Source: an uncultured Clostridia bacterium (lineage in GTDB: Bacteria; Bacillota; Clostridia; TANB77; CAG-508). From it: a stretch of 64,000 bases of DNA. The translations under genes and the position numbers were made by a program. The notes beneath the pieces are model-generated. The model searched no databases. It was not told the origin of the DNA and saw nothing but the letters and a program-made list of their open reading frames with translations. The stretch is from positions 2,499-66,498 of the forward strand of contig CALXPW010000002.1 of assembly GCA_944390365.1 (NCBI GenBank). The letters run 5' to 3'. Shown one piece after another: positions 1 to 64,000 of the stretch. Positions within the stretch are counted from its first letter, which is position 1; each line of letters begins with the position of its first letter.

Positions 1-286
1 CAAAAAAATCTACATCAGCATCTATTTGCTTTTTCTCGTTTTGAAAATACACATATCTTAACCATTTATATCCTTCATCTAGGATATAATATCTTCTGCT
101 TAATATTTTTTCACTTCTCCATCTACAGGTTGGATGTTTTTTTAGCATTACATATACTGCATATCTTAAGTCTTTATGTGTTATTTCTTTTCCGTTTTTA
201 GTTTTTATATTTAACATTTTAAATTTATTTAATATTTTTTTATAAGATAAAAATATTTTATCAAATTCATTCATTGCAATTCTCAT
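1..286 (-). CDS. hypothetical phage/mobile-element protein, N-terminal part (gene runs off the left edge)
   Basis: Own minus-strand reading: ATG at 286..284, then open to the window edge (MRIAMNEFDKIFLSYKKILNKF...YYILDEGYKWLRYVYFQNEKKQIDADVDFF). It is missing from the ORF track because it is truncated. No family recognised with confidence. Confidence 0.45.
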   Translation of the reverse strand, partial: MRIAMNEFDKIFLSYKKILNKFKMLNIKTKNGKEITHKDLRYAVYVMLKKHPTCRWRSEKILSRRYYILDEGYKWLRYVYFQNEKKQIDADVDFF

Positions 287-333
287 AATATCACTTTCTC
301 TCTTTCTATATTTTATTAAATTTATTATTTATA

Positions 334-476
334 TTTTCTGAAATAGCAAAAGCTATTTTCAGAAAATCAAGAGCAAATTTTTTGCTCCGAATATTGTAGG
401 TATTTTTTCCTGCCCAATATTCGCCAGCCTGGTGTCTTGACACCCTTTTTGCTGTTTAGGGCAATTTTGCCCTAAA
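334..476. other. cluster of five consecutive stem-loops in the non-coding gap beside the replication operon
   Basis: Inverted repeats read directly: 334-366 (14 bp stem, one bulge), 371-387 (GAGCAAA/TTTGCTC), 388-423 (CGAATATTG/CAATATTCG), 431-444 (GGTGTC/GACACC followed by CTTTTT), 455-476 (TTTAGGGCAA/TTGCCCTAAA). Confidence 0.6.
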
Positions 477-532
477 ACCTTATTAGCTCTCCGAGGGACA
501 TTTTTTATTTATTTTTGTATTTTATTTTAATA

Positions 533-582
533 AAAATTAGGACAGTTTAGTAAAAAATTTTATACCTACTTGTCCTAATTTT
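533..582. terminator. hairpin downstream of the DnaC-like gene (possible bidirectional terminator)
   Basis: 12-bp arms AAAATTAGGACA (533-544) / TGTCCTAATTTT (571-582) with a 26-nt loop. T-rich tracts flank it on both strands. It lies about 80 nt past the stop of the minus-strand 662..1531 gene. Confidence 0.45.
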
Positions 583-661
583 TTTGTAAATTTTTATTTA
601 CTTTTTTTAAAAAATAAATTATAATTTTTATAGAAAATATTTAAAAAAGTTATCTTTTTAG

Positions 662-1531
662 TTAGCAATTGCTACAGCAATTACTAACTTTTTTATTCTT
701 TATTCTATGGTCTCTACCTTCAATTTTTACTAAGTAACACATCTCATATAATCTTGAAATAATAGACTTTACTGTTTCTATCTCTCCATTTATACTTAGC
801 CTATTTATCAAAGATTTTTGATCATAATTTGTTGTTATAATTACTGGCAAATTATTTTCATATCTACTATTTATTATAGTAAATAATTTTTCTAATCCCC
901 ATTCACTTGGTTTTTCTTTTCCTAAATCATCTATTATTAGCAAATCGACTTTTTCATATAATTTTATAATTTTCATTTCTGAAATATTATTATATACATC
1001 ATAGGTATTTTTTAATTCTGCTAATAAATTAATGAGTGTTCCATATATGATAGGTATTCCGTTTTTAATTAATTCATTGGCAATACTACAGGCTAAATGT
1101 GTTTTTCCAACTCCATTATTTCCTACTAAAATTAATCCTTTTCTTTCTACTTCATTCACTAGTTTTTCACTATAATTTTTTAAACTCTGATACACTTTTT
1201 TATTATTTGAGTTCACCTCAAAGTTATCAAATTTATAGTTCAAATTTCTTTTGCTCATTTTGCTATTTTTTATTATTTTGTCTACCTTGTTAGCAAATTC
1301 CTGCATCTTTCGTAATTTTTTCTCTTCTTCAAACATTTGTAATTTTTTCATGTCATATTCATTCCAATACTTTTGTGCATCTTTGCAATTACATCTTTCA
1401 TAATCTAATTTCATTACTCGTTTAGTGCCATATAAATTCCAGTCTATTGTTTTTCTATATAGTTTATTTTTGCAATATTCGCACTCAATGTAATCATTTT
1501 TATCAATCGAGGGTTTCAAAATTTGATTCAT
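662..1531 (-). CDS. DnaC/IstB-like AAA+ ATPase (replicative helicase loader, phage type)
   Basis: Walker A GNNGVGKTHLA and Walker B DLLIIDDLG. N-terminal Cys-rich segment (CEYCKNK...CNC). Overlaps the upstream replisome-organizer gene by 29 nt, as expected for an operon. Confidence 0.85.
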   Translation of the reverse strand: MNQILKPSIDKNDYIECEYCKNKLYRKTIDWNLYGTKRVMKLDYERCNCKDAQKYWNEYDMKKLQMFEEEKKLRKMQEFANKVDKIIKNSKMSKRNLNYKFDNFEVNSNNKKVYQSLKNYSEKLVNEVERKGLILVGNNGVGKTHLACSIANELIKNGIPIIYGTLINLLAELKNTYDVYNNISEMKIIKLYEKVDLLIIDDLGKEKPSEWGLEKLFTIINSRYENNLPVIITTNYDQKSLINRLSINGEIETVKSIISRLYEMCYLVKIEGRDHRIKNKKVSNCCSNC

Positions 1532-1973
1532 CTATTCTCGTCTCCTTTCTATTCTCTTCTTTTCTTATCTTTTCTTGTGTAGAATTATAAAAACTTTTTT
1601 CATTTTTAGATTCTTCAAATACTTTATTTGATTTTGCAATTTTGTTTAGTTTTTCAATACTTTGATACTTGTTCCAATTTTTTATAAAGTATGTATTATC
1701 TTTATAAATTAGCATTCCTAAATCGATAAATTTTCTGAAAACTTTCGTAAAAGTTTTGGAAGATTTTCCGATAATATTCGTAAAATCTTCAATTTTAAAT
1801 GGTACATTATCACTAATATATAGCCCACCATTTCTGTTACATTCTCCAGCAATAGTTAAAATTTGAATCCATAATCTAAAATAAGTGTCCCCATCCTTTT
1901 CTTTTAGTAGAATTTTAATTTTTCTATTAGAGAATATATCGGTACTTAATTTTATCCATCCAACTTGTCCCAT
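1503..1973 (-). CDS. phage replisome organizer N-terminal domain protein
   Basis: N-terminus WIKLSTDIFSNRKIKILLKEKDGDTYFRLWIQILTIAGECNRNGGLY matches the characteristic replisome-organizer opening motif. It sits directly upstream of the DnaC-like gene. Confidence 0.7.
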   Translation of the reverse strand: MGQVGWIKLSTDIFSNRKIKILLKEKDGDTYFRLWIQILTIAGECNRNGGLYISDNVPFKIEDFTNIIGKSSKTFTKVFRKFIDLGMLIYKDNTYFIKNWNKYQSIEKLNKIAKSNKVFEESKNEKSFYNSTQEKIRKEENRKETRIDESNFETLD

Positions 1974-1987
1974 GACCTCCCTTCTTT

Positions 1988-2203
1988 CTAATCAGATTCT
2001 AATAATGAATCATTTTCTTTTTTGCTCAGATAAATATCTAGAGCTTCTTTTCTAAATAAGATTCTCTTTCCAACTCTAGAACAAGGAATTTGTTTTCTTC
2101 TAACTAATTGAGTTATTAACCAATATGATATTCCTAAATATTCTGCTGCTTCTTTTGCTGTTAGAGTTGTTTTATGTATTTTATCTAATGCCATGCTTAT
2201 CAC
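1988..2203 (-). CDS. excisionase/MerR-type helix-turn-helix DNA-binding protein
   Basis: 71 aa. LTAKEAAEYLGISYWLITQLVRRKQIPCSRVGKRILFRKEALDIYL is the typical Xis-family HTH pattern. First gene of the minus-strand replication operon. Confidence 0.75.
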   Translation of the reverse strand: MISMALDKIHKTTLTAKEAAEYLGISYWLITQLVRRKQIPCSRVGKRILFRKEALDIYLSKKENDSLLESD

Positions 2204-2242
2204 CTCCTATTCACATTAGTTAAATAAATTTAATGTTTTGTA

Positions 2243-2271
2243 TTGACAATTTTTATTTAACTATGTATAAT
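2243..2271 (+). promoter_or_regulatory. consensus sigma-A type promoter for the 2398..3609 operon
   Basis: TTGACA (2243-2248), a 17-nt spacer, then TATAAT (2266-2271). The palindrome CTTGTTAACAAG (2272-2283) follows immediately. Confidence 0.55.
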
Positions 2272-2397
2272 CTTGTTAACAAGCTTGTTGCTTGCATTTT
2301 AATTGTTAATTTTGTAAAAGTCAATATTTTAAATGCATATATGATATAAATTAGCAACTTTTATAATACTTTTTCAATTGTTAACAAGGAGGTTCTT

Positions 2398-3609
2398 ATG
2401 AAGTTTGATATTGTCTCTACAATTTACTATATGAAATTACACATCGCTAATGACAGAGAAATTTTTACAAGAGATTCTTTTTCTACTGTAAACGCATCAT
2501 ACGATAAAATCAATAACGCATACACAATACTTAAGGAAAGAAATGGATTTAAAACTAAAAAAGAATACAATAAATATCTTTCTACTTATTCTAGCAGTAT
2601 ATGCAAATTATATAAATCTGATTTTGTTAGCGAAGCAAATGAATTAGGAACTCTTTTATTAAAATTTGTGAATTATGATTTTACTGATTTTAATTGTTTT
2701 GTAGAGTTTGTACGTGAATATGGGATACCCGGAATAGACTTTTATGATGTTAACAAAGGACCTAGCAACCCATTTAATAAATATATCAATTTAAATATTA
2801 CGAATGACAAAAAAAATATTTTTTTAACTGAAAATGATTTTATTGTAGTCTGCAAAAAAATTTTTGAAAAACGAAAGAAAATTCTAATAAAATATCAATC
2901 TGAATTTAAGAAATTAATTAATTTTACAAATAACCTATCAAATTTAGACTATTTGAGTGATTTTTCTATTGCTGATAGATTTTATATATATAAATATGCA
3001 AATGATGATTATATGGATATGTCACTAGAATTAAGTATTTTTATTACTCTTTTGTATGATATAGAACCCCTAAAGGATTTTAATCCTCATTTATTTTATC
3101 ACGTTAAAAGTAGTTTTGAAGAAAATGCAAAAACTATTGCGGAAAAGCTAAAAAGTTCTCATCCAAAATACGATAATGACCTTTTTCTATCTTTCTGCTT
3201 TAATTGTCATACAATCGAATCTGCTTGCTTTATAACTCTTTTAGAGTTAATAAAAAATGATACACCTATATATGTATGTAAAAATTGTGGTAAATATTTT
3301 ATTCCTTCTTCAAAAAAGAATACACTATATTGTGACAACATATATGAACATAACAAGACTTGCCAAGAAATTGGTGCAATGATAACTTATAATGAAAAAT
3401 TAAAGAAAGATGAAGTAAATGCATTATATAGGAAAACCTTATCAGCCAAAAAGATGTTAGCAAATAGAAATCCTGATATTCCAATATATTTAGAGAAATA
3501 TGAAAAATGGAAAAAAGAAGCTAATAAGTTCAAAGATGATATAAAACAAGGTTTGAAAACACAAGAAGATTTTAAGAATTGGATAGAAGAAACTAGAAAA
3601 AAATACTAA
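2398..3609 (+). CDS. mobile-element protein with C-terminal Cys4 zinc-ribbon-like motif (possibly DUF6076-like); paralog of 11952..13178
   Basis: RBS AAGGAGG lies 7 nt upstream of the ATG. C-terminal CKNCGKYFIPSSKKNTLYCDNIYEHNKTCQEIGAM aligns with CENCHQYFIPVNRKDEIYCNRPIKGTEKTCKDAGAM in the other copy. The family name is from memory only. Confidence 0.6.
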   Translation: MKFDIVSTIYYMKLHIANDREIFTRDSFSTVNASYDKINNAYTILKERNGFKTKKEYNKYLSTYSSSICKLYKSDFVSEANELGTLLLKFVNYDFTDFNCFVEFVREYGIPGIDFYDVNKGPSNPFNKYINLNITNDKKNIFLTENDFIVVCKKIFEKRKKILIKYQSEFKKLINFTNNLSNLDYLSDFSIADRFYIYKYANDDYMDMSLELSIFITLLYDIEPLKDFNPHLFYHVKSSFEENAKTIAEKLKSSHPKYDNDLFLSFCFNCHTIESACFITLLELIKNDTPIYVCKNCGKYFIPSSKKNTLYCDNIYEHNKTCQEIGAMITYNEKLKKDEVNALYRKTLSAKKMLANRNPDIPIYLEKYEKWKKEANKFKDDIKQGLKTQEDFKNWIEETRKKY

Positions 3610-3655
3610 ATTTACATATATTAATTAAAACTATAAATTTAGGAGGTTAGATACA

Positions 3656-4162
3656 ATGCAAACCTTATACATAATAACAGGTCCAGCTGGAGTCGGTAAA
3701 AGTACCATTTCTCAAGGATTAGCTAAAAGAAGTCAAAAATCCGCATTAATTGAAGGAGACAATATATATCATCAAGTTATTGGTGGATATGCACAAGCTT
3801 GGAAACCTGAAAATCATTTAAAAACTTTTTGGAAAATATGCATAAATACAATTAAAATATATTTAGAGGATGGGTTTGATGTCGTATTTAATTACATAAT
3901 CTCTCCTAAAAATATTGAGTTAATAAAATCTTCAATTCAAAATTATAATATTAAAGTTGTCATTTTATTAACTGACGAATCCACTCTATTATCTAGAGAT
4001 AAACAAAGACCTATAAATTGTCAAATGAATGAACGTTGTCTAACTTTATTAAATAATTTCAAGAATAGAAATTATAATCCAAAAAATATATTAGATACAT
4101 CTAATCTATCAATTGATGAAACTTTAAATATTATAGAAAATGAAAATAGATTTATTTTATAG
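3656..4162 (+). CDS. P-loop kinase-like protein (AAA_33 / zeta-like small kinase fold)
   Basis: RBS AGGAGG. Walker A GPAGVGKST at residues 9-17. Size of 168 aa is typical of small nucleotide or antibiotic kinases. Substrate unknown. Confidence 0.65.
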   Translation: MQTLYIITGPAGVGKSTISQGLAKRSQKSALIEGDNIYHQVIGGYAQAWKPENHLKTFWKICINTIKIYLEDGFDVVFNYIISPKNIELIKSSIQNYNIKVVILLTDESTLLSRDKQRPINCQMNERCLTLLNNFKNRNYNPKNILDTSNLSIDETLNIIENENRFIL

Positions 4163-4171
4163 GAGGTGTCA

Positions 4172-4586
4172 TATGAACATACAGTTAGATTACTCTTTTT
4201 CTATTAATGAATTTCTAGAAATGGTCGAATCCGTTGGTTGGAAAACATATTCTGAGCTACAAGTTGAAAAAGCCTTGAAAAATACTATGTATATGGTAAA
4301 AGCTACTGTTGACGGAAAACTAGCCGGCATAGGTAGAGTAGTTGGCGATTATAGCATTGTTTGTGTTTTAACAGATATCTGTGTAAAACCCGAATTTCAA
4401 GGACATGGAATCGGCTTAAAAATTACAAATGAATTAAAAAGATTAATTGAAACAAATGTAAGTGAAGGAGAAAAAATGCAAATAGAATTAACTCCTACTG
4501 CTGGTAATGAAGCTTTTTATGAAAAAGCTGGTTTTAAATATAAGCCAGACAAAATTACTGGTATGTATTTATGGATAAAAAAATAA
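4172..4586 (+). CDS. GNAT family N-acetyltransferase
   Basis: I moved the start to the ATG at 4172 (RBS AGGAGG at 4161-4166). Acetyl-CoA motif CVKPEFQGHGIGLKI is present, and the C-terminus is FYEKAGFKY. Confidence 0.85.
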
Positions 4587-4638
4587 ATTTATATAAAATC
4601 CTTGCCATAGTTATACTTGAAAGGAGGTGAAAAAAGTA

Positions 4639-5812
4639 ATGGCAGGGTATCTTGAAAAGAGAGGCAAAAACTCATGGAGATTAATTGTATCACATGGCTT
4701 TGACAGTTATGGAAATAGGATTAAGTACACCAAAAGCATCAAATCAAATAGTAGACGTGAGGCAGATAAAGAACTTGTAAATTTTGTTTATGAAATTGAA
4801 AACGGTATTGTTTTACAAAACTCTTCAATGACATTTAAAGAATTTACAGATTTATGGTCTAAAAATTACGGTTCAAAAGAATTAGCTCCAAAAACTTATG
4901 AAAGATATAAAGGAATGTTAAACACTAGAATTATTCCCTACTTTGGACATTTTAAATTGTCTAATATAAAACCAACTCACATTATGAATTTCTATGATTA
5001 TCTTTCAAAAGATCATCAGTTAAAAAGATGTAAAAATAATAATGGAAAAACCGTAATGAAAAGTCTATCATCTAAAACAATACTTGAGCATCACCGTTTA
5101 CTACATGCTATGTTGCAAAATGCAGTATATTGGCAAATAATAACTTATAATCCAGCAGATAGAGTCAAACCACCTAAACACCAAAGACCTCAAATCAAAT
5201 ATTATGATGACATTCAATGTAAGCAATTATTAGAAGCTTTAGAGAATGAAGAAATTAAATTTCAAACTATTGTTATATTAACATTGTTTACTGGTATGCG
5301 TAGAGGCGAAGTATTGGGCTTAGAATGGTCAGATATTGATTTTGATAATGGTTTTGTACATATTACTAACTAGTCAATATACATCTGAAAAAGGCATTTT
5401 CGTAAAAAATCCTAAAACTCAAAGTTCAATTAGAGAAGTTGGAATTCCTGATATAGTTATCAATATGCTTAAAAAATATAAAACTTGGTATGATGCTGAA
5501 AAAGAAAAATGTGGTAGCTTATGGATTAACTCAAATAGACTATTTGTCACTTGGAATGGAAGTCCAATGCATCCTGATACAGTTACAGATTGGTTTCGTT
5601 CTTTTATTAAAAAGAACAATTTGCCAAAGATTACTTTCCATGGTCTTAGGCACACAAATGCTACTTTGCTTATATCTCAAAATGTAGATGTAGCTGTTGT
5701 AGCATCAAGATTAGGGCATGCTCAAATAACTACTACCTTAAACTTCTATGTGCATCCAATAGAAGCTCATAATAAAGAAGCAGGTAATGTTCTAGAGAAA
5801 ATGCTCATATAA
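4639..5812 (+). pseudogene. tyrosine-type site-specific integrase, interrupted by a frameshift near 5370
   Basis: Two track ORFs (4627..5373 and 5336..5812) lie in different frames and join as ...DIDFDNGFVHITN*/SQYTSEKGIFVKNPKT.... Catalytic signatures TGMRRGE, HGLRHT and GHAQITTTLNFYVH are split across the two pieces. The likely start is ATG 4639 (MAGYLEKRGKNSWRL) after AGGAGG. Confidence 0.8.
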
Positions 5813-6234
5813 ATCATTATAGAATATATAATTTTATAATGATTTTACCAATAAAAACTCTTTTCAAAATTCTCAAAAATTACTTTTTTGATTTTTAAGT
5901 TTTATATAAATTAGCAATGGTTAAATATGCTATTTATTGCATAAAAATGTAGGGACTGTCCCCAAATTGTCCCCACTTTTAGAATTTATATTAAATTTTA
6001 TTCAAATCAAATTACTTTTAATCCATTGATACTGTAAGATTACGTTGTTTTAGCATGTTACTTATTTACAGTAGATTTCAACGGGTTATGAGTAAATGGA
6101 ATGCATTTTTCGTTTTTTCTATTATGTTTTAAAGAGCGCTATTCTGTATAGTTACAGCATAACACTCTTTTATTATCTACTAATAATTCTATTATTTTTT
6201 AGGTTGGTAGGGGTATTTTTAGGGGTAAAACTTC

Positions 6235-6666
6235 TTATTCCTCATATTCGATATTATTTTTCTGACACCATTCTATTGCCATATTTTTTAGATACTCTTC
6301 TCTAAAATTATAGTAATCATTTTCTATTCTAAATTTCCTTAATGTTTCTTTAAATCTCCTATATTTTCCTTTGCCATAAAATGCATCCTCTAATTCTTCT
6401 TGTATATTTTCATTTTTTATTTCATCAATATATTCTTCTACCAATTCTGAATCATGAAATACATATGAACTTGGTAAATAATAATATCTTTCTTCTTCGT
6501 CTTCTTCTATTTTATCAGTTAATTCTTCATATTCTTGCATTGACATCATATTAAGATCTATAAAAATAAAATCATTTTTCTTTTTATCATATACAATATA
6601 CTCATAATTCTGTATTTCATCAAACATATCAACTAATTCATCTAATTTAAGTTTCATGTTTTTCAC
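6235..6666 (-). CDS. UPF0158 family protein
   Basis: 143 aa and acidic. C-terminal AFYGKGKYRRFKETLRKFRIENDYYNFREEYLKNMAIEWCQKNNI matches the UPF0158 signature (G-x-G-x-F-R-R-F-K ... W). It starts 7 nt after the upstream helicase fragment ends. Confidence 0.6.
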   Translation of the reverse strand: MKNMKLKLDELVDMFDEIQNYEYIVYDKKKNDFIFIDLNMMSMQEYEELTDKIEEDEEERYYYLPSSYVFHDSELVEEYIDEIKNENIQEELEDAFYGKGKYRRFKETLRKFRIENDYYNFREEYLKNMAIEWCQKNNIEYEE

Positions 6667-6673
6667 TCCCTTC

Positions 6674-9063
6674 TTATTCTATAATCTCATATCCTGCAAT
6701 TTTATATCCTTTTAATCTTCTATTATACATCTTTTCTAGAACTTTCATATTATCTAAATAATCATACACTATTACTTTCTCTTTATCTTCATGCTCTCTA
6801 TGCAATCTTCCTACGTATTGTATAATTCTTCCTTTCCATGAAACTGGCATAGTTAGAAATAATGTATCTAATCTACTATCATCAAATCCCTCTCCTATTG
6901 AACTACTTGTTGCTAATATTATCCTTGGTTTATTGTTTTTATCTGCTTCATCTATGACATCTTGAATTTCTTTAGTTTTCTTTTTTCCCATATTCCCCTT
7001 ATACGCCACCACTGGTACATTTAAATTTTCTAAATTTTCCTTCAAAACTTTTAAATGTTCTACTCTTTCAGTTAATACTATAGAACTCTACCTTCTAAAA
7101 TGCATTTATTTATATCTTCTATTATCATACTATTTCTAAAAATATTATGGCACATATCGTTAAGGATTTCTGAAATTTGTATTTTATCTTTTTCTTCAGT
7201 TGGAATGTATTTATAATTAGTCTTTTTTACAATTACTGTATGTTCCATTTCTTTATTCTGTTTTAATTCGCGATGGCTTACCCTAACTCTTATATCGCCA
7301 CACTGCATATATATTATTTTATGCCATCCATCTTTCCTTGTTGGTGTTGCAGTTAAACCATATACATGTTTACTTCTTACAGCTTTTAATACTTTTTCGA
7401 AGCTATATGCAGCAGCATGATGACATTCATCTACAATAACTAATCCATAATCTTTAACTAATTCTTCCAAATTATCTTTTTTAAATAAAGATTGAAAACT
7501 TGCAACATCTAATTTTCCATTTGGTTTTTCTTTACCGCTACCAATTTGTCCTATTTCTTTTTTATTTATATTTAAAAAATATGATAACCTTTCTTTCCAT
7601 TGTTCTAACAGATTATTTCTATTAACTATAACTAATGTATTAGTTTTTAATTCTGAAATAATTTTAGCTCCCACTACTGTTTTTCCAAATCCTGTTGTAG
7701 CACATAATACTCCTACATCATGTTTTAGTAATTCTTTCATTGCTTTTTCTTGCTTATTATTTAACTTTCCATCAAACTTGTAGTCTGTTCTAATTCCATT
7801 TTCTCTTGTATCTTTTATTATTAAATTGACATTGCTTTTTTTACATATTTCTGAAACTTTATCTATACAACCTCTTGGCAATTTCAAGAATCTTTCATCA
7901 TTTTCAAAACAGCTTATTATTCTAGGTGTTGTTTTATAAAATATTGGCATTCTTAATTTTTGTAATTCATAAAATTTCGGATTAGTGAAACTGGCTAATC
8001 TTTTTAAATAAGTTATTTCATTTGGTAGTAATTTTAATTTTTTAATATATATTTGATTATCAAATATGCACTCCACATTGTTTGTAAATATAGTATCTTT
8101 AATATTTTCCTTTTTAGGTATTTCATCATCATCTAAGATTTCTTCTATTTCAGGTTCTTTATAATCATCTTCTTTGTATTTATCAATAAATGCATATATT
8201 TCATTGCTTTTCATTCTTTTTATATTGTTTAAAATGTTTATTTGATTTTTCTCTACTTCAAAATATTTATCTACAAAAACTGTATTTCCACTTTTACTGC
8301 TTTCACCTTGAAATGGTAAAGCTATTAAATTTCCAAATCCGCCTTTTGGCATTGTATCTTGGTTTGGAAATAATCTATCATATGAATCCAAGTCCAAAGA
8401 TGCTTTTTCCATTGTCTTAGTTAATAGTATATTACCCATTTTTCTAGCAATTCTAGCTGGTATACTTTCCTCAAAAAATATCCAAATATGTGCTCCATTT
8501 CCTGAACGAGATTTTTCTACATATATTGGTATATCTAATTCATCACATATATTCCAAAATGCAGCTACATCTTTTTCGAAAGTTTTCTTATCAAAATCTA
8601 TTGCTAAAAAATTACATAAATCTCCTGGTAATAATGGATATATTCCTATTGTAATCTCACCCTTTAAATGCTTTAAGATTATATCCTCTGTTAATGGTGT
8701 TAGTTCTCTAAAAGGACATTCATTACATTTTACTCTTGGCTTATCACATTTATATGTACTAAATTCATTCTTACAAACTGGTGAATATCCTGATTTTCCA
8801 GTTTTATTACTTGTCCATCTTTTTGCATATAAATCAGTTCTTCCCTTAAATACTTCCATAAAGATTTTTACTTTTTCTTCATTAGAAATAACTTTTTCTT
8901 CTTTTTCTTCTATTTTTCCATATAGCTTCTCTTTTAATTCATTATTTTCTTTTTCTAATTTTTGTATTATTTGTATCAATTCTTTTTTATCTAAATCCTC
9001 TAACAAAGCTATCTCACTCCTTTTTAATATCTCTATTTTATCATATTTTTGAATTTTAATCAA
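6674..9063 (-). pseudogene. archaeo-eukaryotic primase (AEP)-like domain fused to an SF2 DEAD/DEAH helicase, frameshifted at about 7085-7090
   Basis: AEP motifs FLAIDFD and SRSGNGAHIWIFF. Helicase motif I TTGFGKT and motif II VDECHH. The helicase C-terminal domain (ATSSSIGEGFD, QYVGRLHR) lies in the separate ORF 6674..7045. Own reading: ...ILEGRVL* in one frame against SSIVLTERVEHLKVLKENLENL in the next, so a single nucleotide separates them. Confidence 0.75.
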
Positions 9064-9181
9064 ATTATGTAAATTGTGTTGAATTATTTTATTTTCTGTG
9101 CTATATTAATTATATTATTTTCATATATTTTTTCTTTAATCTTCCCCACAAAAAAATTTCATAGGAGGTGACTTTATAGTT

Positions 9182-9523
9182 TTGAATTTATTTGAACCAA
9201 TTATAAATAGCTTAGATAATGCTATTCATAAAAGTAATTTAAAAGATTCTTTTATAGATGATTTTATTCATGATTTACAAAGATATATGCTAAGGCAAAA
9301 TTTGGATTATGATTATAGTAAATTACCTAAAAGTACTATATTTGAAGTTGATTATATTGAAGATGGTTTTGCTTCTTGTTTAGACACTTCTCAAAAACAT
9401 TCAGAAAAATATTGCATTCCTTCAGAACTTCTTGACGAATCTGCCAAAAAAGCTGATTATATTCAATTTGATGGTACTAAATATACTGCCGTTTCTAATC
9501 CTTATCAAAAAGATTCTAACTAA
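9182..9523 (+). CDS. hypothetical protein (TTG start)
   Basis: 113-aa ORF preceded by AGGAGGTG about 10 nt upstream of the TTG. No recognisable motif. The 3' end overlaps the convergent MBL gene by 8 nt. Confidence 0.4.
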   Translation: MNLFEPIINSLDNAIHKSNLKDSFIDDFIHDLQRYMLRQNLDYDYSKLPKSTIFEVDYIEDGFASCLDTSQKHSEKYCIPSELLDESAKKADYIQFDGTKYTAVSNPYQKDSN

Positions 9524-10490
9524 TTTTAATAAAAAAATAAGAACATATATCAAATATGCTCCTATAACTTACCTTCTTTGCTCCATCTAAATTTAACTCT
9601 TTTAATTTTTCAATTATTATACTATTACCATCACTTTTAAGCCATATAGTTCCCTGATTCTTTGTTATAAATATATTACTTTCTTCCACTCCTGCTTCTT
9701 TTAATCTTTCTATGACACTTTGATCTGGATGGTTATAATTTTCATTATTTCCCGCAGATATAATTGCATAAGTTGGTTTTACTATGTTCAAAAATTCACT
9801 TGATGTCGATTCTTTTGCTCCATGATGTGCAACTTTTAGTACGTCTACTTTTTCCAATCCTTTTATTTTACTATCTATACTATCTGTTATGTCTCCTGTA
9901 AATAAATATTTTGTACTTCCATAATCAAGTTTAATAACTATTGATGTATCATTAAATCTATTTTTGTCGCTTGAATTAGAATTGTCAACATTTAAACATT
10001 TCCATATTGCATTTCCTAACTTATATTCTTTGTCTTCTGACTTTTCTATTTGTTGCTTGTTAATATTATTTTCTTTAATATATTCTTCTAATTGTATATA
10101 AAATTGTTTTCCTTCATATGTACTATATGGCATATATAATGTTTCCACTTTTATATTTGTTAAAATTTCTTGCATTCCTCCAATATGATCTTCATCTATA
10201 TGAGTTCCTATTAAATAGTCTAATTCACCTATACCTTGCTCTTTTAAAAATTTTGAAATATACTTTCCATCTGAATTATTTCCACAATCTATTAACATTT
10301 TTGCGTTGTTATTAGTTATTAATATGCTTTCAGCTTGTCCTACATTAAAGAAAAATATGTTTAACTCTGAATTGTCTATTCCAATATTTCCATATTCTTT
10401 ATTTGTATTTATTTCTATACATACTAAAAATATTAAAATTAATATAATTATTAATACTGCTAAAATAGATTTTAGATTCTTCTTATTCAT
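9516..10490 (-). CDS. membrane-anchored MBL-fold metallo-hydrolase (ComEC C-terminal-domain-like)
   Basis: N-terminal TM helix LKSILAVLIIILILIFLVCI. Metallo-beta-lactamase motifs THIDEDHIGG and VAHHGAKEST. RBS AGGAGG. Starts 9 nt after the AbiEii stop. Confidence 0.8.
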   Translation of the reverse strand: MNKKNLKSILAVLIIILILIFLVCIEINTNKEYGNIGIDNSELNIFFFNVGQAESILITNNNAKMLIDCGNNSDGKYISKFLKEQGIGELDYLIGTHIDEDHIGGMQEILTNIKVETLYMPYSTYEGKQFYIQLEEYIKENNINKQQIEKSEDKEYKLGNAIWKCLNVDNSNSSDKNRFNDTSIVIKLDYGSTKYLFTGDITDSIDSKIKGLEKVDVLKVAHHGAKESTSSEFLNIVKPTYAIISAGNNENYNHPDQSVIERLKEAGVEESNIFITKNQGTIWLKSDGNSIIIEKLKELNLDGAKKVSYRSIFDICSYFFIKIS

Positions 10491-10499
10491 ACTATCCTC

Positions 10500-11321
10500 C
10501 TATACTTCTACAACTTGTAATGTTTCAAAATAATCTAGTACACTTTTAATTACTTCTTCTATTGGTAATTCCAACCAATTATTTTTAGCTGTATTTAAAT
10601 TTCTTAAGTAATTTTTATTATGTAATATTCTTTTTAGTCTATTAAATATGTCTTCTAAATTATTTTCCTTCATTGTCTCATCACTAAAGATAAAGGTGTC
10701 AAAGCATTTAAGTAACTTATCTTTGCTTAAGCTTTCATTATTTATTAAGTAATAAAAATCAAATATATCTTTATATCTTGTTGAAACAAATCCAAATTTT
10801 AATAATGACTTTAATTTTTCTGTAAAAATTTGTTCCTTTGAATTTATTAACAATGTAACACTTTCATTGATATTATTTAAGTCAAAACAATATTCATCTT
10901 GCTCTATATCAAAGTTTTTATGTACTCCTATGTCTAATTTAGTTTCAATTTTATTATGTTTTTTATCCTTAACTTCAATATATACTCGTTTCCCATTATA
11001 ATCTTGATGACTTAGCACTTCTATTTTGCCTATTATATTTATGCTTATATCTGTTTGTGGATAATTTAATTTTTCTATAAAATTTTTTATTGATTTATCA
11101 TCTAATGAATATTTAATAAAATCTAAGTCTAAATCTCGTGTAGCTCGACGACTATCTTTAGAAATATTATGCATAACCACTCCACCTTTTATGGTTATAT
11201 TTCTATTTAACGCACTTTTAGATATTTTAGCTAAAAGTATATCTTGGCATACTTTGGCTGATGCATCTAAAAAATCATATCCTTCATTTATGTAGTTTTG
11301 TCTCATTTCTTGTAAATCCAT
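10500..11321 (-). CDS. abiEii: AbiEii/AbiGii family nucleotidyltransferase toxin (type IV TA / abortive infection)
   Basis: IKGGVVMHNISKDSRRATRDLDLDF matches the AbiEii NTase motif. Its start overlaps the AbiEi stop by 1 nt (TAATG). Confidence 0.8.
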   Translation of the reverse strand: MDLQEMRQNYINEGYDFLDASAKVCQDILLAKISKSALNRNITIKGGVVMHNISKDSRRATRDLDLDFIKYSLDDKSIKNFIEKLNYPQTDISINIIGKIEVLSHQDYNGKRVYIEVKDKKHNKIETKLDIGVHKNFDIEQDEYCFDLNNINESVTLLINSKEQIFTEKLKSLLKFGFVSTRYKDIFDFYYLINNESLSKDKLLKCFDTFIFSDETMKENNLEDIFNRLKRILHNKNYLRNLNTAKNNWLELPIEEVIKSVLDYFETLQVVEV

Positions 11322-11863
11322 TAGAACACCTCCCTCTGTAATGTTTCATATATATGCTCTTCATGTGGAAATCTCTCTATATATTCTTCAATTTTACTTA
11401 TATCTAAGTCATTTATTATTTTTCTATAGTTGGAAATAATTTCTTTATAATAATCAAAAGCAATTTGATTTTTATTTCTGATTAGTTCTATTAGCATTCT
11501 TTCTTTATCATAAACATTAATAGTAGCTCCTTCAACAGTCATTTGCATCTTACCAATTTCAAATAATTTTTTTATAATTAAAACTTGATTTATTTTTTCA
11601 TCTTTAATACGTGATGAATTTCTTTCAATAGCTAAATTTATTTTACTTGGAATGACGTCCGTTAGATTATGGAAATAGAATGCACTATCCATTGTAAAAA
11701 TTGCATTGGGGTATTTTTTTGAAATTAACTCTAAATAATTAACATTTTTTGTATCAGAATATACATTTTTTTCTATTTTATATATTTCTCCATTTTTAAT
11801 TGCTTTTTCAATTTTGTAATTGTTTTTATACTTTTCTTTAATTTCTTTATAATTATATATCAT
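11321..11863 (-). CDS. abiEi: AbiEi family antitoxin / transcriptional regulator
   Basis: N-terminal winged-helix-like KAIKNGEIYKIEKNVYSD. Translationally coupled to AbiEii. I prefer ATG 11863 (GGTGG 6 nt upstream) over the track's TTG at 11875. Confidence 0.7.
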   Translation of the reverse strand: MIYNYKEIKEKYKNNYKIEKAIKNGEIYKIEKNVYSDTKNVNYLELISKKYPNAIFTMDSAFYFHNLTDVIPSKINLAIERNSSRIKDEKINQVLIIKKLFEIGKMQMTVEGATINVYDKERMLIELIRNKNQIAFDYYKEIISNYRKIINDLDISKIEEYIERFPHEEHIYETLQREVF

Positions 11864-11884
11864 TTTAACCACCAATTTAATTTT

Positions 11885-11929
11885 AAACTAATTATCCGCA
11901 CTTGTCAAGCAAGTGCGGATAATTAGTTT
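11885..11929. promoter_or_regulatory. perfect 20-bp-arm palindrome upstream of abiEi (candidate operator, or terminator of the upstream gene)
   Basis: AAACTAATTATCCGCACTTG (11885-11904), loop TCAAG, CAAGTGCGGATAATTAGTTT (11910-11929). On the minus strand the centre reads TTGACA, followed 17 nt later by TAAAAT (11885-11880). Confidence 0.5.
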
Positions 11930-11951
11930 GATTTTTTAAAAGAAATTTTTC

Positions 11952-13178
11952 CTATTTTTTACCAACTTTTTTTCTATTTTCAAATACTTCTATCCTTTGT
12001 AACATATCATTTACTGTAATTTTACCTTCAGCACAGTCTTGTTTTAATTCTAATGCCATATAATTCCATTGATTAAACTCACTTTTTGAAATTATTTTTC
12101 TATCAGCTTTATATTTATACCTTTTATATACTCTCCAATATTCTTTTTCTCCTGGTATATCTCCTGCTTTTTCTTTATGTCTATTCATTGCTCCAGCATC
12201 TTTGCAAGTTTTTTCTGTTCCTTTTATTGGTCGATTACAATATATTTCATCTTTTCTATTTACTGGTATAAAATATTGATGACAATTTTCGCATTCTTTA
12301 AACTCTATATCACTGCTTACAAATTTTAATAATTCAAATCGAATTAAATCGTTCATATCTTTAATTTCATATAATTCCTTTATTTCTGTGCTATCTCTTT
12401 TAACCACATCAATCAAATCTTTACTTGTTTTATATTCAGCTCTTTCATCTAAATTAGGAACTGCTCTATAAAATACATTAAATGGTTTGTTTATATAAAA
12501 ATTATCTTGTTTATTTTCAATAACTCTTGTTTGGTCTAGAACATATAGTTTTTGTGCATTTGACATTCCTTCTAATTGACTATTGGTTATTTTTTTATAA
12601 ATATAATCTATCTCTTCTTTTAAAATGGCTCTCTTTCTCTTTATATCTGCTATAATTTCTTCTCTTACATAATGATAAAATTTTATATATCTTTCCTTTT
12701 TCTTTTCATCAATTACTGATGCCAATTTTCTAATCCCTATATATCTATCTGTTTTTAATTTTTTATCTTTTTTTGCATTTTCATGTTCTACATAAATACA
12801 ATTTTTTACAGTAGTATCTGGCATTTTCTTTTCTAATATATCCATTCTTTCTACTCCACTTGTTGGAGTTTCAGACATAATTTCATATAGCATTTGTGTA
12901 TAAAAGTGCATATATACACAACTATTATCTATTTGTGCCATTAAATCTTGTAACATTTCTATGTAATCAAACATTGATATTTTAGTATTCGAAGCATTTT
13001 GAGTTATTAAATCAATAACTTGTGTATATGCCATATTTATCTCATCAATATCTAAATACATAAAGTTTAATAAATGGATTCCTAATGGAAATTCCATTCT
13101 CTGTACTCCTAAAAAATCTTCATTATCTGGATAAATACATATATGATTATTTTCGTTCAAAGTCGCATATAAAGCCAT
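11952..13178 (-). CDS. mobile-element protein with C-terminal Cys4 zinc-ribbon-like motif; paralog of 2398..3609
   Basis: I moved the start to ATG 13178 (MALYATLNENN, GGGGTG upstream). The C-terminal CENCHQYFIPVNRKDEIYCN...KTCKDAGAM is shared with the first copy. Confidence 0.6.
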   Translation of the reverse strand: MALYATLNENNHICIYPDNEDFLGVQRMEFPLGIHLLNFMYLDIDEINMAYTQVIDLITQNASNTKISMFDYIEMLQDLMAQIDNSCVYMHFYTQMLYEIMSETPTSGVERMDILEKKMPDTTVKNCIYVEHENAKKDKKLKTDRYIGIRKLASVIDEKKKERYIKFYHYVREEIIADIKRKRAILKEEIDYIYKKITNSQLEGMSNAQKLYVLDQTRVIENKQDNFYINKPFNVFYRAVPNLDERAEYKTSKDLIDVVKRDSTEIKELYEIKDMNDLIRFELLKFVSSDIEFKECENCHQYFIPVNRKDEIYCNRPIKGTEKTCKDAGAMNRHKEKAGDIPGEKEYWRVYKRYKYKADRKIISKSEFNQWNYMALELKQDCAEGKITVNDMLQRIEVFENRKKVGKK

Positions 13179-13509
13179 TTTATCACCCCTATATTTTTGG
13201 AATATCGATATTTTGCATTTTTTAGAAAATCGATTTCTACGATACATATTATACAAAACTATTGTAATTTTTTCAATATCGTTTTATTATTTCCATCAGA
13301 AGCAGATAAAAATTTTATCTTCGCTTATGTACATTGAAAACTAAATAGTCCAGATATACACAGATAATGAAACTTCTACCTGGCTAACGTGATGTAAAGG
13401 GGTAGCTCTTCTAGATGGAGGGAATGGAAACAGAACCATTATGGTATTAAATACATATATAGGGACGTTAAACAAGAAAAAATTTTTGAGGAAAGGAGAA
13501 CAAATACAT

Positions 13510-13713
13510 ATGAGAAGTACATTTAAAACGAACGAAGAATTACCTGCAACATTGTCAGCGACAGATATTAGTAAATACTTAGGAATTTCAAAAGCTAATT
13601 CATATCAATTAATGAATCGTTCAGATTTTCCTACACTTAAACTTGGTAAACGAAAATTAGTACCAAAAGATAAATTTTTAATATGGGTAAATAACAATAC
13701 AAATGTTATTTAG
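13510..13713 (+). CDS. excisionase-type helix-turn-helix DNA-binding protein
   Basis: Start moved to ATG 13510 (RBS GGAAAGGAG). LSATDISKYLGISKANSYQLMNRSDFPTLKLGKRKLVPKDKFLIWV is Xis/MerR-like. It is divergent from the Cys4 gene. Confidence 0.75.
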   Translation: MRSTFKTNEELPATLSATDISKYLGISKANSYQLMNRSDFPTLKLGKRKLVPKDKFLIWVNNNTNVI

Positions 13714-13725
13714 AAGGAGTAACTT

Positions 13726-15510
13726 ATGGAAGAAAATATAAATAAAAAAAATAATATTCAGGTAAATGCTTTAAATGTTGGCACAGAGAAAGCATCTTCT
13801 AAATATTATTCTTATCAAAATGATTCTACTGATATTATACAAGCAAATACAAATAAATTCAATAAAAATCAAGAAAATTCTTTAAGTTCTCTATTCGAAA
13901 AGACACCTTACGAAATAATTGATGGTTCTTTATTTAAGGTTACAAATAAAAAAGGAAATAAAGTTTATCAAAAATTATCAAACTTTGTTCCTTATTTAAA
14001 AAATGAAACAATTATTGATGATGGTGTAGATGTAAAAAGATATTTGAGTATGGAAGGTAAACATGCTAATGGCAAAAATCTGCCTTCCATTAGAATATCT
14101 GCAAATGATTTTAACAATATGAATTGGATAATAAAAAATTGGGGCTTACATTGTAATATTGAAACAGGACAAACTGTAAAAGATTGTATTAGACATGCTA
14201 TTCAATGTACTGCAACTAATATAAAAATTGAACATATCTATTGTCATACTGGTTGGAGAAATATTAATAATAAATTAGTATTTCTATGTAATGGCTTATA
14301 TTTAGATAAAAATATCGAAACAAATGTTGAACTAGAAGGAAAATTATCACGATATTGCTTAACAGATGTTACAGAAAGAAATATCGATGAAGATTTAAAA
14401 TGTATAAGGAAATTACTAGATACTGAATTTATACCACATAAAATCATATTACCTTTAATTGCTTTAGCATTTCTATCTCCATTAAATCATTTTCTAAAAA
14501 TAGCTGATTGTGAACCAAAATTAGTATTATTTTTAATTGGAAAAACTGGAGCTAAGAAAAGCACTCTTGCTTCTCTTATATTATCATTCTTTGGAGATTT
14601 TACTAATACTGATTTACCTATATCTTTTAGAGATACTGCTAATAGTATTATTGCACAATCATTTATCTTAAAAGATGTTTTAACTGTAATTGATGACTAC
14701 CACCCTTCTACTAAATTAGATGAATTATCTATGAATAAAACAGCACAAGTCATTATGAGATCTTATGGCGATAGAATAGGAAAAAATAGATTAAATTGTG
14801 ATAGTACATTAAAAGTATCAAAACCACCTAGAGGAAATGTCATCATTACTGGAGAATCAACGCCAGATATTTCCGAAAGCGGTACTGCTAGATATATCAG
14901 TATTGAATTACAGCCAAACGACATTGATGTTTCGAAATTAACCGAATTACAAGAATTATCAAGAAATGGAGTTCTTAAATCTGTTATGAGTTTTTATATT
15001 AGATGGATTTATCAATATGTGAATGGTGTTTATACAGAAAAAGAATATGCAGATAAATTAAGAGAAGATTTTATAAATAATAGAAAAATCCTAATTACAG
15101 AATTAACTAATAGAAATATAACTTTTCATCCTAGAATACCCGAAGCATTATCTTGGCTCTTTATAGGTTTTGAGAAATTTTTAAACCTTATGAATAATGC
15201 AAATGTTCTTACAAATGATGATTTACAATTTTTAGTTTCCGAATTTGCAGATATTTTAATAAATCTAGCAATATCTCAATCTAAAACTGTTACTGAAGAT
15301 AATCCTAGTATAAAGTTTGTTACTAAATTAAATTCATTGTTAGAAAGCAAAATTGCAAGAGTTCAAGATATAAGGACTTATCAATATGCAGGTGGAGATG
15401 GATTTATAGAAACTTCAAAAGATAGTAGAACAAAATTACTACGAGTTGGTGGTAGTCCACAAAGATTTATATGGTTAAAAAAAGATAAATTTAGGAATAT
15501 TATACAGTAA
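13726..15510 (+). CDS. P-loop NTPase, putative element replication helicase/initiator (DUF927 / Cch-like or primase-helicase C-terminal type, tentative)
   Basis: RBS AAGGAG. Walker A GKTGAKKST and Walker B LTVIDDYHP in the middle of a 594-aa protein. It lies between the HTH gene and an iteron field. The family name is tentative. Confidence 0.6.
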   Translation: MEENINKKNNIQVNALNVGTEKASSKYYSYQNDSTDIIQANTNKFNKNQENSLSSLFEKTPYEIIDGSLFKVTNKKGNKVYQKLSNFVPYLKNETIIDDGVDVKRYLSMEGKHANGKNLPSIRISANDFNNMNWIIKNWGLHCNIETGQTVKDCIRHAIQCTATNIKIEHIYCHTGWRNINNKLVFLCNGLYLDKNIETNVELEGKLSRYCLTDVTERNIDEDLKCIRKLLDTEFIPHKIILPLIALAFLSPLNHFLKIADCEPKLVLFLIGKTGAKKSTLASLILSFFGDFTNTDLPISFRDTANSIIAQSFILKDVLTVIDDYHPSTKLDELSMNKTAQVIMRSYGDRIGKNRLNCDSTLKVSKPPRGNVIITGESTPDISESGTARYISIELQPNDIDVSKLTELQELSRNGVLKSVMSFYIRWIYQYVNGVYTEKEYADKLREDFINNRKILITELTNRNITFHPRIPEALSWLFIGFEKFLNLMNNANVLTNDDLQFLVSEFADILINLAISQSKTVTEDNPSIKFVTKLNSLLESKIARVQDIRTYQYAGGDGFIETSKDSRTKLLRVGGSPQRFIWLKKDKFRNIIQ

Positions 15511-15516
15511 TATTTT

Positions 15517-15707
15517 CTGTTACAACTGTTACATTTTTCTAAATTGCATATGGTTGTAAGAAAATATTAGTAACAATTATCTAAAATTATCTGATACAAA
15601 AATGAAACAGAATTTGTTACAACTTGTATCAGATATGTAACAAATAACAAAAGTTTATAATCAACTTATATAACTATATTCTACGATGTTGTAACAGATG
15701 TAACAGT
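15517..15707. repeat. iteron field: at least 8 copies of the heptamer TGTTACA in both orientations
   Basis: TGTTACAAC-TGTTACA at 15518-15533. Reverse copies at about 15553-15559. GTAACAA at 15570-15576. TGTTACAAC at 15615-15623. TGTAACA at 15637-15643. GTTGTAACA-GA-TGTAACA at 15688-15705, which is the inverted image of the first pair. Confidence 0.6.
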
Positions 15708-15842
15708 ATTTTTATATATACTTACTCTACTTTTTGTTAAATCTAAGCTATTCTTCGTAGTTTTTATAGGCAAGATTCCTAATTGTATAGACATACAATT
15801 AAATGGTTGCGTTATTGCTTTAGCAATTACGAACCATTATAT

Positions 15843-15908
15843 GTGGCTTTGCCACTAGATTTTACACCCAAAATTCACTTTGGGTGTTTTAATTTTGGGA
15901 GAACCCAA
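15843..15908 (+). promoter_or_regulatory. candidate oriT: three short hairpins immediately upstream of mobC
   Basis: GTGGC/GCCAC (15843-15855), ACACCCAAA/TTTGGGTGT (15864-15887), TTGGG/CCCAA (15895-15908). The position upstream of mobC-relaxase is the usual oriT location. Confidence 0.35.
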
Positions 15909-15947
15909 ACCCCTTTTACAAATTTTAGAGAAAGGAACTTAAGATAT

Positions 15948-16259
15948 ATGAGAAAAAATAATAAACAAATTAATTTTATAGTTAGTGAAAAAGATTATAA
16001 CTATGTAAAAAGGCAATCTGAAAAAGCTAATATAACTTTAACTGACTATTTAAAATATTCAGCACTTAACAAGAACATATATGTAATTGATGGATTAGAT
16101 GATGCTACAAGAGAACTTGCTAAAATTGGAAATAACTTAAATCAGCTAACTAGACTATGTCATCAAGATGTTATTACTTGTTTAGATTTAAGTGAAATTA
16201 GAGAGCAGGTGAAACATATATGGCAATTATTAAATTTACTAACTCCAAATCAACTTTAA
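15948..16259 (+). CDS. mobC: MobC family relaxosome accessory protein
   Basis: Start moved to ATG 15948 (MRKNNKQINF). ELAKIGNNLNQLTRLCH is the MobC signature. The gene overlaps the relaxase start. Confidence 0.8.
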   Translation: MRKNNKQINFIVSEKDYNYVKRQSEKANITLTDYLKYSALNKNIYVIDGLDDATRELAKIGNNLNQLTRLCHQDVITCLDLSEIREQVKHIWQLLNLLTPNQL

Positions 16260-17470
16260 AACATATTATAAATTACATAACACAAGATGCTAAAACTACT
16301 ACTGAACTAATTACAGGAAAAGATTGTACTTCTGATAATGCTTTAGAAGAAATGCAGACTATAAAAAATTTATATAACAAAACAACTGGTAGACAATATA
16401 TTCATTTAGTACAATCTTTTTCCCCTAACGATAATTTAAGTTATGACAAAGCACATGAAATTGGATTAGAACTTGCAAAACAATATAAAGGCTTTCAAGT
16501 ATTAGTAGCAACTCATACTGACAGAGAACATGTACATAATCATCTCGTAATAAATTCTGTATCTTTTGAAGATGGTAAGAAATTTCAACAAAGTAAAAAA
16601 GATATGGAAAAAATAAAAATATATTCTAATGAATTATGTGCAAAAAATGGACTTTCTACTATTTCATTAAAAGGTAATTCAAAGGTTAGTAATAGTTTAA
16701 CACAGAAAGAATATCAAGTAGCAAATAAAGGTGAAAGTTGGAAAATGCAACTAATAAATGCCATTGACTATTCAATGGAAAATTCATTAACTAAAAATGA
16801 TTTCATATCAAATATGAATAATTTAGGGTATCAAGTTAATTGGACTGATACAAGAAAAAATATAACTTACACTACTCCAAGTGGAATGAAGTGTAGAGAT
16901 AATAAATTATATGATATTAAATATTTAAAGGAGAATATGCAAAATGAGTTTAATAGAAAATTTAAAAGAGAAAAATCAAATACCACAGCAAACACAAATG
17001 AAAGCAGAGTTTTACACAGTTCAACCAGAAACGTGGATAACTCTATTCAAATGGATAGAAGATACGAAGGACAAAATCAAAAATATGGAATACAAAATGG
17101 ACAAGCAAATTTCAATGGCAGACATTCTGAATACACTAAAAAAGGAACTTACAGAAACAATAAGAATACATCTGGAAGTTCAGATGATGAAATATCAAGA
17201 GGAATTGAAAGAACTACAAAAGATAAAATGGAAAAATATATTCAAAGGGATACCAATAGGTATTGTAATAGGTATTTTAGTAACCGTTCTCTGGATACAT
17301 TAGTATCCCTTGCCTATTTATTTGAAAATAGACAATATAATCAAAATAAACCTAAAAGAACAATAAGAAGTTTTAGGAGTTTAAGCAAACAAGCTAAAAA
17401 AGAATGGATTATGAAGCATAAATATTCAAATGGCTTTGATTGGTTTGAAGAAGATGAATGGGAAATGTAA
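16220..17470 (+). CDS. relaxase/mobilization nuclease domain protein (MobA/VirD2-type, HxDxxxHxH)
   Basis: N-terminus MAIIKFTNSKSTLKHIINYITQ. Metal-binding motif ATHTDREHVHNHLVINSV. The C-terminal approximately 170 aa are low complexity. Confidence 0.85.
   Translation: MAIIKFTNSKSTLKHIINYITQDAKTTTELITGKDCTSDNALEEMQTIKNLYNKTTGRQYIHLVQSFSPNDNLSYDKAHEIGLELAKQYKGFQVLVATHTDREHVHNHLVINSVSFEDGKKFQQSKKDMEKIKIYSNELCAKNGLSTISLKGNSKVSNSLTQKEYQVANKGESWKMQLINAIDYSMENSLTKNDFISNMNNLGYQVNWTDTRKNITYTTPSGMKCRDNKLYDIKYLKENMQNEFNRKFKREKSNTTANTNESRVLHSSTRNVDNSIQMDRRYEGQNQKYGIQNGQANFNGRHSEYTKKGTYRNNKNTSGSSDDEISRGIERTTKDKMEKYIQRDTNRYCNRYFSNRSLDTLVSLAYLFENRQYNQNKPKRTIRSFRSLSKQAKKEWIMKHKYSNGFDWFEEDEWEM
16944..17303 (+). 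CDS. nested out-of-frame ORF inside the relaxase gene (coiled-coil protein with C-terminal TM helix), speculative
   Basis: 119 codons open in a second frame of an AT-rich gene. AAGGAG lies 10 nt upstream of its ATG. The sequence looks protein-like (KELTETIRIHLEVQMMKYQEELKELQKIKW ... IPIGIVIGILVTVLWIH). Confidence 0.35.
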   Translation: MSLIENLKEKNQIPQQTQMKAEFYTVQPETWITLFKWIEDTKDKIKNMEYKMDKQISMADILNTLKKELTETIRIHLEVQMMKYQEELKELQKIKWKNIFKGIPIGIVIGILVTVLWIH

Positions 17471-17489
17471 AAAAATATTTTTAAAAACA

Positions 17490-17532
17490 TTGACTTTTGA
17501 CCGTCATAATGTTATTATGTTTATGACAGTCA
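17490..17532 (+). promoter_or_regulatory. promoter with overlapping inverted repeat (operator) for the RHH gene
   Basis: TTGACT (17490-17495), 17 nt, TATTAT (17513-17518). The inverted repeat TGACCGTCATA (17498-17508) / TATGACAGTCA (17522-17532) brackets the -10. A third TGACAGTCA lies at 17731-17739. Confidence 0.5.
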
Positions 17533-17546
17533 AAAAGGAGGTGGAT

Positions 17547-17711
17547 ATGACTGAGAAAAAGCTAGGTCGTCCAACTGATAATCCTAAAAATACTAAATTA
17601 ACTGTTCGTGTAGATGCGGAAACATTGGAAATATTAGAAAAATATTGTAAGAAAGAAAATATATCTAAAATGGAAGGTATTCGTAGAGGAATTAGAAAAT
17701 TGGACAAATAA
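17547..17711 (+). CDS. ribbon-helix-helix (CopG-like) DNA-binding protein
   Basis: Start moved to ATG 17547 (RBS AAGGAGGTG). KLTVRVDAETLEILEKYCKKENISKMEGIRRGIRKL is a typical RHH pattern. Confidence 0.75.
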   Translation: MTEKKLGRPTDNPKNTKLTVRVDAETLEILEKYCKKENISKMEGIRRGIRKLDK

Positions 17712-17861
17712 AAAAGGAAATAGTGTTTTCTGACAGTCAATCTTATTACACTATTCCCTAGCAATACTACTTTGAAAGTAGAATTACATGAATATTATAT
17801 CACATGCAATCTTCTACTTTCAACAAAAATGAAATTTTTAATGAAAGAAGGAGGATTTTTT

Positions 17862-18146
17862 ATGCTTATTAATCAAAATTTATTTGAAGAAGAACTTGAT
17901 GAGTTCTTTAATAATCTAATCAATTCATATCTAAACTATTTATCTCAAGAAGATGAAACTTATAAGAGGCTTGGCAAAAATAAAAATTCTTGTATTGAAA
18001 ATTTTCTAAAGGACTTTCCTAATACTAACGATTCTTTAGAAAAACTTATCAATCATATTTATTTAGAAAACCAGTATGAATCTGATGTTTTATATAGACA
18101 AGGTTTTATTGATTGCTTTAACTTTCTAAAACTTCTTGATTACTAA
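17862..18146 (+). CDS. hypothetical small protein upstream of the integrase
   Basis: Start moved to ATG 17862 (RBS GAAGGAGG). 94 aa, with no motif recognised. Confidence 0.5.
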   Translation: MLINQNLFEEELDEFFNNLINSYLNYLSQEDETYKRLGKNKNSCIENFLKDFPNTNDSLEKLINHIYLENQYESDVLYRQGFIDCFNFLKLLDY

Positions 18147-18162
18147 TTCAAGGAGGTTCAAT

Positions 18163-19449
18163 ATGTCAAAAAGAGGTCAAAATGAAGGCAGTATTAGACA
18201 AAGAAAAGATGGTACTTGGGAAGCCAGATATACTGTAGGTGTAAAAGAAAATGGAAAACCTAATAGAAAATCTGTATATGCTAAAACTAGAAAAGAAGTT
18301 AAAGACAAATTAAATGCTATTTTGTTATCTTTAAAAAATGGAACTTATACTAATTCAAATAATATATTATTCATAGATTGGCTTAGCAAATGGCTTGAAA
18401 CTTATGCTAAGCCTAACATAAAACTTGCTACATATACAAGTTATGAAACATATATACGAGGTCATTTGAAACCTTATTTTTTAAATATAAAATTACAATC
18501 TGTTTCAGCAGAAATGCTACAAAAATTTTTTAATTATAAGCAGAACAATGGTAGATTAGACAATCGCGAAGGCGGATTATCAGCTAAAACTTTGAAAAAT
18601 ATGTATAATATGCTACATGCTTCATTTAAACAAGCATATATTAATGGATTAGTTCAAACAAATATTGTTGAAACTATAAAAACTCCTAAAATTTTTAGAA
18701 AAGAAATGAGAGTCTTAACTAGAGAAGAACAAAATAAATTAATTCATGTCGCTAGAAATTATAGACTAGGAATTGTTGTAATATTAGATTTATTTACAGG
18801 AATGAGATTAGGTGAAATCCTTGCTTTGAGATGGTGTGATGTTGATTTAAAAGGTGAAAGTTTAATTGTAAGAAATAGTATTAAAAGATTATCTACACAT
18901 GAGAAAACATCTAAAAAACAAAATAAAACTAAATTAATTTTAGATACTCCAAAATCTCAAACAAGTTATAGAGAAATACCGCTTCTCTCTCCTATTGTTA
19001 AAGAATTAAAAACTCACAAGCAAAAACAAAAAATTGAAATCCTATTAGCTGGTAAATCCTATATAAATAAAGATTTTCTATTTTGTAATACAATTGGAGA
19101 GCCTTATGATCAGAAAACTTTTTGGAAAGAATATTCTTTAATGTTAATAGATGCTGGTTTACGAGAGAAAAAGGAAAAACCTATTAGAAATAAAATTAAA
19201 AAGAATATAAAATCCAAACTAAAATCTCATGCTGATAAAGTTCAAGTTACATTCCATACTTTAAGACATACTTTTGCAACTAGAGCAATTGAACAAGGTA
19301 TGGAAATTCCCGTACTTAGTAAAATTCTAGGACATGCTGATATAAGTACCACTTTGAATAAATATTGTCATGCTATTCCAGATAGAAAACGTGAAAATAT
19401 GGAGAAAATTGAGTGTTTATATAATGATAGCCTAGACAATAAAATCTAG
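18163..19449 (+). CDS. tyrosine-type site-specific integrase (intact)
   Basis: Start at ATG 18163 (RBS AAGGAGG; MSKRGQNEGSIRQRKDGTWEARYTVG). Catalytic signatures TGMRLGEILALRW, HTLRHTFAT and GHADISTTLNKYCH. Confidence 0.9.
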   Translation: MSKRGQNEGSIRQRKDGTWEARYTVGVKENGKPNRKSVYAKTRKEVKDKLNAILLSLKNGTYTNSNNILFIDWLSKWLETYAKPNIKLATYTSYETYIRGHLKPYFLNIKLQSVSAEMLQKFFNYKQNNGRLDNREGGLSAKTLKNMYNMLHASFKQAYINGLVQTNIVETIKTPKIFRKEMRVLTREEQNKLIHVARNYRLGIVVILDLFTGMRLGEILALRWCDVDLKGESLIVRNSIKRLSTHEKTSKKQNKTKLILDTPKSQTSYREIPLLSPIVKELKTHKQKQKIEILLAGKSYINKDFLFCNTIGEPYDQKTFWKEYSLMLIDAGLREKKEKPIRNKIKKNIKSKLKSHADKVQVTFHTLRHTFATRAIEQGMEIPVLSKILGHADISTTLNKYCHAIPDRKRENMEKIECLYNDSLDNKI

Positions 19450-19534
19450 GCTATTATTTTTTATTTATTTTAAATATTGTTTAAACTTATAAGAATGTTT
19501 TATAAAATTATTATTTCAATATCAATTAACCTCT

Positions 19535-19969
19535 TTATTTCATATAATCTCTAATTTTAAATAATAATTCATCATCTAACGTTTCTGTTGAAGCAAAATT
19601 ACTTAATGTATTTTTATCTTCCCAATCTAAATCAAATAAATTTATTTTTTTATCTTTATCATATCTTGGAAAAGCATGATAATGAACAAAAGGATCGTGC
19701 ATCATCATAATCATATAATTAAATTTTATTGCTCCAAATTTTTCTCTGCATAAATCTTCATACCATTTTATTACTTCTGGAAATTCTGCACCTTCTTCTG
19801 GTAACATTCCGCTAACATTTTCTATCTCTCTTTTTAATAAAATAACTACATCTCCTAATGTTGGTTGCTTTTGTCTAACACAAACAAGCCAGTACTTAAA
19901 TTCTTTAATACATAATTCTTCTAGTCTAAATTTTTTCATAAATTCTAGATTTTTCATAATTTCCTCCAC
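19535..19969 (-). CDS. HIT-like (histidine triad-related) protein, tentative
   Basis: 144 aa. FVHYHAFPRY resembles the HxHxH-x-x-PR histidine-triad motif. Last gene of a five-gene minus-strand operon. Confidence 0.4.
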   Translation of the reverse strand: MEEIMKNLEFMKKFRLEELCIKEFKYWLVCVRQKQPTLGDVVILLKREIENVSGMLPEEGAEFPEVIKWYEDLCREKFGAIKFNYMIMMMHDPFVHYHAFPRYDKDKKINLFDLDWEDKNTLSNFASTETLDDELLFKIRDYMK

Positions 19970-19977
19970 AATTCTTT

Positions 19978-20328
19978 TTATTTATCAAATAATTTACATT
20001 GTTCTCTATACCAAGCGGGAGTACAAATCATTATTATTTTACAATTTCCATTCCAGTAATAAACTTCTTTTTTATCTATTAAAATTACATCTCCCTGCTT
20101 AAAATTAACAACTTCATCTTGTTTGTTTATTATGACTGTTCCATCCAAAATATAGCAAATCTCTTTACATTCCTCATTACTGCAATAGCCTTTTTCTGGA
20201 TATCTTCCAGTTATAGTATTTATACAGAAATCAATATCTTTATCATTTAGTAGTATTGAATATTCTAACAAACTGCTTGTATCACTATTTTTTAATATTT
20301 TAGCTTGTTCACTACTTACTTTTCTCAT
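19978..20328 (-). CDS. cupin domain protein
   Basis: 116 aa. GRYPEKGYCSNEECKEICYILDGTVIINKQDEVVNFKQGDVILIDKKEVYYW fits the two-motif cupin beta-barrel pattern. Confidence 0.6.
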   Translation of the reverse strand: MRKVSSEQAKILKNSDTSSLLEYSILLNDKDIDFCINTITGRYPEKGYCSNEECKEICYILDGTVIINKQDEVVNFKQGDVILIDKKEVYYWNGNCKIIMICTPAWYREQCKLFDK

Positions 20329-20357
20329 TCACTAACTCCTTTAATTAATCTTTTAAT

Positions 20358-20903
20358 TTATATAGTATATTTTTTATATCCACAATTTGACGATGCTAAC
20401 TTTAAATAATCATCATATATTGTTTCAACTTTGAATCCTTCAAAATAAGCGCTTAGCATTCCTGTAGAATCTTTGTGACCTACAATTAAAATATTGCAAT
20501 CAGTATTTTTGTACTTTTCTATTATTTCAAATATAAAACTATAAATTCTTTCCTTGTAATGTTCAAGTTTTTCAACTCCATCATATACATTCATATCTGG
20601 AACTGTTCCAGTAATTTTTATTTCTGACATTAACATTCCGTCTGCAGTTCCTAAGTCATAAACATTTAAACGATTATCTATTATAATATTCTTCTCTCCA
20701 GATGCTATTTTGGCTGTTTGTATAGCTCTTTCTTGTGGTGAAGAATATATATAATCAAATTTAATTTTTTCTGCATCAAACTTCTTTTTTAATTCTTTAG
20801 CTTGTTCAATTCCAACTTCATTTAATGGTTCTCCATTTCTTCCTTGTGCTCTATGCTCTGCATTTAGTTTTGTTTGACCATGTCTTGCAATATATAGATT
20901 CAT
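20358..20903 (-). CDS. histidine phosphatase family protein (phosphoglycerate-mutase-like)
   Basis: N-terminal LYIARHGQTKLN (RHG motif), SSPQERAIQTA, and the later VGHKD. Confidence 0.85.
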   Translation of the reverse strand: MNLYIARHGQTKLNAEHRAQGRNGEPLNEVGIEQAKELKKKFDAEKIKFDYIYSSPQERAIQTAKIASGEKNIIIDNRLNVYDLGTADGMLMSEIKITGTVPDMNVYDGVEKLEHYKERIYSFIFEIIEKYKNTDCNILIVGHKDSTGMLSAYFEGFKVETIYDDYLKLASSNCGYKKYTI

Positions 20904-21363
20904 TTATTACTTCCCCCTACATGTTTTTTATATTCATCTAAAGCCCTATTTAATATATCTCCAAATTTTTCTAGATAATTCTTTGTATATTTAGTCATAT
21001 TATTTGGTAAATTATTTATATCAAACCAATCTAGTTTTTTAGATTCATCATCATTTACTTTTAAATTACCATGATATTTTGTTATTACATAGTATCTTTT
21101 CCAGAAAGTATTTTTAATAATATTAATTCATCTATTTCTAGATTAGTTTCTTCTTTTAATTCTCTTTTTGCTACATCCTCAAAACTTTCTCCAAGTTCCA
21201 TTGCTCCTCCAGGGAATCCCCAAGAATTATAGTCAGCTCTAAGTTGCATCAAAACCTTATCTTCATCATTAAAAACAAATAATCCGACTCCAGCAGTTAG
21301 TATTGGTTCATTTCCAACATATTTTCTTATATCTTGTATATACCCCATATTATTATCCTCCAA
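20900..21363 (-). pseudogene. NUDIX hydrolase, disrupted (frameshift plus apparent internal deletion near 21085)
   Basis: Track ORF 21085..21363 holds the Nudix box GGAMELGESFEDVAKRELKEETNL and ends ...SGKDTM*. Own reading of the next frame gives YVITKYHGNLKVNDDESKKLDWFDINNLPNNMTKYTKNYLEKFG...*, ending in an ATGA overlap with the phosphatase start. Confidence 0.65.
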
Positions 21364-21936
21364 CTACTTTTCTACAAACAATACCTCTACTATATTTTTA
21401 TATCTATCTTTTATTTCTTCTCTAGTTTTTTCACTTAATTTATTATAATCTCTTTCTAATTTCTTTCTTACATATTCTTTTCCATCGGATATAGACAAAT
21501 TCATTTCTTTATATACTAACGAAAATAATGATGGTATGCAATCAAAATGCGCTATAACATCCGCATCTGCTACACATTGTTCTTCAATTGTATTTCTAGG
21601 CAGCTTTTTACTACCTCTATGTCTTAATACACACTCTTTAACTCTTTCTTTTTTGTCTTCTGGATAATTTAGTTCTGTCAATAATTCATCTGCAATTTTA
21701 GCACCATATACATTGTGTTCTTCTCTAGGTCCAATTTCTGAAGGCATTGCTATATCATGCAACAATGCTCCTAATTCAACAATTTCGACATCTGCATCAT
21801 ATTTTTTTGCAAGTTCAACTGAATTTTTAACAACATATTTTATATGGTCATTCCAAAAGTCGTAACCATATTTTTCATTATATGCATCACATCTTTTTAA
21901 TAATTCTTCTTTAATACTTTCAACTATTCCGCTCAT
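21364..21936 (-). CDS. HD domain metal-dependent phosphohydrolase
   Basis: GALLHDIAMP (HD motif) and a downstream HRGSK. First gene of the hydrolase operon. Confidence 0.8.
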   Translation of the reverse strand: MSGIVESIKEELLKRCDAYNEKYGYDFWNDHIKYVVKNSVELAKKYDADVEIVELGALLHDIAMPSEIGPREEHNVYGAKIADELLTELNYPEDKKERVKECVLRHRGSKKLPRNTIEEQCVADADVIAHFDCIPSLFSLVYKEMNLSISDGKEYVRKKLERDYNKLSEKTREEIKDRYKNIVEVLFVEK

Positions 21937-22349
21937 TTATTTTCCTCCAAGACAATTTACTTTTCTTATTGCTATTACTATATTACAAATTCCTTAATTA
22001 TTCCATAGTTTACATTTATTTATATTACTTTTCATCGTGGTAGGGGTATTTTGCTGGGGTAAAGCACAAAAATAAGACTACTTAATGTGTTGTAGTCTTA
22101 CTCCTATCTATATTCTATAATTTAATTTTTATTTGCTTGTTTCGGGTTATGAGCAATTTAAACTTTCATATTTTTCTAAAATAAGCTCTATATTATAAAC
22201 AGTTTCCTTATATTCTTTAAAACTTTTGTTTCTACTCCATTATTTCCACTATTTAATACCACAATAGAATACCATAAAAATTATTTTCTAATTTACTATT
22301 CATCTTCAAACAGAATAATTCTTTAAATATTCACTAACATAATTTACTT

Positions 22350-24652
22350 CTACATACTCTTCTCTATTTCACCTATAAACTCACTTTGGTCAAGCCTATT
22401 ATCTGGTACAACCAAATAAACTTTATTTCTAGTTCTTGTAAGCGCTACATAAAATAATCTTCTTTCTTCTGCGAATGGTATTTCTTCTGTGATAGTATCT
22501 AGTTTGAAGTAGTCGAAAATCCAATGAGAAGCTCTTCCCTTGCTTGGAAACAATCTATTTCTTAGTCCAAACACAATTACTTGGTCTGACGTCAAACCTT
22601 TCGAGCGGTGCATAGTTAGTGCTTCTATTTTAGCATTTGGCAAATCCTTGCATATTAGTACGTCATTTATTCCTCTAGCAAAGAACTCGCTTTTTTCTAG
22701 TTTATTTAAACAATCATTAGTTCTGGCTAAAATCAAAATTTCGTAGTCGGGATTTTCTTTGTATAATTTATGTACTATCTTATTTATCTCATCATACTCT
22801 CCGTATGCTTTGTATTCACAAATTTCAATTGAATGCTTTAAATTTTTAATAGATTTTATCGTCTTTCTACTTTGTTCTTCATTTTGAAGTACAAAATTAC
22901 TTGTTATATCCGCCAGTTCTTGGCCATACCTATATGTCGTCGAAAGATACATATCATCTTTTGAATTTTCAAATAGTTCTTTAAATCTATTAAATAATTC
23001 CAGTCTTGAACCTGCAAAGGCATAAATTGACTGCCAGTCATCTCCTACCGAAATTAATTTTGCATTAAAGTATTCTGTTAATCTTTTTATAAACAAAAAT
23101 CTTTGAAAAGTAATGTCCTGATACTCATCTACAATAATATATTTGTAATTTAGTTCCGGATATTTATTTTTCACTTCCTTTATAACATACTGATATGAAA
23201 TGTTAATCATATCACTATAATCTATCATATGATTCTCTATTAAATATTCTTGATAGAAATGATAAATATCCTTTAAGTACTTAATCGCCATTATTCTATA
23301 TTTAGTCTCTTTTTGTTTGTTTTTAGAATAGCAATGATATTTGAATTTTTCTTTCTTTATTTCTGATATTCTTTTATCAAACATATAGTCTTCATTATCT
23401 ACTAGCATATTTTTAAAAATGTCAATAAAATTTATTATTAAATCTGTAAATTTAAAAAATTCGGCATTCAAATTATTATCTAATAGTCTATCAAATATAT
23501 CTTTATCGCTTCTTCTTTCTAATTTAACTCCTCTTTTTATTAACTCTTTTTCTAATGTTAATATAAAGTTTCCATCTGGCATATTATAATCTAAATTTAT
23601 AAAATCGCTCTTACTACTCTGTTGAAATCTTTCTTTTATCTTCCTTGTCCTATTGTATTTTGCTATTTCTTTCCTATTTAGTTTATTTTTTTCGTTATAA
23701 CACTCAGAAAGTCCAAAATATTCGATATATATTTTTTTGCCTTGATACTCTATCGTAAAGTCTGGTTGATACGATGCATCTTCGTTTACTTTTTCCTCAT
23801 ATAATTTTTCATACGAATATTCTATATTGTTAACATATAAAAAATTTGCAATTCTAACTTCTCCAATTGATTTAGCTTTTTCTCCTCTTATTGTATAAAG
23901 AGAATTTCTTGACCCCAATCTATTAATCAAATATTGATGGATTCCACCTTTTTTACTATTTTCAGATATATATTTTCTTCTTTTGTAATCTGCAAAATAT
24001 TCTTCAAAAGTATTAAACTTATCAAAATTTTCTACAAACCCCTTTGCTATATAACTATTATTTTGATATTGCTTAAATAACTCTATTAGCTCTTTTAATT
24101 TATATTTATCTTTAAATAAATTCTTAATATATTCACAAATAATATTTTTTTGTTCATCTTCTCCCACAACTTGAATTGGATAAGGATAAAATTTTTTGAT
24201 AAATTTCATTCCTAATGAGTGAAAAGTTGAAACAGGAATACCTAAATCTAATAAATCATTAACTTTTTCGTCTAAATCCTCACTAGACTTTTTCGTAAAC
24301 GTAAGCATTATAATTTCTTGTGGCTTTATATTTAGTTTATCTACCAAATATTTTACTTTTGCAGCCATAGTTGTACTTTTACCAGAACCTGCTCCTGCAT
24401 TTATTAAGCAATAATCATCATCTCTTAATATAATTTTTCGTTGTTCTTCGTCTAAGTTTATATTCTCGCCTACATCAGTAAATATATGGTCAAAATAATC
24501 TTTATATTCAACTAATTTTCTATCTATAAATTGTTCATTTATTTTATTTAATTCTTCCTCTTTTACTTCTATTTCATTCTCATTACAGAAGTCTTCATAT
24601 TCCTTATATGTTATATATTATCTAAATCATATAATTCTTTTATGTTCTTCAT
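22350..24652 (-). pseudogene. UvrD/Rep-family SF1 helicase (helicase IV-like, with an embedded endonuclease-fold-like insert), N-terminal frameshift at 24611-24617
   Basis: The track ORF starts at an internal Met. Own reading shows in-frame upstream sequence ...DDDYCLINAGAGSGKSTTMAAKV (Walker A) with no start codon. A short ORF, MKNIKELYDLDNI*, with RBS AGGAG starts at 24652 in another frame, and the switch falls in an ATATATA tract. C-terminus is FYVALTRTRNKVYLV. The insert reads ANFLYVNNIEYSYE...YQPDFTIEYQGKKIYIEYFG. Confidence 0.75.
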
Positions 24653-24717
24653 TTTTTACTCCTGACACAATTTTTTCTTTATTGTATCATTTCTTTAAAA
24701 TGCTGTAAATATAATAA

Positions 24718-24981
24718 GATGATTTTTATATTTCTGTATTTTCAACAAATGACCCTGGTTTAAAGTTCAAGCATAATAGTCCAGATTTTGATGCTTTAGA
24801 AAATAATATTTTTCATAGAAAATCTGACAATACATATTCAAGCTACTTTTCTAAAGATGAAATATTGGATTTATTTTCTGGTTTTAATACTGTCCTAATT
24901 TCTGATGAATATAGCATAGATTTAAGTCATGGAACTCCGCATTATCACGGAATTATAAAATACATTGGAGAGGAAATATAA
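24718..24981 (+). pseudogene. start-less gene fragment, possibly the C-terminus of a SAM-dependent methyltransferase
   Basis: Own reading: an 87-codon open frame without a start (…NDPGLKFKHNSPDFDALENNIFHRKSDNTYSSYFSKDEILDLFSGFNTVLISDEYSIDLSHGTPHYHGIIKYIGEEI*). The family call is weak. Confidence 0.3.
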
Positions 24982-25000
24982 TAATCAGGTGTCTTTATAA

Positions 25001-25100
25001 TAAATATTATATAAAGATTTTTAGATTTACTTTATAAGAGGTGTTATATGAATATAAACCAGATAAAATAACAGGTATGTATTTATGGATTAAAAAATAG
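25001..25100 (+). pseudogene. relic of the kinase-GNAT junction with an internally deleted GNAT paralog
   Basis: 25001-25056 aligns with 4124-4180 (kinase 3' end, RBS and ATGAA(T/C)ATA). 25052-25100 aligns with 4538-4586 (…KPDKITGMYLWIKK*) at roughly 85-90% identity. About 125 codons between them are missing. Confidence 0.65.
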
Positions 25101-25187
25101 GCTTAAGAAGGAAATTTCCTAAGCTCTATTAAAATTACACAACTTTTACGATAGTCTCTAGTTTCATATAATTTATTAAATCTAGTC

Positions 25188-25634
25188 TTATCTATTATCA
25201 TTTATTGTAAGTTTTTCCATTATCCTTACTATTTCTTTTATTTCCTGTTCACTTTCTCCTTTTTCATAGACAAAACTAACATTGCAATTTTTGTACTTTT
25301 CTTTCTGCTTTATTATTTCTTCCTGTATATGACCGGCTTTCTCTCTAGTTAGTCCAAAGCAATAAATATCACATTCTTTTCCAAAACATTTTAATGCCTC
25401 TTGTAATCTCAAACCTTGCATATCCATTACTAGACTTTTATTTTCTTCTCTTACCTCTTTCATTATTGTATCATAAAATTGTAATGTTATGCCCAATAAT
25501 TGAACATAAGTTATATCTTTTTGCAAAAGATAGCCTCTCATAAATTCATAATTTTTATGCGTTTGATTTAATTTATAGTATATTTTATCTGCATTTTTTT
25601 CTTTTATTCCTATCAATAATATATTTCTATTCAT
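25188..25634 (-). CDS. hypothetical protein
   Basis: 148-aa ORF with RBS GAGGA upstream, located downstream of dprA. No motif recognised. Confidence 0.5.
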   Translation of the reverse strand: MNRNILLIGIKEKNADKIYYKLNQTHKNYEFMRGYLLQKDITYVQLLGITLQFYDTIMKEVREENKSLVMDMQGLRLQEALKCFGKECDIYCFGLTREKAGHIQEEIIKQKEKYKNCNVSFVYEKGESEQEIKEIVRIMEKLTINDNR

Positions 25635-25703
25635 CTCTAATCCTCTTTTCTTCTATATAATATTTTTTATAAGCTTTACAAAATATATTGTTAGTTAATA
25701 TAT

Positions 25704-26801
25704 TTACTCTTGCTTTTCTATCTCACCATCCTCTACATTTCTCATAAAATAATTTGTCTGTGGCTGATATGCATAACCTTCAATTTCCAGCATTGTAATA
25801 GTTGGAATTACTTCATTGATTGATTTTTCTAAATTTTTAGCTATTTCGTTAATATGCAAAGGTTGGCCTGATAGTATTCTATATACTTGCAAATATTCTT
25901 TTGGCATTATATCGCCTATACTCTTTTTTTTGTTTTCTAATTTTTGTGCGTCATCTTCTTTATCAACACTTTCATTTACTATTTCATTGACTTGATTTTC
26001 CCCTTCTTTCTTTTTCTTTATGTTGTTTAATGTTTGTAATTCAAATTTTTGAGATTCTTTAGACTTATCTGATGAAAGCCTCTTCTTTCGCTTATTTGGT
26101 ATCATTAGTGCATTTCCTAGATTCATATCACTCGTACCCATATTTTCGCTAAATTTTATATTCTCTATTATCTGCTCTGGTTTAGTTACTAATACTGCAC
26201 CTTCTCTAATTAGTCTATTCGTTCCTATTCCTTCTGTAGCATAGATTGTGTTTGGTATTGCATAAACGACTTTTCCTTCTTTTTTTGCATATTTGGCAGT
26301 AATACTACTTCCACTCCTGTAGTTTGCTTCTACTACCAGTACTGCATCAGAAAGACCACTTATTATTCTATTTCTACTCGGAAAATGGCTTTTTTCTGGT
26401 TTCGTATTTGTTGGGTATTCTGATATGATACATCCTCCTTTTTCTAATATTTTGTGGAATAACCATTCATTTTCTGGTGGATAGATGTAGTTAAGTCCAC
26501 ATCCTAAAACGGCGATTGTTTTTCCTTGTTCTTCTATTGCTACATTATGTGCTATTCCATCAATTCCCATCGCTAATCCACTAATAATGCAAATTCCTTT
26601 TGAAGATAGCTCTTTTCCAAATTCATTTGCTACTCTTCTTCCATATTCTGTACATTTTCTTGTTCCTACTATTCCTATTGTATTCCTTGCGTTTAATAGT
26701 TCTATATCTCCAATTGTATATATTTCGGTTGGAAAGTTTTTTGTTCTTAGTAATCTTTGTGGGTATTTTTCATCCTCCACATCTATTTTTATTATTTTCA
26801 C
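25704..26801 (-). CDS. dprA: DNA processing protein DprA (Smf)
   Basis: GIVGTRKCTEYGRRVA, GLAMGIDGIAH, SRNRIISGLS, plus a C-terminal winged-helix extension. GTG start as given in the track. Confidence 0.9.
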   Translation of the reverse strand: MKIIKIDVEDEKYPQRLLRTKNFPTEIYTIGDIELLNARNTIGIVGTRKCTEYGRRVANEFGKELSSKGICIISGLAMGIDGIAHNVAIEEQGKTIAVLGCGLNYIYPPENEWLFHKILEKGGCIISEYPTNTKPEKSHFPSRNRIISGLSDAVLVVEANYRSGSSITAKYAKKEGKVVYAIPNTIYATEGIGTNRLIREGAVLVTKPEQIIENIKFSENMGTSDMNLGNALMIPNKRKKRLSSDKSKESQKFELQTLNNIKKKKEGENQVNEIVNESVDKEDDAQKLENKKKSIGDIMPKEYLQVYRILSGQPLHINEIAKNLEKSINEVIPTITMLEIEGYAYQPQTNYFMRNVEDGEIEKQE

Positions 26802-27069
26802 TCTTTGATTTCATTTCTCCTTTATTTAAAAGTATGTTTCAAATAATTTTTGATATGTAGAGTTTGCCAAACTATATATTACAAAGCTTCTATATTGTTA
26901 CTGGCAATTTTCTCTGGTATTCTTTTTTCATTTATTATTCATTACAAATTGGTATTCTGTAATTAGCAAACAATCCATAAAGTCATTACCTAATGCACAT
27001 ATACTGTTTTCATATCAAAATTTAGTAATGTTTACAATTCTAAAGCTAAGTTAGCTTTCAGTACTTATT

Positions 27070-28603
27070 TCATTTCCAATACTTCCTATCCAAGCTCCTA
27101 TACTGTATTGCCTCTGCAATATGCTTTGCTTCTATATTTTCTTTTTCATCTAAATCTGCTATTGTTCTTGCAACTTTTAGTATTCGTTCATACCCTCTTG
27201 CACTTAGTCCCAACCTCTCAAATGCATTTTGCACAATTTCTTTAGATTTTAAGTCTAATTTGCAATATATATTACTAAGGCTTGGTGTTATTTCAGAATT
27301 TGAAAAAATCCCATGTTCTTTATACCTTTCTAATTGGATTTTTCTTGCATTGTCCACTCTCTGTTTTATAGTTTCTGAGGTTTCAATTTTTTCATCACTT
27401 GCTATCTTTTGATATTTTACTGGTGTTACTTCTATTTGAATGTCTATTCTATCTAAAAGTGGTCCACTAATTTTCCCCATGTATCGTGCTATTGCTTCTG
27501 GTGTACAAGTACATTCTTTGTCTTTTGAGCCGTAGAACCCACAGGGGCACGGATTCATTGATGCCACAAACATAAAATTGCACGGATATGTTAAGCTTGC
27601 ATTAACTCTGCTTATGGTAACCTCTCTGTCCTCTAATGGTCCTCTAAGTACTTCTAATGTGTTTTTGTTGAATTCTGGTAGTTCGTCTAAGAATAAAACT
27701 CCGTAATGGGCTAAACTTATTTCTCCTGGTTTTGGGATATTTCCACCACCAATTAAAGAATTGATTGTAACTGTATGGTGTGGTGACCTGAATGGTCTAG
27801 TTAAAAGAATTGGAACATCTTTTGAAAGTAATCCTGCTATACTATGAATTTTTGTAATTTCTAGTGCTTCTTCAAATGTTAAGTCTGGTAAGATAGATGG
27901 TATTCGCCTTGCCATCATTGTTTTTCCAGAGCCCGGTGTGCCTATCATGAGTATGTTATGACCTCCGTGCAGCAGCTATTTCTAATGCTCTTTTTACATT
28001 TTCCTGCCCTTTTACGTCTGAAAAATCCAGATTATATTTATGTCTTTCTTCGAATATCTTTTGTATATCTGTTTTTGTTGGTTCTATATTTTCTTCATCA
28101 TTTAAGTAATCTACAACTTCTTTTAAAGATATTGCGCCTATTACTTGTAGTCCACTTACTATCGCTGCTTCTTTAGCATTTTCTTCTGGTAAAATAATTC
28201 TTTTGATTCCTAATTTTTTTGCCTCTATACACATTGGCAGTATTCCATTTATTTTATTTAATTTGCCATTTAATGATAGTTCACCTATAAATACTGTATC
28301 TTCTAAATTTTGCCATTTTATATCTTGAAAATCTAACAAAATTCCTATTGCAATAGGCAAGTCAAAGAATGAGCCTTCTTTTCTTGTGTCTGCTGGTGCT
28401 AGATTTATAACTACTCTTCTACTTTGGAATTCGTATCCAGAATTTTTAATTGCTGTCCTTACTCTCTCTTTAGATTCCTTAACCGTTGCATCAGGAAGAC
28501 CCACTACTTCCCAATTTGGCATCCCTGCTGATACATCTACTTGCACATCAACAAGAAACCCATCTAAACCTTGTAGGGACATACTTTTTACTATTGATAA
28601 CAT
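27070..28603 (-). pseudogene. comM: YifB/ComM Mg-chelatase-like ATPase, split by a 1-nt frameshift at about 27965-27975
   Basis: The N-terminal Lon-like domain ORF (27956..28603) ends ...RALEIAAARRS*. The AAA+ ORF (27070..27948) starts MIGTPGSGKTMMARR. Own reading of GCTGCTGCACGGAGGTCATAACATACTCATGATAGGC gives ...AA(A)GGHNILMIGTPG if one C is removed. Confidence 0.85.
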
Positions 28604-28727
28604 ATTTTTACCTCGTTTTGGAAATTTAGACTTAGAACAAAGTCTATTAGAATTAACATGTTAATATGTTATCAGAATTTACATTATTTGTCAATGGTTT
28701 TTGTAAAATTTTAGAAATCTATTATTA

Positions 28728-29087
28728 CTAAATAATCTGCTTTATATGATTTATCTTGTACAAATCATCCTTCAAGTACACTTCAATTACATCTAATCTA
28801 ACGAATTCATTTTCCAAATGTTTAGAATATAAGTAATATTTAACTGTACTTATCAAATGCTTTTGCTTCGGTTCAGTTACAGAATCAATTGGTTTGCCAT
28901 ATAAAGTATTGGTTCGTGTTTTTACTTCTACAAAAACAAGTTCTTCTTTGGCATTATCTCTCGCTACTATGTCTATTTCACCTTGATTTGCCACAAAATT
29001 TCTTTCGATGATTGTGTAACCCAAGTTTTCTAAATATTTAGTAGCTAAGTCTTCTCCTATTTTTCCTATTTCATGTCGTAAATACAT
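28728..29087 (-). CDS. yraN: YraN family (UPF0102) endonuclease-like protein
   Basis: 119 aa. GEDLATKYLENLGYTIIERNF...GEIDIVA...VFVEVKTR is the typical YraN pattern. The yraN-comM-dprA order is conserved. Confidence 0.85.
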   Translation of the reverse strand: MYLRHEIGKIGEDLATKYLENLGYTIIERNFVANQGEIDIVARDNAKEELVFVEVKTRTNTLYGKPIDSVTEPKQKHLISTVKYYLYSKHLENEFVRLDVIEVYLKDDLYKINHIKQII

Positions 29088-29364
29088 ATTTTTAAAATAA
29101 CTCCTTGCTAATAAATTGGTTCCTTCGCTTCTATCTTATTTCTTTGTTTTAATTGGGAATTTAGATTTCGAATTAAATCTTTTGAATTAAACTAAGTGAG
29201 ACTATTTTATTATGTTTTCCACATTTTGTCAACTTTTTGTTATTATTCTCTTTACTTTTATTTATTTTGCTATATAATAGATAAAAATATAGAGGAAATG
29301 AAGGTTGAAGAGAATTTAAAATTTTTCAACCAATTTTATTTTCCAGAAAGGATTGTGAGTGTTT

Positions 29365-29865
29365 ATGGAACTAGTAGATAAGCTAAATAACAAAAGACAA
29401 AGCTTAAATAAAACTGCTGAACGACAAGAAAAAGTAGATGGCGAATATCGTCAGTCTGTCCATACCTGGATTATGAATAGTAAAGGAGAATTTCTAATTC
29501 AAAAAAGATCTCCTAATAAGAAAAATTTTCCAAATATGTGGTCTCAAACAGGTGGTGCAGTAGATGCAGGAGAAACTACTTTACAAGCAGCTTTAAGAGA
29601 GTGTAACGAAGAGCTTGGCATTTCTTTTGACCCAGCAAATATTGAATTTATGTTATCTTTTAAAAGAAAATACGATTTTGTAGATGTATGGCTTATAAAG
29701 CAAGATATTGAGATTTCTGATATTGTGCTACAAGAAGAAGAAGTTTCTGATGTAAAGTGGGCTACTGTAGATGAAATAAGAGATTTAATGAGAACAGGAA
29801 AACTTGCAAAAAGTATAGACATATATTTTGAAATGTTTCTTGAATTGATTAGCTATCCTTTTTAA
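29365..29865 (+). CDS. NUDIX hydrolase
   Basis: Nudix box GGAVDAGETTLQAALRECNEELGI. Start is probably ATG 29365; the track uses GTG 29359. Confidence 0.85.
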   Translation: MELVDKLNNKRQSLNKTAERQEKVDGEYRQSVHTWIMNSKGEFLIQKRSPNKKNFPNMWSQTGGAVDAGETTLQAALRECNEELGISFDPANIEFMLSFKRKYDFVDVWLIKQDIEISDIVLQEEEVSDVKWATVDEIRDLMRTGKLAKSIDIYFEMFLELISYPF

Positions 29866-30047
29866 TTATATACGGCAAATTAAAAGGAATGAGCCCTGTA
29901 AATTGCAGGATTCATTCCTAAATTGCCTAGTACCTAGTTAAAAATGTCCGATTTTTTGTTCAGTACAAAAGGTTAGTCAGTTTTTTCTCTCAAAGTTTGT
30001 TTGTTACCTTTTCTAATACTTATTTATTTTCCTACCAAACAAATCTC

Positions 30048-32063
30048 TTACTTTTTCTCAAATTCTATAGTTACCTTAAACAAATCTCCATCTAAGTAAA
30101 TATTAAATTTACCATTTTGAAGTTCTGTCAAACTTCTTGCTATAGATAATCCAAGTCCACTTCCTTCTGTGTTTCTTGAAGCTTCTCCTCTAACAAATCT
30201 TTGCATTAGCTCATCTGCACTTATGTTTAGTTTTTGCTTAGATACATTTTTTAGTTTAATATATATCTTATTATCTTCATCTACTATATCTATATATACT
30301 CGTGTGCCTTCTAATGCATATTTTGCAATATTTGAATACATATTTTCTAATACTCTATATAGATATCTGCTATCTGCTTCTATATATGCCTCTTCCTCCG
30401 GAAAACTAATTATTTCCTCTAACTTATGTGCTTCAAATTTATCTTGAAATTCTCCAGATATTTGCTTTATAAGTTCATTTACATTTAGTTTTTCCATATT
30501 TAATTTTATTGCTCCTGAAGATGCTTTTGACGCTTCTACTAAGTCTTCTGTTAGTTTCTTTAATCTTTGTGATTTATTATCTAATATGCCAAGATATTCA
30601 TTTGCTTTTTCTCCCTCTATGTTTTCTTTCTTTAGCAAGTCAACATAGTTAATAATTGAAGTAAGTGGTGTTTTTATATCATGTGATACATTTGTTATAA
30701 GTTCTGTTTTTAGCCTTTCGCTTTTTAGTCTTTCATTTATAGCATTTGAAAGTCCCCCTGCTATATCATTTATCTCTTTTGATGTAGCTTTATCTTCTTT
30801 AGAAAAATCGTTTTCGTTTAATTGTATGTCTGTTTTTCCACTATATAAATCGTTAATTGCCTGCTTTACTTTATTATAGCTTTTTATCCTATCTGAAATT
30901 AGTTTGTATGCATATATATTTATTAGAGCTAAAAGTATAATTCCTGCAAGCGGTTGAGCAAATAATATTCCTAAAGAAATTACATTAGCTACTAAATATA
31001 TTGTAAAAAATACTATAAAGTTACTCGTAATTTTCATATTTTGAGAAAAGTTCTTTATTTTTTTATACAACCAGTAAGCAAATGTAGTCTTCATAAATGT
31101 ATGTGTTTTTAATCTTTTTATAACTGTCTCGAAAAATAGTATACACGCAAGATATATTATAAGGATGCCAACTCCTACAAATGTAATTCCTACAATAAAT
31201 GTTAGCATATCATTCATACTTGATATTATGCTCATAAACAACAATCCTATAGAACCAATAAATAGTGCTATAAAAAACGCTATTTCTACTAATATCTTGT
31301 CAAACCAATTAAGTGTTATTCCTTCTATTCCCTTTTTCTTTCCAACTCCCATAACTGCAACAGGTATAAAGGCAATAAGTATTATAACTAGGACTGGAAT
31401 TAAATACATTGCATTTGGAGTAATTACTAAAAGAATATTATACAAAATTTGAGCTTGATATATTCCATCTGGATGTTCTAGTGGTTCTAGCAAAGATGTA
31501 TAAATTATATAGTTATTTGCATTTTCACTATTTTCTTCAAGTCTACTGTCCACATAATTCACATTTTTAAGTTTATTTATTGATGTGTCTATATTTGAGT
31601 TATCACAATTCCAATATATCTCTTTAGAACTAATTTGATTTTTTACTTCATCAAGTGTTGTACTACCTATTGCATAATCTATATTTGTAAATGCTTCTTT
31701 TGTTTCTTTATCTATTATTAGCCATTTTACATTGCTTCCATAATAATCATAAAAATAGTAAATTTTATTAACTTGGTCATTTCCTGTAACACTTTCTTCA
31801 GTTATATACATGTCATGTCTAACTGTAGAATAATCATCTAGTTGGAAGTTCTTAACAGAACTAAATGCACTAATTATTTCTGTGGCATATTGTTCGGCAA
31901 ATACTCTAGTATTTAAGAAATTTTCCCTATTATTTATAGCTTCTCTCTCCATTGGGTATGATAGGCAAACTATCATAAGTATCAATATAGCTAAAATAAT
32001 TGGTCCTATTATATACACTATATTCTTTAGTACTCTCGGCCAGCATATTTTGCTATTATCCAT
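30048..32063 (-). CDS. sensor histidine kinase with large N-terminal extracytoplasmic and multi-TM region
   Basis: H-box NVSHDIKTPLTSIINY, and HATPase G-boxes NTEGSGLGLSIA. Several hydrophobic helices lie between residues about 15 and 390. Confidence 0.9.
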   Translation of the reverse strand: MDNSKICWPRVLKNIVYIIGPIILAILILMIVCLSYPMEREAINNRENFLNTRVFAEQYATEIISAFSSVKNFQLDDYSTVRHDMYITEESVTGNDQVNKIYYFYDYYGSNVKWLIIDKETKEAFTNIDYAIGSTTLDEVKNQISSKEIYWNCDNSNIDTSINKLKNVNYVDSRLEENSENANNYIIYTSLLEPLEHPDGIYQAQILYNILLVITPNAMYLIPVLVIILIAFIPVAVMGVGKKKGIEGITLNWFDKILVEIAFFIALFIGSIGLLFMSIISSMNDMLTFIVGITFVGVGILIIYLACILFFETVIKRLKTHTFMKTTFAYWLYKKIKNFSQNMKITSNFIVFFTIYLVANVISLGILFAQPLAGIILLALINIYAYKLISDRIKSYNKVKQAINDLYSGKTDIQLNENDFSKEDKATSKEINDIAGGLSNAINERLKSERLKTELITNVSHDIKTPLTSIINYVDLLKKENIEGEKANEYLGILDNKSQRLKKLTEDLVEASKASSGAIKLNMEKLNVNELIKQISGEFQDKFEAHKLEEIISFPEEEAYIEADSRYLYRVLENMYSNIAKYALEGTRVYIDIVDEDNKIYIKLKNVSKQKLNISADELMQRFVRGEASRNTEGSGLGLSIARSLTELQNGKFNIYLDGDLFKVTIEFEKK

Positions 32064-32127
32064 ATATATTTTCTCCTTTCTTTAAACTGCTTTTCTTTTG
32101 AAGAGCGTATATTCATTTATCTTCTAA

Positions 32128-32835
32128 TCAATCTAACTTCTCAATCTTATACCCTATGCCCCAAATAACTTTTAAATATTTTGGTTCTCTTGGATTTATT
32201 TCTATTTTTTCTCTAATGTGTCTTATATGTACAGCTATAATATTTTCTGCGCCATAACTTTCCTCTTCCCACACATTTTCATAAATTTGTTCTATTGAAT
32301 ACACTATTCCTTTGTTTTTAGTTAAAAATTTAAGTATATTATATTCTGTTGGAGTTAACTTAACATCCTTACCGTCAACTTCTACAGTTTTGGTTGCGTC
32401 ATTTATTATTAAATCTCCTGATTTGTATATATCTTTATTATTTTCTTCTTTTTTTACCATAGAGCCTAAGCTTGTGTATCTACGTATTTGTGAATTAACT
32501 CTTGCTATAAGCTCTAGTGGGTTAAATGGCTTTGTAACATAGTCATCTGCTCCATTATTTAATCCTGCTATTTTATCATAGTCTTCAGATTTTGCAGATA
32601 ACATTATAATTGGAATTGATTTATCCTTTCTTATAATGTTTGCAGTTTCAATTCCATCTAACTTTGGCATCATTATGTCTAATATAATAAGCTGAATATC
32701 ATCATTTTTCTTTAATATTTCTAATGCTTCATTTCCATCATAAGCTTTTAATATGTTATATCCTTCCTTACTTAAGTATATTTCTATAGCTTTTACTATT
32801 TCTTTATCATCATCACAAACTAAAATATTGTACAT
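32128..32835 (-). CDS. OmpR-family response regulator
   Basis: Receiver domain (ILVCDDD...LDIMMPKLDG) and a C-terminal winged helix (LTPTEYNILKFL...IWGIGYK). Confidence 0.9.
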   Translation of the reverse strand: MYNILVCDDDKEIVKAIEIYLSKEGYNILKAYDGNEALEILKKNDDIQLIILDIMMPKLDGIETANIIRKDKSIPIIMLSAKSEDYDKIAGLNNGADDYVTKPFNPLELIARVNSQIRRYTSLGSMVKKEENNKDIYKSGDLIINDATKTVEVDGKDVKLTPTEYNILKFLTKNKGIVYSIEQIYENVWEEESYGAENIIAVHIRHIREKIEINPREPKYLKVIWGIGYKIEKLD

Positions 32836-33106
32836 AAATTTATTCCCCTTTTCGTAAAAATGTCCATATAACTATTATATCATATTGTTTTCTTGAATTA
32901 TATAGGAAAGCCAAAGCTTTTTACTTATTGTTTTCTCATTACTAAAAAATAGTATAGCATAATTTTATTAAGAAAAAAGTGTATAATTATTAAATTTTTA
33001 TTAATTATGAGTCCTGAGTGTCGAATTTTGTCAGACGATTTTTCTTGTTAAAAGTATAGATGTATGTTATACTTTTAGTATTAAATTTAAAAGGAGGTGA
33101 ACCCAG

Positions 33107-33610
33107 ATGGAACAAGAAACACTAACTCTTATATTATCAAAATTAAACGAAATGAATACTAAAATGGATGCTTTAGACACAAAAATTGATTTTGTACATA
33201 AAACTCTTAACGATAAAATCGATAATGTTTTTAATGTGCTTAACAAGAGAATTGATGATGCTGTTATCGAACTTAATCAAAAGATAGACGACGTTAATAT
33301 AAAAATAGACAATGTTAACGTAACTCTTAACAAAAAAATAGACGATGTCAATGAATCTCTTAATAAGAAGATAGACGATGTTAACGAATCTCTTAACAAA
33401 AAAATAGATGATGTCAATGAATCTCTTAATAAAAAAATTGATGACACTGCTGCTTCTTTAATTGAGAGAATGGATTATAGAATTGATGATGCCTCATCAA
33501 CATTAGATGCAAAAATGGATTTTTCATATAAAAGTTTGTCTAATTCTATTAATCGACTTGAATCTTATACTAAGAACAACTTTGCACAGATACATAATAA
33601 TAATGTCTAA
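33107..33610 (+). CDS. coiled-coil protein built from about 12 hendecad (11-residue) repeats
   Basis: RBS AAGGAGGTG. The repeat pattern x-L-N-x-K-I-D-x-V-x-x includes three near-identical units, KIDDVNESLNK. No signal peptide or TM segment. Confidence 0.6.
   Translation: MEQETLTLILSKLNEMNTKMDALDTKIDFVHKTLNDKIDNVFNVLNKRIDDAVIELNQKIDDVNIKIDNVNVTLNKKIDDVNESLNKKIDDVNESLNKKIDDVNESLNKKIDDTAASLIERMDYRIDDASSTLDAKMDFSYKSLSNSINRLESYTKNNFAQIHNNNV
33325..33446 (+). repeat. 33-bp tandem repeat (about 3.6 units) inside the hendecad-repeat gene
   Basis: Units start at 33325, 33358, 33391 and 33424 (CTCTTAA(C/T)AA(A/G)AA(A/G)ATAGA(C/T)GATGT(C/T)AA(T/C)GAAT). Confidence 0.85.
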
Positions 33611-33636
33611 AAGTTTTTTTCGTTTAATTAAAAAAT

Positions 33637-33688
33637 AAAGTGGCTTACAAATGTAGTTTGTATTAAAACTATATCTGTAAGCCACTTT
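33637..33688. terminator. bidirectional hairpin terminator between convergent genes
   Basis: 13-bp arms AAAGTGGCTTACA / TGTAAGCCACTTT with an inner TAGTTT/AAACTA stem. It lies between the ends of the repeat-protein gene (+) and xth (-). Confidence 0.6.
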
Positions 33689-33791
33689 AGTAGCTAGTTT
33701 AAAGTTCTCTTATTGTAATAATTCACTATTTCTAGCAAATATTTTTAACAATTTATTTATAATACTTCTTTATTTCTAATTGCAATTTACA

Positions 33792-34559
33792 CTAAACATC
33801 TATGTCTAATCCTACTGGACAATGGTCGCTTCCCATAATTTCAGAATAAATATAACTTTCTTTTATTTTATCTTTAATACTATCCGAAACTATAAAATAA
33901 TCTATTCTCCATCCTGCATTCTTTTCTCTTGCTTTAAACATATATGACCACCAGGTATACATATCAGTTTTGTCTGGATATAAATATCTAAAAGTATCTG
34001 TAAATCCTGCGTTCAATAATTCTGTCATTTTTTCTCGTTCTTCATCAGTAAATCCTGCATTTCTTCTATTAGTTTTTGGATTTTTTAGGTCTATTTCTTT
34101 ATGAGCCACATTTAAGTCTCCACAAACAATAACAGGCTTTTTCTTGTTTAATTCTATAAGATAGTTTCTAAATGCATCTTCCCAAACCATTCTATAATCT
34201 AATCTTTCTAATTCTCTTTTGGAATTTGGAGTATAGCAATTTACCATATAAAATTTATCAAATTCTAATGTAATTACTCTTCCTTCTTTATCATGCTCTT
34301 CTATTCCAATTCCATACTCTACGTTTAATGGTTTGTCTTTTGTCATAATTGCTGTTCCTGAATATCCTTTTTTCTCTGCACTATTCCAATATGTATTATA
34401 TCCTTTAAATATTTCTTTTATATTATCATCTATTTGGTCTTCTTGCATTTTTGTTTCTTGTATGCAAAATACGTCTGCATCTATTTCTTTAAAGAACTCT
34501 ACAAATCCTTTGTTAATAACTGCTCTTAAACCATTTACATTCCATGATACTAACTTCAT
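33792..34559 (-). CDS. xth: exodeoxyribonuclease III
   Basis: MKLVSWNVNGLRA, FCIQETK, GDLNVAH and SDHCPV are the classic ExoIII/APE motifs. Confidence 0.9.
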   Translation of the reverse strand: MKLVSWNVNGLRAVINKGFVEFFKEIDADVFCIQETKMQEDQIDDNIKEIFKGYNTYWNSAEKKGYSGTAIMTKDKPLNVEYGIGIEEHDKEGRVITLEFDKFYMVNCYTPNSKRELERLDYRMVWEDAFRNYLIELNKKKPVIVCGDLNVAHKEIDLKNPKTNRRNAGFTDEEREKMTELLNAGFTDTFRYLYPDKTDMYTWWSYMFKAREKNAGWRIDYFIVSDSIKDKIKESYIYSEIMGSDHCPVGLDIDV

Positions 34560-34646
34560 ATCTTACATCCTTCCTTACATACTTTAAATAAACCACGAAA
34601 GGAGATAGTTTCCCATCTCCTTCCAATTATTGCTATTATTTAATTT

Positions 34647-35648
34647 CTATAATGAGTTGAAATATACATTTCCACCTATTATTTCTCCTGAATGGTATCC
34701 TGCAGCTCTAAATGATAAATATGTGTGATTTCTTTTACCATTTAATGCATCTAAAACTGCTTGTTTAACATATGATGGATAATTTCCGTTTAATCTTTTT
34801 CTCCAATGATTATCTATTGAATAACAGAATTGACTAGGTGCCATGTATTGACTTAATGGATCTGATCCATATCTTTTCCAACTACTGCTTACTGTTCTGT
34901 TGCATGCTGTTGTTATAACTGCAAGTGCACCTTCATAGCTTGAACTACATTCTTGAGCTGTTATTGCACATAATAAATCCAACTCACTATCTGAATATGT
35001 CCATTTGCCACCACTATATGATGTTCTAGAAGTACCTCTTGTAGTAATTTGTTTTGTTCTTATTTCTACTATTTTGTCAACTGGTTCTTTTACAACCTTT
35101 GATGACATTTCTGTTTTTTCTATTTCTTCACCATTTTGATATTTTATTTTATATGTTACTTCTCTTATTCCGTTTTTGCCTTCTTGTACGACTCTATCTT
35201 GTTTTGTTCCACTTCCTGTAGTAACATCTTTTGTAATTGTTTCATAAGGTATTGTTTCTTTTTCAACAACGATTTTTTCTGTAATTTTAGAATAATTATT
35301 TAAAATATCATCTGTTGAAACTTCAGAAGATTTTTCTACTTTTTCAAAAACCTCAACGTCTTCTGATTCTTTTGATATTATAATTGTGTTATTATCAGAT
35401 AATTCTTCTGTTGTGTCTGGTGTTACCTTTTCATCCTCTAATAATACAATATGATTTTCGTCTAAAATATCTTTGACACTTGTCTTAGTTGTAAAAACAT
35501 CCATCTCATATCCACTTGATAGAACAATTTTTACATTATTTACCTTGACATTTCCTGCCATTACGCCAACGCTAAGTAAGAATATAAGTATAACACTTAT
35601 ACAAACTATTTTTTTCAGCGATATTGACGCCTTATCATCTTTCTTCAT
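34647..35648 (-). CDS. secreted cell-wall hydrolase with DUF348-like and G5 domains and a SleB/CwlJ-like C-terminal domain
   Basis: N-terminal TM/signal segment. G5-like ETIPYETITKDV...VVQEGKNGIREVTYKIKYQNGEE. C-terminal LLCAITAQECSSSYEGALAVITTACNR. Confidence 0.65.
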   Translation of the reverse strand: MKKDDKASISLKKIVCISVILIFLLSVGVMAGNVKVNNVKIVLSSGYEMDVFTTKTSVKDILDENHIVLLEDEKVTPDTTEELSDNNTIIISKESEDVEVFEKVEKSSEVSTDDILNNYSKITEKIVVEKETIPYETITKDVTTGSGTKQDRVVQEGKNGIREVTYKIKYQNGEEIEKTEMSSKVVKEPVDKIVEIRTKQITTRGTSRTSYSGGKWTYSDSELDLLCAITAQECSSSYEGALAVITTACNRTVSSSWKRYGSDPLSQYMAPSQFCYSIDNHWRKRLNGNYPSYVKQAVLDALNGKRNHTYLSFRAAGYHSGEIIGGNVYFNSL

Positions 35649-35684
35649 ACGAAATTTGTTCCCTCCTTTAAAAGCAACATCTTT

Positions 35685-35713
35685 ATTGTACCATAATAAT
35701 TTTCTTTTGTCAA
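35685..35713 (-). promoter_or_regulatory. sigma-A-like promoter for the cell-wall hydrolase gene
   Basis: Minus strand TTGACA (35713-35708), 17 nt, TACAAT (35690-35685), about 35 nt upstream of the ATG. Confidence 0.45.
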
Positions 35714-35942
35714 ATTTTGGCTGATTCTCTAAATCTGCTTAATTTAGCTATTTTCTATTTTTTTATTTTTGCATAATGTTCCTAAAAAGCCTTATATTAC
35801 TATTATATTCAGCTTGTACAAAAAATATTACCAATTTTTTATTTTTTTCACAATAAGTTCACATATATTTACTATAATTGTTGTATAATAAATAGTAATA
35901 TGTTATTATATTTATATATTTTATTTTAAGGAGGAGAATTTT

Positions 35943-36497
35943 ATGTGGTGGATTATATTAGCCATAGTCATAATAATTATTATAGCAATAATTGCAATGT
36001 ACAATAGCTTAGTAACAATGCGCCAAAGAGTTAAAAATGCATGGAGTCAAATTGATGTCCAATTACAAAGAAGATTTGATTTAATTCCAAACTTAGTTGA
36101 AACAGTAAAAGGCTATATGGCACATGAAGCAGACGTTTTAACAAAAGTTACAGATTTACGTTCTTCTTGGGCAAATGCTAAAACAGTTGATGAAAAAGCT
36201 AAACTTGACAATCAATTATCTGAGTCTTTAAAAACAATTATGGCTGTTGCTGAAAATTATCCTGATTTAAAAGCAAATCAAAACTTTAGTGAATTACAAA
36301 CAGAATTAACAAATACTGAAAATAAGATTTCTTATTCAAGACAATTTTATAATGATACTGTAACTAGATATAACATTAAGCTAGAGACATTTCCTTCTAA
36401 TGTTATAGCATCAGTATTTAATTTTAAATCAGAGAATTTATTTGAGGTAGACAACCAAGAAGCTAGAAAAAATGTTAAAGTTGACTTTAATAAATAA
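35943..36497 (+). CDS. lemA: LemA family protein
   Basis: N-terminal TM helix followed by [39 protein letters not shown], the LemA signature. Confidence 0.9.
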
Positions 36498-36575
36498 TTT
36501 ATAATTAAATGGCCACACTATTATTGATCGTCAATAAAATGTGGCTATATTATATTAAAAGGATTGGTACAAAAT

Positions 36576-37478
36576 ATGTATGAAGATATTCGAAATAATA
36601 AAATAAAAACCGGTTTAATAGTATCGTTATTTATAGTTGTAATTGCTTTAATTGTTTATTATGTATGCATGGCATTTGACTTAGGAGTTATATCAATTAT
36701 TATAGCAATGATATTTTCTATAGGTTCTGCTTGGGCTTCATATTATTATAGTGATAAAATAGTCTTATCTATAAATAGAGCTCACCCAGCATCACCTGAA
36801 CAATACGAAAAACTAAATAATATTCTTGATGGTCTAATGGTATCGTCTGGTCTATCAGATAGACCTAAATTATATGTTGTAGACGACCCTCAACCCAATG
36901 CTTTTGCAACAGGTAGAAATCCACAGAATGCAGTAATCTGCGTCACAACTGGCTTACTAGATATAATGGATTATTACGAGCTTGAAGGTGTTGTAGCACA
37001 TGAATTATCTCATATAAAAAACTATGATATACGTTTATCTGCCGTTGTTAGTGTAATGGTAGGTTTTATTGTAATGTTAACAGACTGGGTTAGTCGTGCT
37101 TTATTCTGGGGTAGAGGAAGAGATAATGACCGAGAAGGTAGTGGAAATCCAATACTAATGCTTATTGGTCTTATATGCTTAATACTAGCTCCAATTTTTG
37201 GTCAACTTATGCAGTTAGCATTATCAAGACGTAGGGAATTCTTAGCAGACGCCAGTGCTGTTGAACTTACTAGAAATCCAGATGGCTTAATATCAGCTTT
37301 ACAAAAATTAGATGCAGATACACATCAGCTAAAAACTGCAAATAATTCTACTGCTCACATGTATATTGTGGATCCATTTAAATCAAATTTAAAGGATGGT
37401 AAGAAAAAGAAAACTAGTTTATTTTCAACACACCCTTCTATAGAAGATAGAATCGAAGCAATTAGGAATTTGAAATAA
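36576..37478 (+). CDS. htpX: M48 family zinc metalloprotease HtpX
   Basis: HELSHIKNYD (HExxH), four TM segments, C-terminal FSTHPSIEDRI. Start is probably ATG 36576. Confidence 0.9.
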   Translation: MYEDIRNNKIKTGLIVSLFIVVIALIVYYVCMAFDLGVISIIIAMIFSIGSAWASYYYSDKIVLSINRAHPASPEQYEKLNNILDGLMVSSGLSDRPKLYVVDDPQPNAFATGRNPQNAVICVTTGLLDIMDYYELEGVVAHELSHIKNYDIRLSAVVSVMVGFIVMLTDWVSRALFWGRGRDNDREGSGNPILMLIGLICLILAPIFGQLMQLALSRRREFLADASAVELTRNPDGLISALQKLDADTHQLKTANNSTAHMYIVDPFKSNLKDGKKKKTSLFSTHPSIEDRIEAIRNLK

Positions 37479-37510
37479 AAATCTTTGTGAATTATATGAT
37501 TTTAAAATAC

Positions 37511-37721
37511 TAACAAAGCTAGCACACATTTTTTATTTATGTTGAAGTTCTTAAGGTGGGGACCAACAAATTACAATCTGTGGAAAAATTACTCTTTAAG
37601 AAAAAACTTGTTTTTTCTTAAAGGTAGAATTAGGTAGTGAACCATTGTAATTTTTACTACAGATTGTTATGCCGTTGGGGGAACGGAAACATAAATAAAA
37701 AATGTGTGCTAGCCTTTGTTA
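37511..37721. repeat. 211-nt imperfect long hairpin (H1) between convergent htpX and tatD
   Basis: The 33-nt outer arm TAACAAAGCTAGCACACATTTTTTATTTATGTT (37511-37543) pairs with 37688-37721 with one bulged C. Inner arms are ACAATCTGT...ACAGATTGT and AAAAATTAC/GTAATTTTT. The central hairpin is CTTTAAGAAAAAA-CTTG-TTTTTTCTTAAAG (37594-37623). Confidence 0.8.
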
Positions 37722-37730
37722 ATATATAAA

Positions 37731-38525
37731 TCACTCAATTTCAAACACTCTACAAGCATTTTCATAAGTAATTTTAGCAATTTCATCTACAGGCTTTTGC
37801 CTTACACTTGCAATTTTTTCTGCCATAAATTTAACATTTCTAGAATCATTTCTCTTGCCCCTATTAGGTTCTGGAGAAAGGTATGGACTATCTGTTTCGA
37901 TAAGCATTCTATCTAGTGGCACTAATTCTATAATTTCATTAGCATTTTTTGAATTTTTAAATGTAATCGGTCCTGCAAATGATATATAATAACCTAATTT
38001 AAGTGCTTCTTTTACTAGTTCTCTATTTAATGGGCAACAATGAAATACTCCTCTTTTTATTACTTGATGGTTTTTTAATATTTCTAAAGTATCCATTACT
38101 GCATCTCTTGTATGTATTACAATTGGTAAATTAAAATTGTTTGCAATTTCTATTTGTTTAATAAATACATTTTTTTGTATTTCTCTTTTTGCAATGTCTT
38201 TTTCCCAATAATAATCTAATCCTATTTCTCCTATTGCTACAATTTTTTTACTATCTTTTTCCTTTTTTATAAATTCTACTAATGTGTCTAATTGTGCTTC
38301 TATTTCTCCTGTAGAATCTGGAATATCATTTGGAGAAATTCCAGAAATAGTATACATCCAATTATATTTTTTAGCTATTTGTAATGCATAAATTGATGAT
38401 TCTAAACTATACCCAGCATTGATTAGTTTTGTTACTCCAGAATCATAAACCCAATTTATTACTTCTTCTCTATCTTCATCAAACTTGTTGTCATTATAAT
38501 GTGCATGTGAATCAAAAAGTTCCAT
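37731..38525 (-). CDS. tatD: TatD family hydrolase
   Basis: FDSHAHYND, GEIGLDYYW, VIHTRDA, ETDSPYL. Confidence 0.9.
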   Translation of the reverse strand: MELFDSHAHYNDNKFDEDREEVINWVYDSGVTKLINAGYSLESSIYALQIAKKYNWMYTISGISPNDIPDSTGEIEAQLDTLVEFIKKEKDSKKIVAIGEIGLDYYWEKDIAKREIQKNVFIKQIEIANNFNLPIVIHTRDAVMDTLEILKNHQVIKRGVFHCCPLNRELVKEALKLGYYISFAGPITFKNSKNANEIIELVPLDRMLIETDSPYLSPEPNRGKRNDSRNVKFMAEKIASVRQKPVDEIAKITYENACRVFEIE

Positions 38526-38613
38526 TTCTGCCTCCCTTTTACTTAATTTAATACTAATTATTTTTATATTAGAGTATATTTAATTTCTAAGATTTTATTT
38601 TTTCATCTAACAA

Positions 38614-39012
38614 TTAGCTAAATACTGCAACCACACTAGCCATAGCATAATCCTTTATATGAGAAATACTAACATCTATACTTTCTAATTTTAAATTATC
38701 TGCAGTTTTCTCAATATTATTCTTCAGCTTATCCACATTTATTACTGGTTTTCCACTCTCTATATTTATTACTTCTATGTCTTTCCACATAGCATCTTCT
38801 CGCCCATCAATAAAATCTGAAATAGCCTTAAAGATAGCCTCTTTCGCTGCAAATCTTGCTGCAAAATGTTGGTATTTCATCACTCCCGATTTGCTACAAT
38901 ACTCTATTTCTTTTTCTGTATAAATTCTATTTAAAAAGGTGTCTCCTAACTCCTCTATAGACCTTCTTATTCTATCCACTTCTATTATATCTATACCAGT
39001 TGTAACCTTCAT
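38614..39012 (-). CDS. acpS: holo-[acyl-carrier-protein] synthase
   Basis: GIDIIEVDRIRR, FAAKEAIFKA and SISHIKDYA are the typical AcpS motifs. 132 aa. Confidence 0.9.
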   Translation of the reverse strand: MKVTTGIDIIEVDRIRRSIEELGDTFLNRIYTEKEIEYCSKSGVMKYQHFAARFAAKEAIFKAISDFIDGREDAMWKDIEVINIESGKPVINVDKLKNNIEKTADNLKLESIDVSISHIKDYAMASVVAVFS

Positions 39013-39040
39013 TCCGTCCTCCTATTTTTATTTTATCATG

Positions 39041-39088
39041 AGTGAAGATATATATTTTTTTATTAAACAAAAAATATATATCTTCACT
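39041..39088 (-). terminator. 20-bp-stem hairpin downstream of 39099..40349
   Basis: AGTGAAGATATATATTTTTT (39041-39060) / AAAAAATATATATCTTCACT (39069-39088), loop TATTAAAC. Confidence 0.55.
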
Positions 39089-39098
39089 AAATAAAAAT

Positions 39099-40349
39099 CT
39101 ATTTTAAACTCACATACAGTATTGTCAAAATATTTATTACTAATATTGCCAAAACCACAACTCTAGTAATTTTATTGTTTTTGCTTAACTCTTCAACATT
39201 ATGTTTTTTATATGATACATCATATTCATTTTTTATTTTTGAATATGTTGTTTCAATTCCTAAATTTTCAATCCAAGCTGATTCTAATTTTTTCCCAAAT
39301 TCTTCATTGGTTATATCTTGTATCCATATCTGTTTTGTAAAGTTTATTAAGCCTTCCTCTGCTTTTTTATATTTTGACTTAAAATCATAATTTAATTTAT
39401 TTAATAATATTTTTTTATACAATACTAATATATATGTATACAAATACTCACTTTCAAATTTTTGTGGTACAATTGTAAAATTAGAAGTGTTTATATTCGA
39501 TGTAAAAAGTACTGTACTTGTAGGTGTAAAACCATATTTTATATATTGATTTTTATAAATCTGCCTCTTTTCATTTGCATTTTCTGTCTTTCTTGCATAT
39601 TTATCATCTAATATTTGTGAATTAGATGGAAGCACCGAACGATATTTTTCAAATAAATTGTCTAAGTCCTCTTCATTTGTATTTTCGTTCCAATCTTTTT
39701 GGTCTAAACAAGAATATGAATATACAAAAAACTTTTCACTTCCAATATTTGCTTCATTGGCAATGTTCTCAGTTCCTGTTATTTCTTTAATTAAAGCTGT
39801 AATGTCTTTTACATTTTTAAATGAACTTGACTGTATTTTTATATTCTCATATTCCTTTAAATTATATGCTATGGAATTTACTTCTCTAAATTTATAGTTA
39901 AAGTTAAGTACATCTGAAAAACTTTCGCTATTTTCTAGATTTGTTTTAAAAATTAAAAAACATACACCAGTTTTAAAACATACAATTTTTATTCCTGTTA
40001 TCTCAAAAAATATACAATTATTATCATCTACTTTTCCCTGTAAATTTTCTGTAAGTTCATAATTAAACACATTACAGTCATGCTCTGCAAGTAATGTAGC
40101 TTTAACTGATGTATCTAATTTATTAAAATCTTTTATTCCTTGTCTATTAGTATCAAAAGACCAAAACATATACTCTCTAATATTAGGTAGGAAATACGTA
40201 TATAAATGTATGTCTTTTTGTTTATCAAATATTCTTAATTTACATTTCTTGTTTCTTAATAAGCTCTGTAAATATTTTTTGTATTTTTCCTCTTCTATCA
40301 TATATGGATAGATAAAATATGTATATTGGTATTTTGTCATAAGTTCCAT
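39099..40349 (-). CDS. hypothetical protein with a single C-terminal TM helix
   Basis: RBS AGGAGG. 416 aa. C-terminal ITRVVVLAILVINILTILYVSL. No family recognised. Confidence 0.5.
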   Translation of the reverse strand: MELMTKYQYTYFIYPYMIEEEKYKKYLQSLLRNKKCKLRIFDKQKDIHLYTYFLPNIREYMFWSFDTNRQGIKDFNKLDTSVKATLLAEHDCNVFNYELTENLQGKVDDNNCIFFEITGIKIVCFKTGVCFLIFKTNLENSESFSDVLNFNYKFREVNSIAYNLKEYENIKIQSSSFKNVKDITALIKEITGTENIANEANIGSEKFFVYSYSCLDQKDWNENTNEEDLDNLFEKYRSVLPSNSQILDDKYARKTENANEKRQIYKNQYIKYGFTPTSTVLFTSNINTSNFTIVPQKFESEYLYTYILVLYKKILLNKLNYDFKSKYKKAEEGLINFTKQIWIQDITNEEFGKKLESAWIENLGIETTYSKIKNEYDVSYKKHNVEELSKNNKITRVVVLAILVINILTILYVSLK

Positions 40350-40367
40350 TATTTTTCCTCCTATGTT

Positions 40368-41897
40368 TTATTCATCAGTAAAATAATATAGGTTTAAATC
40401 TGAGCCTAAATGCCATTTGCCAATGAATTCTACTAAAATATTATTATCCAAATTATATGATGGTGACACTGCAATTTGACCTTGAGAATCTACTGCTCCC
40501 CATAAACCATCTTGTTTAACACTAGCATAACCATAATCATTTTGCTCTCTTGCCTCATCATAAATATAATTTACTACAACATTTCCGTTTGCGTCTACAA
40601 ACCCGTATTTTCCGTCTTCATTTCTACTTAAGAAAATTGTGTTTCCACTTAAAATATCTTTGCTTGTTCTTTCTTCAAATCTAAAATTATAATATTTGTA
40701 TTCGTCATCTTCTCTTACCCTTAAATAACCTTTTGACTCATTTACTTCTGATAATATAACACTAGATAGCTTAACATTAAGATTTGTATCTAATAAATCT
40801 GATGTATAATCTTTATTTGTTGCTTCGTAGAAATTACCTGTACTTCTGTAAACTATATTAGTATATTTAAAATCCACAACTGTATTGCCACTTGCATCAA
40901 CAATTCCGTAGTTTGAATTTTTTTGGACAATATAGTGATTTCCTTCAGCATATCTAATAGAATCATACTGAGTATCTATTAGACTTTTTCCATCAGTTAT
41001 AGATACAACTCCATATTTATTTCCATCTTCTACTATTGCATTTTCTCCGGCTATGGATATAATGTTATCATAGTCGCCTGCTAGATATTTATTTCCGTCT
41101 GTATCTACAATCTCCCAGTTATTATTTTCATTTACAATATAGTACTTTCCTCCACCATATACACTTTTAATATTATCATAATTTTCTTGCACAGCAACTG
41201 TTTTTGTATATGTTATTACACCATATTTATCATCTTCATTTTTTACTATATAACCATCTTCAAATCTATCCGAAATAGGTATTATTTCTTCATAATTATT
41301 ATTTATTATAGTAGACCCAACATTATCTATTAGTCCATATTTTCCGTCTTTTTCAGTAAGTAAGCTATTTTCTACTCCTCTTAATGCCACAATTGAACCA
41401 TAATCACAGTTAGCAATTTGGCTACCATTTGTATCAATCAATCCATACTTTCCATCTTTAGAAACTTTTAGTAATCCTGCTTGATACCATAAATTATTAC
41501 TTTCGTCGTAATTTTCTATTGCTTCTACTAAATCATAATCAGTAAATAATTCTTCGCCTTTTTCATTTAGAACTCTTGTATCATAAGTATTATCCGTGTA
41601 ATTAACATTTATTGTGCATATAAATATAGCTTTCTGATTATCTGGTATCACTATATATTCATCATAAGTTGGTTCAATTACAATATTTCCTCTAGAATCT
41701 ATAACTCCCCATTTGCCATCTGTATATACTGGAAAATATCTTAAAGCCACAACTTTTTCTTGTGGGGTATCTTCTGTGTTTAATAATTCTCTAATACCAA
41801 TAACAAACATAACTATTACTGCTATTGCTATTAAAACTGCAAAGACTTTTTTTACATTCAGCTTTTGTTCTCCGTCATATCTTTTACCTCTACTCAT
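40368..41897 (-). CDS. WG-repeat (KWG) protein with N-terminal TM anchor
   Basis: Repeated DGK(W/Y)G(V/L)ID..G..(I/V) units occur about 10 times. Start is probably ATG 41897 (RBS GGAGGT). Confidence 0.75.
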   Translation of the reverse strand: MSRGKRYDGEQKLNVKKVFAVLIAIAVIVMFVIGIRELLNTEDTPQEKVVALRYFPVYTDGKWGVIDSRGNIVIEPTYDEYIVIPDNQKAIFICTINVNYTDNTYDTRVLNEKGEELFTDYDLVEAIENYDESNNLWYQAGLLKVSKDGKYGLIDTNGSQIANCDYGSIVALRGVENSLLTEKDGKYGLIDNVGSTIINNNYEEIIPISDRFEDGYIVKNEDDKYGVITYTKTVAVQENYDNIKSVYGGGKYYIVNENNNWEIVDTDGNKYLAGDYDNIISIAGENAIVEDGNKYGVVSITDGKSLIDTQYDSIRYAEGNHYIVQKNSNYGIVDASGNTVVDFKYTNIVYRSTGNFYEATNKDYTSDLLDTNLNVKLSSVILSEVNESKGYLRVREDDEYKYYNFRFEERTSKDILSGNTIFLSRNEDGKYGFVDANGNVVVNYIYDEAREQNDYGYASVKQDGLWGAVDSQGQIAVSPSYNLDNNILVEFIGKWHLGSDLNLYYFTDE

Positions 41898-41990
41898 AGT
41901 GACCTCCAAAAAAAGATATTTTTTTACATATATACTATATCATATTTTCTGGGTTAATTACAACATTATTGTGCATTTTTAGCTAAAAAA

Positions 41991-42275
41991 GTTGCAAGTT
42001 AAAGCTTTGATATTATAATTTTTAATTATAACTAATTTTTGATAGGTTAGAGTGGGCTTCTAAAAAAAGTATGAAAATATGGAATGGAGAGTGATTTTAG
42101 TATAGAAATTCTAAGAAAATTTTAGTAGGGAATCTCAAATTCTTTTGAGGGCGCTACTAAAATTTCTCATAGAATTTCTACGAAAATCAGCTTGACCGAC
42201 ATATTTGAAATACTTTTTTTAGAAGTTTACTCTAACCTATATAATTTTTATAATATCAAAGCATTAACTTACAAC
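41991..42275. repeat. 285-nt imperfect long hairpin (H2) between spoIIE and the WG-repeat gene
   Basis: Left GTTGCAAGTTAAAGCTTTGATATTATAA ... AGGTTAGAGTGGGCTTCTAAAAAAAGTAT pairs with right ATACTTTTTTTAGAAGTTTACTCTAACCT ... TTATAATATCAAAGCATTAACTTACAAC. Inner arms are GTA(T)AGAAATTCTA/TAGAATTTCTAC and AAAATTTTAGTAG/CTACTAAAATTT. Confidence 0.8.
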
Positions 42276-42303
42276 AAAAATAGCATCTTGCGATGCTATT
42301 TTT
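42276..42303 (-). terminator. rho-independent terminator of spoIIE
   Basis: AAAAATAGCATC-TTGC-GATGCTATTTTT immediately after the spoIIE stop. The minus-strand reading ends in a T-run. Confidence 0.75.
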
Positions 42304-42304
42304 A

Positions 42305-44800
42305 TTACACATTTTTCTTGCTAATCTTAGCTACAATTACACTCATATCGTCCTTTTGCTTTCCATAATCATTGTCTATTGCCTCTCCAATTATTAAATC
42401 TGCAATTTTCTGTGCATCAGTAGCTTCTATGTCTTCTAATAAGTATTGAAGCCACAATTGCTTATTAACATACTCTTTGTTGGAGTCTATTACTCCATCC
42501 GTGCACATTACTAAAATATCTCCATCTTGCAAGTCATAATCATATACCACTAAATCTACATTATTTAAAATTCCTGTTGGTAGTGACATTGATTTTAGCA
42601 TTTGAACATTTTTTCCTCTTTTTATGTATGTTGGGCATGCTCCATTTTTTATAAATTCCATATTTCCATTAAATAAATCTAGTATTTCTATATCTAAGGT
42701 TGCATACATATCTTCTTCTGTATTTGCTGAAAGTGTAGAATTTATTAGCTTTAATGATACCTCTTTTTCAAATCCAGCTGACAATAATCTTTCCAACATT
42801 TTTACTGCTATTTTACTACTCTTCATTGCTTCTGGACCTGAGCCCATTCCATCACTTAATGCTAACAAGTATTTTCCATCTTGCAATTTTATTTGCAAGC
42901 TACTATCTCCAGATACTGGAGAACCTGCTTTAGTTGATTTTGCAGTACCTATTTGTATGTTGTATTTGTCATCAGATATATATGTAAATTTACAAGTATC
43001 TTTATTTAGTCTTAACCCACATATTTGATTTTGCAAAATTAAATTTTGATTTAGAACTTTGTTTAAAATTTTGTTTATTCTTCTTACATCACATTCTGTC
43101 CCATCCATATTTTCACATACATCTGTATAAATATCCACAATAAATCTTCCAGAACTTTTTTGTTTTATCTCAATATTCTTTATTTCAATATCTTTTTGCT
43201 CTAATAATTTTAGTATTTCTTGCTTTTGTGTAGCAAACTTGTCCTCTTCTTTATCTATATCATCTGCCATTTTTGAAATAGCTTCAGACACTCCTCTTAA
43301 TTGCTCCGATATATTTTTCTTACTCTCATCTAGTTTTTTCTTCCAAATAAAGTTTATTTTACTTACTCTATATGAATAATTTATGGCTTTTACAATCCTA
43401 TAAATATCCTCGTTTGCTTGACTTTTCGTATTCTCAAAGCCCACTATATAGTTGTTATTTTTTTCTAATATTTTAACAAATTCTTTTTCTGTAATCACAT
43501 CGTTTTCTAATAAATAATCAAATATATCTGTTATTAGCTCTTCCGTTGGATAATAAATTTCTTCATATAGCATGTTGTCTTCTAAATCTTCTAAGTTTTT
43601 CTTTAATTCTTCCATAAATATATCAATATTTGCTTTTTCTTGCTCTTTCAATTCTTTTTCAGAAAGTATAGTTGCAGCAGCCTCGCTATAACTTTCTGCC
43701 ATATCATATATAGTATCGGACATACTATTTAGTTTGAATATAGTATCTTTATTTTCTTCTAAATCTCTTTCTGTTTTTTCTGGTAAAAGTGGTGTGTTTC
43801 CTACTAAATCTTCTATATTTATTTCTATATTCTTAGGAATAATTAGTAATCCCAATGAAGCAATTAGTATTTCTTGAAATACTATAAGGTCTACTGTGTT
43901 TCCATTTACAGCATATGCTAGAACTACATTTCCTAGTGTAAAGCCTACTATAACACCTAATCTTCCAAATCTGTTTAATAGACCAGCAATCAAACCAGAT
44001 ATAGCATACGCCGCAATCATTATTGGTTCTGTTCCTGTAATTATTCCTAGCACTACTCCTATAGTTATTCCCCCTGTAGCACCAACTAGCATGCCATTTT
44101 TCCAACCTAATACAAGAACAATCAATATACTAAGAATATTTTTTATAGAAAAGCCAAAGACATTTAAACTTCCAAATGCTGTTATAGTTATTGCAAGTAA
44201 TAAACTTGTCCCTGTTACCTCTTCTATTGTAAATGCTCTTCTTTTTCCAAAATCTATAATCATTGTAATTGAGTTTGTAAATATTTTATAAAAAATATAT
44301 GTAGTCATACTAAGCATTATGCTTGTTAATAAATCAAATACATAAAAATCTCTAAAAAGCATTGGCACTAGTTGCACAATCAATACTGCAAAAAACAAAT
44401 GAATTCCAATTTTTCTCTTTTCATTAACATTTTCTTGAAGCTTTGGTCTCACAATCAAAATCAAAGCAAAGAACACTAGTGAAGTTATAAAGTATGTAAC
44501 TAAGCTATTAAAACCAAAACCAATAAACGTTCCTATCAATGATAGTACATACATTATACCAACGGGTCTATTATTGCTTAAAGCACCTGCAATAATGGCT
44601 AGTCCAAATGGTGATATATTAAACATGAGCGTACTTTCATCAAAGCCAACCATTGATATTAAGAATGTAACAGCATATAACATTATATTTTGCTTCGCAA
44701 ACAGTCCTTTTAGCACATCTTTTGCATTAACTTTTTTATTCTCTTCAATTTTTTCATCACTTTGATTATCAAATGAGTCTCTTGTTATATTTTGAAACAT
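42305..44800 (-). CDS. spoIIE: stage II sporulation protein E (PP2C phosphatase with a polytopic membrane domain)
   Basis: About 10 N-terminal TM helices and a C-terminal PP2C domain (SGDSSLQIKLQDGKYLLALSDGMGSGPEA ... DGVID ... DDMSVIV). Start is probably ATG 44800 (RBS GAGGTGG). Confidence 0.9.
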   Translation of the reverse strand: MFQNITRDSFDNQSDEKIEENKKVNAKDVLKGLFAKQNIMLYAVTFLISMVGFDESTLMFNISPFGLAIIAGALSNNRPVGIMYVLSLIGTFIGFGFNSLVTYFITSLVFFALILIVRPKLQENVNEKRKIGIHLFFAVLIVQLVPMLFRDFYVFDLLTSIMLSMTTYIFYKIFTNSITMIIDFGKRRAFTIEEVTGTSLLLAITITAFGSLNVFGFSIKNILSILIVLVLGWKNGMLVGATGGITIGVVLGIITGTEPIMIAAYAISGLIAGLLNRFGRLGVIVGFTLGNVVLAYAVNGNTVDLIVFQEILIASLGLLIIPKNIEINIEDLVGNTPLLPEKTERDLEENKDTIFKLNSMSDTIYDMAESYSEAAATILSEKELKEQEKANIDIFMEELKKNLEDLEDNMLYEEIYYPTEELITDIFDYLLENDVITEKEFVKILEKNNNYIVGFENTKSQANEDIYRIVKAINYSYRVSKINFIWKKKLDESKKNISEQLRGVSEAISKMADDIDKEEDKFATQKQEILKLLEQKDIEIKNIEIKQKSSGRFIVDIYTDVCENMDGTECDVRRINKILNKVLNQNLILQNQICGLRLNKDTCKFTYISDDKYNIQIGTAKSTKAGSPVSGDSSLQIKLQDGKYLLALSDGMGSGPEAMKSSKIAVKMLERLLSAGFEKEVSLKLINSTLSANTEEDMYATLDIEILDLFNGNMEFIKNGACPTYIKRGKNVQMLKSMSLPTGILNNVDLVVYDYDLQDGDILVMCTDGVIDSNKEYVNKQLWLQYLLEDIEATDAQKIADLIIGEAIDNDYGKQKDDMSVIVAKISKKNV

Positions 44801-45083
44801 AATAACCACCTCTACCTTTTTATTTATGCATTAAAGTTTCTCCTTTTAGTTTATCCTTTGTGTTAGTAGCATTTTTAATGCCACTTAATTATAGCTTTTT
44901 TAAAAATAGTTTTTTGTCACATTTAATCCATAATATAAAAAAGTTTTTTACAAAATGTGATGTGCTTTTTATTATTTTTCTCTTTTTTATCATTTTACTT
45001 GTACTATTTTATCCTAAAATGGTGGTTTTTTCAACAATTTGTAGGGAAAAACTTAAGAAAAGTGCTACTATATAATAGATGAG

Positions 45084-45273
45084 CCAAAGTTAATAAGTAT
45101 ATTTAGAGAATTTTTGTAGTGACGCGTAAGCGACCAAACGAGCTTCTTTGAAGCGAGTGCGATTTATAGCACATTTCCTGCGATAAAAAGAAAAATTTAT
45201 TTTTCTTTTTATCATTAGTAGGGTGCGACACCAAGGAACAAAAAAATTTGATAAATATACTTATTAACTTTGG
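45084..45273. repeat. 190-nt structured intergenic repeat, copy 1 (about 90% identical core to 61371-61561)
   Basis: Outer arms CCAAAGTTAATAAGTATA / TATACTTATTAACTTTGG. The shared core runs from TATTTAGAGAATTTTTGTAGTGACGCGTAAGC to CACCAAGGAACAAAAAAATTTGATAAATATAC. Central hairpin GATAAAAAGAAAAA-TTTA-TTTTTCTTTTTATC (45182-45213). Confidence 0.85.
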
Positions 45274-45293
45274 TTGTTATATTATATAGCGAG

Positions 45294-45336
45294 AAAATCG
45301 TGGACAAAATGGAGTGTCCCTTTTGTCCACGATTTT
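45294..45336 (-). terminator. rho-independent terminator of the giant surface-protein operon
   Basis: 16-bp arms AAAATCGTGGACAAAA / TTTTGTCCACGATTTT with an 11-nt loop. The minus-strand reading is followed by TTTTCTC. It begins 10 nt after the stop at 45346. Confidence 0.8.
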
Positions 45337-45345
45337 ATTTAACTA

Positions 45346-48300
45346 TTAGTCTCTCTTTTTAAGTACAAATACTTTAATCAATACAATTCCAGCTACTAAC
45401 ATTACTGCTACTATTCCTGCTATCATGTAGAAGAAGTTGTTTTCACCAAATGGTGTTAAGATAATTATTCTCTCTGCCATGCTTGCATCTATTTCTGTTG
45501 GGTTATCTAGTAATGGGTCTTGGTTACCTACTACTGAGAATGCCATTCTTCTACCATTTTCGTTAGATGTTTTTACTATCTCTGCCATGTTAGTGTATTG
45601 TAAATCGTCTTCTGTATTTTCTGGTGTGATTAATTGTGATAGTATTAATGTTTGAGTTATTTCTTCACCAGGTAGTAATGCAGTTCCAAAGCTTTCTGTT
45701 TGTATTATTGTATTGAATTGTGCAACGTTCTCTGTCAATCTAGCATTTACTAAATCTCCTCCAACTAAGTCTGCACCAGATATTACTGACCAACCAGCTC
45801 CACTATTTGTTTCATTATTTGCTGCAAATTGTAAGTTGTTTTGTACATAGTCTACTACTTGGTTTGGTGTAGTTGTTGATACATGTGCTCCAGATGTATC
45901 TCCTTTGTAGTAGAAGTTCTTACTGTCTCCATCTACATAATCTGTCTCTCCTACGTTTGTAATTTTAATTGTGTATGTTACTTGAATTGTAGCACCATGC
46001 ATTAACTCTTCATCCATTGTAAGCTGTATTAAACCTTTGTCTGTACCTTGTACTATACCTTGGATTTCATCTCTGAATGAATATCTGTCTTTTCCGTCAT
46101 CTCCGTAGTATTCTTCATACATACCGTCCTGCATTTCTTCATCTACATTATACTCTTTATGATCTTGCCATAAAGCATTATTTGCTGCTTCGTTTATATC
46201 AAATAGTATACTGTTGTTTGCAAGTGTTACTTTAACATTTGATACAGATTTGTCTATTTCAAGTTGTGATTTTGGTCTTTCCTCTATACCAAAGTCTACG
46301 TTTTTCAATTCATAGGTACTGTTGTGTCTATTTCCTGGGTCTACATAATCTTTACTTGAGTTAGATGAGTTATTTTCTTCTTCTTTGTCGCCTTCTGATT
46401 GTTGTCTATCATACTCAAACTCTACTACTATAATACCAGTCTCTGCTGTCATATAAGTATTATCCATTAACTCTCCGTATAGACTTGAATCTCCACTATA
46501 AGGTGAAGCTAGAACCTCTGCAATGTGGTTAGTTACATTCTCTTGGCTGTACTCTATTACCCTATCTCTTCCTGCAACTTCTCTTGCTGAGCTTACAGGT
46601 CCTATTATATTTATGCCCTCTCTGTTAGATGAAGTCCAAATATCTTTTGCATCCGAGTAGTTTGTTGAGTCACTATCTGCTTTATAAATGTCATATCCAT
46701 AAGTGTCTTCAGTTGGTGCTCCTACATTTGGATTATATGTTCCACTAACATTTTGTGTTGCTGTGTTAATATATCCTTGGTATCTACCGTCTATATCGGT
46801 TTGTCCGTTTTGGTCTATACCATCTTGATATGTTGTAGACTTAAAGTCTTGACCATTGTAAGATGTTTCTTGTCCGTCTGATGGTACTACAGTAGCTTCT
46901 GTGTCACCATAGTAGAATCTAATTACATAGTCACCTGGTATATATTCTTCAAAGTTATATTTACCCTCACCATCTGTTGTTGTTTCTTGCCAAATATACT
47001 CTGAACCGTCTACGCATTTTTCAACTAATTGTACAGTTACTCCACTAATACCTATTTCATCGTCTTGTCTTATACCATCACCGATTACTGCATCTCCTGA
47101 AGTTTCGGTTCTTTCATCTTCCCAAACTGTACCGTTTACTTTTCTTATAGCTTCTGGGTCGATTGAAACTCTAATTGATGGAGCTCTATCTGTATCGTCT
47201 TCGAAGTTCTTCTCATATTTTGTTCCTGGTACTACATCTTCATTTTCTAGGTTACCTGGGTTAGAATCTCTATCTAATAATCCGGCAATATCTCCAGATC
47301 CTTTGCTTATACCATTTGGAAGCGATGTACCATCTGCATAGTATGAAATAAATCCGTTAATTTCTGCAATATTCTCTTTTGGACTGCTTTCGTCATCTAG
47401 TATTATTCTATTTCCTTCTTTATTTACTTCAAATGTTAAGTAAATGTATGCTGTTTCACCTGTTGCTAATTTCTTGCCTTCTAGGCCATTTACATATAAG
47501 TTTTGATATCCACTTATGCTCTTTTCATCACCATATCTGCTTGAGCCTTCGGTTGCATTTGCATCTTGTGCATTGTCTATAAATTGTGTTGCTGATGTGC
47601 TTTCTGCATCTATGATTTCTTGGTCTTGATCCATCATTTCGTAATATTTATCTTTATCTATTCCCGTACGTGAGCTACCTGATGTTTGATAAATTACCCA
47701 TGATAGATTTGGTTTATATGTGTAGTCTACATCATAGTAGTCTACTACTTCTTGTATTTGTGCCATTATACTCATTGATTGGTTTCTAAGTGTTATTTTG
47801 TATGTTATATATACCTCTAAGTCTGTACCAGGGTGTCCCATTTGCGCCGAGTCATAACTATAATCTGTTTCATATATTTCTCTGTTATATCCACTGTTAT
47901 AGTATGCTTCATAATCTGACATTCTGACATTTATATCCCAATATGTGTCATTATCTTGTCCGTCTGCACTATTTGCTCCTTCTTCCTCTTCTGCTCTTTT
48001 CTCGTAAGTATATATTACTGTTTTGTCATTTATCTTTAATGCTCCTTTATATATATCTTTTCTAAGGGCTAGGTCAAGTTCTTGTCTTCTCCATAAACCT
48101 AAGTTTATGTATAGCTGTCCTGGATAAATAGGTTTAAATTCTGTTCCTGCTATTGTAATTGAGCTTGTGTCATATTCTACTGCCCATGGATCTTCTGCCT
48201 TTCTATCTTCTTCACTTTCATTTATTACAAATTGCTCATATACTGGATATAGGTCTGGTTCTCCTGCTCCCTGTGATGCCGTATATGCTTGTATTGCACT

Positions 48301-51300
48301 ATCTTCAAGGAATTGTGCTATTCTTGTTCCTTCTTCGCTACCATCTATTGATGAGTAAATACTCTTCATTGCTTCATCATCAGGATATTCTTGATTGCCT
48401 TCTATGTATTCTCTTATAGCCTGTGATACTGCACCTTCTGTCCATTCATCTGTTTCAAGTCCATTTTCATCAAATTCGTATCCGTCAATCCATTGAGTTT
48501 TTGACTTAGAATAAGTTCCATTTTCTGTTAATTCATAACCCATTAAGTCTAATTGGTTATATGCTGCATTTTCTGAGCCAGCACCCATTGAATTGCTTGA
48601 TGGATAGTTACTTGGATATGCTGCAATTTCTTGGAATCTTTCGTCATATTCGTTTCTTCCAATTTCTACACCTTCTGTTCCTGCTGTTTCCGCTTCTGTT
48701 GCCTTTGATGTTACCTCCCACTCTTCTGTATTATATGCATCAATGCTCATATTATAATCTGTTGGTAAATAACGTTGTCCATTATATTCAAATACTACAT
48801 AGTATTTCTTTAATGGGTCTAATCCTAAGAATAGGTATCTACCCTCTTCATCGGTATAGGTTGGGTTAATACAATAGTATATATTTCTTTCCTTGTCTTC
48901 ATTATCTACTGATAATTCTACTAAGTTTCCGTCTTCATCATATAATGATACTTTTATGTTTTTGTATCTTCTATCTCCTTCTGTTGTACTTACACCATCT
49001 GCTAATGTCTCTTTACCTGATAGAGTCTCTTCCCATACATAACCTCCAAGTTTCATTGTAATATTTATTCCTTCGTCTGGTGGAGATTCTGGTGGTATAT
49101 CAGGTGGTGTACCTCCATCTGTTTCTATACCAATTTCAAGTGATGTTGCGTGTAGTACTCTTTCTATATTTAATAATGCAAAGTGATCTTGTACTTCTAT
49201 TGGCTTTAAACGTGAATAATCTTCATTATATCCTGTATGTTGATAAATATCTGGTAATGCTATTCCTATTCCTAATGCAGTAAGTATTTCTTTAATAGGA
49301 ATAAGTGTACTACTTTGAATTATTGGGTTAGATTTCCATTGAACCTCATATACATAACCTATCATTTCACATATTTCTGCTCCTGCAGTCATCCATTTAA
49401 AGTCTATGTGTAATACTAATTTACTTACCCTTTCTGCTTGTGTGGTTACACCCTCATTTGGATTTTCTATTCTTAAGTAAAATTCTTCCTCTCCAGCTGA
49501 AACTCCTTTTGGATAAACTTGCTCTTCACGACTTATGTAAGATTTATCACCTGTCTCTGGTTCAAAAAATTTTAGATCGTACTCAGTATCGTTATATATG
49601 TATTTTTCTATTTCTATTTTTTCTTTTACTACCTCATCATCTGAGTTAAGTCCTATAAAGTACATATCAGAGATTCCACCAAAGGTTACTCCTTCATATA
49701 CACCACAAATATAATCTATTGAGTATGGTCCTACTGTAATTTTTTGTGAATCATAGTCAGCATATACTCTTACTTCTTCTGGGTCTGTTAAATCTTCTGG
49801 CATAACACTTAACTCTTCTTGATCTGCTTCTTTTGCTTCTTCCATTTTATCATGGAATTCTTCGTATTTTAAAGCTTCTTCATATAAATCTCTTGCACCT
49901 TCTTGAATGTCTGTAGATTTACCTTTTTGTTTACCATAATCTGTAAACCATACTGCGTTTTGTTTTTTTACATCCCATTCTCCAAAAGTTGGATATGTTA
50001 AAATATATGCCATATCAGGATGATATTGAGAACCACTTTTATCTGTTAAATCGTATTCTTGTCCTGTACAATGCAAGAAAGGATATGTTCTTTCTCCATT
50101 ATGTTCTTCCCAATTCTCAATATGTACTGGAAATGCTCCTATTCCTCCTCCTTGTATTACAGAGCCTATTGCATTTTCTACAAATTCTTTTAATGCGTCT
50201 GCCCCTGCTTCTGGATCATCACCACTTGTAATATTTTCTAGTAAATCCATTATCATTCCTAAATCTCCTACTACGATATCAGGATTTTTAGTTCCAAATC
50301 CAATGGATTGATTTGCATCTCCTTGATGTATCCATTGTTTAAATAGTGGATTTCCATAATAATATCCATATTCTGATGCTTCTTCATATGTTAATTCTCC
50401 AGATAAAGCTTCAAATTTTGCGCCATGCTCTGAACAATATAAGATTATTGAAGCTGTAGATTTTGCCATACCAGACTCACCTGTTGGCATTGTGGTTCCA
50501 TCACCTGAATGTATTCCATCGGTTTTAGATGTATATTTTTTTATTTCATAACCGGTTACAATATTTGGCGCTTTACTTATAGATACTTTTCCTGTATCAT
50601 TATCCATAATCATTCCAGTTGATGGGTGTGCAAAGTCTTTTGTTCCTTCTTCTAATGTTACAACTTTAAATGTTCCGTCTTCGTTTCTTTCTACTTTTAG
50701 TATTTCACCTGCTTCACTATCAACTATAGTGCTACCACCAGAACTTCCAGAACCTCCTGTACTTCCACTAGAGCCACCTGTACTTCCAGAACCTCCTGAT
50801 CCACCAGAACCACCTGTACTTCCTCCAGAACCTCCTGTACTTCCAAATTCTATGTCGATGTTTCCTATATCTCCTAAGTCTATAGAAATATCAAACGAAT
50901 CATCAGGTAAAATATCAGAAATAATATCATTTACTCTATCTGTTATATTACTTTTCAAGTTTGTAAGACCATCAGTTGCTAAATCTGTTACTATATCTGT
51001 TAAACTATCTTTTATTTGTTCTGGTGTTATATTAGTTACTGTATCAATCATATTTTTTATGTCATCTACAGTTGTGTTTGATATTTTATCTACGACCATA
51101 TCTACAACAGTATCTGATATTGAGTCTGGCAATATGTCTGATACTATATCAGATGTTATGTTTGTTAAAATATCTTTTGCTACTGTCTTTGACATATCTT
51201 TAAAGATGTCTTCTAATTTGTCAGTAGATAAGTCAGTCAAAACACCTGATATTTTTTCTCCTATATCACCAGATAATATATCTGGCAATTCACCTGATAG

Positions 51301-51945
51301 AACATCAGATACAATATTTGGTAATTCTTTTTCTAAAGCACTAGTTAAATAATTTGTTATTTTATTATCTGGTAAATCTTCTGATATATTTGCTAATTGC
51401 TCTTGTAGAAAATCTGTAACCTTACCTTCTACAACACTAGTTAATTTACCCTTTAATGCTTCTGTTAAATCTTCACCTGAAATGTCAAATCCTGAATCTA
51501 AAAATTTACGTATTTCATCCGGATCGATTTCTACATTAGTTTTTTTACCATTTGGATCTGTATAAGTTATATTATACGATAAGTCTCCTGCTTTAGTAAA
51601 TTCTTTTATTATCTCTGTTATAGTAGTACCATCTTCTCTATGTTCTGTAATGGTTTCAGTTGTTACTACGGTTCCATCAGCTAATGTTGTTGTTGATTTA
51701 TCACTTGAAGTTAGTGAGCTTTCTGTTTCTTCTGTATCACCTGCAGATTTAAAATCTGAACTACCATTTGTACTTGTTACTTCTAAAGAATTATCATTTT
51801 CTTTTAATCCAACAATTATTTCATTTAGTTTGTCATAGTCGGTTGCTAGAGCTGGTTTACAAATTACTGATAATGTAATTATTATAACAACTACTATCAT
51901 TGTGCTAATAATTTTATTACGCTTCCTACTTTTCATTGACTTCAT
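45346..51945 (-). CDS. giant (2199 aa) surface protein: signal/TM N-terminus, acidic repeat region, Gly/Ser linker, thioester-domain-like region, SdrD-B/Cna-B-like domains, C-terminal TM tail anchor
   Basis: RBS AGGAGG. N-terminal KIISTMIVVVIIITLSVI. A GSTGGSGGSTGG... tract. ILYCSEHG ... KKQNAVWFTD (a TED-like Cys/Gln pair). GGYVWEETLSGK... and GTVWEDERTETSGD...GVTVQL...TDGEGKYNFEEYIPGDYVIRF (SdrD B-like). C-terminal FFYMIAGIVAVMLVAGIVLIKVFVLKKRD, with no LPXTG. Confidence 0.8.
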   Translation of the reverse strand: MKSMKSRKRNKIISTMIVVVIIITLSVICKPALATDYDKLNEIIVGLKENDNSLEVTSTNGSSDFKSAGDTEETESSLTSSDKSTTTLADGTVVTTETITEHREDGTTITEIIKEFTKAGDLSYNITYTDPNGKKTNVEIDPDEIRKFLDSGFDISGEDLTEALKGKLTSVVEGKVTDFLQEQLANISEDLPDNKITNYLTSALEKELPNIVSDVLSGELPDILSGDIGEKISGVLTDLSTDKLEDIFKDMSKTVAKDILTNITSDIVSDILPDSISDTVVDMVVDKISNTTVDDIKNMIDTVTNITPEQIKDSLTDIVTDLATDGLTNLKSNITDRVNDIISDILPDDSFDISIDLGDIGNIDIEFGSTGGSGGSTGGSGGSGGSGSTGGSSGSTGGSGSSGGSTIVDSEAGEILKVERNEDGTFKVVTLEEGTKDFAHPSTGMIMDNDTGKVSISKAPNIVTGYEIKKYTSKTDGIHSGDGTTMPTGESGMAKSTASIILYCSEHGAKFEALSGELTYEEASEYGYYYGNPLFKQWIHQGDANQSIGFGTKNPDIVVGDLGMIMDLLENITSGDDPEAGADALKEFVENAIGSVIQGGGIGAFPVHIENWEEHNGERTYPFLHCTGQEYDLTDKSGSQYHPDMAYILTYPTFGEWDVKKQNAVWFTDYGKQKGKSTDIQEGARDLYEEALKYEEFHDKMEEAKEADQEELSVMPEDLTDPEEVRVYADYDSQKITVGPYSIDYICGVYEGVTFGGISDMYFIGLNSDDEVVKEKIEIEKYIYNDTEYDLKFFEPETGDKSYISREEQVYPKGVSAGEEEFYLRIENPNEGVTTQAERVSKLVLHIDFKWMTAGAEICEMIGYVYEVQWKSNPIIQSSTLIPIKEILTALGIGIALPDIYQHTGYNEDYSRLKPIEVQDHFALLNIERVLHATSLEIGIETDGGTPPDIPPESPPDEGINITMKLGGYVWEETLSGKETLADGVSTTEGDRRYKNIKVSLYDEDGNLVELSVDNEDKERNIYYCINPTYTDEEGRYLFLGLDPLKKYYVVFEYNGQRYLPTDYNMSIDAYNTEEWEVTSKATEAETAGTEGVEIGRNEYDERFQEIAAYPSNYPSSNSMGAGSENAAYNQLDLMGYELTENGTYSKSKTQWIDGYEFDENGLETDEWTEGAVSQAIREYIEGNQEYPDDEAMKSIYSSIDGSEEGTRIAQFLEDSAIQAYTASQGAGEPDLYPVYEQFVINESEEDRKAEDPWAVEYDTSSITIAGTEFKPIYPGQLYINLGLWRRQELDLALRKDIYKGALKINDKTVIYTYEKRAEEEEGANSADGQDNDTYWDINVRMSDYEAYYNSGYNREIYETDYSYDSAQMGHPGTDLEVYITYKITLRNQSMSIMAQIQEVVDYYDVDYTYKPNLSWVIYQTSGSSRTGIDKDKYYEMMDQDQEIIDAESTSATQFIDNAQDANATEGSSRYGDEKSISGYQNLYVNGLEGKKLATGETAYIYLTFEVNKEGNRIILDDESSPKENIAEINGFISYYADGTSLPNGISKGSGDIAGLLDRDSNPGNLENEDVVPGTKYEKNFEDDTDRAPSIRVSIDPEAIRKVNGTVWEDERTETSGDAVIGDGIRQDDEIGISGVTVQLVEKCVDGSEYIWQETTTDGEGKYNFEEYIPGDYVIRFYYGDTEATVVPSDGQETSYNGQDFKSTTYQDGIDQNGQTDIDGRYQGYINTATQNVSGTYNPNVGAPTEDTYGYDIYKADSDSTNYSDAKDIWTSSNREGINIIGPVSSAREVAGRDRVIEYSQENVTNHIAEVLASPYSGDSSLYGELMDNTYMTAETGIIVVEFEYDRQQSEGDKEEENNSSNSSKDYVDPGNRHNSTYELKNVDFGIEERPKSQLEIDKSVSNVKVTLANNSILFDINEAANNALWQDHKEYNVDEEMQDGMYEEYYGDDGKDRYSFRDEIQGIVQGTDKGLIQLTMDEELMHGATIQVTYTIKITNVGETDYVDGDSKNFYYKGDTSGAHVSTTTPNQVVDYVQNNLQFAANNETNSGAGWSVISGADLVGGDLVNARLTENVAQFNTIIQTESFGTALLPGEEITQTLILSQLITPENTEDDLQYTNMAEIVKTSNENGRRMAFSVVGNQDPLLDNPTEIDASMAERIIILTPFGENNFFYMIAGIVAVMLVAGIVLIKVFVLKKRD

Positions 51946-51965
51946 TCTATACTTTCCTCCTTTCT

Positions 51966-54900
51966 TTATTTTTTCTTATTTAATATAAATTTTTTAATTC
52001 CATATATACCAAATCCTAACATTGTAACTACTACTAAGGTAATAGCTGTATACATTATTGCTGCACCTGTTACAATACCTACTATTACTTCTGCTTTGCC
52101 TAAATCGTCTTCTTCGCTATTATTATTGTTTACAGTTGAATCAATGTCTTGTAACCCCATCTCATTATAGCTTTCGTATATTTCTGCATTATTCTCTAGT
52201 ATATCTAACATATCTTCCGTTATATTTATGCTTATTACTAATGTTAATTCTTTTGATTCTCCTGGATTTATTATTTCATCTGATAATGTTGAATTATATA
52301 TATTTCCATTATCTGACAAATACCAGTCTGGGTTTAGTTCCGTGCTAAAGTTTACTTTGTCTGGTAAATAATCTACTATCTTACTTGCATAACCAGGTAC
52401 TGAACCTTCATTTGTAACTACTATTTTGTATTCTATTACTGCACTACTTTGTCCAACATTTCTTTCTAGAACTTCTACTTTTCCTAAAGTAGTATTTCTC
52501 TCATATTCATCAACTCTTGTTCCTATTGTAGGAGTTGTAAGAGTTATTTTATTAACATATTTATCTAGCCTTAGGTCAAATTTAGTTGCTGTGTATATAC
52601 CTATGTCTATATCTCTTACATTTTCTCCATCTACTGTTAATACGTCTGTCATACCTGCAAGTCTTCTTTCTCCATCAATTGTTATATTAACATCTATTGC
52701 ATCTGAATTAAATCTTTCATTTACATCTTCTTTTCTGTATTCTGTTAAGCTATAATTTGATGAATCATATACAAATACTACAACATATTCTCCATTTGGT
52801 AAATTGCTAAAAGTATATGTTCCATTATTAGATGTTGTTGTTCTTTTTTGCTCTCCTGTGTCTGGATCTGTAATTATTGCACTTGTATCTTTATTTAATA
52901 ACAATACTTGCATGTCTGGTACTTTTTGCTCAGAACTATCTCTTTCTCCATCTCCATCTGCATCTATCCATGCTGTACCTGTTATTCTATACCTGTTTGG
53001 TTTATTAGTTCCTCCTCCACTACTTCCATTTCCACCTTGGTTATGGTTTGCATTTGGGTCATACTCAATTATTGCTGTTACTTCATTTGAGGTAACTGGT
53101 TCAAATCCAAATGCTTCTATTGTTGCAGATGTTTTAACTTCTCTATCATTTTCGTCTGGTAACAAATCTGCTCTAACTTTTACATCAACTTCTGCTATAG
53201 CTCCAGCTTCTAATTCTACTATGTCTACTGTAACTGTACCGTTAGATGAGCTTTTTACTTTTCCCTCATCATCTCCACTTGTATATGTTGCTTCTACAAA
53301 AGTTAAACCTTCTGGAAGAGTCATTTTCATTTTATTTGTCATAGATATAGAATCACTATTATTTGTTATTCTAAAGTGATAACTATATTCTGTTCCCTCT
53401 TTAATGTATATGTCTGATAATTCATCTTGAACTATACTCAAGTCTATTTTATCTGTACTGTATCTTCTTACATTTGAATATTGTGTATCTATACCATCTG
53501 CTGTAGCTGTTATTATTGATGTTAAATCTCCTTTAAAATCCTTTACTTCAAATTTAACATATGCATATGTAGTTGTTGTTGAGTCATTGCCTATCATACT
53601 TAGTTGACCTACATTTATAGAAATGTTTTGTCCGTCTATAGTTACTCCATCTTTTACCCTGTCTCCATTTTCATTTAAATATGACACATCTTTAATTTCT
53701 ATGCCTTCTGGAAAATTTAAATTTAATGTTACATTTGATAAATTTTTATCAATTGAAATATTTTCTACCTCAATAGCATATTCCACAATTCTACCTTCAC
53801 GTAATACTTCATCCGAATCAGCATTTGGTATATTAACTATTTTTAATTCTCCTTCAGTTACCGTGAAAGTATATGGTGTCGCTTGAATTTCTCCCGTTAT
53901 ATTATCTGCTATCAATGATGCATTGTTTTCTATTTCAGAATTTCCCATTATAACATCACCGAAATCAACCACATTATTTACTCTTAATTCATATCTCACA
54001 GTTGCAGTTTCTCCTGCTGGAATATTACCTACATCTATTATTTTTTCGCTATTATCACTATCAACATAAGCTCTCTCGCCTATTGGTAATTCTGTATGTA
54101 CTGTTCCTGTTGGAGCAATTGCTTTTAATTTTGCGTTTTCTATGTCTGTGTTTCCTGTATTCTTAATTGTAGCAGTCATCTCTACAATTTGTCCACCTCT
54201 TACTGCATCTGTTGCAGTAGAAAGTGTTATTTCTGCTTCTGGCCCTTCACCTGTTGAGAATCCAATTACTGATGATGCTTTGCTCTCTACCATTGAGCCT
54301 ATGTCAGAGTCATTTGTGTAGTATACTTTATACATTGTGTATGTGTCATTGTCTGGTGTTAAGTTTTCTGGCATTACCATGTCGTAGCTTATATCTATTT
54401 TAGTTCCAGATTCCATTTTATAATCATCATTAAATACTATTAAGTATGATTTTGAACTTGTTCTTGCTGTTGTAGACCAACCATTGTTACTATCTTGTAA
54501 ATCTTTTGTAGCATTTGCGTTATCTGAATAATATACTGTGTAGTTTGCACTATCTACTCCAGATACTTGAACTTGTGTTGCAAGTGGCATTGAGAATGTT
54601 GATCCCATTTCATCGTTTGTGTCTATTTGTGTATTACCTTGTGCTGGAATTCTTCCTAATATTGATACTTTACTTATATCATTACTATAGTTATTTATTA
54701 CTGTTCCTTCTATTGTTGTTGTCCTTTCATCTGAGTATGTATCTATTGGTAATGTAATTGGTTCTTCTGATATTGATAATATATCTTCTGCACCGTCTTT
54801 ATAGTTGCTTACTCCATTTGCTGTAACTACTCCACTAGGTGCAATATAAGAAATATCTGCTGACAAGCTTCCTTCTGTGTTTGTAGCCACTTCGTTTTCA

Positions 54901-57092
54901 TTAGTATATTCCATTGTGATTTTGTCTGTTCCACTTGGTGTTAATGTGTCTGTTGTTAAGTCTGTATTTAATACAATTATTGCTCCTTTATACTCTGCAT
55001 TTGTTGCATACTCTGTTTGATTTCCTTCTAATTCTACTTGAATAACTATGTGTCCATTCTCTTCTACTAATCCTGCATTTTTTATTTCTAGTCCATTACC
55101 TAATAAAATATTTGTTCCTTTTAAGTTAACTCTTCTAATGTATGAAGGTAATGTTATCTTTAATGTTGGGTCTTTAAATAAACCGTTATATATACTAGAG
55201 GTATCAAGTACTGCTCTAATCTCTACATTTTCGTTTGTTAAAACTGTTGTTAAATTAGGTTTACTTATTTGTAATTCTACTTTTGTTTCTGGTTCTTTTA
55301 ATTCTATGTCTACAGTTTTTGCTGTACTATCTATATTTGTTTTTCCTTCAAATTCAGTTCTTACTTTGTTAAAGCTTTGCATTTGAGTTCTAGAATAGTC
55401 TATTTCTCCTTTTAATGCTTTAACTATTCTTATTTCAAATTTTCCCTCTGTAATAGGTGCCGTTGTTGTTATAACTAATTTATTATTGTTGCTTTCACTT
55501 ATGTCTAATTTATATTTTCCATCTTCTACTGATGTATCTTTATTTATTTTTCCAAGTTCTTTTCCGTTTGAATCTTTTACTGTTATTTGTCCATCTTCAC
55601 CTAGTATTTTATTAAATATTGCTTGGCTTATTTCTATTCTTTTATTATATGCATAGTTTTTATTATTTACAGTAGTATATGCTTGTCTTTCTTCTTCTGT
55701 TAAGAATTTATCATATTCTTGTACAAATTCTAGAGATGTAGTATGTTTAGCACTATAAATTGTTGCTATATAATCTGTATAATATTCTGTTTCTTGCTTG
55801 TTTTTTGCTTCATAATTTGCATATACATATCCTTTGCTTAAATCTCCAGTTGCAGACATTTCAAAATCTGTCATTTCTCCTACTGGCTCTGTATATTTTA
55901 ATTCGTAAACTGTTTGATTTGTTACTGTAGTTTCTTCATTATTATATAAACTTAAATTTGAAACTGCTGTTATATTACTATTTATTCCATTTTCTATAAC
56001 ATAGTCATATATTTCTTTTCCTTCATATATATATGTAACTATATATTCATCTTTAGCATTCTTTTTCCATGAGATACTATCTTGTAAATTAGCTGTATTT
56101 ATAGTTACTTTTCCTGTTTCTATATCATATGAATAATTACTATTTGTAAATTCTATACCATCTGTTTTACCATTTGTTGCTTCTGTTTTGTTGGCAATAA
56201 CAGTTACAGAAGTTGGTTTAGTACTATTTATTTCTGGAGCGATTATTTCTAACATTGTATTCTTTATTGGTAAGTTACTATCTTTCACATTTGAATTTAC
56301 TTTTACTTGTACCATTACTCCGTAGTTTTCACGTGTACTCTCATTTGCTTGATCACTAACTTGTGTATTTGTTTGTGTGTTTTCTTCTGTTCCCAAATCT
56401 ACACCTATTTCTGGAGTTGTACTTTCATTAGCATTAGTTTCTGTGTTTTGGTTAGTACTTTCACTTGTAACTTCGTTTCCTTCTATATTGTATGGTATAT
56501 ATTTAGTTGCTTCCATGCTTACTTCTGCTTCAGCAGTTCCTCTCCAAGAAAGTTTATTAACTACTTCTTTTTCAAGTGATTTTCTTTCTCCCTCTCCATC
56601 CACATAAGTTCCTAAAAGTTTAGTAGTTACTTCTTTTGAAAAATAATCTAATGATACATTATCTGCTTTTAGTATTTCAATTGGAATTTCCAAAGTAATA
56701 TCTGAACCATTGTCAATTTTATTTAAAACGATTTTATTATTTTCTATGTCTATACTTTTAATGTTTTCATTTGAAAGTCCATCTTTTATCTTAAAGTTTG
56801 CATTTTGGAATTCAACTGTTGTTCCATTGTCAATATATCCTGCATTATTAACTTTAACTTTTAGATATATTTTTGCATTTTCTGCCCCTATATCAAAAGT
56901 TTGATTATGCATTTCCCCATAAAAATATGAGTTAAATTCTACATTTTTCTGATTTGTTTTGGATGTTTGTTCATTTAACTCTTCATCGTTTAATGCTTGA
57001 GCTATGGTAAATTCACCTATAATAAGTAGGTTTGCGCTCATTAAAATTATAACCATGATTAGTGCAATAATTTTTTCAAATAGTTTACTCAT
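51966..57092 (-). CDS. giant (about 1708 aa) surface protein with DUF11-like repeat domains, an SdrD-B-like domain and a C-terminal TM tail anchor
   Basis: Start is probably ATG 57092 (RBS GGAGGT; MSKLFEKIIALIMVIILMSANLLII). DUF11-like TATIKNTGNTDIENAKLKAIAPTG. ITGTAWIDADGDGERDSSEQKVPDMQVLLL...NGTYTFSNLPNGEYVVVF. C-terminal IVTGAAIMYTAITLVVVTMLGFGIYGIKKFILNKKK. Confidence 0.8.
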   Translation of the reverse strand: MSKLFEKIIALIMVIILMSANLLIIGEFTIAQALNDEELNEQTSKTNQKNVEFNSYFYGEMHNQTFDIGAENAKIYLKVKVNNAGYIDNGTTVEFQNANFKIKDGLSNENIKSIDIENNKIVLNKIDNGSDITLEIPIEILKADNVSLDYFSKEVTTKLLGTYVDGEGERKSLEKEVVNKLSWRGTAEAEVSMEATKYIPYNIEGNEVTSESTNQNTETNANESTTPEIGVDLGTEENTQTNTQVSDQANESTRENYGVMVQVKVNSNVKDSNLPIKNTMLEIIAPEINSTKPTSVTVIANKTEATNGKTDGIEFTNSNYSYDIETGKVTINTANLQDSISWKKNAKDEYIVTYIYEGKEIYDYVIENGINSNITAVSNLSLYNNEETTVTNQTVYELKYTEPVGEMTDFEMSATGDLSKGYVYANYEAKNKQETEYYTDYIATIYSAKHTTSLEFVQEYDKFLTEEERQAYTTVNNKNYAYNKRIEISQAIFNKILGEDGQITVKDSNGKELGKINKDTSVEDGKYKLDISESNNNKLVITTTAPITEGKFEIRIVKALKGEIDYSRTQMQSFNKVRTEFEGKTNIDSTAKTVDIELKEPETKVELQISKPNLTTVLTNENVEIRAVLDTSSIYNGLFKDPTLKITLPSYIRRVNLKGTNILLGNGLEIKNAGLVEENGHIVIQVELEGNQTEYATNAEYKGAIIVLNTDLTTDTLTPSGTDKITMEYTNENEVATNTEGSLSADISYIAPSGVVTANGVSNYKDGAEDILSISEEPITLPIDTYSDERTTTIEGTVINNYSNDISKVSILGRIPAQGNTQIDTNDEMGSTFSMPLATQVQVSGVDSANYTVYYSDNANATKDLQDSNNGWSTTARTSSKSYLIVFNDDYKMESGTKIDISYDMVMPENLTPDNDTYTMYKVYYTNDSDIGSMVESKASSVIGFSTGEGPEAEITLSTATDAVRGGQIVEMTATIKNTGNTDIENAKLKAIAPTGTVHTELPIGERAYVDSDNSEKIIDVGNIPAGETATVRYELRVNNVVDFGDVIMGNSEIENNASLIADNITGEIQATPYTFTVTEGELKIVNIPNADSDEVLREGRIVEYAIEVENISIDKNLSNVTLNLNFPEGIEIKDVSYLNENGDRVKDGVTIDGQNISINVGQLSMIGNDSTTTTYAYVKFEVKDFKGDLTSIITATADGIDTQYSNVRRYSTDKIDLSIVQDELSDIYIKEGTEYSYHFRITNNSDSISMTNKMKMTLPEGLTFVEATYTSGDDEGKVKSSSNGTVTVDIVELEAGAIAEVDVKVRADLLPDENDREVKTSATIEAFGFEPVTSNEVTAIIEYDPNANHNQGGNGSSGGGTNKPNRYRITGTAWIDADGDGERDSSEQKVPDMQVLLLNKDTSAIITDPDTGEQKRTTTSNNGTYTFSNLPNGEYVVVFVYDSSNYSLTEYRKEDVNERFNSDAIDVNITIDGERRLAGMTDVLTVDGENVRDIDIGIYTATKFDLRLDKYVNKITLTTPTIGTRVDEYERNTTLGKVEVLERNVGQSSAVIEYKIVVTNEGSVPGYASKIVDYLPDKVNFSTELNPDWYLSDNGNIYNSTLSDEIINPGESKELTLVISINITEDMLDILENNAEIYESYNEMGLQDIDSTVNNNNSEEDDLGKAEVIVGIVTGAAIMYTAITLVVVTMLGFGIYGIKKFILNKKK

Positions 57093-57513
57093 AATAACCT
57101 CCATTTATTTCTTAACATATAATATATTATACGACATTTTTATTGCTTTTTCAATACTTTTCAGTCTTTTCTTGAAATTTCATAAACTTTTTATGTTTAT
57201 TAGACAATATACTATATCTTATATCTTATTGTAACATTTTTAGACAAGATTTCAACCTTTGCTTTCTTCAATTTATTAGTATATATAAATAAGCCTTTAC
57301 GGATACTCTTCTTTAGAAGATTTATTAAAATTATATTACATTTTTATTACAATTTTACAAATTACCTTTTTGGCTTTTTCAGTTTGTATGCTATTTTGGT
57401 AACTGAACCTAAATATAAAGCTATTTATTTATTCTTTTGTAATCACACTTTTAATTTTTTCTACATATTATATTATAGTTTTTTAAACATATATTATATA
57501 GAGGTGATTATAT

Positions 57514-57669
57514 ATGAATAATAACAACAATATGAATATGGCGGAATTAATGGCTATGCTAGCAAAAATGGATAAGAAAGATTTAGAACAAGGCATTAGT
57601 AAAGTTAGTCAAATGCTAAAGAATAATGATACCGACTCAATTATAAACAATATTAAAAAAAATAAATAA
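57514..57669 (+). CDS. small hypothetical protein (51 aa), below the ORF-track cutoff
   Basis: Own reading: RBS GAGGTG 7 nt upstream of ATG 57514. MNNNNNMNMAELMAMLAKMDKKDLEQGISKVSQMLKNNDTDSIINNIKKNK*. Confidence 0.4.
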   Translation: MNNNNNMNMAELMAMLAKMDKKDLEQGISKVSQMLKNNDTDSIINNIKKNK

Positions 57670-57700
57670 TTATGATTATTTGTGTATTGGAGGGATTTAA

Positions 57701-58084
57701 ATGAACAATAATGATATGAGTAATATTATGGAACAATTTAATAAAATGCTACAAAATAATGAATTTCCTGACGATTTAAAAAATGCTTTAAATAGTTTTA
57801 AAAATTCCTCTAATAATTCTAATAGTAGTTCTAATGAAGATTCCAACGGCTCAAATTCTACAATCCCAGACATAGATATAAATACAATTTTAAAAATCAA
57901 GCAAGTAATGGAATCTATGAATTCAAATAAAAACGACCCTAGAAGTAATCTTTTAATGTCTTTGAAACCATATTTGAAAGAAAGTAGAAAAAAGAAAGTT
58001 GATCAATATGTTCAATTATTTGGATTAGGAAAAGCTTTTGAAGTGTTTAATTCCCTAGGTGGTGAGAATAAAAATGATATATAA
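57701..58084 (+). CDS. hypothetical protein (Asn/Ser-rich linker, conserved-looking C-terminus)
   Basis: RBS GGAGGG. C-terminal DPRSNLLMSLKPYLKESRKKKVDQYVQLFGLGKAF looks like a folded domain. No family named. Confidence 0.5.
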   Translation: MNNNDMSNIMEQFNKMLQNNEFPDDLKNALNSFKNSSNNSNSSSNEDSNGSNSTIPDIDINTILKIKQVMESMNSNKNDPRSNLLMSLKPYLKESRKKKVDQYVQLFGLGKAFEVFNSLGGENKNDI

Positions 58085-58442
58085 TTTTCCATTTTATCCA
58101 CATTTTCCTACAAAATCGTATAGGGGTTATCCACATAATGCTAATAAGAATGTTATACGAACTCCAAACTATAGTGCAAGAAGCTCTACGGAAACTAATA
58201 CTTTAAGAAAAAATAATAATAAAAATCATGATATAATAATCGAAAAAAAGCAAGAAAAAACTTACGAAAAAAAAGCTGATACTAGAATTAAAAATACTAA
58301 TGATGAAAAATATTTTGAAATTTTAGGAATTAAATTATATTCTGATGATATTTTATTACTTTGTTTAATATTCTTCTTATACAAAGAGGGCGTACAAGAT
58401 GAGTACTTGTTTATAGCTTTAATTATGTTACTATTGTCGTAA
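58074..58442 (+). CDS. hypothetical small membrane protein
   Basis: Start is probably ATG 58074 (RBS GGTGGTGAG), overlapping the previous stop. C-terminal hydrophobic LLLLCLIFFLYKEGVQDEYLFIALIMLLLS. Confidence 0.5.
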   Translation: MIYNFPFYPHFPTKSYRGYPHNANKNVIRTPNYSARSSTETNTLRKNNNKNHDIIIEKKQEKTYEKKADTRIKNTNDEKYFEILGIKLYSDDILLLCLIFFLYKEGVQDEYLFIALIMLLLS

Positions 58443-58504
58443 TTTTTTGAACAGTTGTTATTGATTTAATTTTTAATTATGCTTTTTATGATAATAATTT
58501 TATG

Positions 58505-58561
58505 AAAAGGTAATAAGTTGATTTTTTAATTTCTAGATTTTTAATCAACCTACTACCTTTT
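58505..58561. terminator. hairpin between convergent genes (minC end / small membrane protein end)
   Basis: 19-nt arms AAAAGGTAATAAGTTGATT / AATCAACCTACTACCTTTT. The two mismatches become G-U pairs on the minus-strand transcript. Confidence 0.55.
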
Positions 58562-58584
58562 CCAATATATATTAGCATTGAACT

Positions 58585-59211
58585 CTATTCTAAAATTAGT
58601 TCATCTTTATCATTTATGTACGCAGAAGTTCTAATTTGTTTAATTTCACTTTCACTTTTCTCTATTTCTTTTATTTTATCTGCAATTCTAATTTGTACTG
58701 CATCTATTTCAGAAGCTTCGATAATTGCATCTTTGTTTCCTTTTGCTCCAGCATGTGCTAGTCCTCTTAAATTTCCTAGTACTACAATGTTTTCGCCCGC
58801 TATTACTTCTGCTCCTGCATTTACGTCACCAATTATTACTATACTTCCTTCAAATTCAATTTTTTGTCCTGACCTTAAAGAGCCTTTATGAAATTTAGTT
58901 TCAGAAGTAGCTACCTCTTTGTAAAATGTTTTTTTAATTCCATGTAACCCCAATACTTTTGGACTATCAAATTCTATTTGAACATTTATAAATCTTTTTA
59001 TAACTGATTGTATTTCGTCCATTTCTTTATTTTTTAATACCTTACCTGTAATTAATATCGGTGTTTTGTCTTCTTTATACAAATTTTTTAGTTCAATCAT
59101 TTTCTTCTTTAAGTCAGATATAATTTCTTTTTGTTCTGCATTTTCTTCTATTCTTATAATTACTTGATTCTTTTTAATACTAATATTTATACTATTACTC
59201 ATAAATTTCAC
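58585..59211 (-). CDS. minC: septum site-determining protein MinC
   Basis: C-terminal beta-helix GSIVIIGDVNAGAEVIAGENIVVLGNLRGLAHAGAKGN. The start is ambiguous (GTG 59211 or ATG 59202). Confidence 0.85.
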   Translation of the reverse strand: MKFMSNSINISIKKNQVIIRIEENAEQKEIISDLKKKMIELKNLYKEDKTPILITGKVLKNKEMDEIQSVIKRFINVQIEFDSPKVLGLHGIKKTFYKEVATSETKFHKGSLRSGQKIEFEGSIVIIGDVNAGAEVIAGENIVVLGNLRGLAHAGAKGNKDAIIEASEIDAVQIRIADKIKEIEKSESEIKQIRTSAYINDKDELILE

Positions 59212-59219
59212 ACTTTCTT

Positions 59220-61301
59220 TTATCTAACACTTTCTACACTTGATTCTGCATTTTTATCTTCTGTTACTTTTTCTGAGTTCATACCAAAGTATTCTTCCAT
59301 AATTTCTTTTGCTACCACTGCAGTATATCCTCCAGAACCTGCTTTTTCTACCATTACTACTACTGCTATTTCAGGTTCATCGTAAGGTGCAAATCCTACA
59401 AACCATCCATCTGCCTCACCTTCATTTCCTGTTTGTGCGGATCCTGTTTTTCCCGCTATATCAATGTCAAAATCTGCAAATGTTGAATATGCTGTTCCTC
59501 CTGGTTCACTTGTAACACCTTTCATTCCTTCTCTTATTGCGTCTAAATTTTCTTCAGATATATTTAAGTCTTCTTTAAGCTCATTTTCTGTACCTACTGT
59601 ATCTTTTACGAAGTTTTCTATTTCTTCTTTTGATACTTCTGTACCATCAGGATTTATTATTGATTTTATAGTACTTACATCTACATTTTTGCCACCATTT
59701 GCTATCATACTTATATACCTTGCCATTTGAATAGGAGTATACGAGTTAAAACTCTGTCCTATTGCTGCAGACAATGTATCTGCTGGGTACCATGTAGTGT
59801 AGCCTATGCTATTAGCATATTCTCTACTTGCTACTATTCCACTACTTTCCCCCATCAATTCCACTCCAGTTCTCTTTCCAAGTCCATATCGTCCAGCATA
59901 ATCTGCTATTGTATCTATTCCCATTCTGTAACCTAAATCATAGAAGAAATAATTACATGAGTATTTTATGGCTTGAGTTAAATTTAAATAGCCATGTCCT
60001 ACTCCATAACTTCTATAATACCAACAAGCTTGTCCATCTCCATAAGGGTAAACGCCATTATCATTTATTTTTGTTTTGGTTGTTATTTCTCCTGTGTCTA
60101 GGGCAGCTGATGCTACAACCATTTTAAAAGTAGACCCTGGAGCATAAATACTTCTTATTGCTCTGTTATAGTATTTTCCTGTTTCGTCGTTTGGATCATA
60201 TTCCTCTGAGTATCGTTCTGGATTGTAGTCTGGATAACTTGCCATTGCTAAAATTCCCCCAGTATTTACATTCATTACAACTACAGCGCCGGCATCAGCA
60301 TCATTTCCTTCTCCATATTTTCCATCTGCAAGATCCTTTATATTTTTCTCTAATGCTTCTTCTGCAACTTTTTGTAAGTTTGCATCTATTGTAAGTACTA
60401 CGTCTGAACCAGCTATTGCCTCTTCTGATATATATTCACTTGTTATTGCACCATCTACAGTCATGTCCACTTGCTTTACTCCATCTGTTCCTTTTAAGTA
60501 TTCTTCAAATACTTTTTGTACACCATCTTTTCCTATTATATCATCATTTCTATATGTGTCTTTTCTTGTACTATATTCTTCCTCGCTTATTGCTCCAACA
60601 TACCCTAAAATGTGTGAAGCTAAATTTCCAGAAGTATATGCTACTGTAGGTTCTGTAACAACATTTATACCTGCAAGTTTTGCATTTTGTTCCCTTATTT
60701 GGACTGCTGAGGTATTACTAATATCTCTTGCAATTGTAACAGATCTAGTGCTACTATATCCTACACTAGAAATTTCGTATCTTATAGCCATTATTTTTCT
60801 TGCAGTATTTACGTCCTCTTCCGAAATTTCATACTTTTCCTTCAAGGCATTAAATACTTGTCCTGCAGAATAATTTTCATCTAAATTGTTTTCTCTTTTC
60901 CATTCTTTTTGATAATCTTCATCTTCTTCGGTAAATTCAAATGGTTCAACTTTTATTGGTAAGTTATCTATGTATGTATCTTTATTTGATTCTAATATTT
61001 CTATAAATTTTTTTATAGCTAAATTTAATTCTTCATCACTAACTTTTGTACTATATATTTCTGCACTATAACCAGTATCTGTTCTTACTAATTCCACACC
61101 AGTTCTATCTTTTATAGAACCTCTTGCTGCTTTAACTACAGTTTCTCTTGTAAGCCTCGAATTTGAAGTTTCTCTATACTCTGCACCATGTATAATCTGT
61201 AAATTAAAAAGTTGTATCAACAAAATTATTCCTGCTATGTATACTATCGTTGTAAGTATGTTATACCTTATTCTATCGTTTCTATTTTTCTCTTTGTTCA
61301 A
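59220..61301 (-). CDS. mrdA: penicillin-binding protein 2 (elongation transpeptidase)
   Basis: TTG start after GGAGGTGAG. N-terminal TM segment. Transpeptidase motifs STFK, SCN (KYSCNYF) and KTGSAQ. Located in the mreBCD operon. Confidence 0.9.
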   Translation of the reverse strand: MNKEKNRNDRIRYNILTTIVYIAGIILLIQLFNLQIIHGAEYRETSNSRLTRETVVKAARGSIKDRTGVELVRTDTGYSAEIYSTKVSDEELNLAIKKFIEILESNKDTYIDNLPIKVEPFEFTEEDEDYQKEWKRENNLDENYSAGQVFNALKEKYEISEEDVNTARKIMAIRYEISSVGYSSTRSVTIARDISNTSAVQIREQNAKLAGINVVTEPTVAYTSGNLASHILGYVGAISEEEYSTRKDTYRNDDIIGKDGVQKVFEEYLKGTDGVKQVDMTVDGAITSEYISEEAIAGSDVVLTIDANLQKVAEEALEKNIKDLADGKYGEGNDADAGAVVVMNVNTGGILAMASYPDYNPERYSEEYDPNDETGKYYNRAIRSIYAPGSTFKMVVASAALDTGEITTKTKINDNGVYPYGDGQACWYYRSYGVGHGYLNLTQAIKYSCNYFFYDLGYRMGIDTIADYAGRYGLGKRTGVELMGESSGIVASREYANSIGYTTWYPADTLSAAIGQSFNSYTPIQMARYISMIANGGKNVDVSTIKSIINPDGTEVSKEEIENFVKDTVGTENELKEDLNISEENLDAIREGMKGVTSEPGGTAYSTFADFDIDIAGKTGSAQTGNEGEADGWFVGFAPYDEPEIAVVVMVEKAGSGGYTAVVAKEIMEEYFGMNSEKVTEDKNAESSVESVR

Positions 61302-61370
61302 TAACTCACCTCCATTTATGTATTTTTTTATATTATTAGATAATGTTTTTTATAGAAATTTAGACTTTAA

Positions 61371-61561
61371 CCCTAGGTAATATGTGTATTTAGAGAATTT
61401 TTGTAGTGACGCGTAAGCAACCAAACGAGCTTCTTTGAAGCGAGTGCGATTTGGAGTACCTTTTCCTGCAATAAAAAGAAAAATTTATTTTTCTTTTTAT
61501 TATATTGGAGGTGCAACACCAAGGAACAAAAAAATTTGATAAATATACATATTACCTAAGG
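61371..61561. repeat. 191-nt structured intergenic repeat, copy 2, lying between mreD and mrdA
   Basis: Outer arms CCCTAGGTAATATGTGTA / TATACATATTACCTAAGG. The core is about 90% identical to 45101-45260, in the same orientation. Confidence 0.85.
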
Positions 61562-61641
61562 TTTGTATCATATTATTTTATAAGAACCATTATTTAGTAA
61601 TTTTTTTATTCTAGAACATAGTATGTTTTCAATTTATAATA

Positions 61642-62175
61642 TTAAAAATACCTAGTCAAAATACTTTTGGTTTTAAAAATTTCTTCTAATGCATGTCCCA
61701 ATCTTTGTATTAAAGGATAAATTACTATTGTAATTAGTAAATTATATAATATTTCAATAAGTAATATTTTTATAAATTGTAATATTTCTACATTTATATT
61801 TAATGCAAATATATTAAATATGTAACAACCTATTTCGTATATTCCTGTAGATGCTGCAATCATAAGCATTATTGTAATTCTGCTTTCTTTTGAGAAATTT
61901 TTATCTAAATATTCACCTAAAAGTCCAATTATACCTAACATAATTCCTGAAATTCCTATTTGACGTCCTATTACTACATCTAAGAAAAAGCCAAATATTA
62001 TTCCAAAAATTAGGCCTAACTTTTTGCCCGCAAATAATCCTATACATAATATAAATATAACAAATAAATTTGGTTTTACATTTGCTATAGTAAACCACGA
62101 GAAAAGGTTTGACTGGATAAAATATATTATTAAAAAGCTTAATATTATTAATACTATTGATAATACTTTTTTCAA
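61642..62175 (-). CDS. mreD: rod shape-determining protein MreD
   Basis: 177-aa polytopic membrane protein immediately downstream of mreC. Confidence 0.8.
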   Translation of the reverse strand: MKKVLSIVLIILSFLIIYFIQSNLFSWFTIANVKPNLFVIFILCIGLFAGKKLGLIFGIIFGFFLDVVIGRQIGISGIMLGIIGLLGEYLDKNFSKESRITIMLMIAASTGIYEIGCYIFNIFALNINVEILQFIKILLIEILYNLLITIVIYPLIQRLGHALEEIFKTKSILTRYF

Positions 62176-62249
62176 ATTGCTTTATCTTCCTTTCTTCGTT
62201 TTACTTTTTTCTTATTTGTCATTAAAATAGTTTGCTGTTAACTTTATGA

Positions 62250-63077
62250 TTATTCTTCTACACTATTCGTTATTACTAAAACTGTATTTAGCTTGTTAAA
62301 ATCTACTGCTGTCTCTACTATTGCGTATCTATCTGTTATGTTACTTGTATTTACAACTTCGGTTATTGTTCCTATATGAATTCCTTTTGGATATATTCCA
62401 CCAATTCCAGAGGTTTCTACACTATCTCCTTGCAATACCACTGCATCTGTTGGTATAAATGTAGCCCTAAGAGTTGATTTATCTTCCAATGTTCCTTGTA
62501 CTACTATTGTGTCATCTGTTGTGCTTATAGTACTTGTAACAGCACTTGCAGTATCTACTATTGTTTGCACTTTTGCCGTATTATTAGTTACTGATATTAC
62601 ATGTCCTACTAAACCACTATCTGCAATAACTGTCATTTCTTCTTTAATTCCATCTTCTGAGCCCACATTTATAATTATAGTGCTACTGTAATTACTAATA
62701 TCCCTATTTATTACATCTGCTGGAATTGTGTTATAATCTGCATACTTATCTTTTAAATTTACATATTCTTTTAAAGTTTCGTTTTCGGCTTTTATTATTT
62801 CTAACTCTCTTAGAGATTGTTCTAGTTCACTATTTTTTTTCTTTAGTTCTTCGTTTTCGGCTTTTAAGGTATCCATATCAGCAAAAAAGCTATTATTTCC
62901 AGATATTTTATTTTTTAGATAGGTAAATCCATTTTGAATTGGCATGACAAATATATTGCATATATCTTGAATATACGAAACTTGATTTATTTCACTATTA
63001 GTAAATACTACTAGTAAAATAATAATTACTATAGTTATAATAATACCTACAATTCCCTTTTTCTTGTTTTTATACAT
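62250..63077 (-). CDS. mreC: rod shape-determining protein MreC
   Basis: N-terminal TM segment, coiled coil (LKAENEELKKKNSELEQSLRELE), and a beta-rich C-terminus with GLVGHV and GGIYPKGIHIGTI. Confidence 0.9.
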   Translation of the reverse strand: MYKNKKKGIVGIIITIVIIILLVVFTNSEINQVSYIQDICNIFVMPIQNGFTYLKNKISGNNSFFADMDTLKAENEELKKKNSELEQSLRELEIIKAENETLKEYVNLKDKYADYNTIPADVINRDISNYSSTIIINVGSEDGIKEEMTVIADSGLVGHVISVTNNTAKVQTIVDTASAVTSTISTTDDTIVVQGTLEDKSTLRATFIPTDAVVLQGDSVETSGIGGIYPKGIHIGTITEVVNTSNITDRYAIVETAVDFNKLNTVLVITNSVEE

Positions 63078-63097
63078 CTTAACTTATCATTCCTTTT

Positions 63098-64000
63098 TTA
63101 CTTTCTTCTTCTGGCATTTATTAATATTGTTTTTAATTTTTCTAAGTCCTCTAATGTTTTGCCTGTTCCTTTAACCACACAATCTAGAGGAGTTTCTGCA
63201 ATATATACTGGCATTTCTGTTCTTTCTGCTACTAACTTATCTAAATTTTTTATTAAGGCTCCACCACCAGCAAGTACAATACCTTTTTCCATAATGTCTG
63301 ATGAAAGTTCTGGTGGAGTTCTTTCTAATGTTTGTTTTATTACTTCTACTATTTTCTCAATAGACTCTCTCATTGCTTCTTCTACTTGACTAGATGTAAT
63401 TTGTACTGTTTGTGGTAGTCCTGTGCTTAAATCTCTTCCTCTTACCTCCATCGTAAGTTCAGTAAGTAATGGTTTAGCACAACCAATTTCCTTTTTTATT
63501 TGTTCGGCAGTTGTGTCTCCTATTGCTAAATTCATTTCTTTTCTTACAAAGTTAACTATATCTTCATCTAATTCATCGCCTGCTATTCTTATAGAGTTGC
63601 TAACAACAATTCCTCCTAAAGAAATTACTGCAACCTCAGTTGTACCTCCTCCTATGTCTACAACAATGTTTCCTGTTGGCTCTGCAACTTCTAGTCCTAT
63701 ACCTATTGCTGCTGCCATAGGCTCTTCTATCAAATATACTTCTTTTGCACCAGCTTGTAAAATAGCTTCTTCAACTGCTCTTTCTTCTACTTCAGTAATT
63801 CCAGATGGCACTCCTACTACAACTCTTGGTTTATTTACATTATATCTCTTGCAAATTTTATAAATTATATTTTTTAACATAAGTTGAGTTGCCGTAAAAT
63901 CAGCTATAACACCATCCTTCATTGGTCTAATAGCTTTTATTCCTTCTGGTGTTCTACCAAGCATTTCTTTTGCTTCGTGTCCTGTTGCTAATATTTTATG
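63098..64000 (-). CDS. mreB: rod shape-determining protein MreB (N-terminus beyond the right edge)
   Basis: [47 protein letters not shown]. The frame remains open to position 64000. Confidence 0.9.

Follow-up and report, generated by a model that had tools for sequence, protein, structure and literature searches.

The relaxase gene of a mobilization module in an uncultured Clostridia bacterium very probably contains a second gene in the +1 frame which, judging from its relatives, is itself under selection. In the stretch of DNA analysed here (64,000 nucleotides, hereafter the window), we consider a separate mobB-like nested gene with a relaxosome-helper role to be the best explanation as a whole, at a probability of roughly 0.6. 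On the sequence evidence, it is the comparison with relatives, not the statistics of the window, that is decisive in showing that the nested open reading frame (ORF) exceeds chance.

The mobilization module and the open +1 frame of its relaxase gene

The host gene encodes a MobA/VirD2-type relaxase of 416 aa (16220..17470, + strand) with a match to PF03432 over residues 19-145 (126.4 bits against a gathering cut-off of 24.6, E=1.1e-36). Directly 5′ of it and on the same strand lies a mobC-type accessory gene (15948..16259), which carries NikA-like and MobC domains (PF21983, E=8e-16; PF05713, E=7e-10). The longest ORF of the accessory gene begins at a TTG at 15783, and in relatives the gene is called from the Met at 15948, giving 103 aa, as in the related loci L006 and L007. 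Two G+C-rich inverted repeats (window 15843-15855 and 15864-15887) sit inside this longest ORF and 5′ of the likely true start at 15948, and are candidates for the oriT inverted repeat. The 3′ side of the relaxase holds a ribbon-helix-helix gene, found by Pfam scan, and a 437-aa ORF at 18136-19449. The preliminary description had named this ORF an integrase; the naming is borne out at the equivalent gene of L006, which has phage-integrase Pfam domains, and for the window ORF itself it stays an assignment of that description. Since the ribbon-helix-helix gene and the integrase-type ORF come after the relaxase, the mob module is apparently part of an integrative mobilizable element. Elements nearly identical to it were seen in genomes of uncultured gut Clostridia and in many gut metagenomes. 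The host assembly (1.59 Mb in 73 contigs, 88.6% complete) holds the nested gene in one copy.

Within the relaxase gene and on its strand, an ORF of 119 codons plus stop (16944..17303) runs from an ATG at 16944 to a TAG at 17301-17303 in the +1 frame [(16944-16220) mod 3 = 1]. The start falls at relaxase codon 242, in the 3′ part of the gene and just past the PF03432 catalytic domain. Ten nucleotides 5′ of the ATG the sequence reads AAGGAG (16928..16933, + strand), an internal Shine-Dalgarno (SD) motif that coincides with the Lys-Glu codons within the relaxase motif Y-L-K-E-N-M-Q-N-E-F. The last 17 residues of the product (residues 103-119; 17250..17300, + strand) have a mean Kyte-Doolittle hydropathy of 2.5 and are predicted to form a transmembrane helix. 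The ORF, the AAGGAG and the C-terminal helix had been pointed out in the preliminary description, and all were recovered when coordinates, strand and frame were derived anew. Past the nested stop, the C-terminal tail of the relaxase (17304..17470, + strand) is coding in the relaxase frame only, as read from the relaxase alignment and the wobble pattern. A promoter scan of the + strand from 16403 to the nested start found no promoter-like site, which is consistent with internal initiation and is no proof of it. Contigs from chicken-gut and bovine metatranscriptomes span the mob region, although such contigs cannot tell transcription, strand, 5′ ends or translation.

The relaxase begins with a catalytic domain (residues ~1-250), continues as a linker of ~115 residues where it passes through the nested gene, and ends in a C-terminal tail that is conserved. 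A search with residues 200-416 returned 855 homologues, mostly full-length proteins of 411-416 aa and down to 37% identity. In their alignment the catalytic domain and the tail, which ends in an acidic/aromatic motif, are conserved, in contrast to the stretch shared with the nested ORF. The AF2 model of the relaxase gives pLDDT values of 70-89 for residues 11-250 and of 26-47 for residues 253-367. The overlapping part had been described as low-complexity linker, and its hydrophilic N/R/K/S/T/E/G-rich composition agrees with this. The C-terminal tail is also found in short relaxases that have no nested gene.

How surprising an open frame of this length is depends on the protein it overlaps. Stops had been expected roughly every dozen codons; this was overstated, as a +1 run of at least 124 codons persists in 10.6% of 20,000 synonymous resamplings of the relaxase codons. 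The +1 frame is often open by chance because the hydrophilic linker residues, with few L/I/V/M, rarely make +1 stops. Codon shuffling over residues 242-416 gives P = 0.002 for an open +1 frame, and the window's +2 frame has a stop every 23 codons or fewer. Judged on the window sequence by itself, the open +1 frame is suggestive, weak evidence for a gene. The resampling figure speaks for the frame being a by-product of a hydrophilic low-complexity linker with no functional gene in it, and so does the fact that gene callers almost never call the ORF (28 representatives among 1.84 billion proteins). In the reverse test, with the nested protein held fixed, the relaxase frame was open in 0 of 20,000 synonymous resamplings, and its openness is therefore selected.

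Conservation and selection among relatives

To compare the overlap with its relatives, loci were gathered through the relaxase N-terminal sequence only. This yielded 84 loci. Four came from genomes, through a query with the full-length relaxase whose matches all began at residue 1, and 80 came from metagenomes, through N-terminal motifs. With the window there were 85 genes, of which four run off a contig edge and three are broken. A +1 ORF of 106-180 codons at the identical start codon is present in 58 of the 61 complete long-linker genes, the window counted, and three lack an intact nested ORF. The 58 intact ORFs encode 50 distinct proteins and begin with ATG (53), TTG (4) or GTG (1). Every one of them has an SD-like motif ahead of the start and a hydrophobic C-terminus (score >1.6). 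The start lies 34 codons past the W of the WTDTRK motif, within Y-[L/S]-K-[E/G]-x-M-x-N-E-F, and the end lies 30-67 codons 5′ of the relaxase stop, right behind the hydrophobic helix. The +2 frame at the equivalent place in the relatives is mostly open for 5-35 codons. A clade of 12 short relaxases (329-363 aa) that lack the linker has neither SD nor start codon at the site, so that linker and nested gene co-occur; no nested-gene homologue was found downstream of these 12 relaxases either.

Several individual loci depart from this layout. At five loci (L037 and L045-L048) a deletion leaves a relaxase of 361 aa and a nested protein of 57 aa, and both frames survive because the deletion length is a multiple of three; the shortened nested protein retains the N-terminal motif and the membrane helix. 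One short contig (L100:1-750) has a relaxase-frame stop within the overlap and an intact nested ORF of 129 aa, possibly through error. A relaxase of 400 aa from another clade (L088:1498-2700) is without the nested ORF and has a hydrophobic segment in its own frame close to its acidic C-terminus.

Substitutions were counted on nucleotide alignments guided by the relaxase protein, in which any bias would act against the nested frame. Counted over relaxase codon positions 1/2/3, pairwise differences are.121/.080/.248 upstream,.258/.194/.147 in the overlap and.130/.101/.257 downstream. The most variable position of the overlap is thus the third position of the nested frame, and the pattern reverts to the relaxase frame 3′ of the nested stop (17304-17470). 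The shift of the wobble position is clear in five of seven subfamilies and slight in a sixth, while divergence in the seventh is too high for it to be read. Changes silent in the nested frame only occur at a rate of 0.354 in the overlap and 0.13 in the flanks, those silent in the relaxase frame only at 0.168 in the overlap and 0.38-0.39 in the flanks, and within the overlap the doubly silent and doubly non-silent rates are 0.329 and 0.167. This inverted pattern of substitution classes was seen in all six subfamilies tested. Over the same bases, identity is higher for the nested protein than for the relaxase frame in 77 of 81 pairs. With a rate ratio of ~0.47, the nested protein is under moderate purifying selection. 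Because changes silent only in the relaxase frame are as frequent as doubly non-silent ones, the relaxase residues of the overlap evolve about neutrally, with stops not tolerated. In its sequence evolution, this part of the relaxase behaves as a neutrally drifting linker held open.

These comparisons bear on what the nested ORF is. A by-product of linker composition would not be expected to show the wobble shift in six subfamilies, the start codon and SD kept in 58 of 58 genes, the stop right behind a hydrophobic helix in every subfamily and a nested-frame identity above that of the relaxase frame, and we regard it as very unlikely. The preliminary description had suggested checking that the alternative frame is open in relaxase homologs and that substitutions look synonymous in it. 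Both hold, the first in 58 of 61 genes and the second as a preference within the overlap, and together they bear out the precedent it had drawn from RSF1010, where mobB is a separate gene inside mobA. On this sequence evidence the ORF is very probably a real, selected gene.

The same description had also raised the possibility that the relaxase itself shifts into this frame or that the gene is mis-assembled. A programmed +1 frameshift would give a membrane-anchored relaxase isoform and could be stimulated by the internal SD, and true frame breaks do occur in relatives, namely a 1-nt deletion in L006 and breaks at an A5 run in L001 and L003. However, the +1 frame of the window has a TAA (within TTAAAGGAG) six codons before the nested ATG, in the sequence contexts compared the majority of subfamilies have this TAA, or else a TGA, in the equivalent position, and a start codon (ATG, TTG or GTG) is always present at the site. 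Mis-assembly is opposed by the relaxase frame, which runs unbroken through the overlap into the conserved tail in hundreds of homologues of 411-416 aa, and by 15 loci from separate assemblies which, at 95-97% identity, show the same two frames. Neither suggestion is upheld, and we give next to no credence to a frameshift, programmed or artefactual, as the explanation.

In the circulating L006 variant (L006:4700-5450) the C at window position 17065 is missing (GATA-GAAGG) and both frames are broken; it was called as a 281-aa relaxase plus a 68-aa ORF (P0003, on six contigs up to 57 kb) and resembles a degenerating element copy more than it does an error of assembly. In L001 (400-470) and L003 (520-560) the relaxase frame breaks at the A5 run (ATAAAAAT) in the region of the catalytic domain. 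These two diverged loci have intact counterparts (P0025 and P0019) and are probably pseudogenes or low-coverage errors.

The nested protein and known mobilization systems

The nested protein is predicted to have a single tail-anchored membrane helix with the N-terminus in the cytoplasm. Its hydrophobic C-terminal 17 residues, with one or two residues past the helix, are preceded by a Lys-rich stretch (K-I-K-W-K), which gives the terminal hydrophobic helix and the positive residues on its N-terminal side predicted for a tail anchor. An AF2 monomer model places helices at residues 3-10, 28-54, 58-98 and 106-118 at low confidence (pLDDT 61). Between subfamilies the nested proteins are 13-30% identical and share a common plan in which an N-terminal (L/V)E.LK.(K/N)N motif precedes long helices and the membrane helix comes last. 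In a complex prediction, the relaxase with nested residues 1-100 scored 0.30 against a mark of 0.32, a value counted neither for nor against an interaction.

Searches of existing resources returned little for this family. Pfam and NCBIfam scans of the nested protein gave no family and coiled-coil noise only. None of 24 nested proteins matched Pfam DUF334 (PF03904) at E<=0.01, and for MbeB_N and MbeD_MobD there was no match of the window protein at E<=0.1 or of the 24 family members at E<=0.01. A tblastn search against plasmids gave no match, and a six-frame profile search of 400 genomes of the same class gave a convincing match in the window's own genome only, with three other matches that were weak and lay within long ORFs. 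Among the proteins of the database the nested-family profile found just the 28 representatives; the four that we looked up come from contigs of at most 1.4 kb, and the relaxase gene, where visible, is cut by the contig end or broken. The family is nearly missing from databases because gene callers skip same-strand nested genes, and it is in practice unannotated.

Small genes that lie inside a relaxase gene in another frame are known from several plasmids, and by its sequence context the window gene is the positional equivalent of mobB. The closest parallel in position is the mobCAB mobilization module of the staphylococcal plasmid pC221 (PMC10135026). As in pC221/pC223, mobC is followed by the relaxase (PF03432, MOBP/MOBQ-type), and pC221 mobB shares the strand of the relaxase gene, uses its +1 frame and, by relaxase alignment, starts at the homologous position. 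The Y-x-K-[E/G] codons (Y-E-K-G in pC221) supply the SD, the ATG follows ~9-10 nt later, and the product is helical or coiled-coil and then has a membrane segment. In contrast to the window gene, which is wholly nested and whose relaxase frame reads through to a conserved tail, pC221 mobB overlaps the last ~250-270 nt of mobA and extends far past the mobA stop. Its protein has several membrane segments, and its membrane domain is DUF334 (E=2.3e-65), whereas the window protein has one terminal helix, and hhalign of the nested family against pC221 MobB gave a probability of 0.5%, that is, no detectable similarity.

In RSF1010, mobB occupies a different frame inside mobA/repB (PMC2200642), and RSF1010/R1162 shares with the window a small accessory gene entirely inside the relaxase gene, in a different frame and past the relaxase domain. 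The host there is proteobacterial and the relaxase is fused to a primase; the likeness drawn here is one of layout. In R1162, MobB is reportedly required for efficient transfer, a finding attributed to Parker and Meyer in 2007, whose work PMC3297438 cites. In ColE1-type plasmids mobB and mobD both lie inside mobA; mbeB and mbeD are likewise small genes wholly within mbeA in another frame, although there are two nested genes instead of one and the relaxase is of the MOB-HEN type (PMC5935869).

Two clostridial plasmids use the same site. On C. perfringens plasmid NZ_CP134267 the overlapping gene has the same start site, frame and SD, the same first residues (M-S-L-I) and a coiled coil followed by a membrane helix, but its product is 360 aa long, runs 715 nt past the relaxase stop and has an extracellular DUF4352 domain. 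This gene (L095:2222-3304) shares 368 nt with the relaxase; the annotated DUF4352 locus (2537-3304) probably starts 315 nt earlier than annotated, at the SD-ATG inside the relaxase. Site, frame and SD are also the same on C. botulinum pBOT3502 (L094:1501-2791), where the relaxase ends at 256 aa, just past the nested start site, and the +1 frame holds ORFs of 54 and 119 aa in one frame with a single stop between them. The locus represents either a mob module in decay or a mobB-like gene that has been split. Because the pC221 and C. perfringens proteins bear extra membrane or extracellular domains that are absent here, functions may differ.

Proposed role and meaning

By analogy with these systems, a MobB-like helper function of the nested protein has a slightly better than even chance of being correct. 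The functional assignment draws on position and architecture only, because no similarity to pC221 MobB and no Pfam or NCBIfam family was found. The segment itself is very probably a dual-coding part of the mobC-relaxase module of an integrative mobilizable element in a gut Clostridia genome. Ribosomes that start at the relaxase ATG would read frame 0 and make there only a flexible, hydrophilic stretch that links catalytic domain and tail, while other ribosomes would start internally at AAGGAG-N10-ATG on the mobC-relaxase mRNA and read the +1 frame. The +1 product would be a protein of 119 aa in which a short N-terminal (L/V)E.LK.KN motif is followed by two long helices and, at the C-terminus, a membrane anchor. 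It is this protein that is under selection; the relaxase frame is kept free of stops while its residues drift. The protein may insert in the membrane, its helical part on the cytoplasmic side, and would help to hand the relaxase-DNA complex over to a helper element's coupling protein and type IV secretion system. This helper role is drawn from the analogy with MobB of pC221 and of R1162/RSF1010.

A real nested gene could also have another job, such as entry or surface exclusion, immunity, or the choice of the helper secretion system. All of the evidence for a real gene fits such a job equally. Fast divergence (13-30% identity) together with moderate selection would suit a protein that is specific to its partner or engaged in conflict, the C. 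perfringens counterpart carries its DUF4352 domain outside the cell, and MbeD of ColE1 has been described as a putative entry-exclusion protein (PMC5935869). However, the bulk of the nested protein is predicted to be cytoplasmic, which is where the relaxosome is, and with one or two residues beyond the membrane helix it would expose almost nothing outside the cell. The position of the gene also equals that of mobB in the pC221 mobCAB module (PMC10135026). We consider a job of this kind somewhat unlikely. A more specific proposal, which we regard as rather improbable, is that the nested protein, instead of being a generic relaxosome helper, is a fast-evolving, tail-anchored adaptor that chooses the coupling protein or secretion system of the helper, with the linker being its read-through and having no function in its own right. 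Such an adaptor would explain the neutral linker, the moderate selection and the low identity of the nested proteins, compared with 45-60% between the relaxase domains of the subfamilies.

For conjugation as such, the mobB-like reading leaves the present understanding unchanged, since RSF1010, ColE1 and pC221 had already established the layout. The nested gene is an unannotated further example of the "mobB inside mobA" layout and not a new type of system, and it would come as no surprise to those who specialize in plasmid mobilization. As a clean case of dual coding, with selection on one frame and the other just kept open, the locus can also serve to test methods for the detection of overlapping genes. 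The host relaxases number in the hundreds, compared with the 28 database representatives of the nested family. Those who annotate integrative mobilizable elements of gut Firmicutes, or who predict mobilizability, are thereby missing one of three mobilization genes.
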